NCBI GenBank assembly: GCA_010405405.1
Contig: MU004230.1
Coordinates: 1,088,627 to 1,152,626, forward strand
Length of the DNA stretch: 64,000 nt
Direction of reading: 5' to 3'
Source: Microthyrium microscopicum
Taxonomy: Eukaryota
Part shown: piece after piece, positions 1 through 64,000 of the stretch
Layout of the letters: the number at the start of each line of letters is the position of its first letter
Numbering within the stretch: position 1 is the stretch's first letter
Program-made: the position numbers and the translations under genes
The notes under the pieces: generated by a model
Seen by the model: only the letters and a program-made list of their open reading frames with translations
Databases searched by the model: none
What the model was told of the DNA's origin: nothing

Positions 1-389
1 GTACAAGTCCGGCACCAACAAGGATGAAGACGACGCCTGCCTTCAACGTCAAGGGCTGTTCAAAAACAAAGACAAATCAGCCAACTGGCCTAGCAAAAAG
101 CTTACGCACCTCTGAGCAGGGCCTGGCGCGGGGATATTTCGAGAATCTTTACCCCTAGCTTGTTCCGGGACCGTATTTGATCCATTGATCTGGGAGAGTA
201 TGCATGAGAGCTATTCGAGAATGGGCGCGAGCCATTCTTAGAGGGAGACCGAACGTGAAGGTGGTTGCGCGAAGACGATGAAAGCTGTTGAGCTCGAATG
301 AAGGGTTGAAGGATGGGGCGGCTGCGGTAGGGACAGGAGTTCTCAAATGACTGGAAAAGTCGAGATGTGCCACGTCTAGATACCGCCAT
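1..389 (-). CDS. SCO1: Mitochondrial copper chaperone SCO1/SenC family, N-terminal part (runs off window start)
   Basis: Arg/Ser-rich presequence-like exon 389-153 ending RSRNKLG, GT-AG intron 152-56, then PLTLKAGVVFILVGAGLV, resembling the pre-TM/TM segment of fungal Sco1; CxxxC domain lies outside the window. Confidence 0.6.
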
Positions 390-703
390 GTTGACAATGA
401 TCGGGAAGTATCAAGGAAGACGTGGGTCGTAAAAGCAGCACCGTGGTGGTTGAAGAGACGTGCTTGACGTTCAATGTTGCGCATCGTCAACTTTTTTGAG
501 CCGGCAACGCTGATTGGTCAACAGCCCGTCATCCATTTTGGCCATTGTTCATTACGATACCAACATTATTGGACGAAGCTATTGATCATTTATTTCTGAG
601 ATTGAATCACGACATGTAGAAGCACAGGATAATCGATAAATCTGGGCAAAATGACTAGTTCATGCCGTGAAATTGAATGAGCACGACCATATAATTATGT
701 TTA

Positions 704-1600
704 CTATTGCTTCATGTCTTTCAGAGCTCGACAGATACTCTCAATCCGATCTGAACATTCTAGTATAGCTTTCTCTATCCGTCGCTTTTCATCAATATCC
801 GCATTCTGGGGCATCCGCACTGTCACTTTGTCCAAGTCACCCGACGACCTAAGGAGCAATTTGACCAGCGTACCGTCTCGTAGTTCCAATTCAATATTGC
901 TAGCTCCAGGGTCGTAAGCCTTCACGTCCTTGACGCAATATCGACCATGGGCTCCAAAAGCATAACTTTGTTTCAGTGCTTCGATCTTGTCCGATCGGGT
1001 AGTGAGCCCAACCAACTCTTTGCGCACACCTTTCGCGAATGCATGAAGGTCTTGAGAGTGACCAGGAAGCGATGCTGCACTCTCGTCTTCGTCTTTGGTA
1101 GGCATATGCTTACGCAGTATCGGTCGGAGTGATATGCATGCGGGGATAGTGTGCTGATGAAGCTTTAAGACTCCGTCTTCGAACTGACGAAAAAGAAGGT
1201 AGTAAGGTGGTACAAAGCTATTTTGACCAGTGGAATATAAATCCAATCGAACCCCCAGTATTTTACCATTATTGACTGCATTGGGGTCGGGATCTTTAAC
1301 GCGAAATGCTGTGATGCCTGCTGTGATGCGAGCGTTGTTTGCGGCAATAGCAGAGGAGGTTTCCGAGAGTGTTGCTAACGCTCGATCGATGCCTGGAGGC
1401 TTTTGTGCACTATCATATGATTGGAGTGCAAGTTTTGTTCGTCTTGAACCGATCAGACTTGTAGACAATAAGGATTTTCTGTGTCGCAAAGCTTCGACTA
1501 GGAGGGGTTAGCGAGACGATACGCGTAGGAGGATGAATAAGACGAGCAACTCACTCTGCGCTCGTACTTGCGCAATTTCAGTATCGATCGCTGAATTCAT
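704..1600 (-). CDS. Kinetochore protein CENP-O/Mcm21 family
   Basis: ATG 1600, short exon, GTGAGT intron, then 261-aa ORF with TAFRVKDPDP..GKILGVRLD..PYYLLF..LHQHTIP, typical of fungal CENP-O. Confidence 0.75.
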
Positions 1601-2014
1601 TTTGGAATCCAAGCAGTTGATCTAGGAGGTTTGATCACGGCACTTCCTATGATTATGGAAATTGTCCCTTGACGCGTGTTTGGCGTTGCGTTGAGACTCG
1701 ATTGCAAGTCAACAAGATGCGCGCGATTTTGCACGTGCGCAGGCGGGACGGCAAGTCGGCCCGACCCTAGCGCAGCCTAAAAGAGTTAGCCGCTCGAGAA
1801 CTTCCATCTTTGATCTTCCTGAAATCGATACACGGAGAACAATTTAGACGCACATGACGAGCCTGTGAACAGTTATCATTCTATCCTTTCATTATCAGAA
1901 GCAAGAAAGCCATGCTATCTACGTGTACTACTCTATCACTTTCTGTCGCAATTCTCTATGGGTTATGCTCCAATGGAATCCTTGATTCTGGCCCCTGACT
2001 TGCTGATCCGATCT

Positions 2015-4068
<2,054 letters not shown>

Positions 4069-5800
4069 TGTGATGCGTGGTTGAAATCTCAAGTTACAAA
4101 CGACGTCAGTGGTGGGATGTTGTCCTGCAAGGCTGAGGTGGAATAAGCAAAGGAAAAGAGAAGTTCTTCAGGAAGGCAAGTTGTCGAGAATTATATGGGG
4201 ATTCCAGTTACTTGTAGTTTTGAATTTTCGTAGTGACCGGGATAAAGGTTCTGTTGGCGTTTTGGGAGGGAAAAGTAGCCGTGAACCTTGAAGGTCCATT
4301 GTTGTTTGAATTGCGTGACGAGGCTATTGCGTGCTTGTTCCGCCCTCAACTCAAAATAGCACCTAAGCTTTTCCAATTTTCTTTACTACATCGCCACCTC
4401 ATCAATTTTTTACTGGCTCCTAACAATATAACCGGACTCTAAAGCCAGGTACCAATCTGTACATCTACTTTGGTGGTAAATTATACACGGCGGTGACAAG
4501 TATATGCCATATCAACCAGAGAATTGTAAGAAAAGATACAGGTACATTGCACGCTTTTATCAATTGAGATATTGATTATCACACCAGGTGCTCAAAATAC
4601 ATATATTTTCTTGCTCACCCTACGCACTTCACATTGTCAAGACCTGGTTCTCTTAGATTGGCTATACTACTTAAGAAACTGGCCAGCAATAGAGCATGTT
4701 AATGAAATGTTCGACTTACAACGGCCAATTTGAATGCAACAAATCTTTGGTATCAAAATGGCCAAGAGTGACCTGGAATCTCGTTTCATGGCATAGGTAC
4801 TAACGGTCCTTGTTTGCGTTTCAGTCAAAACAGTCCAAGAGTTCGAAGAAATGAGAACGTGCATCGTCACTGGACGAGAAGCGTTTGGAACATCGTGCTT
4901 TACACTGCTGGATCTCGATTGCTTCCAGCAGAAATTTGCCCAATGGATAGGCAAGTGCTTGCAAACTATAGAAAGTCACTAAGCAAGAGCACATCAACTT
5001 GAAGTAGTTTCTACCATGCTAAAGAAATTACAGCACGTAAGCACTTGATATGTCCGTAATTGAGCCAGTTGCGAACTGGTATATGTAGGTATTCAGGTTC
5101 TTAGCCGTCACGCTCTTGCTGCGCTACAGAAGCTTCTTTGTTGCGGCCCGGCCTCAAGTATTGTCGTAAAGATATGATACTCGAGGCAGCATACTCCGCT
5201 GAGTCCAGGAGAAGAAAACAAAACTTTAGTATTCGAAGAAGCAGGGCTCAAGAGTCTTGATAGTATTCTTGTTAAAGTATCGGTACTATAATGCTAGTCG
5301 TTTTGGGAAATCCTGAGCATCGTGGAGTTAACTTGGATACGGAGACTTGATCAAAGAAACTTGTCCCTTGTACGACAACACCATACCTCGTCCGTTGTTT
5401 CTTCTCAAGCCATTCGGGCCTTCTATCCATTGTTTGAGAATGGAAGAGCTGCACTTACCAAAGACGGTGGCAGTGCCTATACACCGATGCAGTATTCACC
5501 TGCTACGGTTAGACTTTAGACGCATACATGGCTTCCTCAAGTCATTCAACTGGGCGAACGCTCGCCATACATCTTAGTTTACATCCGCCTTGACGAACCT
5601 TTCTCTTCTTCCTCCCAACATCGCCATCTACCTAAGTACCTTTACGTACTGCATCGGCATCCTGAAAGCTTTTTAGCTCAGATTCCCTATCTGACCTGTT
5701 ACACACACACTCGTTTGTTTGCTTTCATTAGGCATTTCATCCGAGATCGTCCTAGATTAACCCATCATACTTGTCTGAAAGTCTTTCCACCACATCTACG

Positions 5801-7101
5801 ATGAATGTTAATCCACCAGCGGCGACGCCAGTCGTCCTACCATTTACTCACCCACGAGCCACTGATCCAGTCAATCCAGCTCCACGACGTCTTCCAGGCG
5901 TGAAATGGATGGGAGATACTTCGAGAAACCACACCGTTGCCATGATCGGAGAGTTTACAGGAACCTTCCTCTTCCTATTCATGGCATTCACTGGAACACA
6001 AGTGGCAAACACATATGCCGCTAATAGCAACGTCCACGGCCCAAATCCTAGTGTACTACTTTACATTTCTTTGAGTTTTGGCTTTTCTCTTGCGGTGAAT
6101 GCTTGGGTGTTCTTTCGAATTTCAGGAGGTCTTTTCAATCCAGCTGTTAGTGATCTGATTGACTTTTGATGACATAGTCACTCACGTTTATAGGTCACGT
6201 TTGGTCTCTGTCTCATTGGGGCTGTTGGATGGCTTCGGGGTTTACTTGTTGCAATTGCACAAATAGTCGGAGCGATCGCAGCAGCGGCTGTCGTCTCGGG
6301 TCTCTTTCCTGGTCCCCTTTTAGTGGAAACGAGAGTCGCCGCAGGGACCAGTCTCCAGAGAGCCGTCTTCATCGAAATGTTCTTGACAGCACAGCTAATC
6401 CTCACAATGTATGCAATTCCGTCGTGTTTACATGTGATACTGATGAAGTTGTAGTTTCATGCTTGCGGCAGAAAAACATCGCGGAACCTTTCTTGCTCCG
6501 GTCGGAATTGGCCTCGCTCTTTTCATTGCGGAACTGGCTGGTAAGCTCGAGCTCGATATTCCATAGCCCATCTTCTGACATTTTGTAGGCGTGTATTGGA
6601 CTGGCGGATCGCTCAACCCTGCTCGTTCATTTGGACCCGAAGTTGCTATTGGTAATTTCAAATCCGATCACTGGGTTTATTGGGTTGGTCCAATGCTCGG
6701 TGCTCTTATAGCAGTGATTTTCTATCGCCTCATCAAAATCTTGGAATACGAAACTGCCAATCCAGGCCAAGATTATGATGGAAGATCCACTCGTACTGCA
6801 GATGCAGGTCAGTCTTTCGATTCCCATGTCTCGTGAAGATCTTGCAACTGATTATCTCGTAGGAGTAGATGGCCACTCTGATGGCACATATCCCACCAGT
6901 CGAGGCGGACCTCATCGACAGCCATCTAGCGAGATAAGCTCCAGAGCATTCCCCATGCCAGCAAAAGCCCAGCTACCCATGAAAAACAGCCACGCTATCT
7001 CAACGAGTCCTACTAGTGAGTTTGGTCGAAGTGGTCGAACGGTCCACCCTGGCCTTGACACATTCTCACGAAGCAACGATGTCGAAAAAGCTCAGGTCTG
7101 A
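5801..7101 (+). CDS. Aquaporin (MIP family), about 5 exons
   Basis: [19 protein letters not shown] and [12 protein letters not shown] (both NPA boxes), HWVYWVGP; introns near 6146-6192, 6408-6454, 6541-6588, 6808-6862. Confidence 0.93.
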
Positions 7102-7290
7102 AGTTCCAACACAGCAATCCAGATGTTATCCTCAGCATGTTAACCAAGATTATATTTACTTTCACCACACCTAAGAGCGGAATATGGCACTGGCTGCCAT
7201 CGGACACAGAATTAGAGGTTTGGAGTTGAGCTCGGAACCATTCTTAGTCTTGTTGTAGTCCGCATCGCATTCTCGTCAAGGACAGCAGAT

Positions 7291-7947
7291 TTATATTGTC
7301 GGTAGAATTGATGCATCAGATTTCTCCAATCGCTTGATGGCTTTTCGTGATCGTCCAATGTCAATTTCTAGTTGACGCATTTGTGTACTAATGTTCAGGA
7401 TTTGGGGAACTGATTCGCCCACGGCAGTAACAAATTGGGCTTGTGTGTCTTTCAAAGCATTAGGAACAATCATGCCGAACCATCGAATTGGATCATTGGG
7501 TTTGTCGTCAGCTTGTTGCGACGATTCTGCTTCCGTACTGGATATGGTCTTGTCTGGAGTGGCCTCGGATATCTTAGACGCTAAAACTGAGTATTTCAGG
7601 ACATCTTTATTCAAAGAATCCACCTTGCTAGAGACTGGTTAGTAAAAATCACATAGAATGGATGGACAGGAACTTGCACAAGTTTAGTGGCTTGCATTCT
7701 GTAGTCATAGTCATCCTGCCCAAACCGCTTCCCGCCCTGAGCGGAACTGTTCGCTCTTGCTAAGGAAATAAAGCCCTATAGTCTATTAGAGATATTCGGA
7801 TAATCAGGACACCAGAAGAATGACCAGTGAAAGTGATTTGTGGAGCGTCTCTCGAGCCTTTTGATGTTCATCGAGGAGGTAGAGGTATTGTTCTAATAAA
7901 GCATCCAGTGCTGTGATATGTTGCTCTAGCTCCGGTGAGGATGACAT
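7291..7947 (-). CDS. V-ATPase assembly factor Vma22/CCDC115 family; 3 exons
   Basis: MSSSPELEQHITALDALLEQYLYLLDEHQ..., GFISLARAN...FGQDDYDYRMQA, and C-terminal DPIRWFGMIVPNALKDTQAQF signature. Confidence 0.8.
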
Positions 7948-8183
7948 GATGATAGCGTCCACGTAAGAACCATAAGAAAGGACTTGCCCTTTGGAACTTT
8001 GGAACTTTGGATGCTGCTGAAGAAGCCTGGAAGTTGTCGTTCAAAGTCAAAAGGTCTGTGCGCAAGCTCCCTTTCCATTGACCTCCAGTCTGGTGTTGAA
8101 CCAAGTTCTTCCTGTCACTCTCCAAGGTTAAGTAAACTCGCATCTACGCTATCGCCGACACCAGGGGCTCATGAGATATCTCG

Positions 8184-9097
8184 ATGGCCACGATATGTAG
8201 CGCATGTCTCAAGAGATCTTCCCGACTCCTGCGCCTCGTAGATGACGCACATCGTCTGGCACCATCAAACTATCGAGCCTTCTCGATCCTTAGCCGCCCA
8301 GCACCAACATACGAAGGCCATGTTCCGCTGACATCGATCGAGCGTACTGCACTAGCAGTAGGCTCTGGTGTGATGGCCTATTTCAACCCACGAAGAGCTG
8401 GTCAGTCACATTGAGGTGTACATTTGCTATTCGCTCATCGACATTAGACCTCATTGCTCTCTTCGGCGAGACGACTGCGCAGCCGTTCTTCATCAATAGG
8501 CTTCGCAATGCAATGTTGAAGTCTCCCACAGGTCGACGAATACTCCGAGACCGGCCGCGTATAACTTCCACCAGCCTATCGCTCCCATACTTAGCCTCCC
8601 TCCCCACGAATACCGTTGGTCACACATACTACGAGTGGCTAGAACGAGAGAAGGTTTCACCGGATACACGTTCCGCGGTTCGATACATTGACGATGAAGA
8701 ATGTGCATATGTCATGCAACGATACCGTGAATCTCACGACTTTTACCACGCGTTGACTGGACTACCTACAGTGCGTGAAGGAGAAGTGGCATTGAAATGC
8801 TTCGAATTTGCAAACACAGGACTTCCCATGACAGGATTGAGCGTTTTCAATGTCTTTACTCTCAAGGCACAAGAAAGGGAGCGCTTTTGGGGAACATATG
8901 GTCCGTGGGCTGTCCGGAATGGCGCATGTTCTGACGACGTGATCAATGTGTACTGGGAGGAAGAAATGGAAACGGATGTTGATGAGCTCAGGACACGACT
9001 AGGAATTGAGAAGCCTCCGGATCTGCGGGATATTAGGAAGCAAGAGAGAGAAAAGCGGAAGGCTATGCAAAACTCTGCGCCCGCAACGGCTGCCTAG
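8184..9097 (+). CDS. COQ4: Ubiquinone biosynthesis protein Coq4, mitochondrial; one intron (~8401-8448)
   Basis: [43 protein letters not shown] (HDxxH..E metal motif). Confidence 0.95.
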
Positions 9098-9224
9098 GTA
9101 TAATGAAACAACAGAATGATACCAAGTCTGCGCCTGCTAGTGGTGAATGAAGTGGCAGATCGAGGAATGGATATCGATGATGAGGAAAACCAGCGCCGGT
9201 ATCGTACAGCCGTACTCCCAAGGC

Positions 9225-9761
9225 TCAATCATCAAGTAGCGCTTCTAAATCATCGTCGTCATCCCAACTTCCACCACCACGCCTCACAACTTCAATCTTC
9301 CCGCCCTTCTGTTTTTCTTCACTCTCAGCAACCTTCTCCAAGAAGCCCTTGAGCTCGGTTTCTGTGACTTTTTGTCTGATCTGGCCGGATCGTGCTAGGG
9401 AGATGAGGCGGGCCTCGACATCGTTCGCGCGTGAGGCTTTGACAAGGCGGATGCGACCAAGACGGTCGGCGGCGTCGGGAGTCAGAATTTGGTTGAGGAT
9501 GTTTTGACGTGCTGCGGCTTCAGCATCCCTATATAACAACCTTGGTTAGATTGCGGAGGTCTTAAAGAGGTGCAAAAGGTATTCAGAATTACTGTTTTTG
9601 CTCCTGCTCGGAAGAGTCATCGTTTGCGCCTGATTGCTGTTTGAGTTGGGCAAGGCGTGCTTGACGAATCTAGAGTAATCGAAAGGTCTGGTTAGTTGGC
9701 TGCAGGACCCGACACATGCGAGAGTTGAAAGACATGCCTCTTCTAGATCGGCGTCCGCCAT
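9225..9761 (-). CDS. PDCD5/TFAR19 family DNA-binding protein; multi-exon
   Basis: MADADLEE start; ILNQILTPDAADRLGRIRLVK..RA..VE..LI.LARSGQI...VTE..L; acidic DDDDD tail. Confidence 0.88.
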
Positions 9762-10659
9762 AATGCGTAGTGATCTCTTCTAGACTGGCAGTACTATTTG
9801 AAGAGTTTGGTAAGATTTCAGAAGTTGTTGGGTGAACCGGAAGCGCAGGCGACAATAGTAGAGGAATTTACGGTTTACCCCAGTCCAGAATTGTAGCGGG
9901 GCAAAGAGCTTTGGTGGATTTCGAGGTTCAATATACCAACTTAAGCCTCGATTGAAAATAATAGAAGGTGAATATGCCTAGTATGTTCTTACTAGTAGTT
10001 ATTGTACGCTGTCGGATCCACTCAAAGTAGTCTTGTCTTCATTTAACCGATCGTGTTGGTAAATGTTCGAAGATCGATTGTGAGTCGTGACTTATATGTC
10101 CAACATGCACCACCATACCTAGGAGAATTGATCATAGCACTTGATTATAGAATGAGCCTGATATTGACTGTCCTACCCTACTGACTACTTCTTTTTATAG
10201 TAGTAAGTACCAATTGTAAATTCGAAGTCAATATCAAAGGTTCAGTTGATCAGGCCAGGGTTGGCGGCGACAATGTTCAAGGTTGATGTTGAGCCGGGAT
10301 GGTGATCCTCTGATCCCTGCAAACGAGACGACTCCCTTCAACTCATTGCTCTCTGAGTCTCTATCCCAAAACGGTAATGTCTTGGCATGCGCTCTCCTTT
10401 CTGCCCCAACTCCCAACAGATTCCAACCCTCAAACTGCACTCTTCACTTTCCACAATTGCGATTCCTTGCCCAACCTATCTACAATCTAGCATCTTCCCT
10501 CGAATCCTCCCCGTCGAGACATATATCGTATTCGCTTGAACTTCTGTCGTCAATCAACTTAACGTATTACCGGAGAGACAGCAGCATTTTATATTGGCGT
10601 CCCGCGTCAACACCATACACTGCCATGGTTACGCGGCAGCACTCTCTTCAATACCAGTC

Positions 10660-12570
10660 ATGAATCGCCTTCCGCAGCTGCATCTTTCTGCCTGGCCATC
10701 TCTAAAGCAATATCCCGCGACCTCGTTTGTCTTTCGCTTTCTCTCTATACCCAATATCCTCATACTATTATGGCTTTATGTTGTTTACTGGAGCGAGCGC
10801 ACTGTCTTCACGAAAAGTATACAAGAATGCCAATGGGATCAGTGGGAAACATTTGTCAGTTCTCATATTTGACAAGCCTCCATTCCTCCTGTATACTAAC
10901 GTGTATAGCCCGCCGAGTCATCACCCCATCATGTGGCATTTATTGCAGACCCTCAAATCGTGGATCCTCATACTTATCCGGGCCGACCATGGCCATTGTC
11001 TACGTTGACGGTCATGTATACCGACTCTTACCTACGCCGGACCTATAGCCTTATACAACAGCAACTCTATCCCGACACTACTGTTTTTCTGGGCGACTTG
11101 TTTGACGGTGGAAGAGAGTGGTCAACTTCTCATAGCTCCAGCCCTGAGAAACGATACAAAAAGTACGGCGAAAAGTTTTGGCACAAGGAATACGTGAGAT
11201 TTGCTGGCATGTTCTTCAAGACATGGTTGAATGCTGGTGTAATAGGTCGGGAAGGGCAACCCAGCAGACGACAAATACTCTCGAATCTCCCCGGAAATCA
11301 TGATCTGGGATTCGCTTCTGGAATTCAAGAGCCAGTTCGCAACCGGTTTAATGCCTATTTTGGAGACGGCAATTCGATAGATGTGATTGGTAACCATACT
11401 TTCGTATCCATCGATACCGTATCACTAAGCGCAAAGGAAGATGCTGGCGCAGAAGAGACTCTTTGGGAACCTGCGCAGAGCTTTTTGGACGGGTTTTCGG
11501 GCTCACTGGATCGAGTGCTGGGAACACATATGGCATTGCAACTACAAAAACACCGCGGGCCCGTCTATGATCACAAAGTGGTTGATACCGATGACTTGGA
11601 ATCGGACCAAATACCAGATAACTCTTTCAAAACAAATGCCTCTTTTCCAATGGTTCTTTTGACACATGTACCTCTTTACCGGGAACCTGGAACACCATGT
11701 GGACCAATGCGAGAAAGATGGCCACAATCCAAGGACGCCAGCGGCAAATTACTTGACGTCGATGACCGGAATGCAATCGTGGTACATCGAGGGTATCAAT
11801 ATCAAAATGTGCTTTCAGAAGACCTTTCCAAAGAAATTGCGTCTAAACTAGAGAATGTCAGCCATGCATTTTCCGGAGATGATCACGACTACTGCGAGCT
11901 TGTTCATCGTAGATATCCCTCAGCTGGAAGTGGCATCCGAGAGATCACAGTCAAGTCAATATCCTGGGCTATGGGAGTGAGAAAACCAGGATTCCAGCTA
12001 TTGAGTCTTTGGAATCCCATCAACGAGGAAGGGGCATCAATCAAGCAAGGTGGTGAAACTGAAGGCACTTTACAGACAAAGCTCTGTCTTCTCCCAGATC
12101 AACTAGGCCTCTTCATTTTATATGCCAAAGTTCTTGCATTTTCTCTGATCGTCCTAGCGACGAGAGCAATGTATCTCATGTTACACCCTGAGCTATCCAC
12201 TCTGGGACTGTCTTCAGAACCTCTTCTGCCTCTTGCACGGTCCGCTTCACAGTCCGAAATTGAACGAGCTGCTAGTTCCAGTTCCGATGATGGTTCTGGT
12301 GCATTAACGACAAGGTCGCGACTCTCAGTCAAGCAAGAAGGTGTGAAGTCGAGAGGCGCCAGTCCCAAACCATCTTCTGGATACGGTCTTCCCGCCGATC
12401 AGTACATTCCTCTTTCTTCGAAACAGGCACCATCGAATATTGGCACTAATACTATTCCACAAAGTCGGTTCAGAGGTCGCCAAATGTTTGTTCAAGAGTT
12501 TCGGTGGAGTTTATTCAAGGTAGCTCTTGTCGTCTTGCCCTGGTACAGCTGGCTGTTGTATCGTGGATAG
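10660..12570 (+). CDS. CDC1: Cdc1/Ted1-like Mn-dependent metallophosphoesterase (GPI remodelling); one intron (~10856-10908)
   Basis: ADPQIVD, GDLFDGG, PGNHD, THVPLYR, SGDDHDYC calcineurin-like motifs; N- and C-terminal TM segments. Confidence 0.88.
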
Positions 12571-12813
12571 AAGTACAGTTTGGTTGAGTTATTTATCAGC
12601 ATTTGTGGCGTACGGCTTTTGGATTGCATTTGGGCGGTGCTTGACATCACATGAATGCATAAGCGCATGTACTATTATCACTGTAATTGACGGAGATGTT
12701 ACCTCTAGGAGTACACCAATACAGCATTTGGCCAGTGGTATCTACCGTCTTAAGACGTACGTCAGACATTCTCAAGCCTTTCATCTCTAGAGTCATGACA
12801 CTGGATTAAATCA

Positions 12814-13527
12814 TCAACATGGGTCCGTTGTGGTCCTTGAAATCATGAGCAATCCTATAACCATGCCATACATTCCTTCGCAAGTCAGCCAAACCGTCGA
12901 GAACGCTTCATCTTAGGTACTCACCCAGAACTTCAGAGAAGATCTGCATCAACATCATTCCAATAAACAGCCTTGGCTGCTGTGTACATCCTCTGACACC
13001 TGCATCTCCAGTAATACCAATAGTGAATCCAGCGGCCAGAGACGAGATCCCGACTGACAGGCCAGCTCCAAGGTGTATAAATGCGTTGAACATGTGTGTT
13101 TCAGGCTTCATGGAGTTGGCAATCATGACGGAAACGACAAGCCCGTAGATGGCTAGAACGGCTGCCATTACTATTGGGATGCAATCTGTCTTTCTTCAGT
13201 AATGCGTACTTTATCTGTATGGTGATGAGCCCACTCTGTATCACTAGATTCGGTCGTATAACACCCGAGGCAGCGATGCCAATGCCTGATTTCGCAGTGC
13301 CATAGGCGGCTCCGAGACATGCGAAGATGATTGCACAGGCACAGCCTAGACAGCTAAAGAATGGCTGTATGCTGTTAGCAACACGATTTATTGAGCAAAG
13401 TATATGTTTCTCTCCACCAGTGGCGATGACTACACATACTGCATATATAGGACTGTTTGGTATATTCGTTAGCTGATACTCAAGCAAGAAGAACCAATGG
13501 ATAATACCAAACATCAGATGGATACAT
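12814..13527 (-). CDS. V-ATPase V0 proteolipid subunit c (Vma3/Vma11 family), divergent; 5 exons
   Basis: Spliced product MYPSDVCPIYAPFF...[11 protein letters not shown]...IYGLVVSV...GDAGVRG.QQPRLF...IFSEVLGMYG...DPC; proton-carrying Glu retained. Confidence 0.9.
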
Positions 13528-14748
13528 GACTGCGTATCTCCAGGCCAGGCCAACACACGGACAGGAAGCGAGACCAACGTATGCGTTTTCAAGTTGAGCA
13601 GTATCTTAAATAATCTTGAAAATCAACGCATTTCTCCTCAAATGCCTCCCAAAGTTAAGTAATTCTGCTGCCTGATATGCGCCTTGTAAGAGCGAAATCC
13701 GAGCCAAGAATGGTCCTTAAAATATCTCAGCGATTCAGAGACTGCGATAACATTGAGCCAGGTCGCTGCCTAAAAGCTAAGTACTTCTCTATGAAATTTT
13801 ACACGAGCGATACTTGGTTGGATAGGCACTTCCGTCTTCTGCGTGGCAAGGCTGAAGCCTTGTGGAACGGCCCACAATACAAGGTAACGTTCAGCTAGAG
13901 CGATATTCTCTAAGCTATAGTGACATCCTTTTGACTAGAGTATTTCTGTAGGAAGCCAGACTTACTCAGCACTATATTTAACTGTTGAATAGCATTAATA
14001 CCAAATAAACTATTCAAACAACTTGCTTGACATGAGGAAGCACAGTGCTTTAGGATTTTTTATGTGAATAAACTGACAACCTGAATATGACTCTCTACGT
14101 TTTGGCAGGATCACCAAGTCCAGTACAAGAATATTTCATACTTTGTGTACATTTCAAATTTATAGCCTACGGAACAGTCTCACAGGTCTCAGAAATTGAC
14201 CAGCCGGATGAGGCGAGGTTGGATCTGCAGGTCCCACAGCCGGAAACAGACCCCACCACAACAGCGATATTGCACAAAGCCGATGTTGAATAGTGTTGGT
14301 CGTTTTATTTGGTAGAGTGGTGTCGCCTGGAATAAAGCTTCCAATTGTTCCACTGGTGGAATATTGTATGATACTCTTGCTGTGGTGGAAAGACAGCAAT
14401 CGATAGATTCAAACCATCAATGTGCCCATGATACGAGCAATGTAAGATAATAAGGAAGCATGCCACAGCAGACAATCAAAACAAAGAAAATTCTCATTGA
14501 AAAATTGTATGGTGAGAAAAAAACTCAAAGCCCCACCTGGCCACTTCAACGGTTCAACCCAAGGGCAATCTGAAAATTTGGGGCAGATTGGCAGAGGTCC
14601 TTGCAAAATCACGGCACGTCACTCGTCACGCAACGACAAACCTTTCCACCAGCAATTTTTTCTTGCTCTTCTCTACTAATTCCGCCATCTCCCATCATTC
14701 AATTACCTCCCTTCCCATCAGTGGTTTTCCCAACGAGTCGCCGCTCTC

Positions 14749-15024
14749 ATGACAAGAGCACCAACAATCTTCACTTCCCAGGTAAGCCAGACGTCCTCCC
14801 ACCGCTCTTTTGACATGAATTCATTGGCAAACCCCGCCAAAACCCTTATCTCACTATCCGTTTTCACCCTTATTCATGCTCGCCGCTGTTAGCTTCGTTA
14901 GAAGTTCAATTGACTGACTGTATTATGTAGGACTACATCTCTGGTTGGTCTTTTCCCGCTTTGTCGGTGACTCTGAATACTAACTTCATTCTTTGACCAC
15001 GTCTGGAAGGCCTCAGTAAACTAA
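14749..15024 (+). CDS. Arginine attenuator peptide (AAP) uORF of CPA1/arg-2; exons 14749-14781, 14931-14943, 14996-15024
   Basis: Joined exons give 24-aa MTRAPTIFTSQDYISDHVWKASVN, collinear with Neurospora AAP MNGRPSVFTSQDYLSDHLWRALNA (D12, D16, W19 kept); lies directly upstream of the CPA1 ATG; second intron ends in TG. Confidence 0.92.
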
Positions 15025-15102
15025 AACACCCCACAACAACCCGATCCCGCTTACTACTACAATAAATCAATTGACGATACAACAAATCGATTGAACATCA
15101 AG

Positions 15103-16608
15103 ATGCTTTCCCTTTTCCGAACCCGATGTGGCCCAAAGGCCTCGAGTGCCTTTGGCTCTATGGTTCAATCCTCAGCTCGCGTCCGATACATGGCAACTGT
15201 CCAAACAACCACAACTGGTCGTGTACCACAGCTCACTCGACCGAAAGGAACTCCTATATCTCGTGAACGTGCTACTTTGACTATCAAGGTAAGACTGCGT
15301 TGACCACGCTTGACATTGGCATTAACTGACTTGGCATAGGACGGCCCCATCTTTCACGGCAAATCCTTTGGAGCAAAGGCCAACATATCCGGTGAAGCAG
15401 TTTTCACTACATCCCTGGTTGGATATCCCGAATCAATGACAGACCCCTCATATCGTGGACAAATCCTCGTCTTCACCCAACCCTTGATTGGAAATTACGG
15501 AGTGCCATCTTCTGCTCGCGATGAGCACGGCCTGCTTCGTTACTTCGAGTCTCCAAATATTCAAGCTGCTGGCATCGTTGTGTCTGATGAAGCAGAACAT
15601 CACAGCCATTGGACCGCCGTTGAAAGTCTAGCGGACTGGTGTGCTCGGGAAGGAGTTCCAGCAATTTCTGGAGTCGACACCCGAGCCATCGTAACATACC
15701 TGAGAGAACAAGGTTCATCTTTGGCTCGATTGGCTATTGGTGAAGAATACGATGCAGATGAAGATGAGGCATACATTGATCCTGAAGGTATCAACTTGGT
15801 CAGACGGGTTTCTACAAAAGCACCTTTCCACGTGGCATCAAACAAGGGCGATCTACACGTTGCTTTGCTCGATTGCGGAGTCAAAGAGAACATTCTTCGA
15901 AGCTTGGTTAGCCGAGGAGCATCTGTAACAGCTTTCCCATTCGATTACCCGATCCACAAGGTGGCTCATCACTTTGATGGTGTTTTCATTTCCAACGGAC
16001 CGGGTGACCCAACCCATTGTCAGGATACAGTTTACCACTTGAAGAAGCTGATGGATGACCACGAACAGCTTCCAATCATGGGAATCTGCATGGGCCATCA
16101 GTTACTTGCCTTGGCAGCCGGAGCCAAGACGATCAAGCTCAAGTATGGAAATCGAGCTCATAACATCCCCGCATTGGATCTGACGACCGGAAAATGCCAC
16201 ATCACTTCGCAGAACCACGGTTATGCGGTTGATGCTACTTCGCTTTCAGCAGAGTGGAAAGAGTATTTCATCAACCTCAACGATTCCAGCAACGAAGGCA
16301 TGATCCATAAGACACGACCAATCTTTTCAGCACAGTTCCATCCAGAAGCAAAGGGTGGACCGCTTGATTCTGCTTGTAAGTAGCATGCATCATTGGCAAA
16401 TGACCAAATACTAATTCTTACAGATCTGTTCGATGCCTATATGGAGAGCGTCTCAAAATACAAGCAGTCGAATGCAAAGTTTCAGAAAGATAACAAGCCT
16501 TCGCCGCTCTTGGTTGATTTGCTCAGCAAAGAGCGAGTGGGCGTACATCCAGGTCTTCCAGATTTCCATGGACATGCAGCTGGCATGGTGGAGGCACAGG
16601 CGGCGTAG
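15103..16608 (+). CDS. CPA1: Carbamoyl-phosphate synthetase, arginine-specific small (glutaminase) subunit, mitochondrial
   Basis: [41 protein letters not shown] (catalytic Cys), [19 protein letters not shown]; introns ~15289-15339 and ~16377-16422. Confidence 0.97.
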
Positions 16609-17413
16609 ATGTTTTGTGGCTGGATAAGCTGGGGGCGAGACTGAAAGACATGGGCATGAGCATGATTGAAAGCTGATGATAGCAATTGTTGGGATTCAAG
16701 GCGTTTAGGGCATACAGGCGTAACTATCAGAATCAATAACGGACAAAATACTTCAAAAACCAAGGCAGCACTGTGTTGAAGGTTAGAAGAGCTAAGTTGT
16801 ATATCCTCTGGATGCGGCTGTTTAGGATCCGAATGGCGGGACATGCGATGGACAAGGATATGTTGGAGCCAGGTGAGTTGATGGTCTCGAAGGATGACTT
16901 AATATAAAGGCATGAAAGAGCTAATATAGGGTAATATCCATGGAGGCTATACCAATAGGTTAGCGGCAATTGTAACGTTGGTGAGAAGAAGAGGCATTAT
17001 AAGTATCACTCTGCAGAGTACAATCACATATACGAGGACTATTAATACTATTGGAGTACTCTAAGCATCTATCTTATACCAAGACTAAGCCAAGAATGGC
17101 GTACACTCAGTGGGGCAAGGGCAATTTGCGTCTGTGGCTGAGTAGCGTTTCGGGTGTACAGCCATCCCGGAAGGAGACTAGTGCTAGTCAGATTCGATCT
17201 TAGCGCTGTCTATCGCATGCAGTGGGACCAATGACAGACTCGCGTGGCGGGCTACTCGGCCAATGGCTGGCAGCTCATTTAGGAAGGGCCAACAAAGAGC
17301 CGGCGACAGTGATGAGAGGCAGGCAAAGACAAGCACTGGTGGGCGGGAAAGAGTGTGAAAGCCCTGGCAGGCTGGCCCAGGACTGAGCACAAGCAACATT
17401 TGAAGAAAACAAC

Positions 17414-17441
17414 CAACGATCAACGACCAACGACCAACGAC
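17414..17441. repeat. Heptamer tandem repeat (CAACGAY)x4
   Basis: CAACGAT CAACGAC CAACGAC CAACGAC upstream of the DUF300 gene. Confidence 0.8.
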
Positions 17442-17937
17442 GAGGCCCTGGCCAAACGCAACGCCTAAGCCTCCTGGATCATCCTCATTTGACTTCGCGG
17501 CTGCTCTCCCTACGCCAACCTTCTCTCTCCCATTCCATTATTCCATACACCTATTCTACCTACTATTCACTCTTCAGCCAGGTTGCTAGAAATACCACAA
17601 CATACATTCGAAACCATCAGACGGGATACTCCTGCCCTTTCCAACCATCGTACCTGCCATACCTTCATTGTCCTCGACCGCTCTTACCTCTTACTCCGTC
17701 ACGCCCATCGCAGCTGCAGCCCCCGGCTAGACGACGTGGATTCCCTAAAGGGCAATTACATCTTGCTTAGTTGCATCAGCGCGCAGCCCGGTGCCTGCCA
17801 ATATAATACTTCTCAACTTCGCCTCAAGCTCAAGTGCTCTATTCAACTTCCCATGCGCCTTAAACTTCTGGTCTCCTCAATTCCTCCTTTGCCCTGGACA
17901 GTTTGCCCTCTGTCGTCAACTCCCATAATTCTTCATA

Positions 17938-19793
17938 ATGGGCGGACAGTGTAATAACACACTGTTCGAGCTGGGCGAAAAAGCCGGTGAGTGCTGACAA
18001 CACACTTTTGGACCCCAACAATTACTAACTTGGCTATAAAGTCGAGGTAGAACAACCGCTGATAGGCACCCTAACATTCCATCAAGTTGGACTCCTCATA
18101 TCTGTGGCATTTGGCGGATTTGCCTGTCTAGTAGCCCTCATCCTCATATTTTTACACGCGACCCATTATTCCGTTCCCAATGAACAAAAACAGTTTGTCT
18201 CTCCTTGGAAGGTATGCGCGCACCGTCAGCTAACAATTGCGACAGTATTATTCGTATTCTTTTTATGATACCCATCTATGCCACCATATCCGTTGTCTCG
18301 TACAAATTCTATACACATGCGCTATACTGGGAAGTCTTGCGCGACTGTTACGAGGCGTTTGCCATTTCCAGTTTCTTTGCCCTGCTTTGCAACTACTGCG
18401 AACCTACTCTTAAGGAGCAGAAGAACTTCTTCAGAAACATTCCAAGAGTAAAGAACTGGGTTCTTCCAATCAACTGGTTCCAGGGATGTTTTGGTGGTAG
18501 AGATGAGGGTGTCCTGCGGAGACCCAGAAGTGGCTTGACATGGTTCAACGTATGTGATATACCTATCATAACGGGATACATGCTGACAAAACTAGATCAT
18601 CTGGGTTGGTGTCTTCCAATATTGTTTCATTCGCGTTGTCATGACCTTTACTTCCATGATTACTCAACTGCTGGATCGATACTGCGAATCCTCGCTCAAT
18701 CCGGTATTTGCACATATCTGGGTTCTGGCGGTCAACGCTTTATCCGTGACAATCGCAATGTACTGTTTGATCCAGTTCTACGTTCAACTGAAAGACGAAT
18801 TGAAACATCACAAGCCTTTCCTCAAGGTAGCCTGCATCAAACTGGTCATCTTCTTTTCTTTCTGGCAATCAGTAAGTTCCAAGTTCTGCAAGTTAGTGCT
18901 ATAATTAGCTGCTAACATACTCGAAGCTTTTCATTTCTTTCTTCTCTTCTGGTAACAACCCAATCATAACCACAGGCCCGAGAGTTTCATATGTGGATGT
19001 CAAGGTTGGCATTCCATGCGTACTTCTTACCATCGAAATGGCCATATTCTCAATTCTCCACATTTTCGCCTTCCCATACAAGCCATATGATATCAAAAAT
19101 TCATCGGCTCCAAGCGCATACTACTATGGTGGCTTTCTCGGCTTTTACGCACTCGTTGACACCTTCAATCCATGGGACATTATCAAAGCTGGAGCGCGCG
19201 GTTTCCGTTGGCTATTTGTCGGCATTCGAAAACGACATGACGATGTTTCCTACAAGATGGAACCAGGTATGAGCAGTAAAGAAATCAACCTTAGAAAGTT
19301 ACACGCCGACGAGGATTCATATGAGAACGACATGTCTACAGCACAGCACAACAAATACAATAGCCCAAAGCTACAAAACGAGCCACTTGGTGGTCCGCCG
19401 CAATCGCTTGGTATCACTAGACGACCAACAAACGACGACGATTTTAACGATCGCGCAGCGCTGCTCAATCATACTCAGCGACCACCAATGGCTGGTTTCC
19501 CAGATAATAACCTATCGCATCCACCTTCTGGAATGAGCACCCCACAATACCGTCATGGTAGCCCAGCCCCAGCCTACGCACCGTACCAGCAACAATCTTC
19601 CACATATCAAAGTCTGATGCCTCATGCAAGCCCCAATTTGCCGCCGATAGAGCGCATCAACACACCACCATCGCCAATCGATCCTGGCGCTCCAGTAGGT
19701 CACGCGGTGACAACAAACGAGCGAGCAGAGCAGCGGATAGACCATACATCCCGGTTACCGCGTCAAGGGACACGAGGAATGGACAGGCGATAA
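17938..19793 (+). CDS. TMEM184/OST-alpha (DUF300) family membrane protein; about 5 exons
   Basis: HATHYSVPNEQK, IIRILFMIPIYA, RDCYEAFAISSFF, HKPFLKVACIKLVIFFSFWQ, IEMAIFSILHIFAFPYKPY; Pro-rich tail. Confidence 0.88.
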
Positions 19794-20015
19794 GTTAAGC
19801 ATGAAGACGATTGATGACTCGGAAAGAAATTATATTGGTTTAATACAGGCGTTTTGACAATGCTTCATGTGTATCATATCACCAGCGGTCTTTATGAGCG
19901 GTGTTTGGGGTCTTGCGATCATCCCATTTTGCTTGTATATACCACTTTTGGCATTGTTTTTGGCGTAGAGCCTTGTGTGCAAGACCATGAAATTCATTAT
20001 TACAGAAATGCTGCT

Positions 20016-21093
20016 TCATTTTGCGTGATGTACCAGGCGCTCATACAGCTCATCTGGTATCCTGGGTATAAAACTGATGGCAATAGCCCGAATTTTACTG
20101 GCTTGTAATGGTGGAAAGGAGCGGAGTACTTGATTTGGACTGGTTCAAATTAGCCATTCGACCGTTTGCAACGTTGATGTGCTTGTCAACATACCTTTCC
20201 GCACTCAAGATCTGATCCCTAATAAGCACCAGCTGCGCAACAATGCACAGTATATTCAAATGCATCCCATACGCAAACAAAAAATCCCACAACTGCAGTA
20301 CCTCCGGCAGCGGCGGCGTGCAAGCACACATTGTCAGCACACTGGGAAACGCATAAATACTCGCATGCAGTCCCTTGCTCGTCAAGTACGCATACAACTT
20401 CGGATCGCAAATCCCCAACACCTCATCCACCAACGCCAACCCGCGATGCACACCCTCCATACTCCCCCGTATATAGCCCGGACACTCCCGCCGTATAAAC
20501 GCATCAAACGCCGCAAACGCCTCCGCCTCACTGCGCGCAACATACAGAAACGGCGCAGCCAACACATTCATGCCCTGCACATAGCCCACATAATCCGTCT
20601 TCTCGCCCGCCTGACTTCCACCCGCTCCACCACCCGCATCACTTCTCAGCGAACTCGTATCTGGCGGCGGCGGACTACTCGCCGGATTCAGCGTTGGCGG
20701 ACTAAGCCAGCCATTAACCCGCGCCTCATGCGCATCATGCAACTTCCACGCCACCGCATTCAGCACACGGGTAAGGCTATTTTCGCTAACTTTTCGGCGG
20801 AACAGCGGATCGGTTGCGAGGGTGCGGAACGTGTCGTTGCGGATTTTACTGTATGCGGGGGAGGATCCTTGGTGCACGAGATCGATGTAGACGTCTGTGG
20901 AGACGGGGGGTGAGTCGAGGAGGATGAGCCAGAGGTAGATGCGGATGTCGGATTGGCCGTCGGCGCTGGCGGGGATGCCGTCGATGAGGACTTTGTAGCG
21001 CAGGTCGGAGAGGGCGGTGGAGATGGTGGTGGTTTGTGGGCCGCGGCGGAGGAGGGTGTCAAAGTCGGTGTTTGGGGATATGGTTTGGGACAT
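20016..21093 (-). CDS. BUB2: Mitotic checkpoint TBC-domain GAP Bub2/Cdc16; one intron (~20194-20141)
   Basis: KIRNDTFRTLATD (Arg finger), YVQGMNVLAAPFLY (Gln finger), LCACTPPL-like MCACTPPLPEVLQLWDFLFAYG, LRSFPPL. Confidence 0.93.
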
Positions 21094-23129
21094 GGTTGCT
21101 GGATTTTGTGGTGGTTTTGGAGGTGGTGGGGTTGGAGGGCCCACAGTATGGTCTCCGGAGGGAGCGGGAGGAGAATTGGATGTCGGCGAAGATTGAATTG
21201 TTGAGCAAAAGCAAAGGTAGAATTGTGATTGGTGTTTGGATGGATTGATGTTAAGCAGCGCGTCTCACGCGTTTGGATTCTCGAGAGTCGCGTCAAGAGA
21301 GCTATCACGTGCGGTGGGTCTAGGCTAGGCTGAGATTCAGCCTCGCGGAAGCCACCCATCAATTCTTTGATCGTCAATGCTTCTGCAAGCTTCATGCTAA
21401 TCTTGCCCGTTAATCGATGAGCAATCACGACGCATTATTGTATACACCACCATCAGCTATCGGGCTCAAATCAAATTACGGTATGTTACGACCCTCGTTC
21501 TGCGACCTACCAGTCGCCGTCGTATATCACTTTGAAATCGCAAACTCTTCAAGAAGCACTAAGACTGCGAAGAGCATGGAACACGATATATATTGAGTGA
21601 AATGCTAGCTAGCTCATCGGCCCGACCAGGCACGCGACCAGAACCAGACAATTGGGACCAACAAGCTCGCCAATGCGCAGAAGTGCTCTTTTCCACACTG
21701 ATATCCTGGTTCGGGAGTACGCTGAGAGCTTTTTGTGACCAGCGCGCCAAAAGCGCCATGCGCAAATTGATTCTCACCGAAACCAACAACTTCATCAACT
21801 GTCAATGGTTGCATGCACTATTATTTGATATTTCAGATGCTGCGAGTGCATCGAGACCCCAGAGTTGGTTTGCATGGGAATGACCCAAGATCTGGGTACG
21901 TCTGGCACCAGCTCTAGATGCAAGAAAGGATTAGTCGTTGCAAAGAATTATTGGCACACAGAGATTTCATTTCCACCCTTTACACATTTGTTAGGTAAAG
22001 CAGAGTGATATTTGCCTCTTATGATGGTGTAATGACTTGAACCAAATGCTGATATTTTACCGATCGTGAGTAGTCGTACCTAAAGTACTAGAACAGGGAA
22101 AGGGAAGGTTAAAACGAAGACAGATATTGGCAATTGCCAGGGCAAAATGACGCGATATACACGAATGCTTTCGCAATTCGGCCATTTGGGCAGCGTGGGC
22201 ACGTCATTGGTTGATAGTCAGCCTCCTTGGTCCGCGCTGGTCCGCAAGCTCGCTTGTTGACGCTTGTTGGCTGCAACCGGCTGCAAGCGTAAGCTCCCAG
22301 AGCTCCAACATCCAAACACCACAACTGTTTTTCAACTTCACCTCTCCAAAAAGCCTTGGATTACCCAGCCTTACCCACGCCTAGCCACCTTGAGTTTACG
22401 CTTGACCTTGACCTTGAGCTCGTCTCATCATCCAGATGCTGGAACCCAGCTGAGCCTACGCCCAGTGCTTCGGGTTTGCGCATCTAGCTGCTAGACCTCT
22501 TCCTATTTGCTGGCTTGTCCTTCCTGAAAGGATATGGACCGAATTTAAACACCAGTCAGTCTGCATGAATGACGATCATTCCAAGGCGATTACAAGGTGC
22601 CCGGGTGTCGATGATCAGAAGCTAGAGTTTGTAAGAAGAGAATATCAATTTTTAGCGCAAGAAATCCACCCAGTAGTGCGTTTAGTATCCGCCTTCTAAA
22701 CCATGGCTCCGCAATCCCAAAGTGACACCATAGATTTCTGGGCGTTGTCAAGATATTTCTCCTTTCAAAATCAGTAGCACCACCGTCCACAACATGCATA
22801 CCTGACTGTATGTTTTCCTGCAGGTCGAGACCATTCCCCCACACGATTCTAGCCGCTCGACAGTCATTGCACACAATTCGTGGCTTATATCGCCATTTGT
22901 TAGTTTTACACAGGTTGTAGAAAAAAGCACATCAAACCTTGTACCATAAAACCCTGCGTAGCACCACCTTGATTGCACTTGCAGCTTGCATTCCTATTCC
23001 CAAGTTGTTGGATTTGACTCTCAAACGCTTCCTGCCAATACACCGGCACTCATAGGCACTTGCCATACTTGCTCCAACAAAGCAAGCTCTTTCCAACCGG
23101 TGGACAACTTGACCTGTATCTAGTCCATC

Positions 23130-25724
23130 ATGGCACACGAGTAAGTCTTCGCCGTCCGCTTCCTATATTTCTATCATGGTCAATGCGGCTCCTGGCTTCC
23201 GCCAACGTTTCATTTTGTTCCTAGAAGACCACCTGAATGAGAACAAAGATCCTAACTATCACTACAGACGAGGTGGCGAGTCCATCTACTCCGTCTCGAC
23301 GGCTGACGGATATATCGAAGAAGAGCCAACTGTGAAAGAGTATTTGAAAGAGATTACACCCACCGGAAAAGAGGTTCTTGGCTATTTCTCAGGCTTGTTT
23401 CCCTTCATACACTGGATTACCCGGTACAACCTCCAATGGCTCGCTGGTGACCTAATCGCTGGTATCACGGTCGCCGCTGTCGTCGTTCCCCAAAGCATGG
23501 CTTACGCGAAGTTGGCGAATCTCGCGCCAGAATTTGGTCTCTACTCTTCCTTCATGGGTGTTATAATCTACTGGTTCTTCGCCACATCCAAGGATATTAC
23601 CATTGGGGTATGTTTCTGATATCACTTCTTGGTCGATTTGATCTGAAGTACTGACTTTTCATAGCCTGTCGCAGTTCTATCTACCCTAGTTGGTACTGTC
23701 GTCACAGACGTTCAAAAGCATAACCCAAAGATACAAGGCTACGTTATTGCAAGCGCGCTTGCTGTAATATCTGGTGCTGTGGTTACCTTCATGGGCTTGA
23801 TCCGCATAGGCTGGATTGTTGATTTCATCTCTTTGACTGCTATCGCCGCCTTCATGACTGGATCTGCCATCAATATTGCTGTAGGACAAATTCCGACCTT
23901 GATGGGTATCACTGGCTTCAATACACGCGATTCGACTTACAAGGTTGTGATCAATATCTTGAAGCATCTGGGAAGAACCAAGCTCGACGCCGCCATGGGT
24001 CTCACTGCATTGACTATGCTGTACGTGATCCGCATTGGATGCAGTCAAGCATCAAAGCGATGGCCTCGGAAGCAAAAGATCTTCTTTTTCCTCTCCACTC
24101 TCCGCACGGTTTTTGTCATTCTCCTCTACACCATGATCAGCTGGCTAGTCAACCGTCACCACAAGAAGAAGCCTAGTTTCGTTATCCTTGGCACTGTTCC
24201 TCGAGGTTTCCAACATGCCGGAAAGCCATTCATTGACAAGCACTTGATATCAGCATTTGCCGGACATTTGCCCTCGACAATTATTGTTATGTTGATAGAG
24301 CATATCTCCATTTCCAAATCTTTCGGTCGAGTAAACAATTATCAGATCAATCCTTCCCAAGAACTTGTTGCCATGGGCGTTACCAACCTTCTCGGACCAT
24401 TCCTAGGCGCCTATCCTGCGACAGGTTCATTCTCCCGTACTGCTATCAAGTCAAAGGCTGGCGTCCGAACTCCACTTGCCGGCGTAATCACTGGTCTTGT
24501 GGTTCTCATCGCTATTTACGCTTTGACCTCGGTGTTCTTTTACATCTCCAGCGCTGCGCTTGCGGCCGTTATTATCCATGCCGTAGGAGATTTGATAACG
24601 TCACCAAAGACACTGTACAAGTTCTGGAAAATCTCGCCACTGGAGGTGCCAATCTTCCTCGTAGGAGTTTTTGTAACTGTTTTCAGCAGCATTGAGAATG
24701 GTATCTACTGCACAATCATCATATCTGCGGTACTGCTCGTCTTCCGACTTGCAAAGGCTCGAGGTCGATTCCTCGGCAGAGTCAAGATTCACTCCGTTGT
24801 TGGTGAACCCGGATCTGCTGAACATTTGCAGTCCAAGGGAGAATTTGCATCCACCAGCGTCGTTAGCGCATTCGAGGATTCCAAGGCCACCCGCAATGCT
24901 TTCTTGCCAATTGATCATCATGATGGCTCCAATCCGCTGATCGAGCCTGTGGCACCATACCCAGGCGTCTTCATCTTCCGCTTCTCTGAAGGCTACAACT
25001 ACCCCAACTGCTTCCACTATCTCGACTATCTCACCAAATATATCTTCGACAACACCCAGCGGACTAATCCTCAAGCCTTCCCAAGACTCGGTGTAAGTTT
25101 TCTCCCTAAAAACCCGATACTCAAGACTAACGTTTGTAGGATCGTCCATGGAACGACCCAGGTCCACGCCGTGGCAAATCCCTCCCAGTCAACAACAACC
25201 CCCATCTCAAAGCCATCATCCTCGATTTCTCCTCCGTCAACAACGTCGACGTCACATCCGTCCAAAATCTCATCGACGTCCGCAACCAACTCGACCGCTA
25301 CACCGCCCCTGAGACCGTCGAGTGGCATTTCGCCTCCATCAACAACCGCTGGACCAAACGTGCCCTCGCCGCCGCCGGCTTCGGCTACATCAACGAGCCC
25401 ACCGAGTCTGGCGAGCGCCATGTCTGGAAGCCAATCTTCAGCGTCGCCGAGATTGGCGGCGACGATTCAGCCGCCCACGCTGCCCAAGAAATTGAGCGCA
25501 GAAATACAGTCTCCAACGACCCAGAGACTGGGTTTAAGAGCCACGCCAATGGTGCGACAGTCGGCAAGGTCGCTGCAGTGCATGGTGTCAACCGCCCGCT
25601 CTTCCATGTGGACTTGACCAGTGCCGTGCAAAGTGCCATCCACTCAGCACGCAACCGGCCACAGGCGCAGGTTGAGTTTGGCACGCCATCGCCGCAAACA
25701 GAGGCAGAAGCGGAGCTTAAGTAG
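23130..25724 (+). CDS. SulP/SLC26 sulfate permease with STAS domain; about 4 exons
   Basis: GDLIAGITVAAVVVPQSMAYAKLA, FGLYSSFMG, TGSFSRTAIKSKAGVRTP, STAS ILDFSSVNNVDVTSVQNLID; introns 23141-23224, ~23608-23663, ~25093-25139. Confidence 0.95.
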
Positions 25725-26449
25725 ACCCCACATACCCAAAAAAGCTCCTTTCTTTTTTTTTTCGAGGACAAATCTTCATACATATTGTTTCTATAATACA
25801 TTACTGACTGTTGGCTGGGAGTCACGCCTTGGTCTTGGTCATAGCGAGAGGCCAGATTGGGTTGGCAGTTGGATGCAAACGAATTGATACCACTTTGCGA
25901 TTAGTGCTAGATGTCTATATGTGTTTCGAGAGACGCAAGGCATGGGCTGAATGTAGCTTTTATTTCCTAATGTAATTCTTTAATAAAATACTCTGTCGAC
26001 AGATGTCGTCTGAGTTGCAACGTTCATCTTACTCGATCTTACACTCCAGTACGCACCAGACCAAATTTTGGTTAAGATATACGCTGTGACCACATCAACG
26101 CATATTGTTAGGTGAGGTTGGACCAACTGTTTGAAGCGCACTTTTATATATTCTTTCTAAGCAGGGTATCTTAACCGTCTATTTCAAGGATCCGCCTACC
26201 CGCAAAACTAAAAACAATACCCGCAGGTGTGTATGCACCCATCAGACCCGAATAGACATCAAATTCGGCCCATACCATTTCATACATACAACACTTTGCT
26301 GTCGAAAAGCCACCCTACGCACTCCGCCATAAACCAGCAATGTTTTTCAAGACACCATTGCCTTTTCCACCGACAATTGAACCTATAACTAGTAATCATA
26401 ACAGCCCAGAGCACAAATGAACCTGTTATTGCCTCGAATTTCCATCGGC

Positions 26450-29400
26450 TTAAGCTGATAGCTTCAAGCGCTCAAGTCGTTGTTCTAATGCCATTAGCTT
26501 TGCATGACCATTGGTTTCCTCCTGAACCCAGACATCAGGCTCATCGTCAGAGTCAGAATCTTCCTGAGACAAGGTCTCTGCTGTCGAGGGTGTTTCCGCT
26601 CCTCCCGCAATTGCTTCATCGCCACTGACACCTTCGATTGGCGTCGAGTCTTTCGTGGTGTTGCTAGAAGTATCTGCGGAGGAGGTGGTGTCTAGCTTCA
26701 AGCTGAAGCTAGGCCGTTGGGTCCAGTATGGAGCAATGTCCTTACCGATTTCACGGGTTGTAACACTCGTCGTGTTTGTTGCTTCCACCCATAGTGGTCT
26801 CGAATCAGGAACTTCCTCTTGCGTGTTGATAGTTGTAGGGGTCATCACTTTGTGTCTATAATTTAGCGGTAAGACTGTCGTAGTGCTTCCTGCGCTAGAT
26901 GGTGGTCCTGTTGATTCCGAACGGCCACCTCCTCGCAAATCACGAGACTCGGGAGATTCCATGGGAGATATAGATGGTGTTTGCGGACTGACTGAGCGAG
27001 AAGCCGAGCTCAGCAATACCACATCCTCACCCTCAGCAGACGCCACAATCATAGCATCTTGTTCGTCATCACTGGCCATCTTCTCGAGCTTTTGGAAAGC
27101 TATTGCTTCTTCAGAGTTTACCTCCGACATCAGAGATGGAGTCATGACCCCCGGTGTGCTAACCGTCTTCTCAGATGCCTGGTCGTTGCCAACCTCTCCT
27201 GGATAACCTCTAAGGTCATCGCTCGAGCCATCATCAAACATTGGCTGTAAGTCAGTTGGGCTGACCGGAACCACAACCTTCTTCGCTACTCGTCGTTGTC
27301 CAGAAGAAAGGATGCTGACTTTCTGATCTTGGTGATATTGGCCTGTGGCTATAGCACCGAGTTCTCGAACAAAAATCCAGGGGAACGAGATTAGTGGCAT
27401 GTCCTTTGCAGTTTTCTGTCGAAGTGGCATAGTTTGTCCCTCATCATTCACGCTCGTTTGCTCACATTCCAGGAGAGCCGAACGAACCTCTTCCGAGGTG
27501 ACCTTGTACATACCTGCAATGAAAGGGCCCATGAGATGATATTCATTTCCGCCAGCAACTCGAATGCACTCCTCTCGAAAGTAGTCTTTGTGACTTTGGG
27601 CGATCTGACCCAACTCTTCGGCAAAGGTGTAATCCTTTTTCTCAAAGTTGTGGTTGATCACAAAGGCTGTGAAAACCTCGTACTCTGTAGCAATGCCGTA
27701 CTTGGCCATGATACGACGGATGTCTGAGTCATATTCTACTTTGATTGCTGCAATCTTTTCGCGGAGATCGTGGTCTAGATCATAGGCCGAAAGTATTCGC
27801 TCATCAAATGGGGTGTCCCACACAGGCTCGAAATCAACTCGCTCAATCATGTCATAGAGCTGGCCCAGAATTTGTTTCGAAGTGTATGTCTGATATTTCG
27901 TTTTATACCGCTTTTCCATGAAATGAGGCCACTTCGGCGGTTGCTGATGACGTTCCATTACAGCTGGAATGCCGCTCTTCGCATAATCGACAGCGTCAGA
28001 ATGTAACTTGGCTAAGCCAATACACTTTTCGTCCATAACTCCATCCTTCTTCTGGTCAGCCCAAGCCAGATGGGCATGAGCAATCTTTGGCAGCACGTCA
28101 TTCTTCATGTACTGTATGAAAAATTCAATCATATCATTGGTAGTGACGTCTTTGTCGAGGACGCGAGGCTTTTGAGCTTCGTACTCCATGGGCTTCTCGT
28201 TCCACTTTTTGGGAAACAAACGAGGATCCCAGATGACGAGGTAGTCATCCCCGTCGAGGTCTCCACCTGAACACATGCTTGGAACATCACGGTCTCCGGT
28301 TTGGGCAAAAACGACTACGTTTTTCAGGTGACGCAGTTCTGGCTTGTCGACTGCGCGGGCCATTCGAATATCACCAGGGTGTAAGGATGGGTTGCGAGCA
28401 ACAGCCACCAAGCCATTAAGCACTCGATAAGTTCCGCGACGCTCATCATCAACTTGAACGAAAACCTCTGGTAAAGCTGTCATTCTTTCTTCCAAAGAAG
28501 CGTCATCAGGAACTTGTCGGCCGACGTAATAGCCATCGAGGACACCGTATTCGTCTACGCAACCTAGGAGGCACCCACCAGTAGACCGAGAGCCATCACT
28601 GACAAAGATCTTTGCTTTCTCTTTCAAGTACTTGACGGTCCAACTTCGCCATAGACGGAGAACGGAGACTAGAAATGGATCATTCGAGTCCATAAAGCCA
28701 TCTAAGACCATTCCAGCGACCATAATGGTCATCTGATTGAAGTCGACGTTTTTCTGAAGTAATGATAAGGCAACGGACTTGTCACTCATCGCAAGCTCCA
28801 AATCAGCCAACATTGACTTGAGCATGTCGATAAATGCAGAACCATCGACGCCCAGGGCGGTAAGAACTAGAATGATTTGACGATTTAGAGTAGCTGAAAC
28901 AAACTGCGAGACTCTAATGACTTCAAGACCAAGATTCCGACCCTCGAACTTGTTCTGCGAAGGTCGAATATGAATTTCCGAGGTTTGAACTTCTGGCGCA
29001 ACAGCAAGAACGCCCTTGCAGCCGGCAATGCGGAATTGTACCACAGATGGAGGATCATTGATCTTGTTGGGAAGCTTGAATTCGGCTGCAATCATTTTCG
29101 CAAGGAATAATGATATTTTGCCTACACCATCGGTAAAACATCGATCATTTCGATTGACATCAGCCAAGCTAGTCTTGATCGTGACTCCCGTGCTAATGGC
29201 TCGTGTTGTGGAGAAATTTTGACCGTGTCTTGCACAGTATTTTGACACAATGCGGATGGATGCCATGTCACCGAATTCACGTCGTATGAGATCCGCTGTC
29301 GTGTTCGACAGAGTTTGTGGCGCAAAGAAATAAGCACTGTGCTCACGGAACTGGGAATTGCCAAAACCAAGAAACTCGTATCGACGACCTCCAATGAACA

Positions 29401-31327
29401 GACCATTCGTCATGGCTCGACGTACACGATCAAAGACGTTCTCGTTCGAACTGTCCATTTGCGAGTTTAATCTTCCACCATCTTCTTCAGTGAACTTGAT
29501 GCGAAGAAATCGGTCTTCAATTTCTCGAAATTTACGTAAAACTCGATTAGAGGTCTCCATCACCGGGGATGAAAGTCGGACTGTGGTTGGGGTGAGGGTG
29601 CCCGAGTAGTTAAGAGCACAATACGGAGGTATTTTCTTGAATAAAGACTTTCGAACAGGAGTGAGATCAAATATATCCATTGGGTCGTATACTCGCTTTT
29701 TGTGGTCGGCCACCTTCTCCAGGACCGCTCGAGCTGAGTCTTCACTCAATGAGTTGAGCTTTCGGAGAAAATCTTCTGTCATATTGTGCTCATTCAAGAA
29801 GCCTTGGGATAGGCAAACATCGAGTTGGTAGCGCACGGAAAAGGGAAAGCTGGAGATATCACTACCCATCTGCAGCAATGATTCCGAGTGATGGGCATCT
29901 AAATGATCCCAGATGGTGGATTTGACTTTACTCTTGAAGTTGAAGCCGGTGTTTTCGATGACTCGAATGTTGAAATCTTGCAAAGCGTCTTTCAATTCCT
30001 GGTATCGATAGGTTTGTCGTCCTGAGCCGAAAGTGAAGCGAAGGGTAGTCCAGCGGCCAAGATCAAGGCGAGCAAGTTCATTATGCAATGCAATTGGGGA
30101 CTGCTGCAAAAGGCTCTCATTTTGAGTTGAGACGACCTCTGTTTGGCGATGCCAGCTACTCCAGTCTTTCCATTCACTGTTCTGGTCTTCACCATCGCGA
30201 TTGCTGTGGGTGGCTGCGAGATCATTGGTCTGACGGAAATAATCTGGCGGACTATCGAGGCAGATAACCAAGGCAAAGCCTCCACCTTTTTGATTGATTT
30301 GATGGATTTCTGTAAGCGAGTTGAACTTCATACGAAACCGATAGTTTTTGGCAGATTGTCTATTGGTGTTCATGCCAGGTGTACCAGATTCATCGAAATG
30401 AAAGCGTACGTCAATTTCTTCTCGACGAAGCTTACACTGAAAAGTGAAACCAGAGCCAACGCCTAATGGTTGTATGCTTTCCATTTGCATCATCTCGTTT
30501 GGTCCAGTCATAACCCCAAAGTCAAGCCCAGAAGCAACGAGCGTTGTCAAAGCATTGTGTTTTTTGTTCGGGTTGATGGGGCTAGGAACTTGTTCCTCAA
30601 TTCGAGGAGGAGTAAGTTTGACGTTCAAGGTCAAAGTCTTGAGCTCATTGTCAACCCAAGTCTGGAATCTCACCTGTCTCTCTTCCCAGAAAGCGTATTG
30701 CATAGGAGGGAGATAGGTAATATAAGCGGCTAGTTCTTGTTTGCTGATAGAGATGTTGGTGATAGTGCCATATCGTTCCATGCACTTGTAGATTGGCTGC
30801 GTATCGAACATGCCGGGGGACAGTGGAAATATCTTGACTTTGATCAAATCCCAATTCCGCCATTCATGATGATCCTCTGAACGATATTGGTTCTGGCGAG
30901 GTGGAGATGGATGATAAGCTGAGTATGAGGAGTTCCGTCCCGAGTACTGTGAATTGGCTCGAGTTGACTGCTGCTGGAACTGGCGTGGAGAAGTATTCGG
31001 TCGATTATAACGACCTTGATTGAGATTCGGTGAGACAACGGCACGAGAACTAGAGCTCGTTGATCTGAAGTCTGGGGGTTGACCAGTAAATGGCCTATTG
31101 CGACGATTGGTCTGGGAACCAGGAGTGTCCCGGAAATTTGGCATGGCTGGAAGGATTCGGTTACGCTCTGGCTCGCTAGCGGTCGACGTGGTATTGGTAG
31201 CTGGCATAGACCGACTAGAAGCTGGTGTGGCTGTTCTAACATCGCTCTCAGTGGCCGAGTTATTCATCTGCGCAGGCGTGACCCGTTTGCGAGCGCCCCA
31301 TTCGGCTTTTTTGGATCTGAACGCCAT
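26450..31327 (-). CDS. Cellular RNA-dependent RNA polymerase (RNAi; SAD-1/QDE-1/RRP-3 family), 1625 aa, no intron in the CDS
   Basis: FGNSQFREHS, FTDGVGKIS, QFRIAGCKG, ARNPSLHPGD, CSGGDLDGDDY (catalytic DLDGD), LHSDAVDYAKSG. Confidence 0.96.
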   Translation of the reverse strand: MAFRSKKAEWGARKRVTPAQMNNSATESDVRTATPASSRSMPATNTTSTASEPERNRILPAMPNFRDTPGSQTNRRNRPFTGQPPDFRSTSSSSRAVVSPNLNQGRYNRPNTSPRQFQQQSTRANSQYSGRNSSYSAYHPSPPRQNQYRSEDHHEWRNWDLIKVKIFPLSPGMFDTQPIYKCMERYGTITNISISKQELAAYITYLPPMQYAFWEERQVRFQTWVDNELKTLTLNVKLTPPRIEEQVPSPINPNKKHNALTTLVASGLDFGVMTGPNEMMQMESIQPLGVGSGFTFQCKLRREEIDVRFHFDESGTPGMNTNRQSAKNYRFRMKFNSLTEIHQINQKGGGFALVICLDSPPDYFRQTNDLAATHSNRDGEDQNSEWKDWSSWHRQTEVVSTQNESLLQQSPIALHNELARLDLGRWTTLRFTFGSGRQTYRYQELKDALQDFNIRVIENTGFNFKSKVKSTIWDHLDAHHSESLLQMGSDISSFPFSVRYQLDVCLSQGFLNEHNMTEDFLRKLNSLSEDSARAVLEKVADHKKRVYDPMDIFDLTPVRKSLFKKIPPYCALNYSGTLTPTTVRLSSPVMETSNRVLRKFREIEDRFLRIKFTEEDGGRLNSQMDSSNENVFDRVRRAMTNGLFIGGRRYEFLGFGNSQFREHSAYFFAPQTLSNTTADLIRREFGDMASIRIVSKYCARHGQNFSTTRAISTGVTIKTSLADVNRNDRCFTDGVGKISLFLAKMIAAEFKLPNKINDPPSVVQFRIAGCKGVLAVAPEVQTSEIHIRPSQNKFEGRNLGLEVIRVSQFVSATLNRQIILVLTALGVDGSAFIDMLKSMLADLELAMSDKSVALSLLQKNVDFNQMTIMVAGMVLDGFMDSNDPFLVSVLRLWRSWTVKYLKEKAKIFVSDGSRSTGGCLLGCVDEYGVLDGYYVGRQVPDDASLEERMTALPEVFVQVDDERRGTYRVLNGLVAVARNPSLHPGDIRMARAVDKPELRHLKNVVVFAQTGDRDVPSMCSGGDLDGDDYLVIWDPRLFPKKWNEKPMEYEAQKPRVLDKDVTTNDMIEFFIQYMKNDVLPKIAHAHLAWADQKKDGVMDEKCIGLAKLHSDAVDYAKSGIPAVMERHQQPPKWPHFMEKRYKTKYQTYTSKQILGQLYDMIERVDFEPVWDTPFDERILSAYDLDHDLREKIAAIKVEYDSDIRRIMAKYGIATEYEVFTAFVINHNFEKKDYTFAEELGQIAQSHKDYFREECIRVAGGNEYHLMGPFIAGMYKVTSEEVRSALLECEQTSVNDEGQTMPLRQKTAKDMPLISFPWIFVRELGAIATGQYHQDQKVSILSSGQRRVAKKVVVPVSPTDLQPMFDDGSSDDLRGYPGEVGNDQASEKTVSTPGVMTPSLMSEVNSEEAIAFQKLEKMASDDEQDAMIVASAEGEDVVLLSSASRSVSPQTPSISPMESPESRDLRGGGRSESTGPPSSAGSTTTVLPLNYRHKVMTPTTINTQEEVPDSRPLWVEATNTTSVTTREIGKDIAPYWTQRPSFSLKLDTTSSADTSSNTTKDSTPIEGVSGDEAIAGGAETPSTAETLSQEDSDSDDEPDVWVQEETNGHAKLMALEQRLERLKLSA

Positions 31328-33175
31328 GTCGTCCGAGAATTGATCCTATGTTGAGGTGTTATGGGCAAGGAAAATAACCTACATTGTCAACATTGGTCAC
31401 AATCCATACATAACAGGACGTGAGCCCAAAGTCGAGGCCGGAGTGGACTTACTGCTAGACTAGAAGGGTTGAGGCCGTTAAGGGCTCGAACCGTGATCTA
31501 TAAGTTACGGTTTCAGGAAGGCTGTCCGATTCTGAAGACAGCAGAGGTGATACAGTCAAGTTGCTAGATTGCTAACGCTTCGCATAAGGCCTTGGGAATA
31601 AATGTTGCTTTTGGCCCAGGTTGAAGAAATAGTGTCGAGGATGTCCAAGAAGGATTAGGGGAGACAAGGGATGATCTGGAGTATTTGATTTTAGTTTCTA
31701 ATGTATGAGTGACAAACAGGGGTGCATAACAAACCTGTGAAATCGCTTGATGGTTGGCAAGAGCAACCGACTCAACCTGAGGAAAGAGCCACCTGCATAC
31801 GGTTGACTGCTGACCTGGTTATTTTCTTGACGGGTCGAGATTTTTGAGATTTCTGTGAAGAAATAGTCTATGTTCCAATATTAGAAATGATTCATGTGCT
31901 CTGGTGGGGGCTTTGAGAGGCGGTGGTGAAGTTGGTGATAGACCAGCAGATGGCACCGGCTGGTCCAGAGGCCAAGGGGGATTTGCTTAAAAGCACGTAC
32001 CTGTTTCCGTGCGAATTGTCTGTTATAAAAGACAATGCCTATGGCAAGCCGCAGAATACAGTAAAGGTGATGTTTTCCAAGGTATTAAAGAGGAGGTAAG
32101 CAGGGTTGACAAATGTCAAACTCAGAGAAGCAAAATTGGAAGATGTTGTAAACATGACGGAGGAGTAGAGGTTGCGGTCGAGGAAGGATATCTTAAGTAC
32201 ATGGAATGTTGCACCAAAAGTGAAATGCTCTTGCCTCTTGAGCTTCAGAATATCAGAATGAAGAGCTCAGTAGTTCTGAGGTTGGAGTTCTGAGCGCGTG
32301 CTGTCTTGACTTGATGTGGTAGGAAGTATGGAAAGGAGGGAAGTTGCATGAGACGAGAGAAAGTACTACGTCCAGCAAACGGTAAGAGCAAACTTGAAGA
32401 GCAATGAGACTGAGACTCTATTTTATCAAAAGAGAAGAGGTCACAGGTGAGAAAGGTTCAACGCCTTCAACATCTCCTAATTGTCTCTTGAAATTTGACG
32501 AGTCGCGATAAAAGCGCCACACCGCCCGCGCTCTTCGCACGCGTTCACGTCTCACGGTCTCACCCAGTCTGCAATTCTGAGACTTGAGACCGTTTCCCGA
32601 ATTCGGTAGCTACCCGAATATCCTCATCCTTGCCGGTTGGGGAACTGTTTGGCGGTGGCTGCTAAATCAAAAGGGCATTGCTGGTCGTTGGTTTTGTGCT
32701 GCTTTCATGTGCGTCTGCGGCGCTGAGATGCAGATAAAATTCCCCGGTGCTTTGTGAAATTTCCCCCTATCTCGGACGCAGCAGCAAATCAATTGACCAA
32801 TCAAATAATTATAAATCCCCTGTTTTGCGCGCTAATAAAACCAATTTGCCAGTTACATTTCAGATCTCGCATTCCTGGTTGTAACAGAACATTCTTCCCA
32901 GTTTTGATCATGAAACACGAAATTTTTATTCAGATAGAGTAGTTGTTCCAAACCCTTGATTGTTCTACTTAAAAAGCTGTGCTACTGATCACGGCATTAG
33001 CCCAAAATCTGTCTCGTAATCTCAACCATGCGTGGCCAATCATAATCCGCTACCGCCAGCCTGGTCCATGGCGCTAGCTCGTACAGCCTTATTGACATCG
33101 TGTCCACAAGGCTGAGACTGTGGCTATCGAAAGTCTTTAGACTCCCCTCAATTATCTTCCCATCAGACTCTTGAT

Positions 33176-35622
33176 TCAAACTGGTACGCTCTCAATTGGC
33201 TCCGCTTTTGCTTCAAGCTCTGTCTGACCAGACTTTACTTCCCTTTTTCTTTTCAACTCCTCGTCGTATTTCTTGCCCTCTTCTTTGAGCTTAACATCGT
33301 CCTTTCGGTCCAAACTGATTTGTGGTAAGAGGACCAATGCGGAGAAAAATCCGAAAGCCGAGAGAGCAGCTCCAACGATGAAAATCACGCGGAATCCCCT
33401 TTTGTAAGCATCCAAGAAAACACTTTTGAGATTAACTGGACTGGTGGCGCCGGGCAAAAGGGTGGAGCCGCTCATAACTGCTCCCGGGTTATTGATCAAC
33501 CATTGGATGTCGTTATGGTCAATTCCAGGGTAGCTGGATAGCACTGAGCGCAATTGATTATTTCTTGGCTTGTCAGTGTCTGCTGTCCATGTATGATGAT
33601 CGGGGACTTACAAGATAGTTCCAGCTACTGCAAGACCCAACGTGGCACCAAAATTTCGGATGAAGCTGTCTTAAAGTAAGCTTGGTGCATGCGAGAACAA
33701 GAACTGCAACGTACGTTCGAAAGCAAGTGGCAATTGCCATGTCTTTTCTCGGCACACCTGCTTGCATGGCAATGAGAGATCTTTCTGTGGTCAGTACTAC
33801 TATCAGAAACATATCTGCAAGACATACGGCTGAAGGGTTTGACCAACACCAAAGCCAGTCAGAATTGCATAACCGATTTGTTTGCCCAACCCGGAATGCT
33901 CATCAAGGGTCGAGAATAGGCCAAGTCCCACCGCCCAGACAACCCAACCCAACAGAATGCTTTCCTTTTCAATGTGAGTAGGTAATCCAATTATAGTACA
34001 CGCAGCTTCTTTACTCACTCTGTATCGACCAGTCTTGTGAACGACTAAACCGGATAATGTACTAAAAAGTGCTTGATCTTGGTTAGAAGATCTTCTGATA
34101 TGAATCTGAATAATACGTACTTTGAGTCAACGTGATTGGCAACAGCAGAGCACCAGATTTTATGGCAGAGTAGCCATAAACCAGTTGATAAAAGGTAGGT
34201 ATGTAGTACACCTGTGTGACGAAGTTCCAACCGTTGATACTAGAATTAAGAATCTTAGTATCTGTGCTTTTCAACAGACTCTCTGCTGGGGCTTGGAAGT
34301 CTTACCAGTGGCATATAGAAGCACCACAAACAACCTTGTTCTTGAAGATATAGACTGCGGAATTATTAGAACAGTAGAAAATGCGGAGACATATTCTGAC
34401 CTGGTACAAGTGGAAAAGATGTTCCTTTCCATTGCCATAGTACGAAAGCAGCGCAGGTAACAAATCCTAGAACAAGTGTTGCAATAACGGCGGCTGAATT
34501 CCAGAGCTTCTCGCCCCCGGCCCATGTTAAAGCAAGCTTCTTCGTTAGACTTCTTAATTGGCTGTACTTGAACTTCAGCAACATACCACAATTAGCGTCG
34601 ATCCAGCCAATGCCAGAAAGGCCCCAAGGAAATCAACAGCTTTGACTTTTCTGTCAAAGAACCTCATGTTAGCACATTGTTCTCTTTATATAAACGACAC
34701 ATTGATTCTCACTTCTTCCAGTCTCCCTCAACCTTTTTAAGGGGCATAAACCAGATCACCCCAAGAACAGTTATTGCTGTAAGTGGAAGGTTCAGTCGAA
34801 ATATCCATCTCCTAGATTAGATTTGTTAGTTCTCATAATCGATCCTTAAGTATATCTTGCTTGAAAGTCTCACCAAGAATGTACAGCCAAAGCTCCACCG
34901 ATCACTGGACCCAGTCCGTTACCAAGTGCAACAAACACACCCTCGCAAGTCAGTCACTAGATGATTCTCAGCGCGGAAGTTGATGTACTCACAAATATGC
35001 CTTGATATTTGCCTCTTTCCCTCAGAGTCACAACATCGCTTACTATGGTCTGGGCAATTGACATCAACCCACCACCTCCGACTCCAGTGAGTGCACGAAA
35101 AGCAATCAGCTGGTTTACATTTGTTGCCAGCGAAGATGCCAGAGAACCGAAAAAGAAGAATGCAAAGCCAATAAGCAATACAGATTTGCGCGACCAGATG
35201 TCTGAAAGTCTTCCATATAGCAGCTGCAAAGAAGTAGATGTACTTCACTATCATTAGTAAATGCATGCTGTCATTGTGTTCTTACACTCACATGAAGAAT
35301 CCACCCGCTATCCAAGCTACTTGACTACCTGCACCTAGCGACGAACTCACGATAGACAAACTTGCTGCAAGTGTAGTTTGATCCATCAATGTGATGAAAT
35401 CAATGGTTCCACAAACAATGAATATCTACAAAAGTCAGCAAGTCCAGCCATTTCTGATATACGGGTACTTTTCACCGCTATAACCCTCGCAACTGGTAGG
35501 TAATTGGTTTGATCATTGAACTGATGTTTCTCTGTCACCTCCCCATTGTTTGGGCTCGCTGGTTCTGATGAGTCTGCGGACACCGCTTCATGAATCTGCT
35601 CTTTGGGGTTGATCTCAACCAT
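33176..35622 (-). CDS. MFS multidrug-type efflux transporter (DHA2-like, ~14 TM); many exons
   Basis: MDQTTLAASL, QLLYGRLSDIWSRK (motif A), FRALTGVGGGGL, SDVVTLRERGKYQGI, WIFRLNLPL, GFGVGQTLQP, AYKRGFRVIF. Confidence 0.9.
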
Positions 35623-36461
35623 TCTCGTTGATTGACCTAGCTAGTCGTCAGAAGCGAGGTATGAAACGTTTAGAACACAGTTCTTTATGGTGAAGTTCGA
35701 ACAAAATTTATTTTTCTTCTTAACTAAACATTAACCAGTGAATATTTTCTCCGTTCTCGGACTCCAACACTCCAAATATTTGGTACCAACGTGACTTCAT
35801 GACAAACAAGATATTGATAGACCATGTCGTCAAGAGCTAGAGAGCTAGGAACCAAGACGCACGAACTAAAATATGCGCTCAGCAACGTTTAGGCTTGCCA
35901 TGTCATGGTTACACTGCATGAACATAACAGTAAAGTGGCCGCTCAGCAGGTCTCCAGGGCGGGCCGAAGCGAGGGATTAACCCAAGCATGTACGAGACCC
36001 TGGTTATGGGGAAACCATGCAGAATCGTGAGGATTACCCAGACTTGGCTATGCTTGGTGGTAGCCATGCAATTTCTTAGACCAAGTTTGGGTTCTCCTCA
36101 CAGCGCCTGGTTTAAGGTGGGAGGATCGGCAGAGTGGCCTTGTCGATCCCCTAGTATTTCTACCATAGTCCGACTTCAATTTTCGCTCAATTTCACGCAT
36201 ACTTGCGCACCGGCAGAAAAGACGAGTAATGAAACATATTTGACCAATTTCTGGCCATCTTGTGGTGTTGATCCATGAACTTGTCTCTCGTTAAGCTAAA
36301 GATGGTCACCTATCACGACATTGACTAACTGCTTTCTTGGGTAGTGAGACGGATGGACATTCTACATTGCCATGTAATCCTTGTTTTCTACTGAAATCTC
36401 TGGCTCGATTCGTTAGGATGCCTCTGATGTGCGGGCGACTGGTTCCTCACCCACGAGCTTA

Positions 36462-36480
36462 TTGATCACACCGTGATCAA
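36462..36480. promoter_or_regulatory. Perfect 8-bp inverted repeat (TTGATCAC-ACC-GTGATCAA) in the divergent MFS / cysteine-synthase promoter
   Basis: Seen directly; regulatory function is inferred. Confidence 0.35.
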
Positions 36481-36719
36481 CTCAAGGCATGAAGCACCTA
36501 GACAGAAACAAAAAAATGGGCCTGATGTCCGGAGTCGGAGGATTCTTTGAAGCTGTCGAAGGAATGAACGATTATCTTGATCCTATGCGCTTCGGTAGAA
36601 TTACTTAGGATAGTCAAGAGTCAACCATCTGGACCAAAACTCTTCCAGTGTCCGCAGATACCAGTTTACGATCCCAAAGCAGACAATCCGGAACGATTGC
36701 CAATATCAAATTAGCAGCC

Positions 36720-38553
36720 ATGTCGCTTCATAACCCTTTAAACGTGTACTCTGGCAAAGACTCTCTCAAGAAGTTCTTTGACCCTGATTATGCGCCTCTT
36801 CTGCCTCTCGTGGAAGTTCCAGAAGAGTTCAATCCTTTTGCTGAAGATGGTGTGCGTATTTACGCAAAGCTGATGCAGTGTCTACCAGCAAACAATGTGA
36901 AAGCACTGCCAGGTAAGCGCCTATCTCTGTCTACCTTCAAAGGAGGATACTCACTGTTTATAGCTATCAACCTTCTCGCGGATTGTGTAAAACCTGGGAT
37001 CACGAAAACAGTGGTAGAGTACAGCTCAGGATCTACTGTGATAGCAATGTCCATGATAGGTAAAGTTCATTGCCTCTTTTATTTAGCACTATAACCAACA
37101 GTTCAGCTCGAATCAATCATGGAATCGAGGATGTGCGAGCATTTCTCTCGAATAAGACAAGCGATGCCAAATTGAAATTGATGCAGTTTTTCGGACTGGA
37201 TCTGTAAGTGATAACAAGCATCATGATTCTCGGGAGATACTCATCTATAAAGAACCTTGTTTGCTGGACCTTCTCAGCCCGAACCTTATGACGATCGAGG
37301 TGGCATTCAAATCGCTAGAGCCAAAGCCATCGAAGATGATTCTTGGTGCAACCCAAATCAGTATGAGCATGAAGCAAATTGGCGCGCTCATTATAAATGG
37401 ACTGGACCGCAGATACTTCAACAACTGCCAGACCTTAACGTTCTTTGCTGCGGCGTGGGCACTTCAGGGACCATGACAGGAATAGGAAAGTTCCTAGGAG
37501 AGCAAAAGCCGTCCGTCGTTCGCGTAGGGTAAGTTAAATTTCTTTGGCTGAAAAGCGCACGCTCATAAACTAAGTGTTTTTACCGCTCCCGGGGACCGGG
37601 TACCTGGTCCACGTCCATATATCCTCATGGAGCCTGTCCAATTTCCGTGGCGCGCTGCTATTGATGAAATGGAAGATGTTGGCTCTACGGATTCTTTCGG
37701 ACTTTCGATGAAACTCTCGCGTGCTGGTCTTATTTGCGGTCCGTCTTCAGGATTCAATCTCAAAGGTAAGGTTTCCTTCTTCTTGGGTTCTTGTGTTTAA
37801 CAAAGACTAGGTCTTTGGAAATTCCTCGAGCGACGTAAAGCCGCGGGCACTCTTCGTGATTTGGCTGGACCCAATGGAGAAATCAATTGTGCCTTCATTT
37901 GTTGCGACTTGCCATATCAATACATCAACGACTACTTCACGAAACTGGATGACACCTGGTTTCCTTCTATTACCAACAAACATCTCACCCAGGTTGATCT
38001 CTACAATAATTACGAGGACATTGAAAGAGATCCTACCGGAGCCATTTGGGACTTTTATGAGCTCGCGCACAATTCCGCAGCGCCACTGGCGCTCCCTTTA
38101 GCCCTTCGTGATAATCACACAGTGATTGACCTGCGCACTCCAACAGAGTACGCAGTATCTCATTTGCCAGGAGCAGTGAATATGCCACTTTCCACGTTAA
38201 AGCAAAACAGCCCCTCCCCATTCTTTGACAGTGAATTGATGGCACTACAGTGGCAAGAGCTGGAAGATTTGTATGGAGCAGGTAGCTTGGAATCAGCCTC
38301 TCCTTTAGCAAGAGAGCTGTCAGAGAAGACAAGAGTATTAATCGTCTGCGAAGGTGGCGATACATCTCGAGTAGCAGCTAGTATTCTGAGATCAAAAGGT
38401 GCCAATGCAGATTACGTTAAAGGTGGACTTCGGGCTATTAGCAAATGGCTTTATGAAGAGTTGGGAAACATTTCGGCCAGCGGAAAGGTAAACGGATATC
38501 TTTCAAATGGAACGTCCGTAGCGGTCAAGGAAATATCATTGGAGGCTCGTTGA
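36720..38553 (+). CDS. Cysteine-synthase-like PLP enzyme (fold type II) fused to a C-terminal rhodanese domain, copy 1
   Basis: PLVE..RIYAKL..PANNVKALP (PLP Lys), VEYSSGST, NPNQY, GVGTSGT, GLICGPSSG; rhodanese VIDLR...HLPGAVNMP...IVCEGGDTSR...VKGG. Confidence 0.88.
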
Positions 38554-39506
38554 TCATCTGATATTTCGCCACACTCTCACTACCTTTCCTTTGAAGAATT
38601 CCTATAGCAAGTAATGATAGATACTCTAGCTGCCTAGCTCATTTGCATGACTTTCTAGACTTTTTCGAGAAGCCGAGCTAGCCACCGGATAGTGATAATA
38701 TATTTTCGTACCTCTGTGGTCGTTCCATTTGAAGACTAGAATCTCCAAGTACGAGGTCTCTCAAAGCTCGAGGCTGAACCAGCACAGAATACTCAAACGT
38801 AACTGGGATATCGAAATAAGCTCAGGACCGCAGGTGTCTTGTTTTCTCGGCGCTGATCTTGACAGGTCTGGTTAGAATACTTGCTCAAGTCGAATAAATC
38901 TCTCCAGTAGCCTGGTAATAACGTGCGCGCATGAGGTCGCATACGTGGTCGCATAGTTCGGGAGGAACCACACTGTGCAGGTATGACCCATCTTGATGTG
39001 TGGTTCTTGGTATGAGTTTGTTCCATTAGAGAGCTTCACCCTGACTCTTGCTATACGAGTACCTTGCTGAGGCACGTTGAGAAAGCTGCTCATCTGCATC
39101 TGCATTGCAGTCAAGACCAGCATATCATGAGCAGGCTCAATCAGATGCTTTGAACAGAATTGAGGAGCTCTAAATGATACAAGCATTTTTTCAATTCGTC
39201 ATACGACAGGTGTGTCGCTAGAGATCCATCACTGCAAGAAAGACCCGGATGAGTTAGGAAGTACAGCCATGTGAACAGAATAAACATCTGGGGGACTGAA
39301 TCGGCAATTGAATTTTGGAGCCGCTTTCCCAGATTGACTGAAGTAATTGGTTGCCTGACCAATACCGCCTCGTAATATTCTCAATGCTTTGACAATGGCT
39401 AAGCTTTGAGAATTGAGTGGTTTATCGCAGATATATCAGAGCACTGCCAGGACTTTGACGTAGATCTTGGTATTCAGTGTCATAACTAAGAAGACAGGAA
39501 GTCAAA

Positions 39507-41428
39507 ATGGCACAAATCCATTCAAACAATGTGTTCAAAGGCCCAGATTCAGTTCGTAACTATTTCAATCCAGATTATCAACCTCCCTTGCCTTTGGTTG
39601 AATTGCCGTCCAGACTTAATCCTCTTCGAGACGATAATGTCAGAATTTACGCGAAAATGCTTACTGCTCTTCCGGCGCAAAACGTGAAGATGCTTCCTGG
39701 TAAGCAACTTAATTATCCTTCTACAGTCTTTAGTTCTAATCCCTAAGCGTTGAATATGCTTCTACATGAGCCTACGGCCGCTTCAAAATCTATCGTTGAG
39801 GCAAGCTCAGGATCAACCGCTTTGTCGTTGGGTATGTGTGCGAGAGTGTTATGGGGCCACGACGATGTGTGCGCCTATGTAACAAATAAAAAACACCCTG
39901 ACCAACTTCGGACTCTTCGCTTTTTTGGATTGAAAGTGTAAGAAGCCGAGAATTTGGGTGTATAACTTGTCTGACTGCTTTATAGAGCTCTTTATGGGGG
40001 ATTAGCACAGCAAGAACCCGTGGATCCCAAAGGTATAATGTGTAGGCTAAGGAGACTGGCCAAAGAAGATGAGAATGTTTGCTATCCGGGCCAGTATAAC
40101 AACGATGACGTGAGTCGACGCTAAATGCTGTTTTTGTTATTGTTTTCGAATCTAATCATCAACAGAATTGGAAGTCACATATGCTTTGGACGTAAGTCAG
40201 CCTTGTTGGCAACGCTGGATTGCCATTGTTGACATCTGAATCACCGTTCTGCCGCACAAAGCGACAGAATGGGATCCTGATATATTAGCAAGTTATGAAA
40301 ATGACTCTGCTTCCTAGTATAAAGCCGTACTTACAAGTTTTCAGTGGCCCTCAGATCTATCAGCAATTACCCGAGATCAATGTGCTTTGCACAACCGTAG
40401 GAACAGGAGGTACTATCTCAGGTACTGGATTGTATCTCAAAACCCAGAAACCCTCAGTCAAAGTGGTCGGGTGAGTAGCTTGAGAACCCAAAAGTGAAAA
40501 AATCCATGAACTAACAATCATTGCGGTGTCTGCAACGTCTTCGGAGATCCAACGCCTGGGCCTAGACATTTCCCGGGATTCGAAAGCAGTCAATTTCCAT
40601 GGAAGAAGGCAATAGATGTTTTCGAAACGGTTCCATCGGTCGAAGCCTATGACATGTCCATGCAAATGAGCCGAGAGGGTCTTATCTGCGGGCCTTCTTC
40701 TGGAGAGGCACTGGTCGGATTGCTTCAATATCTCGGCAAAAAGAAGGGGGATGGAACCCTGAAAGAACTCGCGGAAGAGTCCACAGGAGAGATATCCTGT
40801 GTCATTGTGTGCTGTGATTTGCCATATCAGTATATGGATGGCTACTTTCAAAAATTAGGCGAGGAAAAGTTTCCACCTATTATCAACAAGGTGAGAGTGC
40901 AGAAATATGAGAGTCAGGCTAGCACTAACAGAAAAGTTTCTTTTGAAATGCGACCAGGATAAATATGACGAGAGGTGGGAGATATCTGCACAGCAAGCTT
41001 CACATTTGCTAGTGCAGAAGACCAGACCGAAAGAAAAGATACCAATTTGCAGACTCGATGGATGTGCCAGAAAACCAGCCTGCAACCGTACAAAGCCACT
41101 TCGACATACCGTGCTGGATATCCGGAAAGATGTTGATTTTGGAAAAGCTCATGTTCGAGGGTCAGTCAGTAGTCCGCTCAAAAACATTGATGAAGACGTT
41201 ACGGATATATTTGGAAATCCAAGCGCGTTATATGTGCACTGGGCAGATCTGCAAGCGAAAGTTGACTATGAAGAGAACAGGTTGGGGTCCAAGAAGGAGA
41301 AAGTCGTAGTCATATGCTACGATGGTGAGGTCGCACGATTGACAACGTCAATCCTACGAGGCAGAGGATACACAGCTTACAGCGTGTCGGGAGGATACAA
41401 AAGCCTAAGAGCGTTGAATACGGTGTAA
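39507..41428 (+). CDS. Cysteine-synthase-like PLP enzyme fused to a C-terminal rhodanese domain, copy 2
   Basis: PLVE..RIYAKM..PAQNVKMLP, VEASSGST, PGQY, TVGTGGT, GLICGPSSG; rhodanese VLDIR...HVRGSVSSP...VICYDGEVAR...VSGG. Confidence 0.88.
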
Positions 41429-41842
41429 AGTTACATAATATCTATCTTGACAGGATATGACCTCGACATAGTGCTCTACCTGCGATACTCTTTCTTGAAA
41501 CTTTGAAAAGGCCTTCGTTCTATTTCCATGTTCTCGTTCAACATTTTGCTGATGCAGATGCTCTCATTGATTGTAATGATTAATGAATATGAAGAAGCAG
41601 GCGAGAACAACAAAATACTCTAGAACTCAAGGACCTGCCTGTTGCTACATGAACCTTACTGATTGGGGGTCTGAATTTAAAGCTAGAGATGGTCATACAA
41701 TTTCATAACTACTGTGCAAAGTCTCATCTGGCCTCTCGAACTTGGCATGTAGCTCTGCCTTCTGCATTCATACTTCGAACAGCGTAGTAAAACCAAAATC
41801 CACTTGCTGTAGTGAACCATGAACAGCTCTAGCTATAGCATT

Positions 41843-43013
41843 CTATTTAAAGTTCTTGAATTTGATCTCCCATCCGTCCTTGTACAACGAGTTCGGTGCG
41901 CTTTTGTCTGTACATTGAGCTTTCGCCTTTGCGTCCCCTCTCATTTGCCATTCCAAAAATGGAACAGCTGACTTTCCACTAAGTCCACCTCCTGGTGACG
42001 TATAGGTTGCCATATGTGTGAGGTTCTTGTTAACCGCTTGCCACACTGGAAGATCCGAACTGAATTGATCATAATCTGCTTGACCCTTTCAAGAACATCA
42101 GTCTATGGAAGCAAGAGCACGAAGGGAAGACTCACATTAGCGCTAGCTTGATCGTAGGCGCCTCCTAAGAAGAATCCAACTGGAGCCTTGAGCTGCTTCA
42201 GAAGGGATCGTGTCGTTGCACTCTTGACACCCGAGTTGAAGATGATTGTAAGCTTGACCCTGTCGTCGTGATAACTCGCCGAATATGCCTTGACAGTGTT
42301 AGTGACGCTCGAAGTTCATGAAGATCTGTTGTTGTGCATGTGTATAGTGCTTAGTAGGGACTGACTGACCTCGAGACCTCCGCAGCTTTGCCCAGCAGCA
42401 ATAATCTTATCCTTGTCAACATTTCCATATGCTGCCCCATTACCTTTTGCGGCCCAGTCAATACTGTCGGTCATTTGTTTCATTTGGGTCTGCCCGCTCC
42501 CGCCAGAAGGTGGTCCACTGGCTATAATGAGATAGCCATGGCTGGCGATTTCTGTCAGGAATTCGGCAAATCGTGTACCTGAATTCTCACATCCACTCTC
42601 ACCCCAGGCTATGACCGGCATAGAAAGCGCCTGTGGTGGAGATTTAGGGGCATAAACTGTTTGGTTCGGAAGAGTCGGATCTTTGGTCCATCCAGCTTTA
42701 TATGGTCCAGAACCACCGCTCCTTGGCCCAGACTGTTGAGTACATTGTCAGACTCGAGGAAAGAAAACAACGCTTTTCAGACTTGGTACTTGCCCATGCG
42801 TTGGGACCTGCTTTTCCGCTGGGCGCAGATATTTTTGCTAGACCCTTTCCTTTTGCCATTCCGCCTCCAAATATTCCAGCTATTTCTCCATTGTCACCTG
42901 ACAGGAGTATGATTAGCTGTGATTTGATGACCGTAAGCTCTAATACCTTTCGTGGGAACAGAGCCTTGAGCGGCAACCGTCGATATCAAAAGGGTACTCA
43001 AAAATCCGCGCAT
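41843..43013 (-). CDS. Secreted alpha/beta hydrolase (chlorophyllase/lipase-like fold); about 5 exons
   Basis: Signal peptide MRGFLSTLLISTVAAQ; GSGPYKA..TVYAP..MPVIAWGESGC; EIASHGYLIIA; nucleophile elbow GQSCGG; candidate Asp (GGAYD) and His (THMATY). Confidence 0.82.
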
Positions 43014-43919
43014 TTTGGATGTGGAGATGGAATTTCGAGAGGCCGTAGATGTTCAGGACAATACCTGCTTAGGTATGATATACAAGAGTAGGCATTACAA
43101 TAATCGGTCTTATAGTGCTATATGCGGATGCATATGAAGTCAAGCCTGGTCAGTGGACAATCATGTCCAAGCTAATCTCGGACGAGCCTATTTGTCTATC
43201 CAGTTGCCAGAAGTCCTAGGAAATTTTCTCTACATGCAAACCTACAATAAATTTTGCGAATGTTTCGGGGGTATAGAGCAACCTCTGTTAGCCCTGGTTG
43301 TAATCAATCAGGTCGGCTTCTCCGAGCACTTTGTCAACTAGAATATCAAAGGGTCATAAGCTCTTCTCCTGAAATGCTCCATCCTGAAAATCGTTATTCT
43401 ACAATGATTGCAACATGTATGGTTGTAAAGCTTCAATATGGCCCGAGAACATCGAGTTGCATGATCTGGATTTCTTTTTCTCAAATCGACGATAGTTGTG
43501 AACTTATTCTCTGTGAAGAAGCTCAGGAGAGTTAGCCACGAACCAGTGCCTATCCTGCTTCGGATACTCGAGGTATGTTACTGGAACTGCTCCGTACTCG
43601 AAAAGTAGGTACGTAATGTGCCAGAGTCGACACTATCCTGGGCTCTTCAGAAACTCGAGAATGGTGTGTGTTGGGTATCTTTGTCATAGAGCAAAGACGT
43701 GGTTTCGCATTTCCGAGATGCACTCAAAGGGGTGGAATAATTAGAGTCTCATAAACGCTTGCGAACTCTTCGTGATATTCGCCACGTAAGATCAAAACCC
43801 CGCGCGAGCGACGCCACATTTCTCCCACGTTGACGTCAAGAATAACGTGGCGGCCTCATGAGGCCCGTGTAACCAGGAAACAGGGGTATGGCTAGTAGGT
43901 GGGGAAACGCACGATAGCC

Positions 43920-44928
43920 TTATCTCAGGTTTTCAGACGTTGCAAGCTGCTTCAAGTACGGTCGCTATGGCTCCCTACCCCTGTAAACACCCCTGTAAAC
44001 ACCTGAACACCCCTGTAATATTTTGAAGCAGCTTGCTGCGTCTGAGTGACTCTTGTTCACTTTTAGTGAGGGCCCTGTTAACTTTGTTAACGAATTCTCC
44101 TTACCTTGAAATCACATTTATAACCTTATTTTATCTCAATTAGCGATTTTCTATACATTTCTGAAATCGTCTTGTTCTCCTCTTTTCTTTGTTTTTGTCA
44201 GATTCTTTATATCTCTTCTGGTTGTCTCATAAAGCTTCAGTGACTAAAGTCAACATTCATGAAATCTCTGCTTAGATTTCATGAATACTTTCAACTAAGA
44301 TAACTTAACAACCATAGTAGCTAATAAGAAACAGACTAAACGAGGAGCTTTGTTAGCTCCTCCTTAATAGATGCGCACTCTTAGAAATTCATTTGGTTAA
44401 CTTTTGGCAAAGTAAGTCTTCAAAAAGGTCAAAAAAGCTTCTATTCCGATTGCCTCTTTAGTTTAACAACAACCACTTTTTATTAATACTTCTCTATATG
44501 TGCTTATAGATCTCGACGAGCTGAATCACCTTGTTCTTTCAGATTTACTATATCTCTTATGGTTGTTAATTAAACAAGGGATAACGAAACAATGAAATAG
44601 TTAACCGGGCTTGGCATTTTTTTGTCATTACGGAAATGACATCTTAGAAGCCAAAAGGCATCGGATTAGCTTTAAAATAGGCTTTTCTTAAAGCTTAGGT
44701 TCTAATCTACAATTTAAATTTGGCATATTTTTAATAACTATGGTGGTTATTTAATGGTTCATAAGAACACTCAGAATGAGCCAAAAAGTTAAGCCGAGAT
44801 GTTAACAAACGGAACAAGAGTCTCTCAGACTGCGCAGCAAGAAATCAGAGGGAGAATAACGACATCTGATTGGCTAGATTACACCCCTGTAAGCCACTTT
44901 TGCTGCACAGTCTGACTAAGTGAGATAA
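43920..44928. mobile_element. Non-autonomous ~1.0-kb element with imperfect 19-bp TIRs, flanked by 8-bp direct repeats CGATAGCC; AT-rich, probably RIP-affected interior
   Basis: CGATAGCC at 43912-43919 and 44929-44936; TTATCTCA...TGAGATAA termini (15/19 match over 43920-43938 vs 44910-44928); shared sub-terminal repeats; no ORF of 60 aa or more inside. Confidence 0.75.
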
Positions 44929-46960
44929 CGATAGCCAAACTTCAATCTAGAGAGCTGTGGCGATTCTGCGAAAAGAAATCTGCATTTCGCCAAAATTCTC
45001 CTGACTTAGTATCTGCTGGATACGTCCATTTCATTACAGCGTGGAACGGGAAAGAGGCGGTGAGGGTCTTGTGCATCTATTGACGCATTTATGTTCTTTT
45101 ATTGGAAGCTTTGAGTAAGCCATAAGGCTGATCTTGCGCGAAATAAAGAAGCCCTTCGAACTGCGTAGCGTCCAATCAACCATATTCATAATAAATAGTC
45201 GGTGATTGATTTGTTGTATGGTGGTGGGTTTGTGATCTGCACCTGTACAAAAACAAATATTTACTGACCGCTTTTCCATGGTTCAAGCCCAGTAGGAATG
45301 GTGTTTTATTCAGATTTCAAACACTCTACGTTGAAATATTCTAGACTGAAAGTTAAGGCGTCCCATAATAATAAGCAGCTCTGAACGATTCGACAAGGAA
45401 AAATTTCGAGTTTGCTGCAAGATATCAGGATCGCCCTGTTAACCTGGATATCGGATACCGGTCTAGGCTTCGGATACAAACCCTTCCAACGAGGCAGTGA
45501 TGTTATTTTTACCTGTATGCTTCCTGAAACTCATATTTGATAATGAAATGTTGTTCTGTAACTCTTTTACTCATAAACAATCAAGCTCTGGCTTATGTTA
45601 TCCTCCAATTGCTCATTAGTAGTATTTCGAACCAATGTCAAATCGAATCGAATCAGAATTGTCATTAACCTAGCAGTACATTTTGCTCCTTGATATGACT
45701 CTACCCCCACACTTGTATCGAATGCATTTGATATTGTAATTCTGGCAATTCACACTATCGACTTCTCAACGAGGCTTGCGCAAGTTTGCTGCAACACTAT
45801 TTCCGGGGTAAGGCTCTCGTTTTTCATTGCAGTGCCCTCAGTTGGATGGGCTGTGACTTCCTGGCTTCCCTGATGTTCCGCTGCAAATGCGTTGTCAAGC
45901 TTGAGGTTGTACGGCTTCGATGCAAAAAAAATGGTAGTGCTCAACTGGTTGCTGGTGTCCTATTTTACGTAAACTTGAGCACGCGACACGCTTTGCTCTG
46001 CGTGCGAGTGAAACATCTGGGAACGTTGATTGTCAAATAGCAGCGATACTATCTGCCAGCATCTTAAATTGCCGGGGTCGCTTCTTGAGATGGAGACGCA
46101 GGAAATTTTTTCGCGCATGCGCCGCCAGCACTTCTTATTTGAATGGTCAGACTGCGTGGACTTGCTTGACCGACGGCCGCAAACATTTCAGCGTAAGCTT
46201 TCCCCGCGCTGATTTAGTCCAACCACAGGTCGAATGATATGCAAGTAATTGCGGTGGTGGCAGAGAGCCCTGTTGGTCTTGCAGATTTGAATGCCCGTTG
46301 AAAGGATGGCCCAGTTCTTAGAACCTGCAGAAGACATGGATTTACGTCTTGAAGGCTTTTGTTCGATGGAAATGGTCGGGATCTCAGGTCCCAAAACTGA
46401 TCATTGACTAGTTCATTCTCAAAGTGTGCATCTTAACTGCATGGTTCTTTAGTCCTCGATATCCTCAACTTAGCAAAACCAACTTTCGTCTTCATGGGCA
46501 ATCTCATCAGCCCTGAAGTCATAAAAATCCCACAGCTGGCGCTCTGCAAGATCTCGCAAAGGCCTTTCTTCCAGCCAATCCCCAGCAGGCACATACCTTG
46601 GGTCTTGACAAATCGTACTTGCTGTTGTGTGTCGTGGTGTCACATCCCACATATTACTCAGTCATGGAACGCCATTATGTACAGCCGTCTTAAAGGATGA
46701 GGCGAGTTGCATAAACGGACATTTTTCCACGCTTTCCGCGTCTATCCCGACATTTCCTTTTCTACTCATTTGGTATGTACATAGCGCTTGTCTCATTGGG
46801 GCGTTCCCACATTAGTCTCGACCCCATTATAGTTTAGAAACTGCAGGGCTCATGGGCTCTTCGTATCGTCCATCCTCTGTGGTTGCCTTCAAGCTTTATA
46901 AGGTGTGGCCGCCTCCGTCTGTCCTGTCTGTCCAGCCGCCATTACCATTCATTTGGAACC

Positions 46961-49027
46961 ATGTCTGCAGCAACTGCAATCCATCAAGCTGCGCGTTGCT
47001 TCTGGTCCCTGTCGTCGCCTATGCTGCATAAGCCAGCCTCATCAGCTTTACAACGAGCACAGTATTGGTGCTTACAAGATCGGAATCTCCTCCGAAAACC
47101 TTGTCGAACTTCATTTGGCAGCCGATCATTCTCGACAACTCTAAGACAAGCCCAAAGACATGGCAATCCGTCTAAAGCCCCAAAGTTATGGACTTCGGGT
47201 AGAGTTGCACTTTTAGTTGCATTCACTGGAGGGCTAACATACGTCTGTGGTCTCTCTTCGCCGCTGGTGTATATGAAAAGCGAGAATGGCTCGTCCTCAT
47301 TGACCTTACGGAAGCCAAATTATGGTAATAAGAAAGACTTGGAAAGAGTATGCTCCACTCAAGAATGACCCCGTCTCGCATTGCGACTTCTATCAATGGA
47401 CTTGGTACTGAAATTCAACTAGGCATTATTGGACATTGCAAAAGCACTGGGAAAAGACGCTATCAGTGTGGACGAGGATGATTTGTATTCCCATGGATTT
47501 AGCGACATGTCTAGTATCAATTGCGACCGATACCCGAACGCAGTTGTGTATCCCAAGAGCACGGAAGAAGTATCGAAGGTAGCTAAAATTTGCCACAAGT
47601 ACAAGGTGCCTATGAGTGAGTCTAAGCTTTGAACACGATATAAGTCAAGGTCAAGGTACTGACTAACTAAAGTACCGTTTTCGGGCGGCACTAGTTTGGA
47701 AGGCAACTTCTCCTCTCCCTATGGTGGATTAAGCATTGATTTCTCTGAGATGGATAATATATTGGAACTCCATGCGGATGAGTCAGTGACGTCCCAGACA
47801 CTATGAAGTCGAACTAATCAACTCTAGTATGGATGTTGTTGTCCAGCCTTCTGTTCCGTGGCAATCTCTTAATGATAAGATCAAGAGTGAAGGACTCTTT
47901 TTTCCAGTTGACCCAGGCCCTACAGCCAGAATTGGCGGAATGGTTGGGACCAACTGTTCTGGAACCAATGCCGTTCGATATGGGACTATGAAAGACTGGG
48001 TTATTAATCTTACAGTTGTTCTTGCAGATGGTACAATCATCAAGACACGTAAAAGACCAAGGAAATCTTCAGCTGGATATAATCTTACCACCCTGTTCGT
48101 GGGCTCGGAGGGAACTTTAGGTCTAGTCACAGAAATCACTCTTAAACTCACTGTGATCCCGCAGACCACCAGCGTTGCTGTTGTCACGTTTCCTTCGATA
48201 CGAGACGCTGCCCATGCTGCGGGTAAAATAATGAGGGCTGGGATTCCCGTTGCCGCTATGGAAGTTATGGACGAGGTTCAAATGCGCGTTATCAACAAAA
48301 CTGGTGCAACGAATAGACTATGGAAGGAGGTACCCACTATGTTTTTCAAGTGAGTCGCTCATTTGCACCCTTGATACCTTGACCCAAGCTGACATGATTT
48401 TTAGGTTTTCAGGAACTCGTGGCGGCGTAGCAGAGCACATCCAGCTTGTAAAGGCGATATCCAAGACAAATCACTCGGGGGAGTTTATCTTTGCCGTAAA
48501 TGAAGATGAACAGCGTGCTCTCTGGTCCGCTCGAAAGGAAGCACTCTGGAGTATGTTAGCACTTCGAGACGAGAAGGCTGGCAACGAAGTCTGGTCGACG
48601 GACGTATGTGTTCCTCTGTCTCGATTGCCAGATATCATGGGTAAGTTGCTATGAGATGTGCTAAAACAACCCAAGGACAACTAACAGTGGCTTTATAGAG
48701 GTTTCTAAACAAGAGTTGGACTCCCTTGGAGTCTTCGCGTCAATTCTTGGCCATATTGGGGATGGTAACTTCCACTCGTCGCTTTTATATGACGCCAGAG
48801 ATCCTCGTCAACGCGAAGCAGTCGCCAAATGTGTGCATGACATGGTTGATCGAGCGCTAGAAATGGATGGCACGTGTACCGGCGAACATGGTGTTGGATT
48901 AGGCAAGAAAGAAAGCCTGATTAAAGAACTTGGACTTGACACAGTTGGGGTGATGAAAAGCATCAAGCAAGCGCTGGATCCCCACTGGCTCATGAACCCA
49001 GGTAAGATTATGGATCTCCCAGAATGA
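46961..49027 (+). CDS. DLD1: D-lactate dehydrogenase (cytochrome), FAD-linked, mitochondrial; multi-exon
   Basis: PFSGGTSLEG, FPVDPGP, GTNAVRYGTM, SSAGYNLT.LFVGSEGTLG, GHIGDGNFH, TGEHGVG, DP..LMNPGK; start codon uncertain (46961 or 47021). Confidence 0.92.
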
Positions 49028-49707
49028 TTAGAGAACAAAAGACATGGCGGCTACATATAATTGATTCACGGGAACTGGCAAGCGAAAATGTTAGCCTGGT
49101 TCAGCATAGGATGCATATTCGAACTCCAAGGATGGGCATACATACGGCACATTTGAAGGTTAATTTGTACATTCTTTGGTGGCACTGTTCTTCATATTTC
49201 AACCCATATTGTGCAGTTAAACATCTGCAAGTAGAAACTTAGGTAGGGTAAAACAAGATTTCCTTCCCGGTATGTTCGGGATCTCAGAGCATCGGGATTT
49301 GCTTTAGTTGAAAAATGCCTCCCCCGTATATTCGCACTGCAGTAAGGAGTACCTTACTGGGAAGCGGCGAGCGCCATTTCAAATTCCGAGCAGGCACAAA
49401 CGGCGATGCTTGGAGTAGAATACTCTTGCACGTTCTGCTTCTGAAGGCTGACTAGACCTCTGCTGCACTTAAAGGGCGATTCAGGTAAGCTGGCCATTGA
49501 AGCCTGGATCCCCATCATCAAAGTCTAAACAGCGTTAGCATCAAGAGCCACTCAAACCCCCTTGGGCCTGGCACAGCCTATCCGAAAACTTACGACCGCT
49601 GCCGGAGAGTTGAGCAACGTCACAGGCAAAAAAAAACTTTCCAGCATTTGGAAGCACCACAAAACCCCCTCCATCGCCCCACTTCGCCAACGTTTTCTTG
49701 AAATGGT

Positions 49708-49714
49708 TGACTCA
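49708..49714. promoter_or_regulatory. Gcn4/CpcA/CPC-1 element TGACTCA just upstream of HOM2
   Basis: Exact consensus 25 bp before the ATG of an amino-acid biosynthesis gene. Confidence 0.55.
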
Positions 49715-49738
49715 CGCGACATCAGCCTTACCACAAAC

Positions 49739-51286
49739 ATGGATGTTCACGGCTTCACTTCCAATAATCGGAACTTTCCTCAAAAGAAATGCGGTACGTC
49801 AAATCATATCGAAGTAACGCTGATATCATTGAACCATTGACTGACCTTTGCTAGCTGTCCTGGGTGCTACAGGTAATCATAACCCCTATTCGAGCTTTCT
49901 TTAGTATTGGAAGTATTTATATTTGGCTGAAATCATCATCTAAATATCACTACACCACGACGTCAACTTGCGTATCAAGAACCGATACCATGGCTCTGAT
50001 GAATCAAATTGTGCAGTGACACTTTATCTAACTTATACCAGGTAGCGTAGGTCAACGCTTCATACTTTTGTTGGCTTTGCATCCCCATCTAGATCTGCAA
50101 GCAGTTGGCGCCTCGGAGAGATCAGCAGGCAAGAAGTACAAAGATGCCGTGAAATGGAAGCAAGCTTTCCCAATGACAGACCGTATTGGGGAGCTTGTGG
50201 TGAGAAAATGCGACCCTAAGGAATTCTCCGATTGCGAAATCGTTTTCAGCGGACTTGATGCCGACGTGGCTGGAGACATTGGTATGTAACTGGCTTCAAT
50301 CTGACCTGTATTTCGGCTAACACTCAACTCACAGAAATGGCCTTCCTCCAGGCGAACTATGCTGTGTTCTCCAACGCCAAAAACTACAGACGTGATCCAC
50401 TGGTGAGAGCCTCTTCTCGTATTGCTTAGCCTATATTCGACTGTTCCAATCTTGTGGCAGTTCAGACGTTCGGTGACAGTTCTAACCTGTACACTAGGTT
50501 CCTCTCGTGGTCCCGACCGTCAACCTGTCTCATATGGAGGTAATTCACCATCAAAGGAAGCATCATAGCTTGCAAAAGGGGTTCCTTGTCTGCAATAGCA
50601 ATTGCGCGGTCATTGGAATAGTCATTCCGTTCGCTGCGCTGCAGGAGAAATTTGGTCCTATCGACCAAGTTTCCATTGTCACCATGCAGGCAGTGAGTGG
50701 AGCAGGATACCCTGGCGTTAGCAGTATGGATATCCTAGACAATGTTGTCCCGTTCATCTCTGGAGAGGAAGATAAAATTGAGAGTGAGGCTCAAAAGATC
50801 CTGGGGACTGTCAACGAGGAAGTGACTGGCTTCGTGGACCAGCCAATGAAGGTCTCTGCGGCATGCAACCGTGTGTCTGTACTCGATGGACATACAGCAT
50901 GCGTTTCTCTACGGTTCAAAAATCGACCTCCTCCATCAGCGGAACAAGTGAAGAGCGCTTTACGAGAATATGTGTCAGATGCTCAAAAGCTGGGCTGTCC
51001 TTCGGCTCCACAGCATGCAATTGTTGTTATGGATCAGCCGGATCGGTAAAACCCCTATACTCGATGACCTGTATGAATTTAGTTGTTGCTAACTGCTGCT
51101 AGACCGCAGCCTCGCCTAGACAGAGAAACAGATCGTGGATATGCGGTAAGCGTCGGTCGTGTTCGCGAAGATGAGTCTGGAATTTTCGACTTGAAGTTTG
51201 TCGCTCTTAGCCACAATACTGTCATTGGAGCCGCGGGTTCTAGTATCTTGAACGCGGAGGCAGCAATCCTAAAGGGATTGATCTGA
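49739..51286 (+). CDS. HOM2: Aspartate-semialdehyde dehydrogenase; multi-exon with an 18-nt microexon (49855-49872)
   Basis: [31 protein letters not shown] (catalytic Cys), [29 protein letters not shown]. Confidence 0.96.
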
Positions 51287-51495
51287 AAGTTTTATACACA
51301 GGAGTTCAAAATAGGTATCTAAGCAGGTAGACACTGCCCCGATTATGTAGTTTCGTACCAATTACCACACTTGGTTTTCGATCAGATTTTTTGATTGCCC
51401 GTAGTGAGTGTCATGGAAATATTAGCCAAATGATTCGGTTCCAAACACGGATTCGATTAGCTTGCAAGCATTGATGATGCTGGGAGAACGGCAAT

Positions 51496-51524
51496 GCTGA
51501 TCGCAAGGCTGATCGCAAGGCTGA
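51496..51524. repeat. 12-bp tandem repeat (GCTGATCGCAAG)x2.4 in the RPS4 promoter
   Basis: GCTGATCGCAAG GCTGATCGCAAG GCTGA. Confidence 0.8.
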
Positions 51525-51665
51525 ACTGCGCTTTGACCATGTTAAAATCCAGAATGACTAAGCCACCCACCCAAAAATTGCTTCAACCCTCAAAACTCCA
51601 ACTTCGCTTCTACTTCACCACCGCAAATCCATTCAACCCCACCAAGTCGACAAAAATCAGTCAAC

Positions 51666-52657
51666 ATGGGCCGTGGACCGTAAATTAACTACTTGAACCT
51701 GTTGATGTATTTTTACTGACTTTCATCGATAGAAAGAAGCACATGAAACGCCTTGCGGCGCCGTCGCATTGGCTCCTCGACAAACTCAGCGGTGTCTACG
51801 CTCCTCGCCCATCTCCAGGTCCTCACAAGCTTCGCGACTGCATGCCTCTCATCGTGTTCATGCGCAATCGTCTAAAGTATGCCCTCAATGGACGCGAAGT
51901 CAAGGCCATCGTCATGCAGCGCCTCATCAAGGTCGACAACAAAGTCCGCACCGACTCGAACTTTCCCGCCGGATTCATGGATGTCATCTCCATTGAGAAG
52001 ACTGGCGAGCACTTCCGTCTCGTCTACGATACCAAGGGCCGATTCACTGTCCACCGCATCACCGCCGAAGAAGCCGAATACAAGCTTGGCAAGGTGAAGC
52101 GGGTCCAACTGGGCAAGGGCGGCATTCCCTACTTGGTTACGCATGATGCGCGAACGTTAGTTTCCATCTATCAGCCGTTGGACCAAGTTTGGGCTTCGGC
52201 AAGTACTCCTGCTTTGTGCTGAAGCTGACAATTATTCCAGAATCCGTTACCCCGACCCAGCCATCAAGGTCAACGACACTGTCAAGATTGATTTGAGCAC
52301 TGGCAAGATCACCGATTTCATCAAGTTCGATACCGGTGCCATCGCCATGGTCACTGGTGGTCGCAACATGGGCCGTGTTGGTGTTATCACCCATCGTGAG
52401 CGTCACGATGGTGGCTTCAACATCATCCACATCAAGGATGCTGTCGAGAACGAATTCGCTACTCGTGAGGGTAACGTTTTCGTCATTGGCCGCGAGAAGC
52501 CATGGGTCTCTCTGCCCAAGGGCAAGGGTGTCAAGGTACGATACATTTTCCCCAACAATATTTGGAGGGATTCGCCTTACTGACTTGTGTGCAGCTTACT
52601 ATCGCTGAGGAGCGTGATCGCCGTCGTGCTTTCTCTCTGGCTCAACAGAGCCGGTAG
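51666..52657 (+). CDS. RPS4: 40S ribosomal protein S4 (eS4); 4 exons
   Basis: [32 protein letters not shown]..; [26 protein letters not shown]; strong codon bias. Confidence 0.98.
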
Positions 52658-54542
52658 GTAATGTGATAGCATACCTGTGTGGTGGCTTTCGCAGATTACT
52701 GTCATGAGTGGGGGTGTGGCTTTTGATGACATTGCAGCCTGTAGGATTGGCGTCAAACGGCATCTAGGATGGGTAGGCAGTCAAAATGCATCACAAGGAT
52801 TAGAAATAAATCCTTGATTCTTCAAAACTGTGGCTATTGATGTTACCATGATCTCCACTAGTACAACCCGTGTTATGAGAACGCGACAAGTACGCGAGCC
52901 GAAACCCTGGCGATCGGTAAGAGTGACATCCGATCACTATCTGGAGTCGCACGACATCCGCGAGCTCCACTTGCGCAAAATTGATCAAGACACAAAAAGG
53001 TCATGACGTAGAAACCGGTTGCTGCGATGGTGGGTAGGTTCTGAGGCTGTGATACACTTAACCCCTAACTAGAATTTGTAAAAACTATAGGGCTGAAGAA
53101 ATAGCTGGGAATCTGTTGGCAAGCGAGTAGTCGCCACGTACTGTGGCGGGCTACAAAAGTATGCAGAGCCCCAGGGCTGGGTCATTTTGCAAGGCTGAAC
53201 TTTACCAGTACAGGTTTTGCTAAATGCTTGTCATAGGATTTATAGCAATGTGCTATATATGGCCAGGTAGTATCACGGAACGATTCAAGTGGTTACGAGG
53301 CCCATGACTTGAAGTAACCGCTTATGACCTGAAGCTTATCAAAAAGTTAGAGATGGTATGAGGGACTGTTGTGCAGCTTCAGAAGGCTCTCGGGTAATGG
53401 ATTGAGGCACAGTAATTGGCCGGGTGTGGGGCTGGCACGTTACGGAAGAAATAGATGGGATAGACATGTTTCCTGGGAATGGAATTAATTGGGGGAGAGT
53501 GGAGGATAGCCGCGGTACGGCGTCTGAGCCTATTTTGGCGTTGAGAAAGGGTAACAGTTTGTTCGGTTTGTATGGTACGATTATGGTTGGGGGTATTTTG
53601 GTAGCGATGGATTGTTATGCTCTCGTTGTTCTAGAGTACATATTGCCAGGCGTATGTTCTCCAAACTGCTATCGTTGATATTGTAAATGCTGCATCAACA
53701 TCTGAAAGTTGGGTTGTACCTGCCATTATTTGGTGGATCGCAACTGCGGTTTCCTGCAGAGTCAGGGAAGAACCTTGTGCTGCGTTCCTTCCTTCAAGAG
53801 TCAATCGTTCGTAAAGTTCCTTCCGCAAGTTCAGCGGGCAGAACCAACGGGCTCTAACGTCGTACCTTCCCTAAATCAGCAAGTGCCTTCCTCCCCCAGC
53901 ATCTCCAACCATCACCCATCTCTGCAGGCAGGCGCAATGGTGTTTCACGTTTCCTGGCCCTGACTTTGTCCAATAAATTCAATAAATTCAATCTCAACTA
54001 ATCTCCTTGGATCCATCAGCCCACATCGCCTCCAATCATCATCTCGTCTGCCCTCAACTCCTGGCGACGTATCAAATTCCAATTGTTCTACCACTTTGTC
54101 AGGTTGCTGTCGTCCCGCTCAATCACTTTTTCCTCCTGCTCTATTGTTCCTGTTGTTCTACTTGTCACTGCCTGTTTCAACTCCTGTCTTAACTGTCTTG
54201 TTCTGGATTCGCGGCCTCCCAAAACTTCCCCGTGTGTAGTCGTTAGTGCGCATTACAGCGTCTGATCAGTGGTCACAATTGTCAGACTGTCTGGATCTCC
54301 CGGCCTAGTGTGCCGTCTTGATTGCGCGCGACATCATCTGTCCGCAGCACGGTAGTACCCACTATTTCCCGCCAACCTACGATCTATCTACGATCCTACA
54401 CACTATCCATCGACAAACACACCCAATAGTCCCAATGACTGCCGTCCGTCACCACGGCCTCTGCTTTACGTCTCTTGCGCTTCGGCGTTGATTATCCCAA
54501 CCTTTGTAGAGGGGCGGGTCGTCTTCAACACCAATCGTCGCC

Positions 54543-56855
54543 ATGTTACGACCGGCGACGCCGCTGACGATCCTCTTCTTCATCGCCTTCGTCCTGCTAC
54601 TACTGGCCTCGCTCTCAACGCCTGTCATCAAAGGAATATCCCTGGGCGAGGATGAAGGCACTCAATTTGGAGTTTGGGGGTTCTGTTCCCAAGATGGTGT
54701 CAATTGCTCCCAAATTGAAGTAGGATACACTGTCGACGACATTGCGCCTACCAAAAATGATTTCAAACTTAATGCCGAAACGCGCCATTCGGCTTCTTAT
54801 ATTCTCATAGCACACCCTATTGCCGCTTTACTCAGCTTGGTCTGTACCTGCATGGCCATCGCATCGCATTTTCACGGTCCCTCGCATTCTACACGCTATT
54901 TACTGGGCATGTTTCTAATGACCATTCCCACCTTTATCGCTTCTCTCCTGGCCTTTCTCATCGACATTCTACTGTTCGTACCGCATTTAAAATGGGGTAG
55001 CTACCTCGTAATCGCTGCAACCGTGGTCATTTTGATTGCCAGTATACTCACCTGTGGTTTGCGACGGACCCTCAGCAGCAGAAAGGACAGAAGAAAAAGA
55101 ATTGCAGAAAATGCAGAAATGAGTGGAGAGAATTACTTTAATCGACAAGGAACGAAAACTATCGCACCGGCCAGAGTGGAATCACCACCAGCTCTTTCTG
55201 GAACTTCGGTGTCTCCATTGAAAGAAAAGGCAATGGGATTTGGCTCCTTCGATTCCAAGCCGAGGTCGATCATGGACGATCAAAGGCCGCTGAACCCTCC
55301 CAATAATGGCTTCCGAACCATGACTACAGATGCCGAGCGTAATGGCTATAGCAATAGCTCCTTACCCGGCCGTCCCAGAGACCCGTACGGACAAGATTTT
55401 CGCGGAGCAGATTCTGCACCTTCACTACTAGCTGCCGGAGGAGCTGCAATGGGTAATCGGGGCCGTGGTCGTTACGGCAGCTCTCGGGGCTTCTCACAGC
55501 GTGGAGGATCGATGGGAGGTCGTGGCGGTGGTCCATACGGTGGACCGTATGGACCAGGATATTCAAATGGTAATAATGGGTATGGCATGAGGTCACAACA
55601 AAATAATCCATCGGCAGGCTTTGACGGCGCAGGAAGAGGAGGATATGGATCCCCAGGTCCAGGACGCGGAGGTATGATGGGACGCGGTCCTTCACCACTT
55701 TATGACATTGATCCGTATTATGGCAGTGCACCGAATTTATCGAGAACAACGTCACCCTATGACAGAACTGGGAGATCGAACTCTCCCTCGCCACCAATAC
55801 CAACCAATACACTCCCTCCAATAGAGTCATCTGAGCTACCTGGCGATGGGAGGCCAGGGTCAAGGACTCCATCAGGAAACCACTATATGGGGGCGACGGG
55901 TGGAATGGGTCAATTATCACAACAGTGAGTTCAGTTCGCTACTTGATTATAATATCTGACCAGCTATAGATCCTACGTACCTCCTCGCGCGCAATGGACG
56001 TCAAAGTCAGGGACTCCGACTAACCAAAACTCCCGGCTGTCGCCTATACAAGGCTCGCCAATCAACCTCACATCTTCTACACGCGTTGACAGTATTGATA
56101 CCTACTTTGAGGATGTGGATCCTCGTTTTGCCAACGACCCACTTCCACAACAATCTAGTCATATTGCTGCATCGGGTGGTGGACCGCCAGGTATTGATCA
56201 ACTCCCGCCAGCTCTCGTACCTGGGCGTCACACTGCTTCTCCTGGACCTGGACTTACCAACTCGCCACCCTCAGCCAACGATATCCAACCGCTGCCACCT
56301 GTCGACCGCTTTGGTGCAACATCAAATAATCAATATGGTCCTCCAAGAGCCGGTAATCCTCGGTACGCTGCCCCGGATAACTATGAAATCGGCGGGCACC
56401 GCTATCTTCGCCCACCGCCCCTTTTTGATGGCCGTCAAAATCGCTCATTTGACTCTCTTCCACTCCAGGAAGGTCAACGCTCACCAGCCAATTCCGACGG
56501 CTCCCACTTCACCTCCATCTCACAGCGAGGCATCAACCCTTCATGGCGCCCCGGCTTCGGACCAAAAGGCCCTGGCTCAGCACACTCGCGAACACGAGAA
56601 CGACGCGGCGAAGAAGCTCTGCTAGATGCCAACCCCGACTTTGCACTTCCACCCGGTCGCGGTGGCTTCGGTGGCGGCCGAGCACGTGGTGGACGCGGCC
56701 GAGGAAGCAATCTTGGCATAGGATCCGGCCGCTCAGGCAGTCTTCCAGGCAACATTGGCGGACTCGGCGACGGACCATATCCCATGCCCTCACCAGGGGC
56801 TACGGGCGCGCGAACCATGATGTCGAATGACGGACGATACCCGACGCCGATATAG
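54543..56855 (+). CDS. PalI/Rim9 (SUR7 family) pH-signalling membrane protein with long disordered tail; one intron (~55925-55969)
   Basis: MLRPATPLTILFFIAFVLLLLASLSTPVI, FGVWGFC, C..C loop, HPIAALL, LIDILLFVPH..WG, RRTL.SRK.R.KRIAENAEMSGENY; C-terminal SHFTSISQRGINP. Confidence 0.88.
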
Positions 56856-58651
56856 CGCATAAGCGGTCGGATAGAAGAGTAGTTGAGTATTGATTGAATG
56901 GTTGGTGGAAAGAGCACATATGATACCCCTACCTTATGAACTTTTCTTGTTATGATGATTTTTTGCTTGCTTACAACCAAAGTGGTATAGCTTGTGGATA
57001 TGGACATGTTGTTGTTTTACTATGCCTATACGCGAAAGGCTTAGGCGTCACTCTTTTGCGGCAGCAGACGAGGTCTGCATGGCTGCTGTGGTATGTGGAT
57101 AATGTATCTTTACGACGATGAATCGAGGGGATGTGTCTATAGACGGTCTAGATACATGGACCTAATATCAAAATTATTACAAGTCTAACATTGTTGTTTT
57201 CTGTTCATGACAACTCGCACTCCAGCACTCCGGTAGCAGTCATTCGATTCTTGAGGTCCTACTAAAAAAAGAAACGAGGGAGCTATTCGATATCATAACA
57301 AATGGTACTGGTAATTGGGCTGAAGCCTGTGGTTAGAAGGCCTTTACAACTTGGCAGCTCTAATGCAGGTTTGTCCACTTGGTATCATTGGCATCCAGCT
57401 GCAATGATAGTATTAAGATTTCGATTGTAACTTGTGGTTGTTATGCCTGGCTTCTGAGATGCATTTCAGGGCCAGAATCCGCTGTCCAGGTTGAAAAAGC
57501 CATATCGATAACGACTGAGAGATAGATACAGATGCAGCTATTCCAACTGCTTTCGAGAATCATTCAGACAAGAATAATTATGGCTTCTGAAAAGGAAAAT
57601 ACACCTCGTGCTGCATGGGTAACATGGATGATATCCCTGATCTTCAATGCGATATTGGTGTTGATATTGCTTTCAAATTGGAAGTTGCCAGCCAGTAGGT
57701 AGTTCGCAAGGAGAAGTCAACCGATTTTTCTCGAATGATTGTACTTACACATGGCTTTTCTCCTCATTTTCGTGATAATATTCCCGAGCACCAAAACCGT
57801 TTAGCATCGCAGTAGAATATAAAATTAGGACAACGACAGAGCAGCACTGATCCGGCCCATTATGAATTGGTATGTCGGATGTTTCAGCATTGGGTTTGTA
57901 CAGTTCTTTGGCGCAGGGCTTGTTGGTTCGAAGTAGTCCGAAGGATTTGGCGAATTGTGGGAACCTATTTAGATTACATGTTGTAAACCTAGAGATGGGA
58001 ACCATGAGCTCGGCTGACGGTTGGCTTTCTTTCGAAAGCGAGGACTGGCCGAACCAGAGTCTAATTGCTCAAGATGATCTAAATCCAACATTATTACTTT
58101 GACATGTATTGATTCGACCATATAGATTTTTCCAATGGATTGGGTATGATGTTAGTCAACAAACCAGTAAGAACAATATATCTATAACATTCAAACCATT
58201 TCCAAACCACCCACCCCGCGAGCGATTCTTCTCCAAAACGCTCGGAAGTACCGAATCTGAGAACGTTATATTGCAAAATGGCAGGATTGTATGGCTAGAG
58301 AAGGACAATAGTTTGATCCTGCGGAAATTTATGGTGTTCAGCCTAGTTGAAAGTCTCATGACGATCTCTAATACCCTTGAGTTATCCCAGCTATGGCCAA
58401 TCCTAATCTTAGACTCTATTTAACTATATTCTCGCCTCTGCCTGAATCTTGTTCTAGGCTAATATCGATCTTAGAGATCGACCTAATAAGGCAGGTAAGT
58501 TTGATATTGGTGCAGTCCAGCTCTATAGCGTCGGACTCGCCATTGAACACATCCATATATCGTGGGCTCTTGCCCTGTGAGCAGTTGCTGATGCTCTAGC
58601 AGACCCGTTCCCTACTCTAAGATCAGTAAACTCTTGAAAGGCCACGGAATC

Positions 58652-59834
58652 ATGAAGACTGTCATTGCTACATCGCTCCTTGCGGGCATCCAGCTCGCTG
58701 CTGCCCACAGTGGTGTGTGGAACCTTGATATCGATGGCAACAAGTATGATCTGACCCCCTTTGCAATGATTATGCCCGGTCTGATATTCTTTTAGCTATC
58801 CAGCTCGCGATACAAGATTGGATGGAAAGCTCGGTGCTAAGCGTATCGAGTGGAGCTTCAGTGACTCTGGAGTACCGTGGGCACCAATTCCCAATGTCAA
58901 CAATGCAGGCATGGCTTGTAAGCGCACAATCCATACATCTTGTACAAGCAGCTCCAGCTAACATAATATAACTCGAAGGCGGCGCAAATCCAGGTCCCCC
59001 AGCTCTCAAAGCTGTTGCTCGTGCCGGAGCACCCATGACTGTTCAATGGAGTGGAATCGTCCGAACGCATCTCGGGCCAACAATTACCGTGAGTATGATC
59101 GAAAGTTCTATCACATATCAAGTTGACCTTCATCTTAGTGGCTTGCTCCTTACACACCAGGAATATCAGCAAACGCTCTACAATTCTTCAAGATCCACGA
59201 GATCGGCTACGACACAAAGCAAAAGCTGTGGGCCAACGAAATCCTGATCAAGAACGATCGTAAGAACACTTTCAAACTTCCCAGTGACCTCAAGCCGGGC
59301 ATGTACACCCTCCGAACCGAGCTCGTTGCTCTTCACTACTCATCCACCCAAGGACCCCAAGTCTACCCTCACTGCTTCAACATCTACATCAACGGAACCG
59401 GAACCGCGACCCCAAGCGGTGTCAAGTTCCCCGGTGGCTATGCTGCTAGAGAGCCAGGTTTCGTCACCAACCTGTTCGACAAGAGCGGCAAACCACTCAA
59501 CTGGGAGAAATACGTTGTCCCCGGCCCACCCGTCTATGCCGGCAAGTACGACGCCCCAACTGGTCCTGCGCCAGTAGTCAGCGAAAAAGATCGTGGAATC
59601 TTCCCAGCCGCGTTCCAGGCCAAATATGAGGCGTTCAAGAAGAAGGAGGATGATGAAGGTCTGTATTTCAATGACAAGATCAACAAGGGACAAGAGTCCA
59701 TTGGACACAACCAAGTCAAGGGCGAGGGCAATATCCAGCCTGCTTTCACGGAGCACTTTGCGAATCAGCGCAAGCTTGAGGCTGAATTGGCAGCTCTCAG
59801 ACGTGAGGCTCAACAGCTTGGAATCGCTACTTAG
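58652..59834 (+). CDS. Secreted lytic polysaccharide monooxygenase, AA9 (GH61), with C-terminal extension; 4 exons
   Basis: Signal peptide MKTVIATSLLAGIQLAAA followed by His1; HLGP (second His); FFKI; GMYTLRTELVALH..GPQVYPHC (H-x-Q-x-Y); FPGGY. Confidence 0.88.
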
Positions 59835-60105
59835 AAGCTTTTCTTTCTTCTTCTATTCTTGTCAATACACTTTTTTGAGCGTTGATCTTTTGAATATGTG
59901 AATTGAACTGACATTTGACTCAATTCCATTGCTGTGAAAGAGCCTGAGCTGTTGCACAGGTTTTGACTAACGTTATCGTATGGAGTACAGACAAAGACAG
60001 CGACGCCAGCAATTGCAATGGGGAGCAAGGATCTCGATTTGGTCTGGATGGTCACCAATTCTTCTGAGAATTGATATCATTTTGAGATTTCATGTCGTGT
60101 TAGAA

Positions 60106-62172
60106 TCAGCCAGTACATCGCTCCCATGGTTCTCTGTAGTCGAGTCCCATGCCCTTGAACACTGCCTTCTCAGCATCAATCATGTCCCCGTCAACGCCAT
60201 TCTCCCTTTCCAAGTTGACCACTTCACCAGTCCTACGACTACGAACACCGCTGCTATCAAACTTCCATTCCTTCTCATACTTGCAATATCTTCGAGCATC
60301 CCGCTGAAACGTCGTCCCACCACTCCATCCAAGTACAGCACAACCCACCGTTCGCCACGGAGAAATGATGATGTCGACTCGCCGATGAGGATTGGGGTTC
60401 TTTGCATCTGGATTCTCCTTGAGATCTGCTTCCTTCGTCGGCCAATTAGTGTCTTGCCATACCACCAGCGCCTTATCCAACGTATCAAACCCAGCGCCTG
60501 GCACCTTATCACCCGGATTATTGAAGGGCAGTGTACTCTGCCCCCTTTCCGTCGCCCGCAACGAAAGCGTCAATGTATGCGTAATCCATCCCGCATCCTC
60601 CAAACTCGTTACGATATCCGTCACCAAATGCGCCGTCTTGCTCAACTCGCGATGCGACACAATCATATCAACATCTCCAGACCTTTCCTTTCCGCGCCGG
60701 AAACCACCCACTGCCATTAACTGTATACCGTCGTCCCGCACTTTGATGGAATGTTCACGCACTATGGCAACAATCTGCTCAACTTCCGCTCTGGGAATGC
60801 CAAGCTGAAACTCGTCGTAGAATTTGACGCCAATCTGCTGCACGCGGGTCAACTTTGTCCACCCAAACTCTACAACGTCATCAATGTCTCGCCAGCCTTT
60901 CTCGTACCAGAAATGGCGTGCTGTCGTTCCGCCTACACCCCAGATCTCGTAGAAAACGTTCAGCGCTTTGAGTGTATCGTCTTCGTCCACCTCGTTCGCT
61001 GCTGCTATGCTGCCTGTGTTGCGGTACTCGACCCATAGATTCGCAATGGTCAGCGAACAGCCTGGCAGTCTAGTGATCTCGCGTGGATGGACAAGCTTTG
61101 TTGGTACAGCTGCCAGAGATGCAATGGCGGATGAGTAAGCGCGAATACCAATATCATCGCCTGTCAGCGTACGAGCTAGACGGATGCGTTTTAGCAATGC
61201 GATGAATGGCTCATTGGGCGGATCTGGTGGTGTAACACGCTGGCACGAGTAACTCAAGCCCTGGCGGACCCAAGCTGGTGGAGGTGGGAGCGGATGGTCT
61301 GTAGATGGCTGACCTTCTTGAGAGGAGACGGTTTCGAGTTCAAGCATTTTCGGCCGTTTGCCTTCCACTGTGCCGCCGTGTCCTTGGTCACGAAAACGAC
61401 GGCGGCCATGTGGTGCACTGGCGAAGCGGGTTGATGGGCCGGCAGATGGAGGTGGACTGTCGGCGCGGGCGCGGGCTAGGATTGAGGCTATGTCGGTCTT
61501 TTCCTTTGGTAGAGTGGGAGTGGGGTTGTTTGGTATGAAGTCGGGAGAAATGAGGCTGTCATTACGTGTCATTCTTTGACCTTCGTAGACGAGGTATTTG
61601 TAGATGGGCAGGACTTTATGCTGGGATAATGATTCTTCAAGCCAAGCCAGTTTGACGACGAGAATGTTTGATACTGCAAGTAGTTCTTTAAGAGCAATTG
61701 ACGATGTTTTTGGTGATGTCTCCGTTGCCAATGCAGAAAAAGACTGACTGAGCTTATCTTCCAGCTTTGGAGACTCATCACCCTCCGTTTCAGACCCAGA
61801 TTCGGTCGCCGAACTATCAAGTCGCCTCAGCTTCCGTGCTTTCAGTTCTTCTTCGGAATGGCCTCTTTTCACATGTATTCTCTCCTCTGGCGGCTTGAAG
61901 CTCGAGGTTTCCACGTCCTCTGCATTGATATGCGCGCGTCGCAGCACGAATTTGGCTCGTTTCTTGGTGTTCACTTTTCCAACAAAGAGATTTGTTTCGG
62001 CAGGATCGTATGTGAGCAATGCGCCGCATTGAATCAGCCTATCTTCCAGGTCGTGTAAATCATCTGTTGAGATATCATCTGCTACGATGAATACTGGTGG
62101 TAGCTCAGATAAGTCTAGTTCATGCTTCTCATCTGGCGCTGGTGATGAGCTAAAGCCACGCGTGGAAGGCAT
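60106..62172 (-). CDS. Family X DNA polymerase (Pol4/Pol mu-like) with N-terminal BRCT domain
   Basis: BRCT VVKLAWLEES; RAYSSAIASL; IWGVGGTTA (HhH); GGFRRGKERSGDVDMI; RRVDII; LGWSGG; YREPWERCT. Confidence 0.92.
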   Translation of the reverse strand: MPSTRGFSSSPAPDEKHELDLSELPPVFIVADDISTDDLHDLEDRLIQCGALLTYDPAETNLFVGKVNTKKRAKFVLRRAHINAEDVETSSFKPPEERIHVKRGHSEEELKARKLRRLDSSATESGSETEGDESPKLEDKLSQSFSALATETSPKTSSIALKELLAVSNILVVKLAWLEESLSQHKVLPIYKYLVYEGQRMTRNDSLISPDFIPNNPTPTLPKEKTDIASILARARADSPPPSAGPSTRFASAPHGRRRFRDQGHGGTVEGKRPKMLELETVSSQEGQPSTDHPLPPPPAWVRQGLSYSCQRVTPPDPPNEPFIALLKRIRLARTLTGDDIGIRAYSSAIASLAAVPTKLVHPREITRLPGCSLTIANLWVEYRNTGSIAAANEVDEDDTLKALNVFYEIWGVGGTTARHFWYEKGWRDIDDVVEFGWTKLTRVQQIGVKFYDEFQLGIPRAEVEQIVAIVREHSIKVRDDGIQLMAVGGFRRGKERSGDVDMIVSHRELSKTAHLVTDIVTSLEDAGWITHTLTLSLRATERGQSTLPFNNPGDKVPGAGFDTLDKALVVWQDTNWPTKEADLKENPDAKNPNPHRRVDIIISPWRTVGCAVLGWSGGTTFQRDARRYCKYEKEWKFDSSGVRSRRTGEVVNLERENGVDGDMIDAEKAVFKGMGLDYREPWERCTG

Positions 62173-62544
62173 CTTGAGATTTATCCAAAAAACCGCGATG
62201 CCGACACGCAAGCTAGGTATGACGCGTATCGTATATAATGTCCAGAAGTGCGCCTTAACAGTCTGTGGGATGAGCAACTAGTATAGTCGATATATAAGTC
62301 GCGATTACCTATTTTGGTAGTGATAAGGGTATGTGCTCTGGTGGTATCATTTGTTCGTTAGTGGTCCAGTATCCAATCTGACATTGTCATTGAGGCTCAA
62401 AGTAATGAATATAATCATTTCCTCGATCTTCACACGTCTCCATTCCTGTGACCAATTGACAAAAGGATGACGGAGCCAAGCTGCGATTTGAGCTCAGGTC
62501 AGGTCAAGTGAAAGCTTTCGGAAAGATATCAGTGAGCCTTGTGC

Positions 62545-62583
62545 TGAGGTAATAAGGTGAGGTAATAAGGTGAGGTAAAAAGG
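62545..62583. repeat. 13-bp tandem repeat (TGAGGTAATAAGG)x3 in the divergent PolX / oxidase promoter
   Basis: Two exact copies plus one with a single T>A change. Confidence 0.85.
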
Positions 62584-62829
62584 TATATTTCGTCTAGAGA
62601 TGATGAAGAATGCAGGATGGGGAAGTGGGAAAGAGGTACCTGTGATGAAGTGAAGTCATGGAAAACCAGGATTCATTATAGGCGAGGTTCAATACCCCGC
62701 CCAGCCACGATATGCAAATGGGAAGGTCACCTGTTTCGTCCCAAGAATCGTATGTCTTCTACTCATCTTGCATCCAACCTCTAAGCTTTCGGCAACATTC
62801 GCCATAAACTGTAATCTGCTGAAAGAGGC

Positions 62830-64000
62830 ATGTTTAACATCAATTTCAATCCTTCCAAATGGATACCAAACTTTGGCTCCGCTGCCACTACGGTGATTAA
62901 GCTACCCTCTGTGGCAATTGATGACATCGAGACATCGACGGACAGAGTTGCTAGGCGACTGAAGCATCTCATCTTGGCCAACCATGCCAACCACTCTATC
63001 CTATATCATAAACTGGAATTTCACAATCACACGGCACATGTAAATGGTCCGTCAAACTGTTTTATTGCTGTCCAGCTTACCTATTGTCAAGGCCTTGGGC
63101 GCTGCGTATTTGCTAGGAGGAACGGCAGAACATCTTACGGATATATACGATGAAGAGATCAGAGAGCTAGAGTCCTGGGAAGACGCACCTGGTGAAATCA
63201 GTGCCGACGACTGGAGAGACTACCTAGGCAAGAAAGAGTACGCATCCTCTTGAGTTAAGGACTAGTACTGACAGGTCAGATATCAACGGGCCTATGTTGA
63301 CTTCTTTGAAGACCAAATGGTCACACATTCTTATCACTGGAAAGAGCTCATCCAAGAGTACCTATTCGAAGGCGAAAAGCCGTTGGTCAACAATCTGATA
63401 TCAGGTCGTAAGTTGACATTTCGGACGTTTACGCCTCAGCTGCTCATTACCTAGTCGCCCACAGCATGATACATACTGGCTATGCTCTAGAACTAGACTC
63501 CAAGACACTGGCTATCGAAGCTCTAGCCATGAGTTGCTGCTGTTATAATTTTATGCACAAATATCTAGATGACCCAACATACAGCCAACGCACCTCAACC
63601 CAGCCACCATCCTCACTACTCAACATAATGCATAAGATAAGAGAGGATAAACGATTCGATGAGTCGCAGAGCACACCCGGCGAATTTGACCTCGAAAAGC
63701 TTTTTGCATCACGCGAAGATGAGATTTTGGAATACTGGAACGCATGGGATCTGAGCGACCCAACCGCGCAATTCCAAGAATCACAACGTGTCGCTGCCGC
63801 TCTCGTCGCCGGTTCAAGTCCACGCGAAGGAGACTACAATTTCTTCTCCGCACATGTTCTTACCAGCTCCCACGCAGTCCGCGTCCTCCTGCCTCTTGTG
63901 CCAGCGCAACATCAGCTCTCGCTGGTCCGCCAATGGGCATTGTTAACCATCGCTGTGTACATTCTACAAGGCCGGCCACCAATTTCGACCGAAATGATCT
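62830..64000 (+). CDS. Questin-oxidase-like / HypA / DUF4243 family oxidoreductase, partial (runs off window end)
   Basis: ANHANHSILYH..FHNHTAH, DWRDYLGK, YQRAYVDFFED, AHSMIHTGYALE, NFFSAHVLTSSHAVRVL. Confidence 0.72.

Follow-up and report, generated by a model that had tools for sequence, protein, structure and literature searches.

An AG at the acceptor end of an intron is among the firmest rules of splicing. The leader of the CPA1 gene of Microthyrium microscopicum, within the window (the whole 64,000-nucleotide stretch of DNA that was analyzed), holds an intron that ends in TG, and its removal determines whether an upstream open reading frame (uORF) encodes an arginine attenuator peptide (AAP). 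The locus therefore raises the question of whether the TG acceptor is actually used, and the answer draws on the layout of the uORF, the junction seen in an RNA contig, the letters of the DNA, and the ends of the orthologous introns in related fungi.

An AAP uORF in the leader of CPA1

The gene downstream of the uORF is CPA1/arg-2, encoding the small subunit of the arginine-specific carbamoyl-phosphate synthase. Its protein matches the Pfam families CPSase_sm_chain (PF00988, 1.5e-43) and class-I GATase (PF00117, 7.8e-49), and it has an N-terminal extension upstream of intron 15289-15339. This intron and the following one, 16376-16423, are both GT-AG; the first is confirmed by the RNA contig X5 and the second was read from the sequence only. 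Between the stop codon of the uORF and the CPA1 ATG at 15103 lie 80 nt. The features of the locus are listed below, X5 being an RNA contig and X3 a DNA contig.

14749 to 14781, plus strand: AAP uORF exon 1, the ATG at 14749 and 10 codons, ending TSQ; read from the sequence and covered by X5
14782 to 14930, plus strand: uORF intron 1, GTAAGC...TAG, phase 0, at the Q11/D12 boundary; missing from X5
14931 to 14943, plus strand: uORF exon 2, a 13-nt micro-exon with DYIS and the first base of the D16 codon
14944 to 14995, plus strand: uORF intron 2, 52 nt, GTTGGT...TTG, U2-type with GT-TG ends; missing from X5 by exact length bookkeeping
14978 to 14984, plus strand: branch-site consensus TACTAAC; its branch A, 14983, precedes the acceptor G by 12 nt
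14994 to 14995, plus strand: TG acceptor dinucleotide, with T at -3 and A at +1; identical in X3
14996 to 15022, plus strand: uORF exon 3, the remainder of the D16 codon, HVWKA, SVN, and the stop TAA at 15020-15022; covered by X5
15008 to 15016, plus strand: nearest downstream AGs, an AAG ending at 15009 (+14) and a CAG ending at 15016 (+21); candidate helper or competing acceptors
15103 to 16608, plus strand: CPA1/arg-2, exons 15103-15288, 15340-16375, and 16424-16608

Intron 2 reads TCTTTG at its end, with 14995 as its last base, and both its donor (GTTGGT) and its branch site (TACTAAC) are U2-type. Moving the two cuts one or two bases leftward (GG..TT or TG..TT) would leave the mRNA identical, and only the GT..TG placement has a normal donor. 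Two other accounts of this intron were considered and rejected. Introns of the U12 type, which are removed by the minor spliceosome, have the consensus donor RTATCCTT and the consensus branch site TCCTTAAC, neither of which is found here. A canonical intron on the antisense strand fails as well, as the reverse complement gives CA..AC.

The first AGs past the branch site are the AAG at 15009 and the CAG at 15016, both within conserved codons. Splicing to the AAG would shift the frame and yield a 33-aa product, splicing to the CAG would keep the frame and yield a 17-aa product that lacks the conserved core, and retention of the intron would bring in a stop (TGA, 14994-14996). An earlier note on this DNA had given these coordinates and alternative products, all of which proved correct against the sequence and its translations.

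With both introns removed, the uORF resembles the AAP uORFs of N. crassa arg-2 and S. cerevisiae CPA1: it has 24 codons, lies about 80 nt 5' of the CPA1/arg-2 start, carries the core DYIS plus DHVWKA, and precedes a gene with the CPSase_sm_chain and GATase domains. A particular feature of the uORF in the window is its division by two introns, with a 13-nt micro-exon between them and TG at the end of the second; the S. cerevisiae CPA1 uORF is not known to contain an intron.

The junction in the RNA and the TG in the DNA

X5 stems from a run with organism label B, and 0.77 of the sampled words were present in it. Its contig comprises 5578 letters at a depth of 929.7, and is placed at 14400-14782, then, following six unplaced letters, at 14990-15286 with one mismatch, and finally at 15338-16000. 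The contig departs from the genome at 14781/14782, which is the end of exon 1. Since it also omits the GT-AG intron of CPA1, X5 represents a spliced transcript.

Four candidate mRNAs were rebuilt from the window and compared with the layout of X5. The model joining 14943 to 14996 is 1349 letters long, exactly the span of the X5 record, and contains one mismatch, as X5 does. The other models differ in length from these 1349 letters, with 1335 for the AAG acceptor, 1328 for the CAG acceptor, and 1401 for intron retention. The mismatch of the 14943>14996 model falls at 14993, where the end of exon 2, TCTCTG, is set against the end of intron 2, TCTTTG. Count and length agree exactly, and from the model we infer that the single mismatch of X5 sits at this same position. 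In X5, the 13 letters of exon 2 are made up of the final aligned G, the six unplaced letters, and another six that were placed with one mismatch on 14990-14995. In the X5 transcript, exon 1 is thus followed directly by the micro-exon and the micro-exon by exon 3, which leaves the attenuator peptide intact. The earlier note had named use of the TG acceptor as one option, and the X5 layout sides with it, fitting 14943>14996 and none of the three other models. The TG form is the only one assembled in X5, in evidence that is at the level of contigs, which drop rare forms, hide minor isoforms, and carry no information on efficiency.

A false junction could in principle have arisen through template switching by reverse transcriptase or through misassembly. 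Non-canonical junctions are frequently artefacts, according to the part of PMC7072748 drawn on here, and the two cut sites do show a short direct similarity (TCTCTG and TCTTTG). The bases actually shared at the junction, however, number only two, and an accidental join would have had to restore exactly the frame conserved in 69 relatives, at the position of the orthologous intron, in a contig with a depth of about 930 that also contains two ordinary splices. A junction absent from every read should, moreover, not be able to appear in an assembly of 31-letter words. We thus regard an artefact of this kind as very improbable.

On the DNA side, the X3 contig (Logan assembly) has a mean word depth of 953.8 and 0 differing letters across 14400-16000. 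X3 is one of four DNA runs of the same sample, all of which hold every sampled word of the region. The window itself probably derives from this sample, and the support that X3 gives to the TG is therefore not independent. Nevertheless, identity at a depth of about 954 makes a slip of the original assembler unlikely, and the assembly error that the earlier note had listed as one option is accordingly disfavored by this contig, possibly the window's own source, with the same letters.

Two further runs carry a third organism label, C. X6, a low-depth DNA run, contains two short contigs identical to the window, at 14792-14963 and 15093-15325, and is missing 14964-15092. The depth is 2-3, and the identical stretches take in uORF intron 1 except for its first ten letters. 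The X6 sample seems to contain small amounts of the same fungus. In X7, no contig matching the region was found.

Intron 2 itself lies outside X5, and the genome from which X5 was transcribed could carry AG at that place. This opens another explanation, namely that the RNA strain has a normal AG, and that the TG of the window is a private mutation or error that blocks splicing and leaves a broken, arginine-blind uORF. The labels are compatible with such a difference, X5 being assigned to organism B and the DNA runs to organism A, and the end of intron 2 is not visible in the X5 contig. Yet, apart from the mismatch described above, X5 is the same as the window throughout about 1,340 placed letters, including about 350 letters of the fast-evolving leader, and the TTG is reproduced in X3 at its depth of about 954. 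Further evidence on this explanation comes from the relatives.

The uORF and its introns in relatives

The query for a scan of metagenome contigs was the first 240 residues that CPA1 exon 2 encodes, and it yielded 80 fungal loci with 79-90% protein identity. Even the closest of these loci have only about 74% DNA identity to the window in CPA1, and the leader matches amount to stretches of 31-47 letters at uORF exon 3, plus a single 44-letter match across exon 1. The core of the uORF was found in 69 of the 80 loci; in the 11 loci without a located core, the contig mostly ended too near the gene.

An intron at the same place as intron 2 (phase 1, in the Asp codon) is present in 58 of the 80 loci, representing 44 distinct sequences, and the micro-exon is conserved there. 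All 44 distinct introns end in AG (30 CAG, 12 TAG, and 2 AAG), leaving the window as the only case of TG. Their donors are GT in 43 and GC in one. In two loci (L002 and L064), a TAG stands 5' of exon 3 and exon 2 was not located. For intron 1, most relatives have an NAG acceptor immediately 5' of the DY codons.

Intron 2 is missing in 11 of the 69 loci with a located core. Six of these (L003, L018, L026, L055, L061, and L079) are short contigs whose uORF of about 24 codons is complete and uninterrupted, and look like spliced transcripts. The remaining five include long genomic contigs. In four loci (L063, L065, L074, and L077), intron 2 seems to have been lost and intron 1 kept; in L063, the frame upstream continues through an intron-like stretch, and in the other three, the frame 5' of the DY codons lacks the expected peptide. 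The single GC donor belongs to L078 (about 773-850), the sole GC-AG intron among the 44 distinct sequences, and the peptide core of this locus is more diverged.

The G of the acceptor is the same base in all orthologues, and the window differs from them by T in place of A at -2. Judging by this comparison, the TG is a lineage-specific change at -2, not a conserved device, and most simply explained by A to T at 14994. The earlier note had also considered a recent mutation, and in the evolutionary sense this is supported by the AG of all 44 distinct orthologous introns. It had further suggested that an A dropped out of TTTAG. The branch A lies 12 nt from the acceptor in the window, which is also the most frequent distance in the relatives (14 of 44), and as this distance is already the modal one, a substitution explains the sequence more simply than a lost A does; the loss is thus the less likely of the two, and neither is provable. 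The exact heptamer TACTAAC occurs in one of the 44 relatives. The spacer between branch site and acceptor is made of pyrimidines at 8 of 9 positions in the window (0.89), compared to a mean of 0.62 in the relatives. The downstream AGs are also found in relatives with normal acceptors.

These comparisons bear on both sides of the suggestion that the RNA strain has AG. The AG of 44 out of 44 distinct relatives speaks for it, as do yeast and human data, detailed below, in which a U at -2 is normally unused (PMC2374985, PMC12707134, and bioRxiv 10.1101/212811, in the parts drawn on here). Against it, the leaders of relatives match that of the window by short exon-sized stretches at most, and X5 follows the window's leader far beyond such stretches. 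The codons of exon 3 are also intact and no decay is seen, with 21 of 24 residues as in the uORF of a relative. On balance, we consider a strain difference or private error unlikely.

The peptide itself can be compared in the same way. The 24-aa product of the 14943>14996 junction is identical at 21 of 24 positions to the uORF of L055, and the products of the other three splice models agree with this relative at 13, 13, and 14 of 24. The uORFs of five relatives match the Leader_CPA1 family (PF08252) at 41-54.9 bits, with a cutoff of 18.5; the window's membership in this family is indirect and runs through its 21/24 identity to L055, one of these five. Among the 69 relatives, W19 is found in 69, D16 in 67, and H17 in 62, counts to be read with the fact that the search pattern itself demanded part of the core.

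In N. crassa, D12N abolishes the arginine response (PMC7038982, in the part drawn on here), and a review citing Spevak et al. 2010 lists Asp12, Tyr13, 'Lys14', and Trp19 (PMC3130931). The earlier note had named D12, D16, and W19 as required for stalling. Asp12 and Trp19 stand in the review's list; D16 is missing from that list, in the portion of the review used here, and is replaced by Ser or Ala in 2 of the 69 relatives. One of the two is an intronless uORF on a 21-kb contig (L004:2590-2661), which has Ser for Asp at position 16 and matches PF08252 at 45.7 bits. In the other (L046, about 2585-2660), intron 2 ends in CAG followed by CC, so that the split codon encodes Ala and not Asp. These two loci suggest, as far as their sequences go, that either D16 is not strictly needed or their uORFs are inactive. 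In six further loci (L052, L053, L054, L056, L057, and L059), exon 3 encodes Gln in place of His17, and the C-terminal tail differs. For the window, we infer that the peptide would stall ribosomes.

Proposed mechanism and splicing precedents

The explanation that we favor, and consider probable, is that an A to T change arose at -2 and that the U2-type spliceosome still joins the exons at the old position, leaving the attenuator intact. In this scenario, the leader is that of a filamentous-fungal CPA1/arg-2 gene, and its AAP uORF is cut by two conserved short introns that flank a 13-nt micro-exon. The -2 base of the second acceptor would then have been altered in this lineage, giving TTG in place of the relatives' YAG, and the major spliceosome would ligate at the old position to produce an mRNA with an intact attenuator peptide. 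CPA1 would probably remain arginine-controlled. The acceptor may be picked by its position at the exon-ligation step, 12 nt past a perfect TACTAAC and behind a pyrimidine-rich spacer, while the AGs 14 and 21 nt downstream may aid the early recognition of the intron, as has been proposed for human TG-AG tandems. Taken together, the exact branch site, the pyrimidine-rich spacer, and the modal 12-nt distance could offset the weakness of the acceptor.

Structural and genetic work in yeast gives a measure of this weakness. In the post-catalytic spliceosome, the acceptor G pairs with G1 of the intron and the A at -2 with the branch adenosine, the latter pairing being the structural reason given for the AG rule (bioRxiv 10.1101/212811), and a U modeled at -2 brings a stronger distortion (Fig. 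S6 legend of the same preprint). In reporters, a UUG acceptor shows a classic, strong exon-ligation defect, and the Prp8 mutation Q1594A does not improve UuG, as described in the parts of PMC12707134 and bioRxiv 10.1101/212811 drawn on here. The intron in the window resembles the yeast ACT1-CUP1 UuG mutant, having an A to U change at -2 of a YAG acceptor behind TACTAAC. It differs from this mutant in that its correctly ligated product is the assembled transcript.

Human TG acceptors have been verified in 36 genes, always with an AG no more than 28 nt away, a pyrimidine at -3, and a purine at +1 (PMC2374985). The AG was proposed to define the intron early, leaving the TG as a possible choice at the second step. 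In the sections of that paper drawn on here, human AG>TG mutants activate neighboring AGs instead of the TG, natural TG sites are never the sole acceptor, their orthologues are never AG, and some have tissue-specific ratios. Like human TG-AG tandems (GNAS, TSPYL2; Szafranski et al. 2007), intron 2 has a U2-type donor and branch site, T at -3, and A at +1, and its AGs at +14 and +21 fall within the 28 nt of the human rule. Unlike them, its TG lies at the AG position of 44 out of 44 relatives and is the sole form in the RNA assembly.

In fungi, the annotation of Ganoderma lingzhi includes 22 GT-TG introns beside 89,855 GT-AG introns (PMC11590231, Table 1). The intron in the window likewise is a fungal intron with GT-TG ends. 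Unlike the genome-wide list, as given in that table, the present case comes with an orthologous AG in every relative found and with a functional frame that fixes the junction to the base.

The earlier note had raised a possible splicing switch, an extension of the favored explanation that would add to it and not replace it: the proportions of TG and AAG/CAG splicing may vary, for example with arginine, producing both arginine-sensing and arginine-blind mRNAs. The presence of AGs at +14 and +21, the dependence of human TG acceptors on an AG within 28 nt with tissue-specific ratios in some of them (PMC2374985, in the same sections), and the loss of the conserved core from the CAG product are all compatible with regulation of this kind, although no observation at this locus supports it. 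However, X5 shows the TG form only (in contigs, which drop rare forms), the TG is unique against 44 distinct relatives and hence no conserved device, and the downstream AGs are conserved codons that also occur where the acceptor is normal. Nor is any structure predicted around the sites: the fold of 14931-15060 has -15.7 kcal/mol (z +1.33), with 183 of 200 shuffles as stable, and we rejected an RNA structure that hides the downstream AGs or presents the TG. A regulated tandem therefore appears improbable to us. The same fold of 14931-15060 showed no sign of paired stem-loops of the Ire1/HAC1 type.

AAP uORFs and TG acceptors are each already known, the latter from humans, Drosophila, and one fungal annotation, and the case in the window is an unusually clear example of a rare exception in splicing. 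Its unusual point is that the TG lies exactly at the AG position of every relative found and that the TG form is the one assembled. The introns of AAP uORFs may well have been described already; a 2007 study by Hood et al. is said to treat the AAP and intron evolution in fungi. We found no publication that describes an AAP uORF with a TG acceptor, which is weak evidence of absence, as Hood et al. 2007 lay outside the comparison.

Two more far-reaching claims can be formulated, and we consider it doubtful that one or the other holds: that TG is a constitutive, efficient acceptor of intron 2, having replaced AG at an orthologous site with function kept, or that a TG-AG tandem gates arginine sensing. 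A constitutive TG would run counter both to the human data, in which TG never acts as the only acceptor and never has an AG orthologue (PMC2374985, in the sections drawn on here), and to the yeast UUG defect. It would also imply that the acceptor in short fungal introns is set mainly by the distance from a strong branch site. If the tandem were real, splicing would determine whether a CPA1 mRNA senses arginine.

Independently of these claims, an intron that must be removed exactly to yield a 24-residue regulatory peptide apparently tolerates, at its -2 position, a naturally occurring change of A to T. The conserved frame pins the junction to the base, which makes this an easily testable case. 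The locus, where a 52-nt intron combines a perfect branch site with a spacer of 12 nt and is followed by two AGs, offers a compact natural substrate for studying UG ligation. What is known of the arginine control of CPA1 is left unchanged by the TG, and gene callers that insist on AG would miss or break this AAP uORF.

A minor observation concerns the remainder of the X5 contig, which extends 3654 letters upstream of 14400 (about 10700-14400 of the window). This part, for which overlapping transcripts or read-through may account, links the CPA1 leader to one or more neighboring transcribed genes, with ORFs at 10933-12570 on the plus strand and 13101-13592 on the minus strand.
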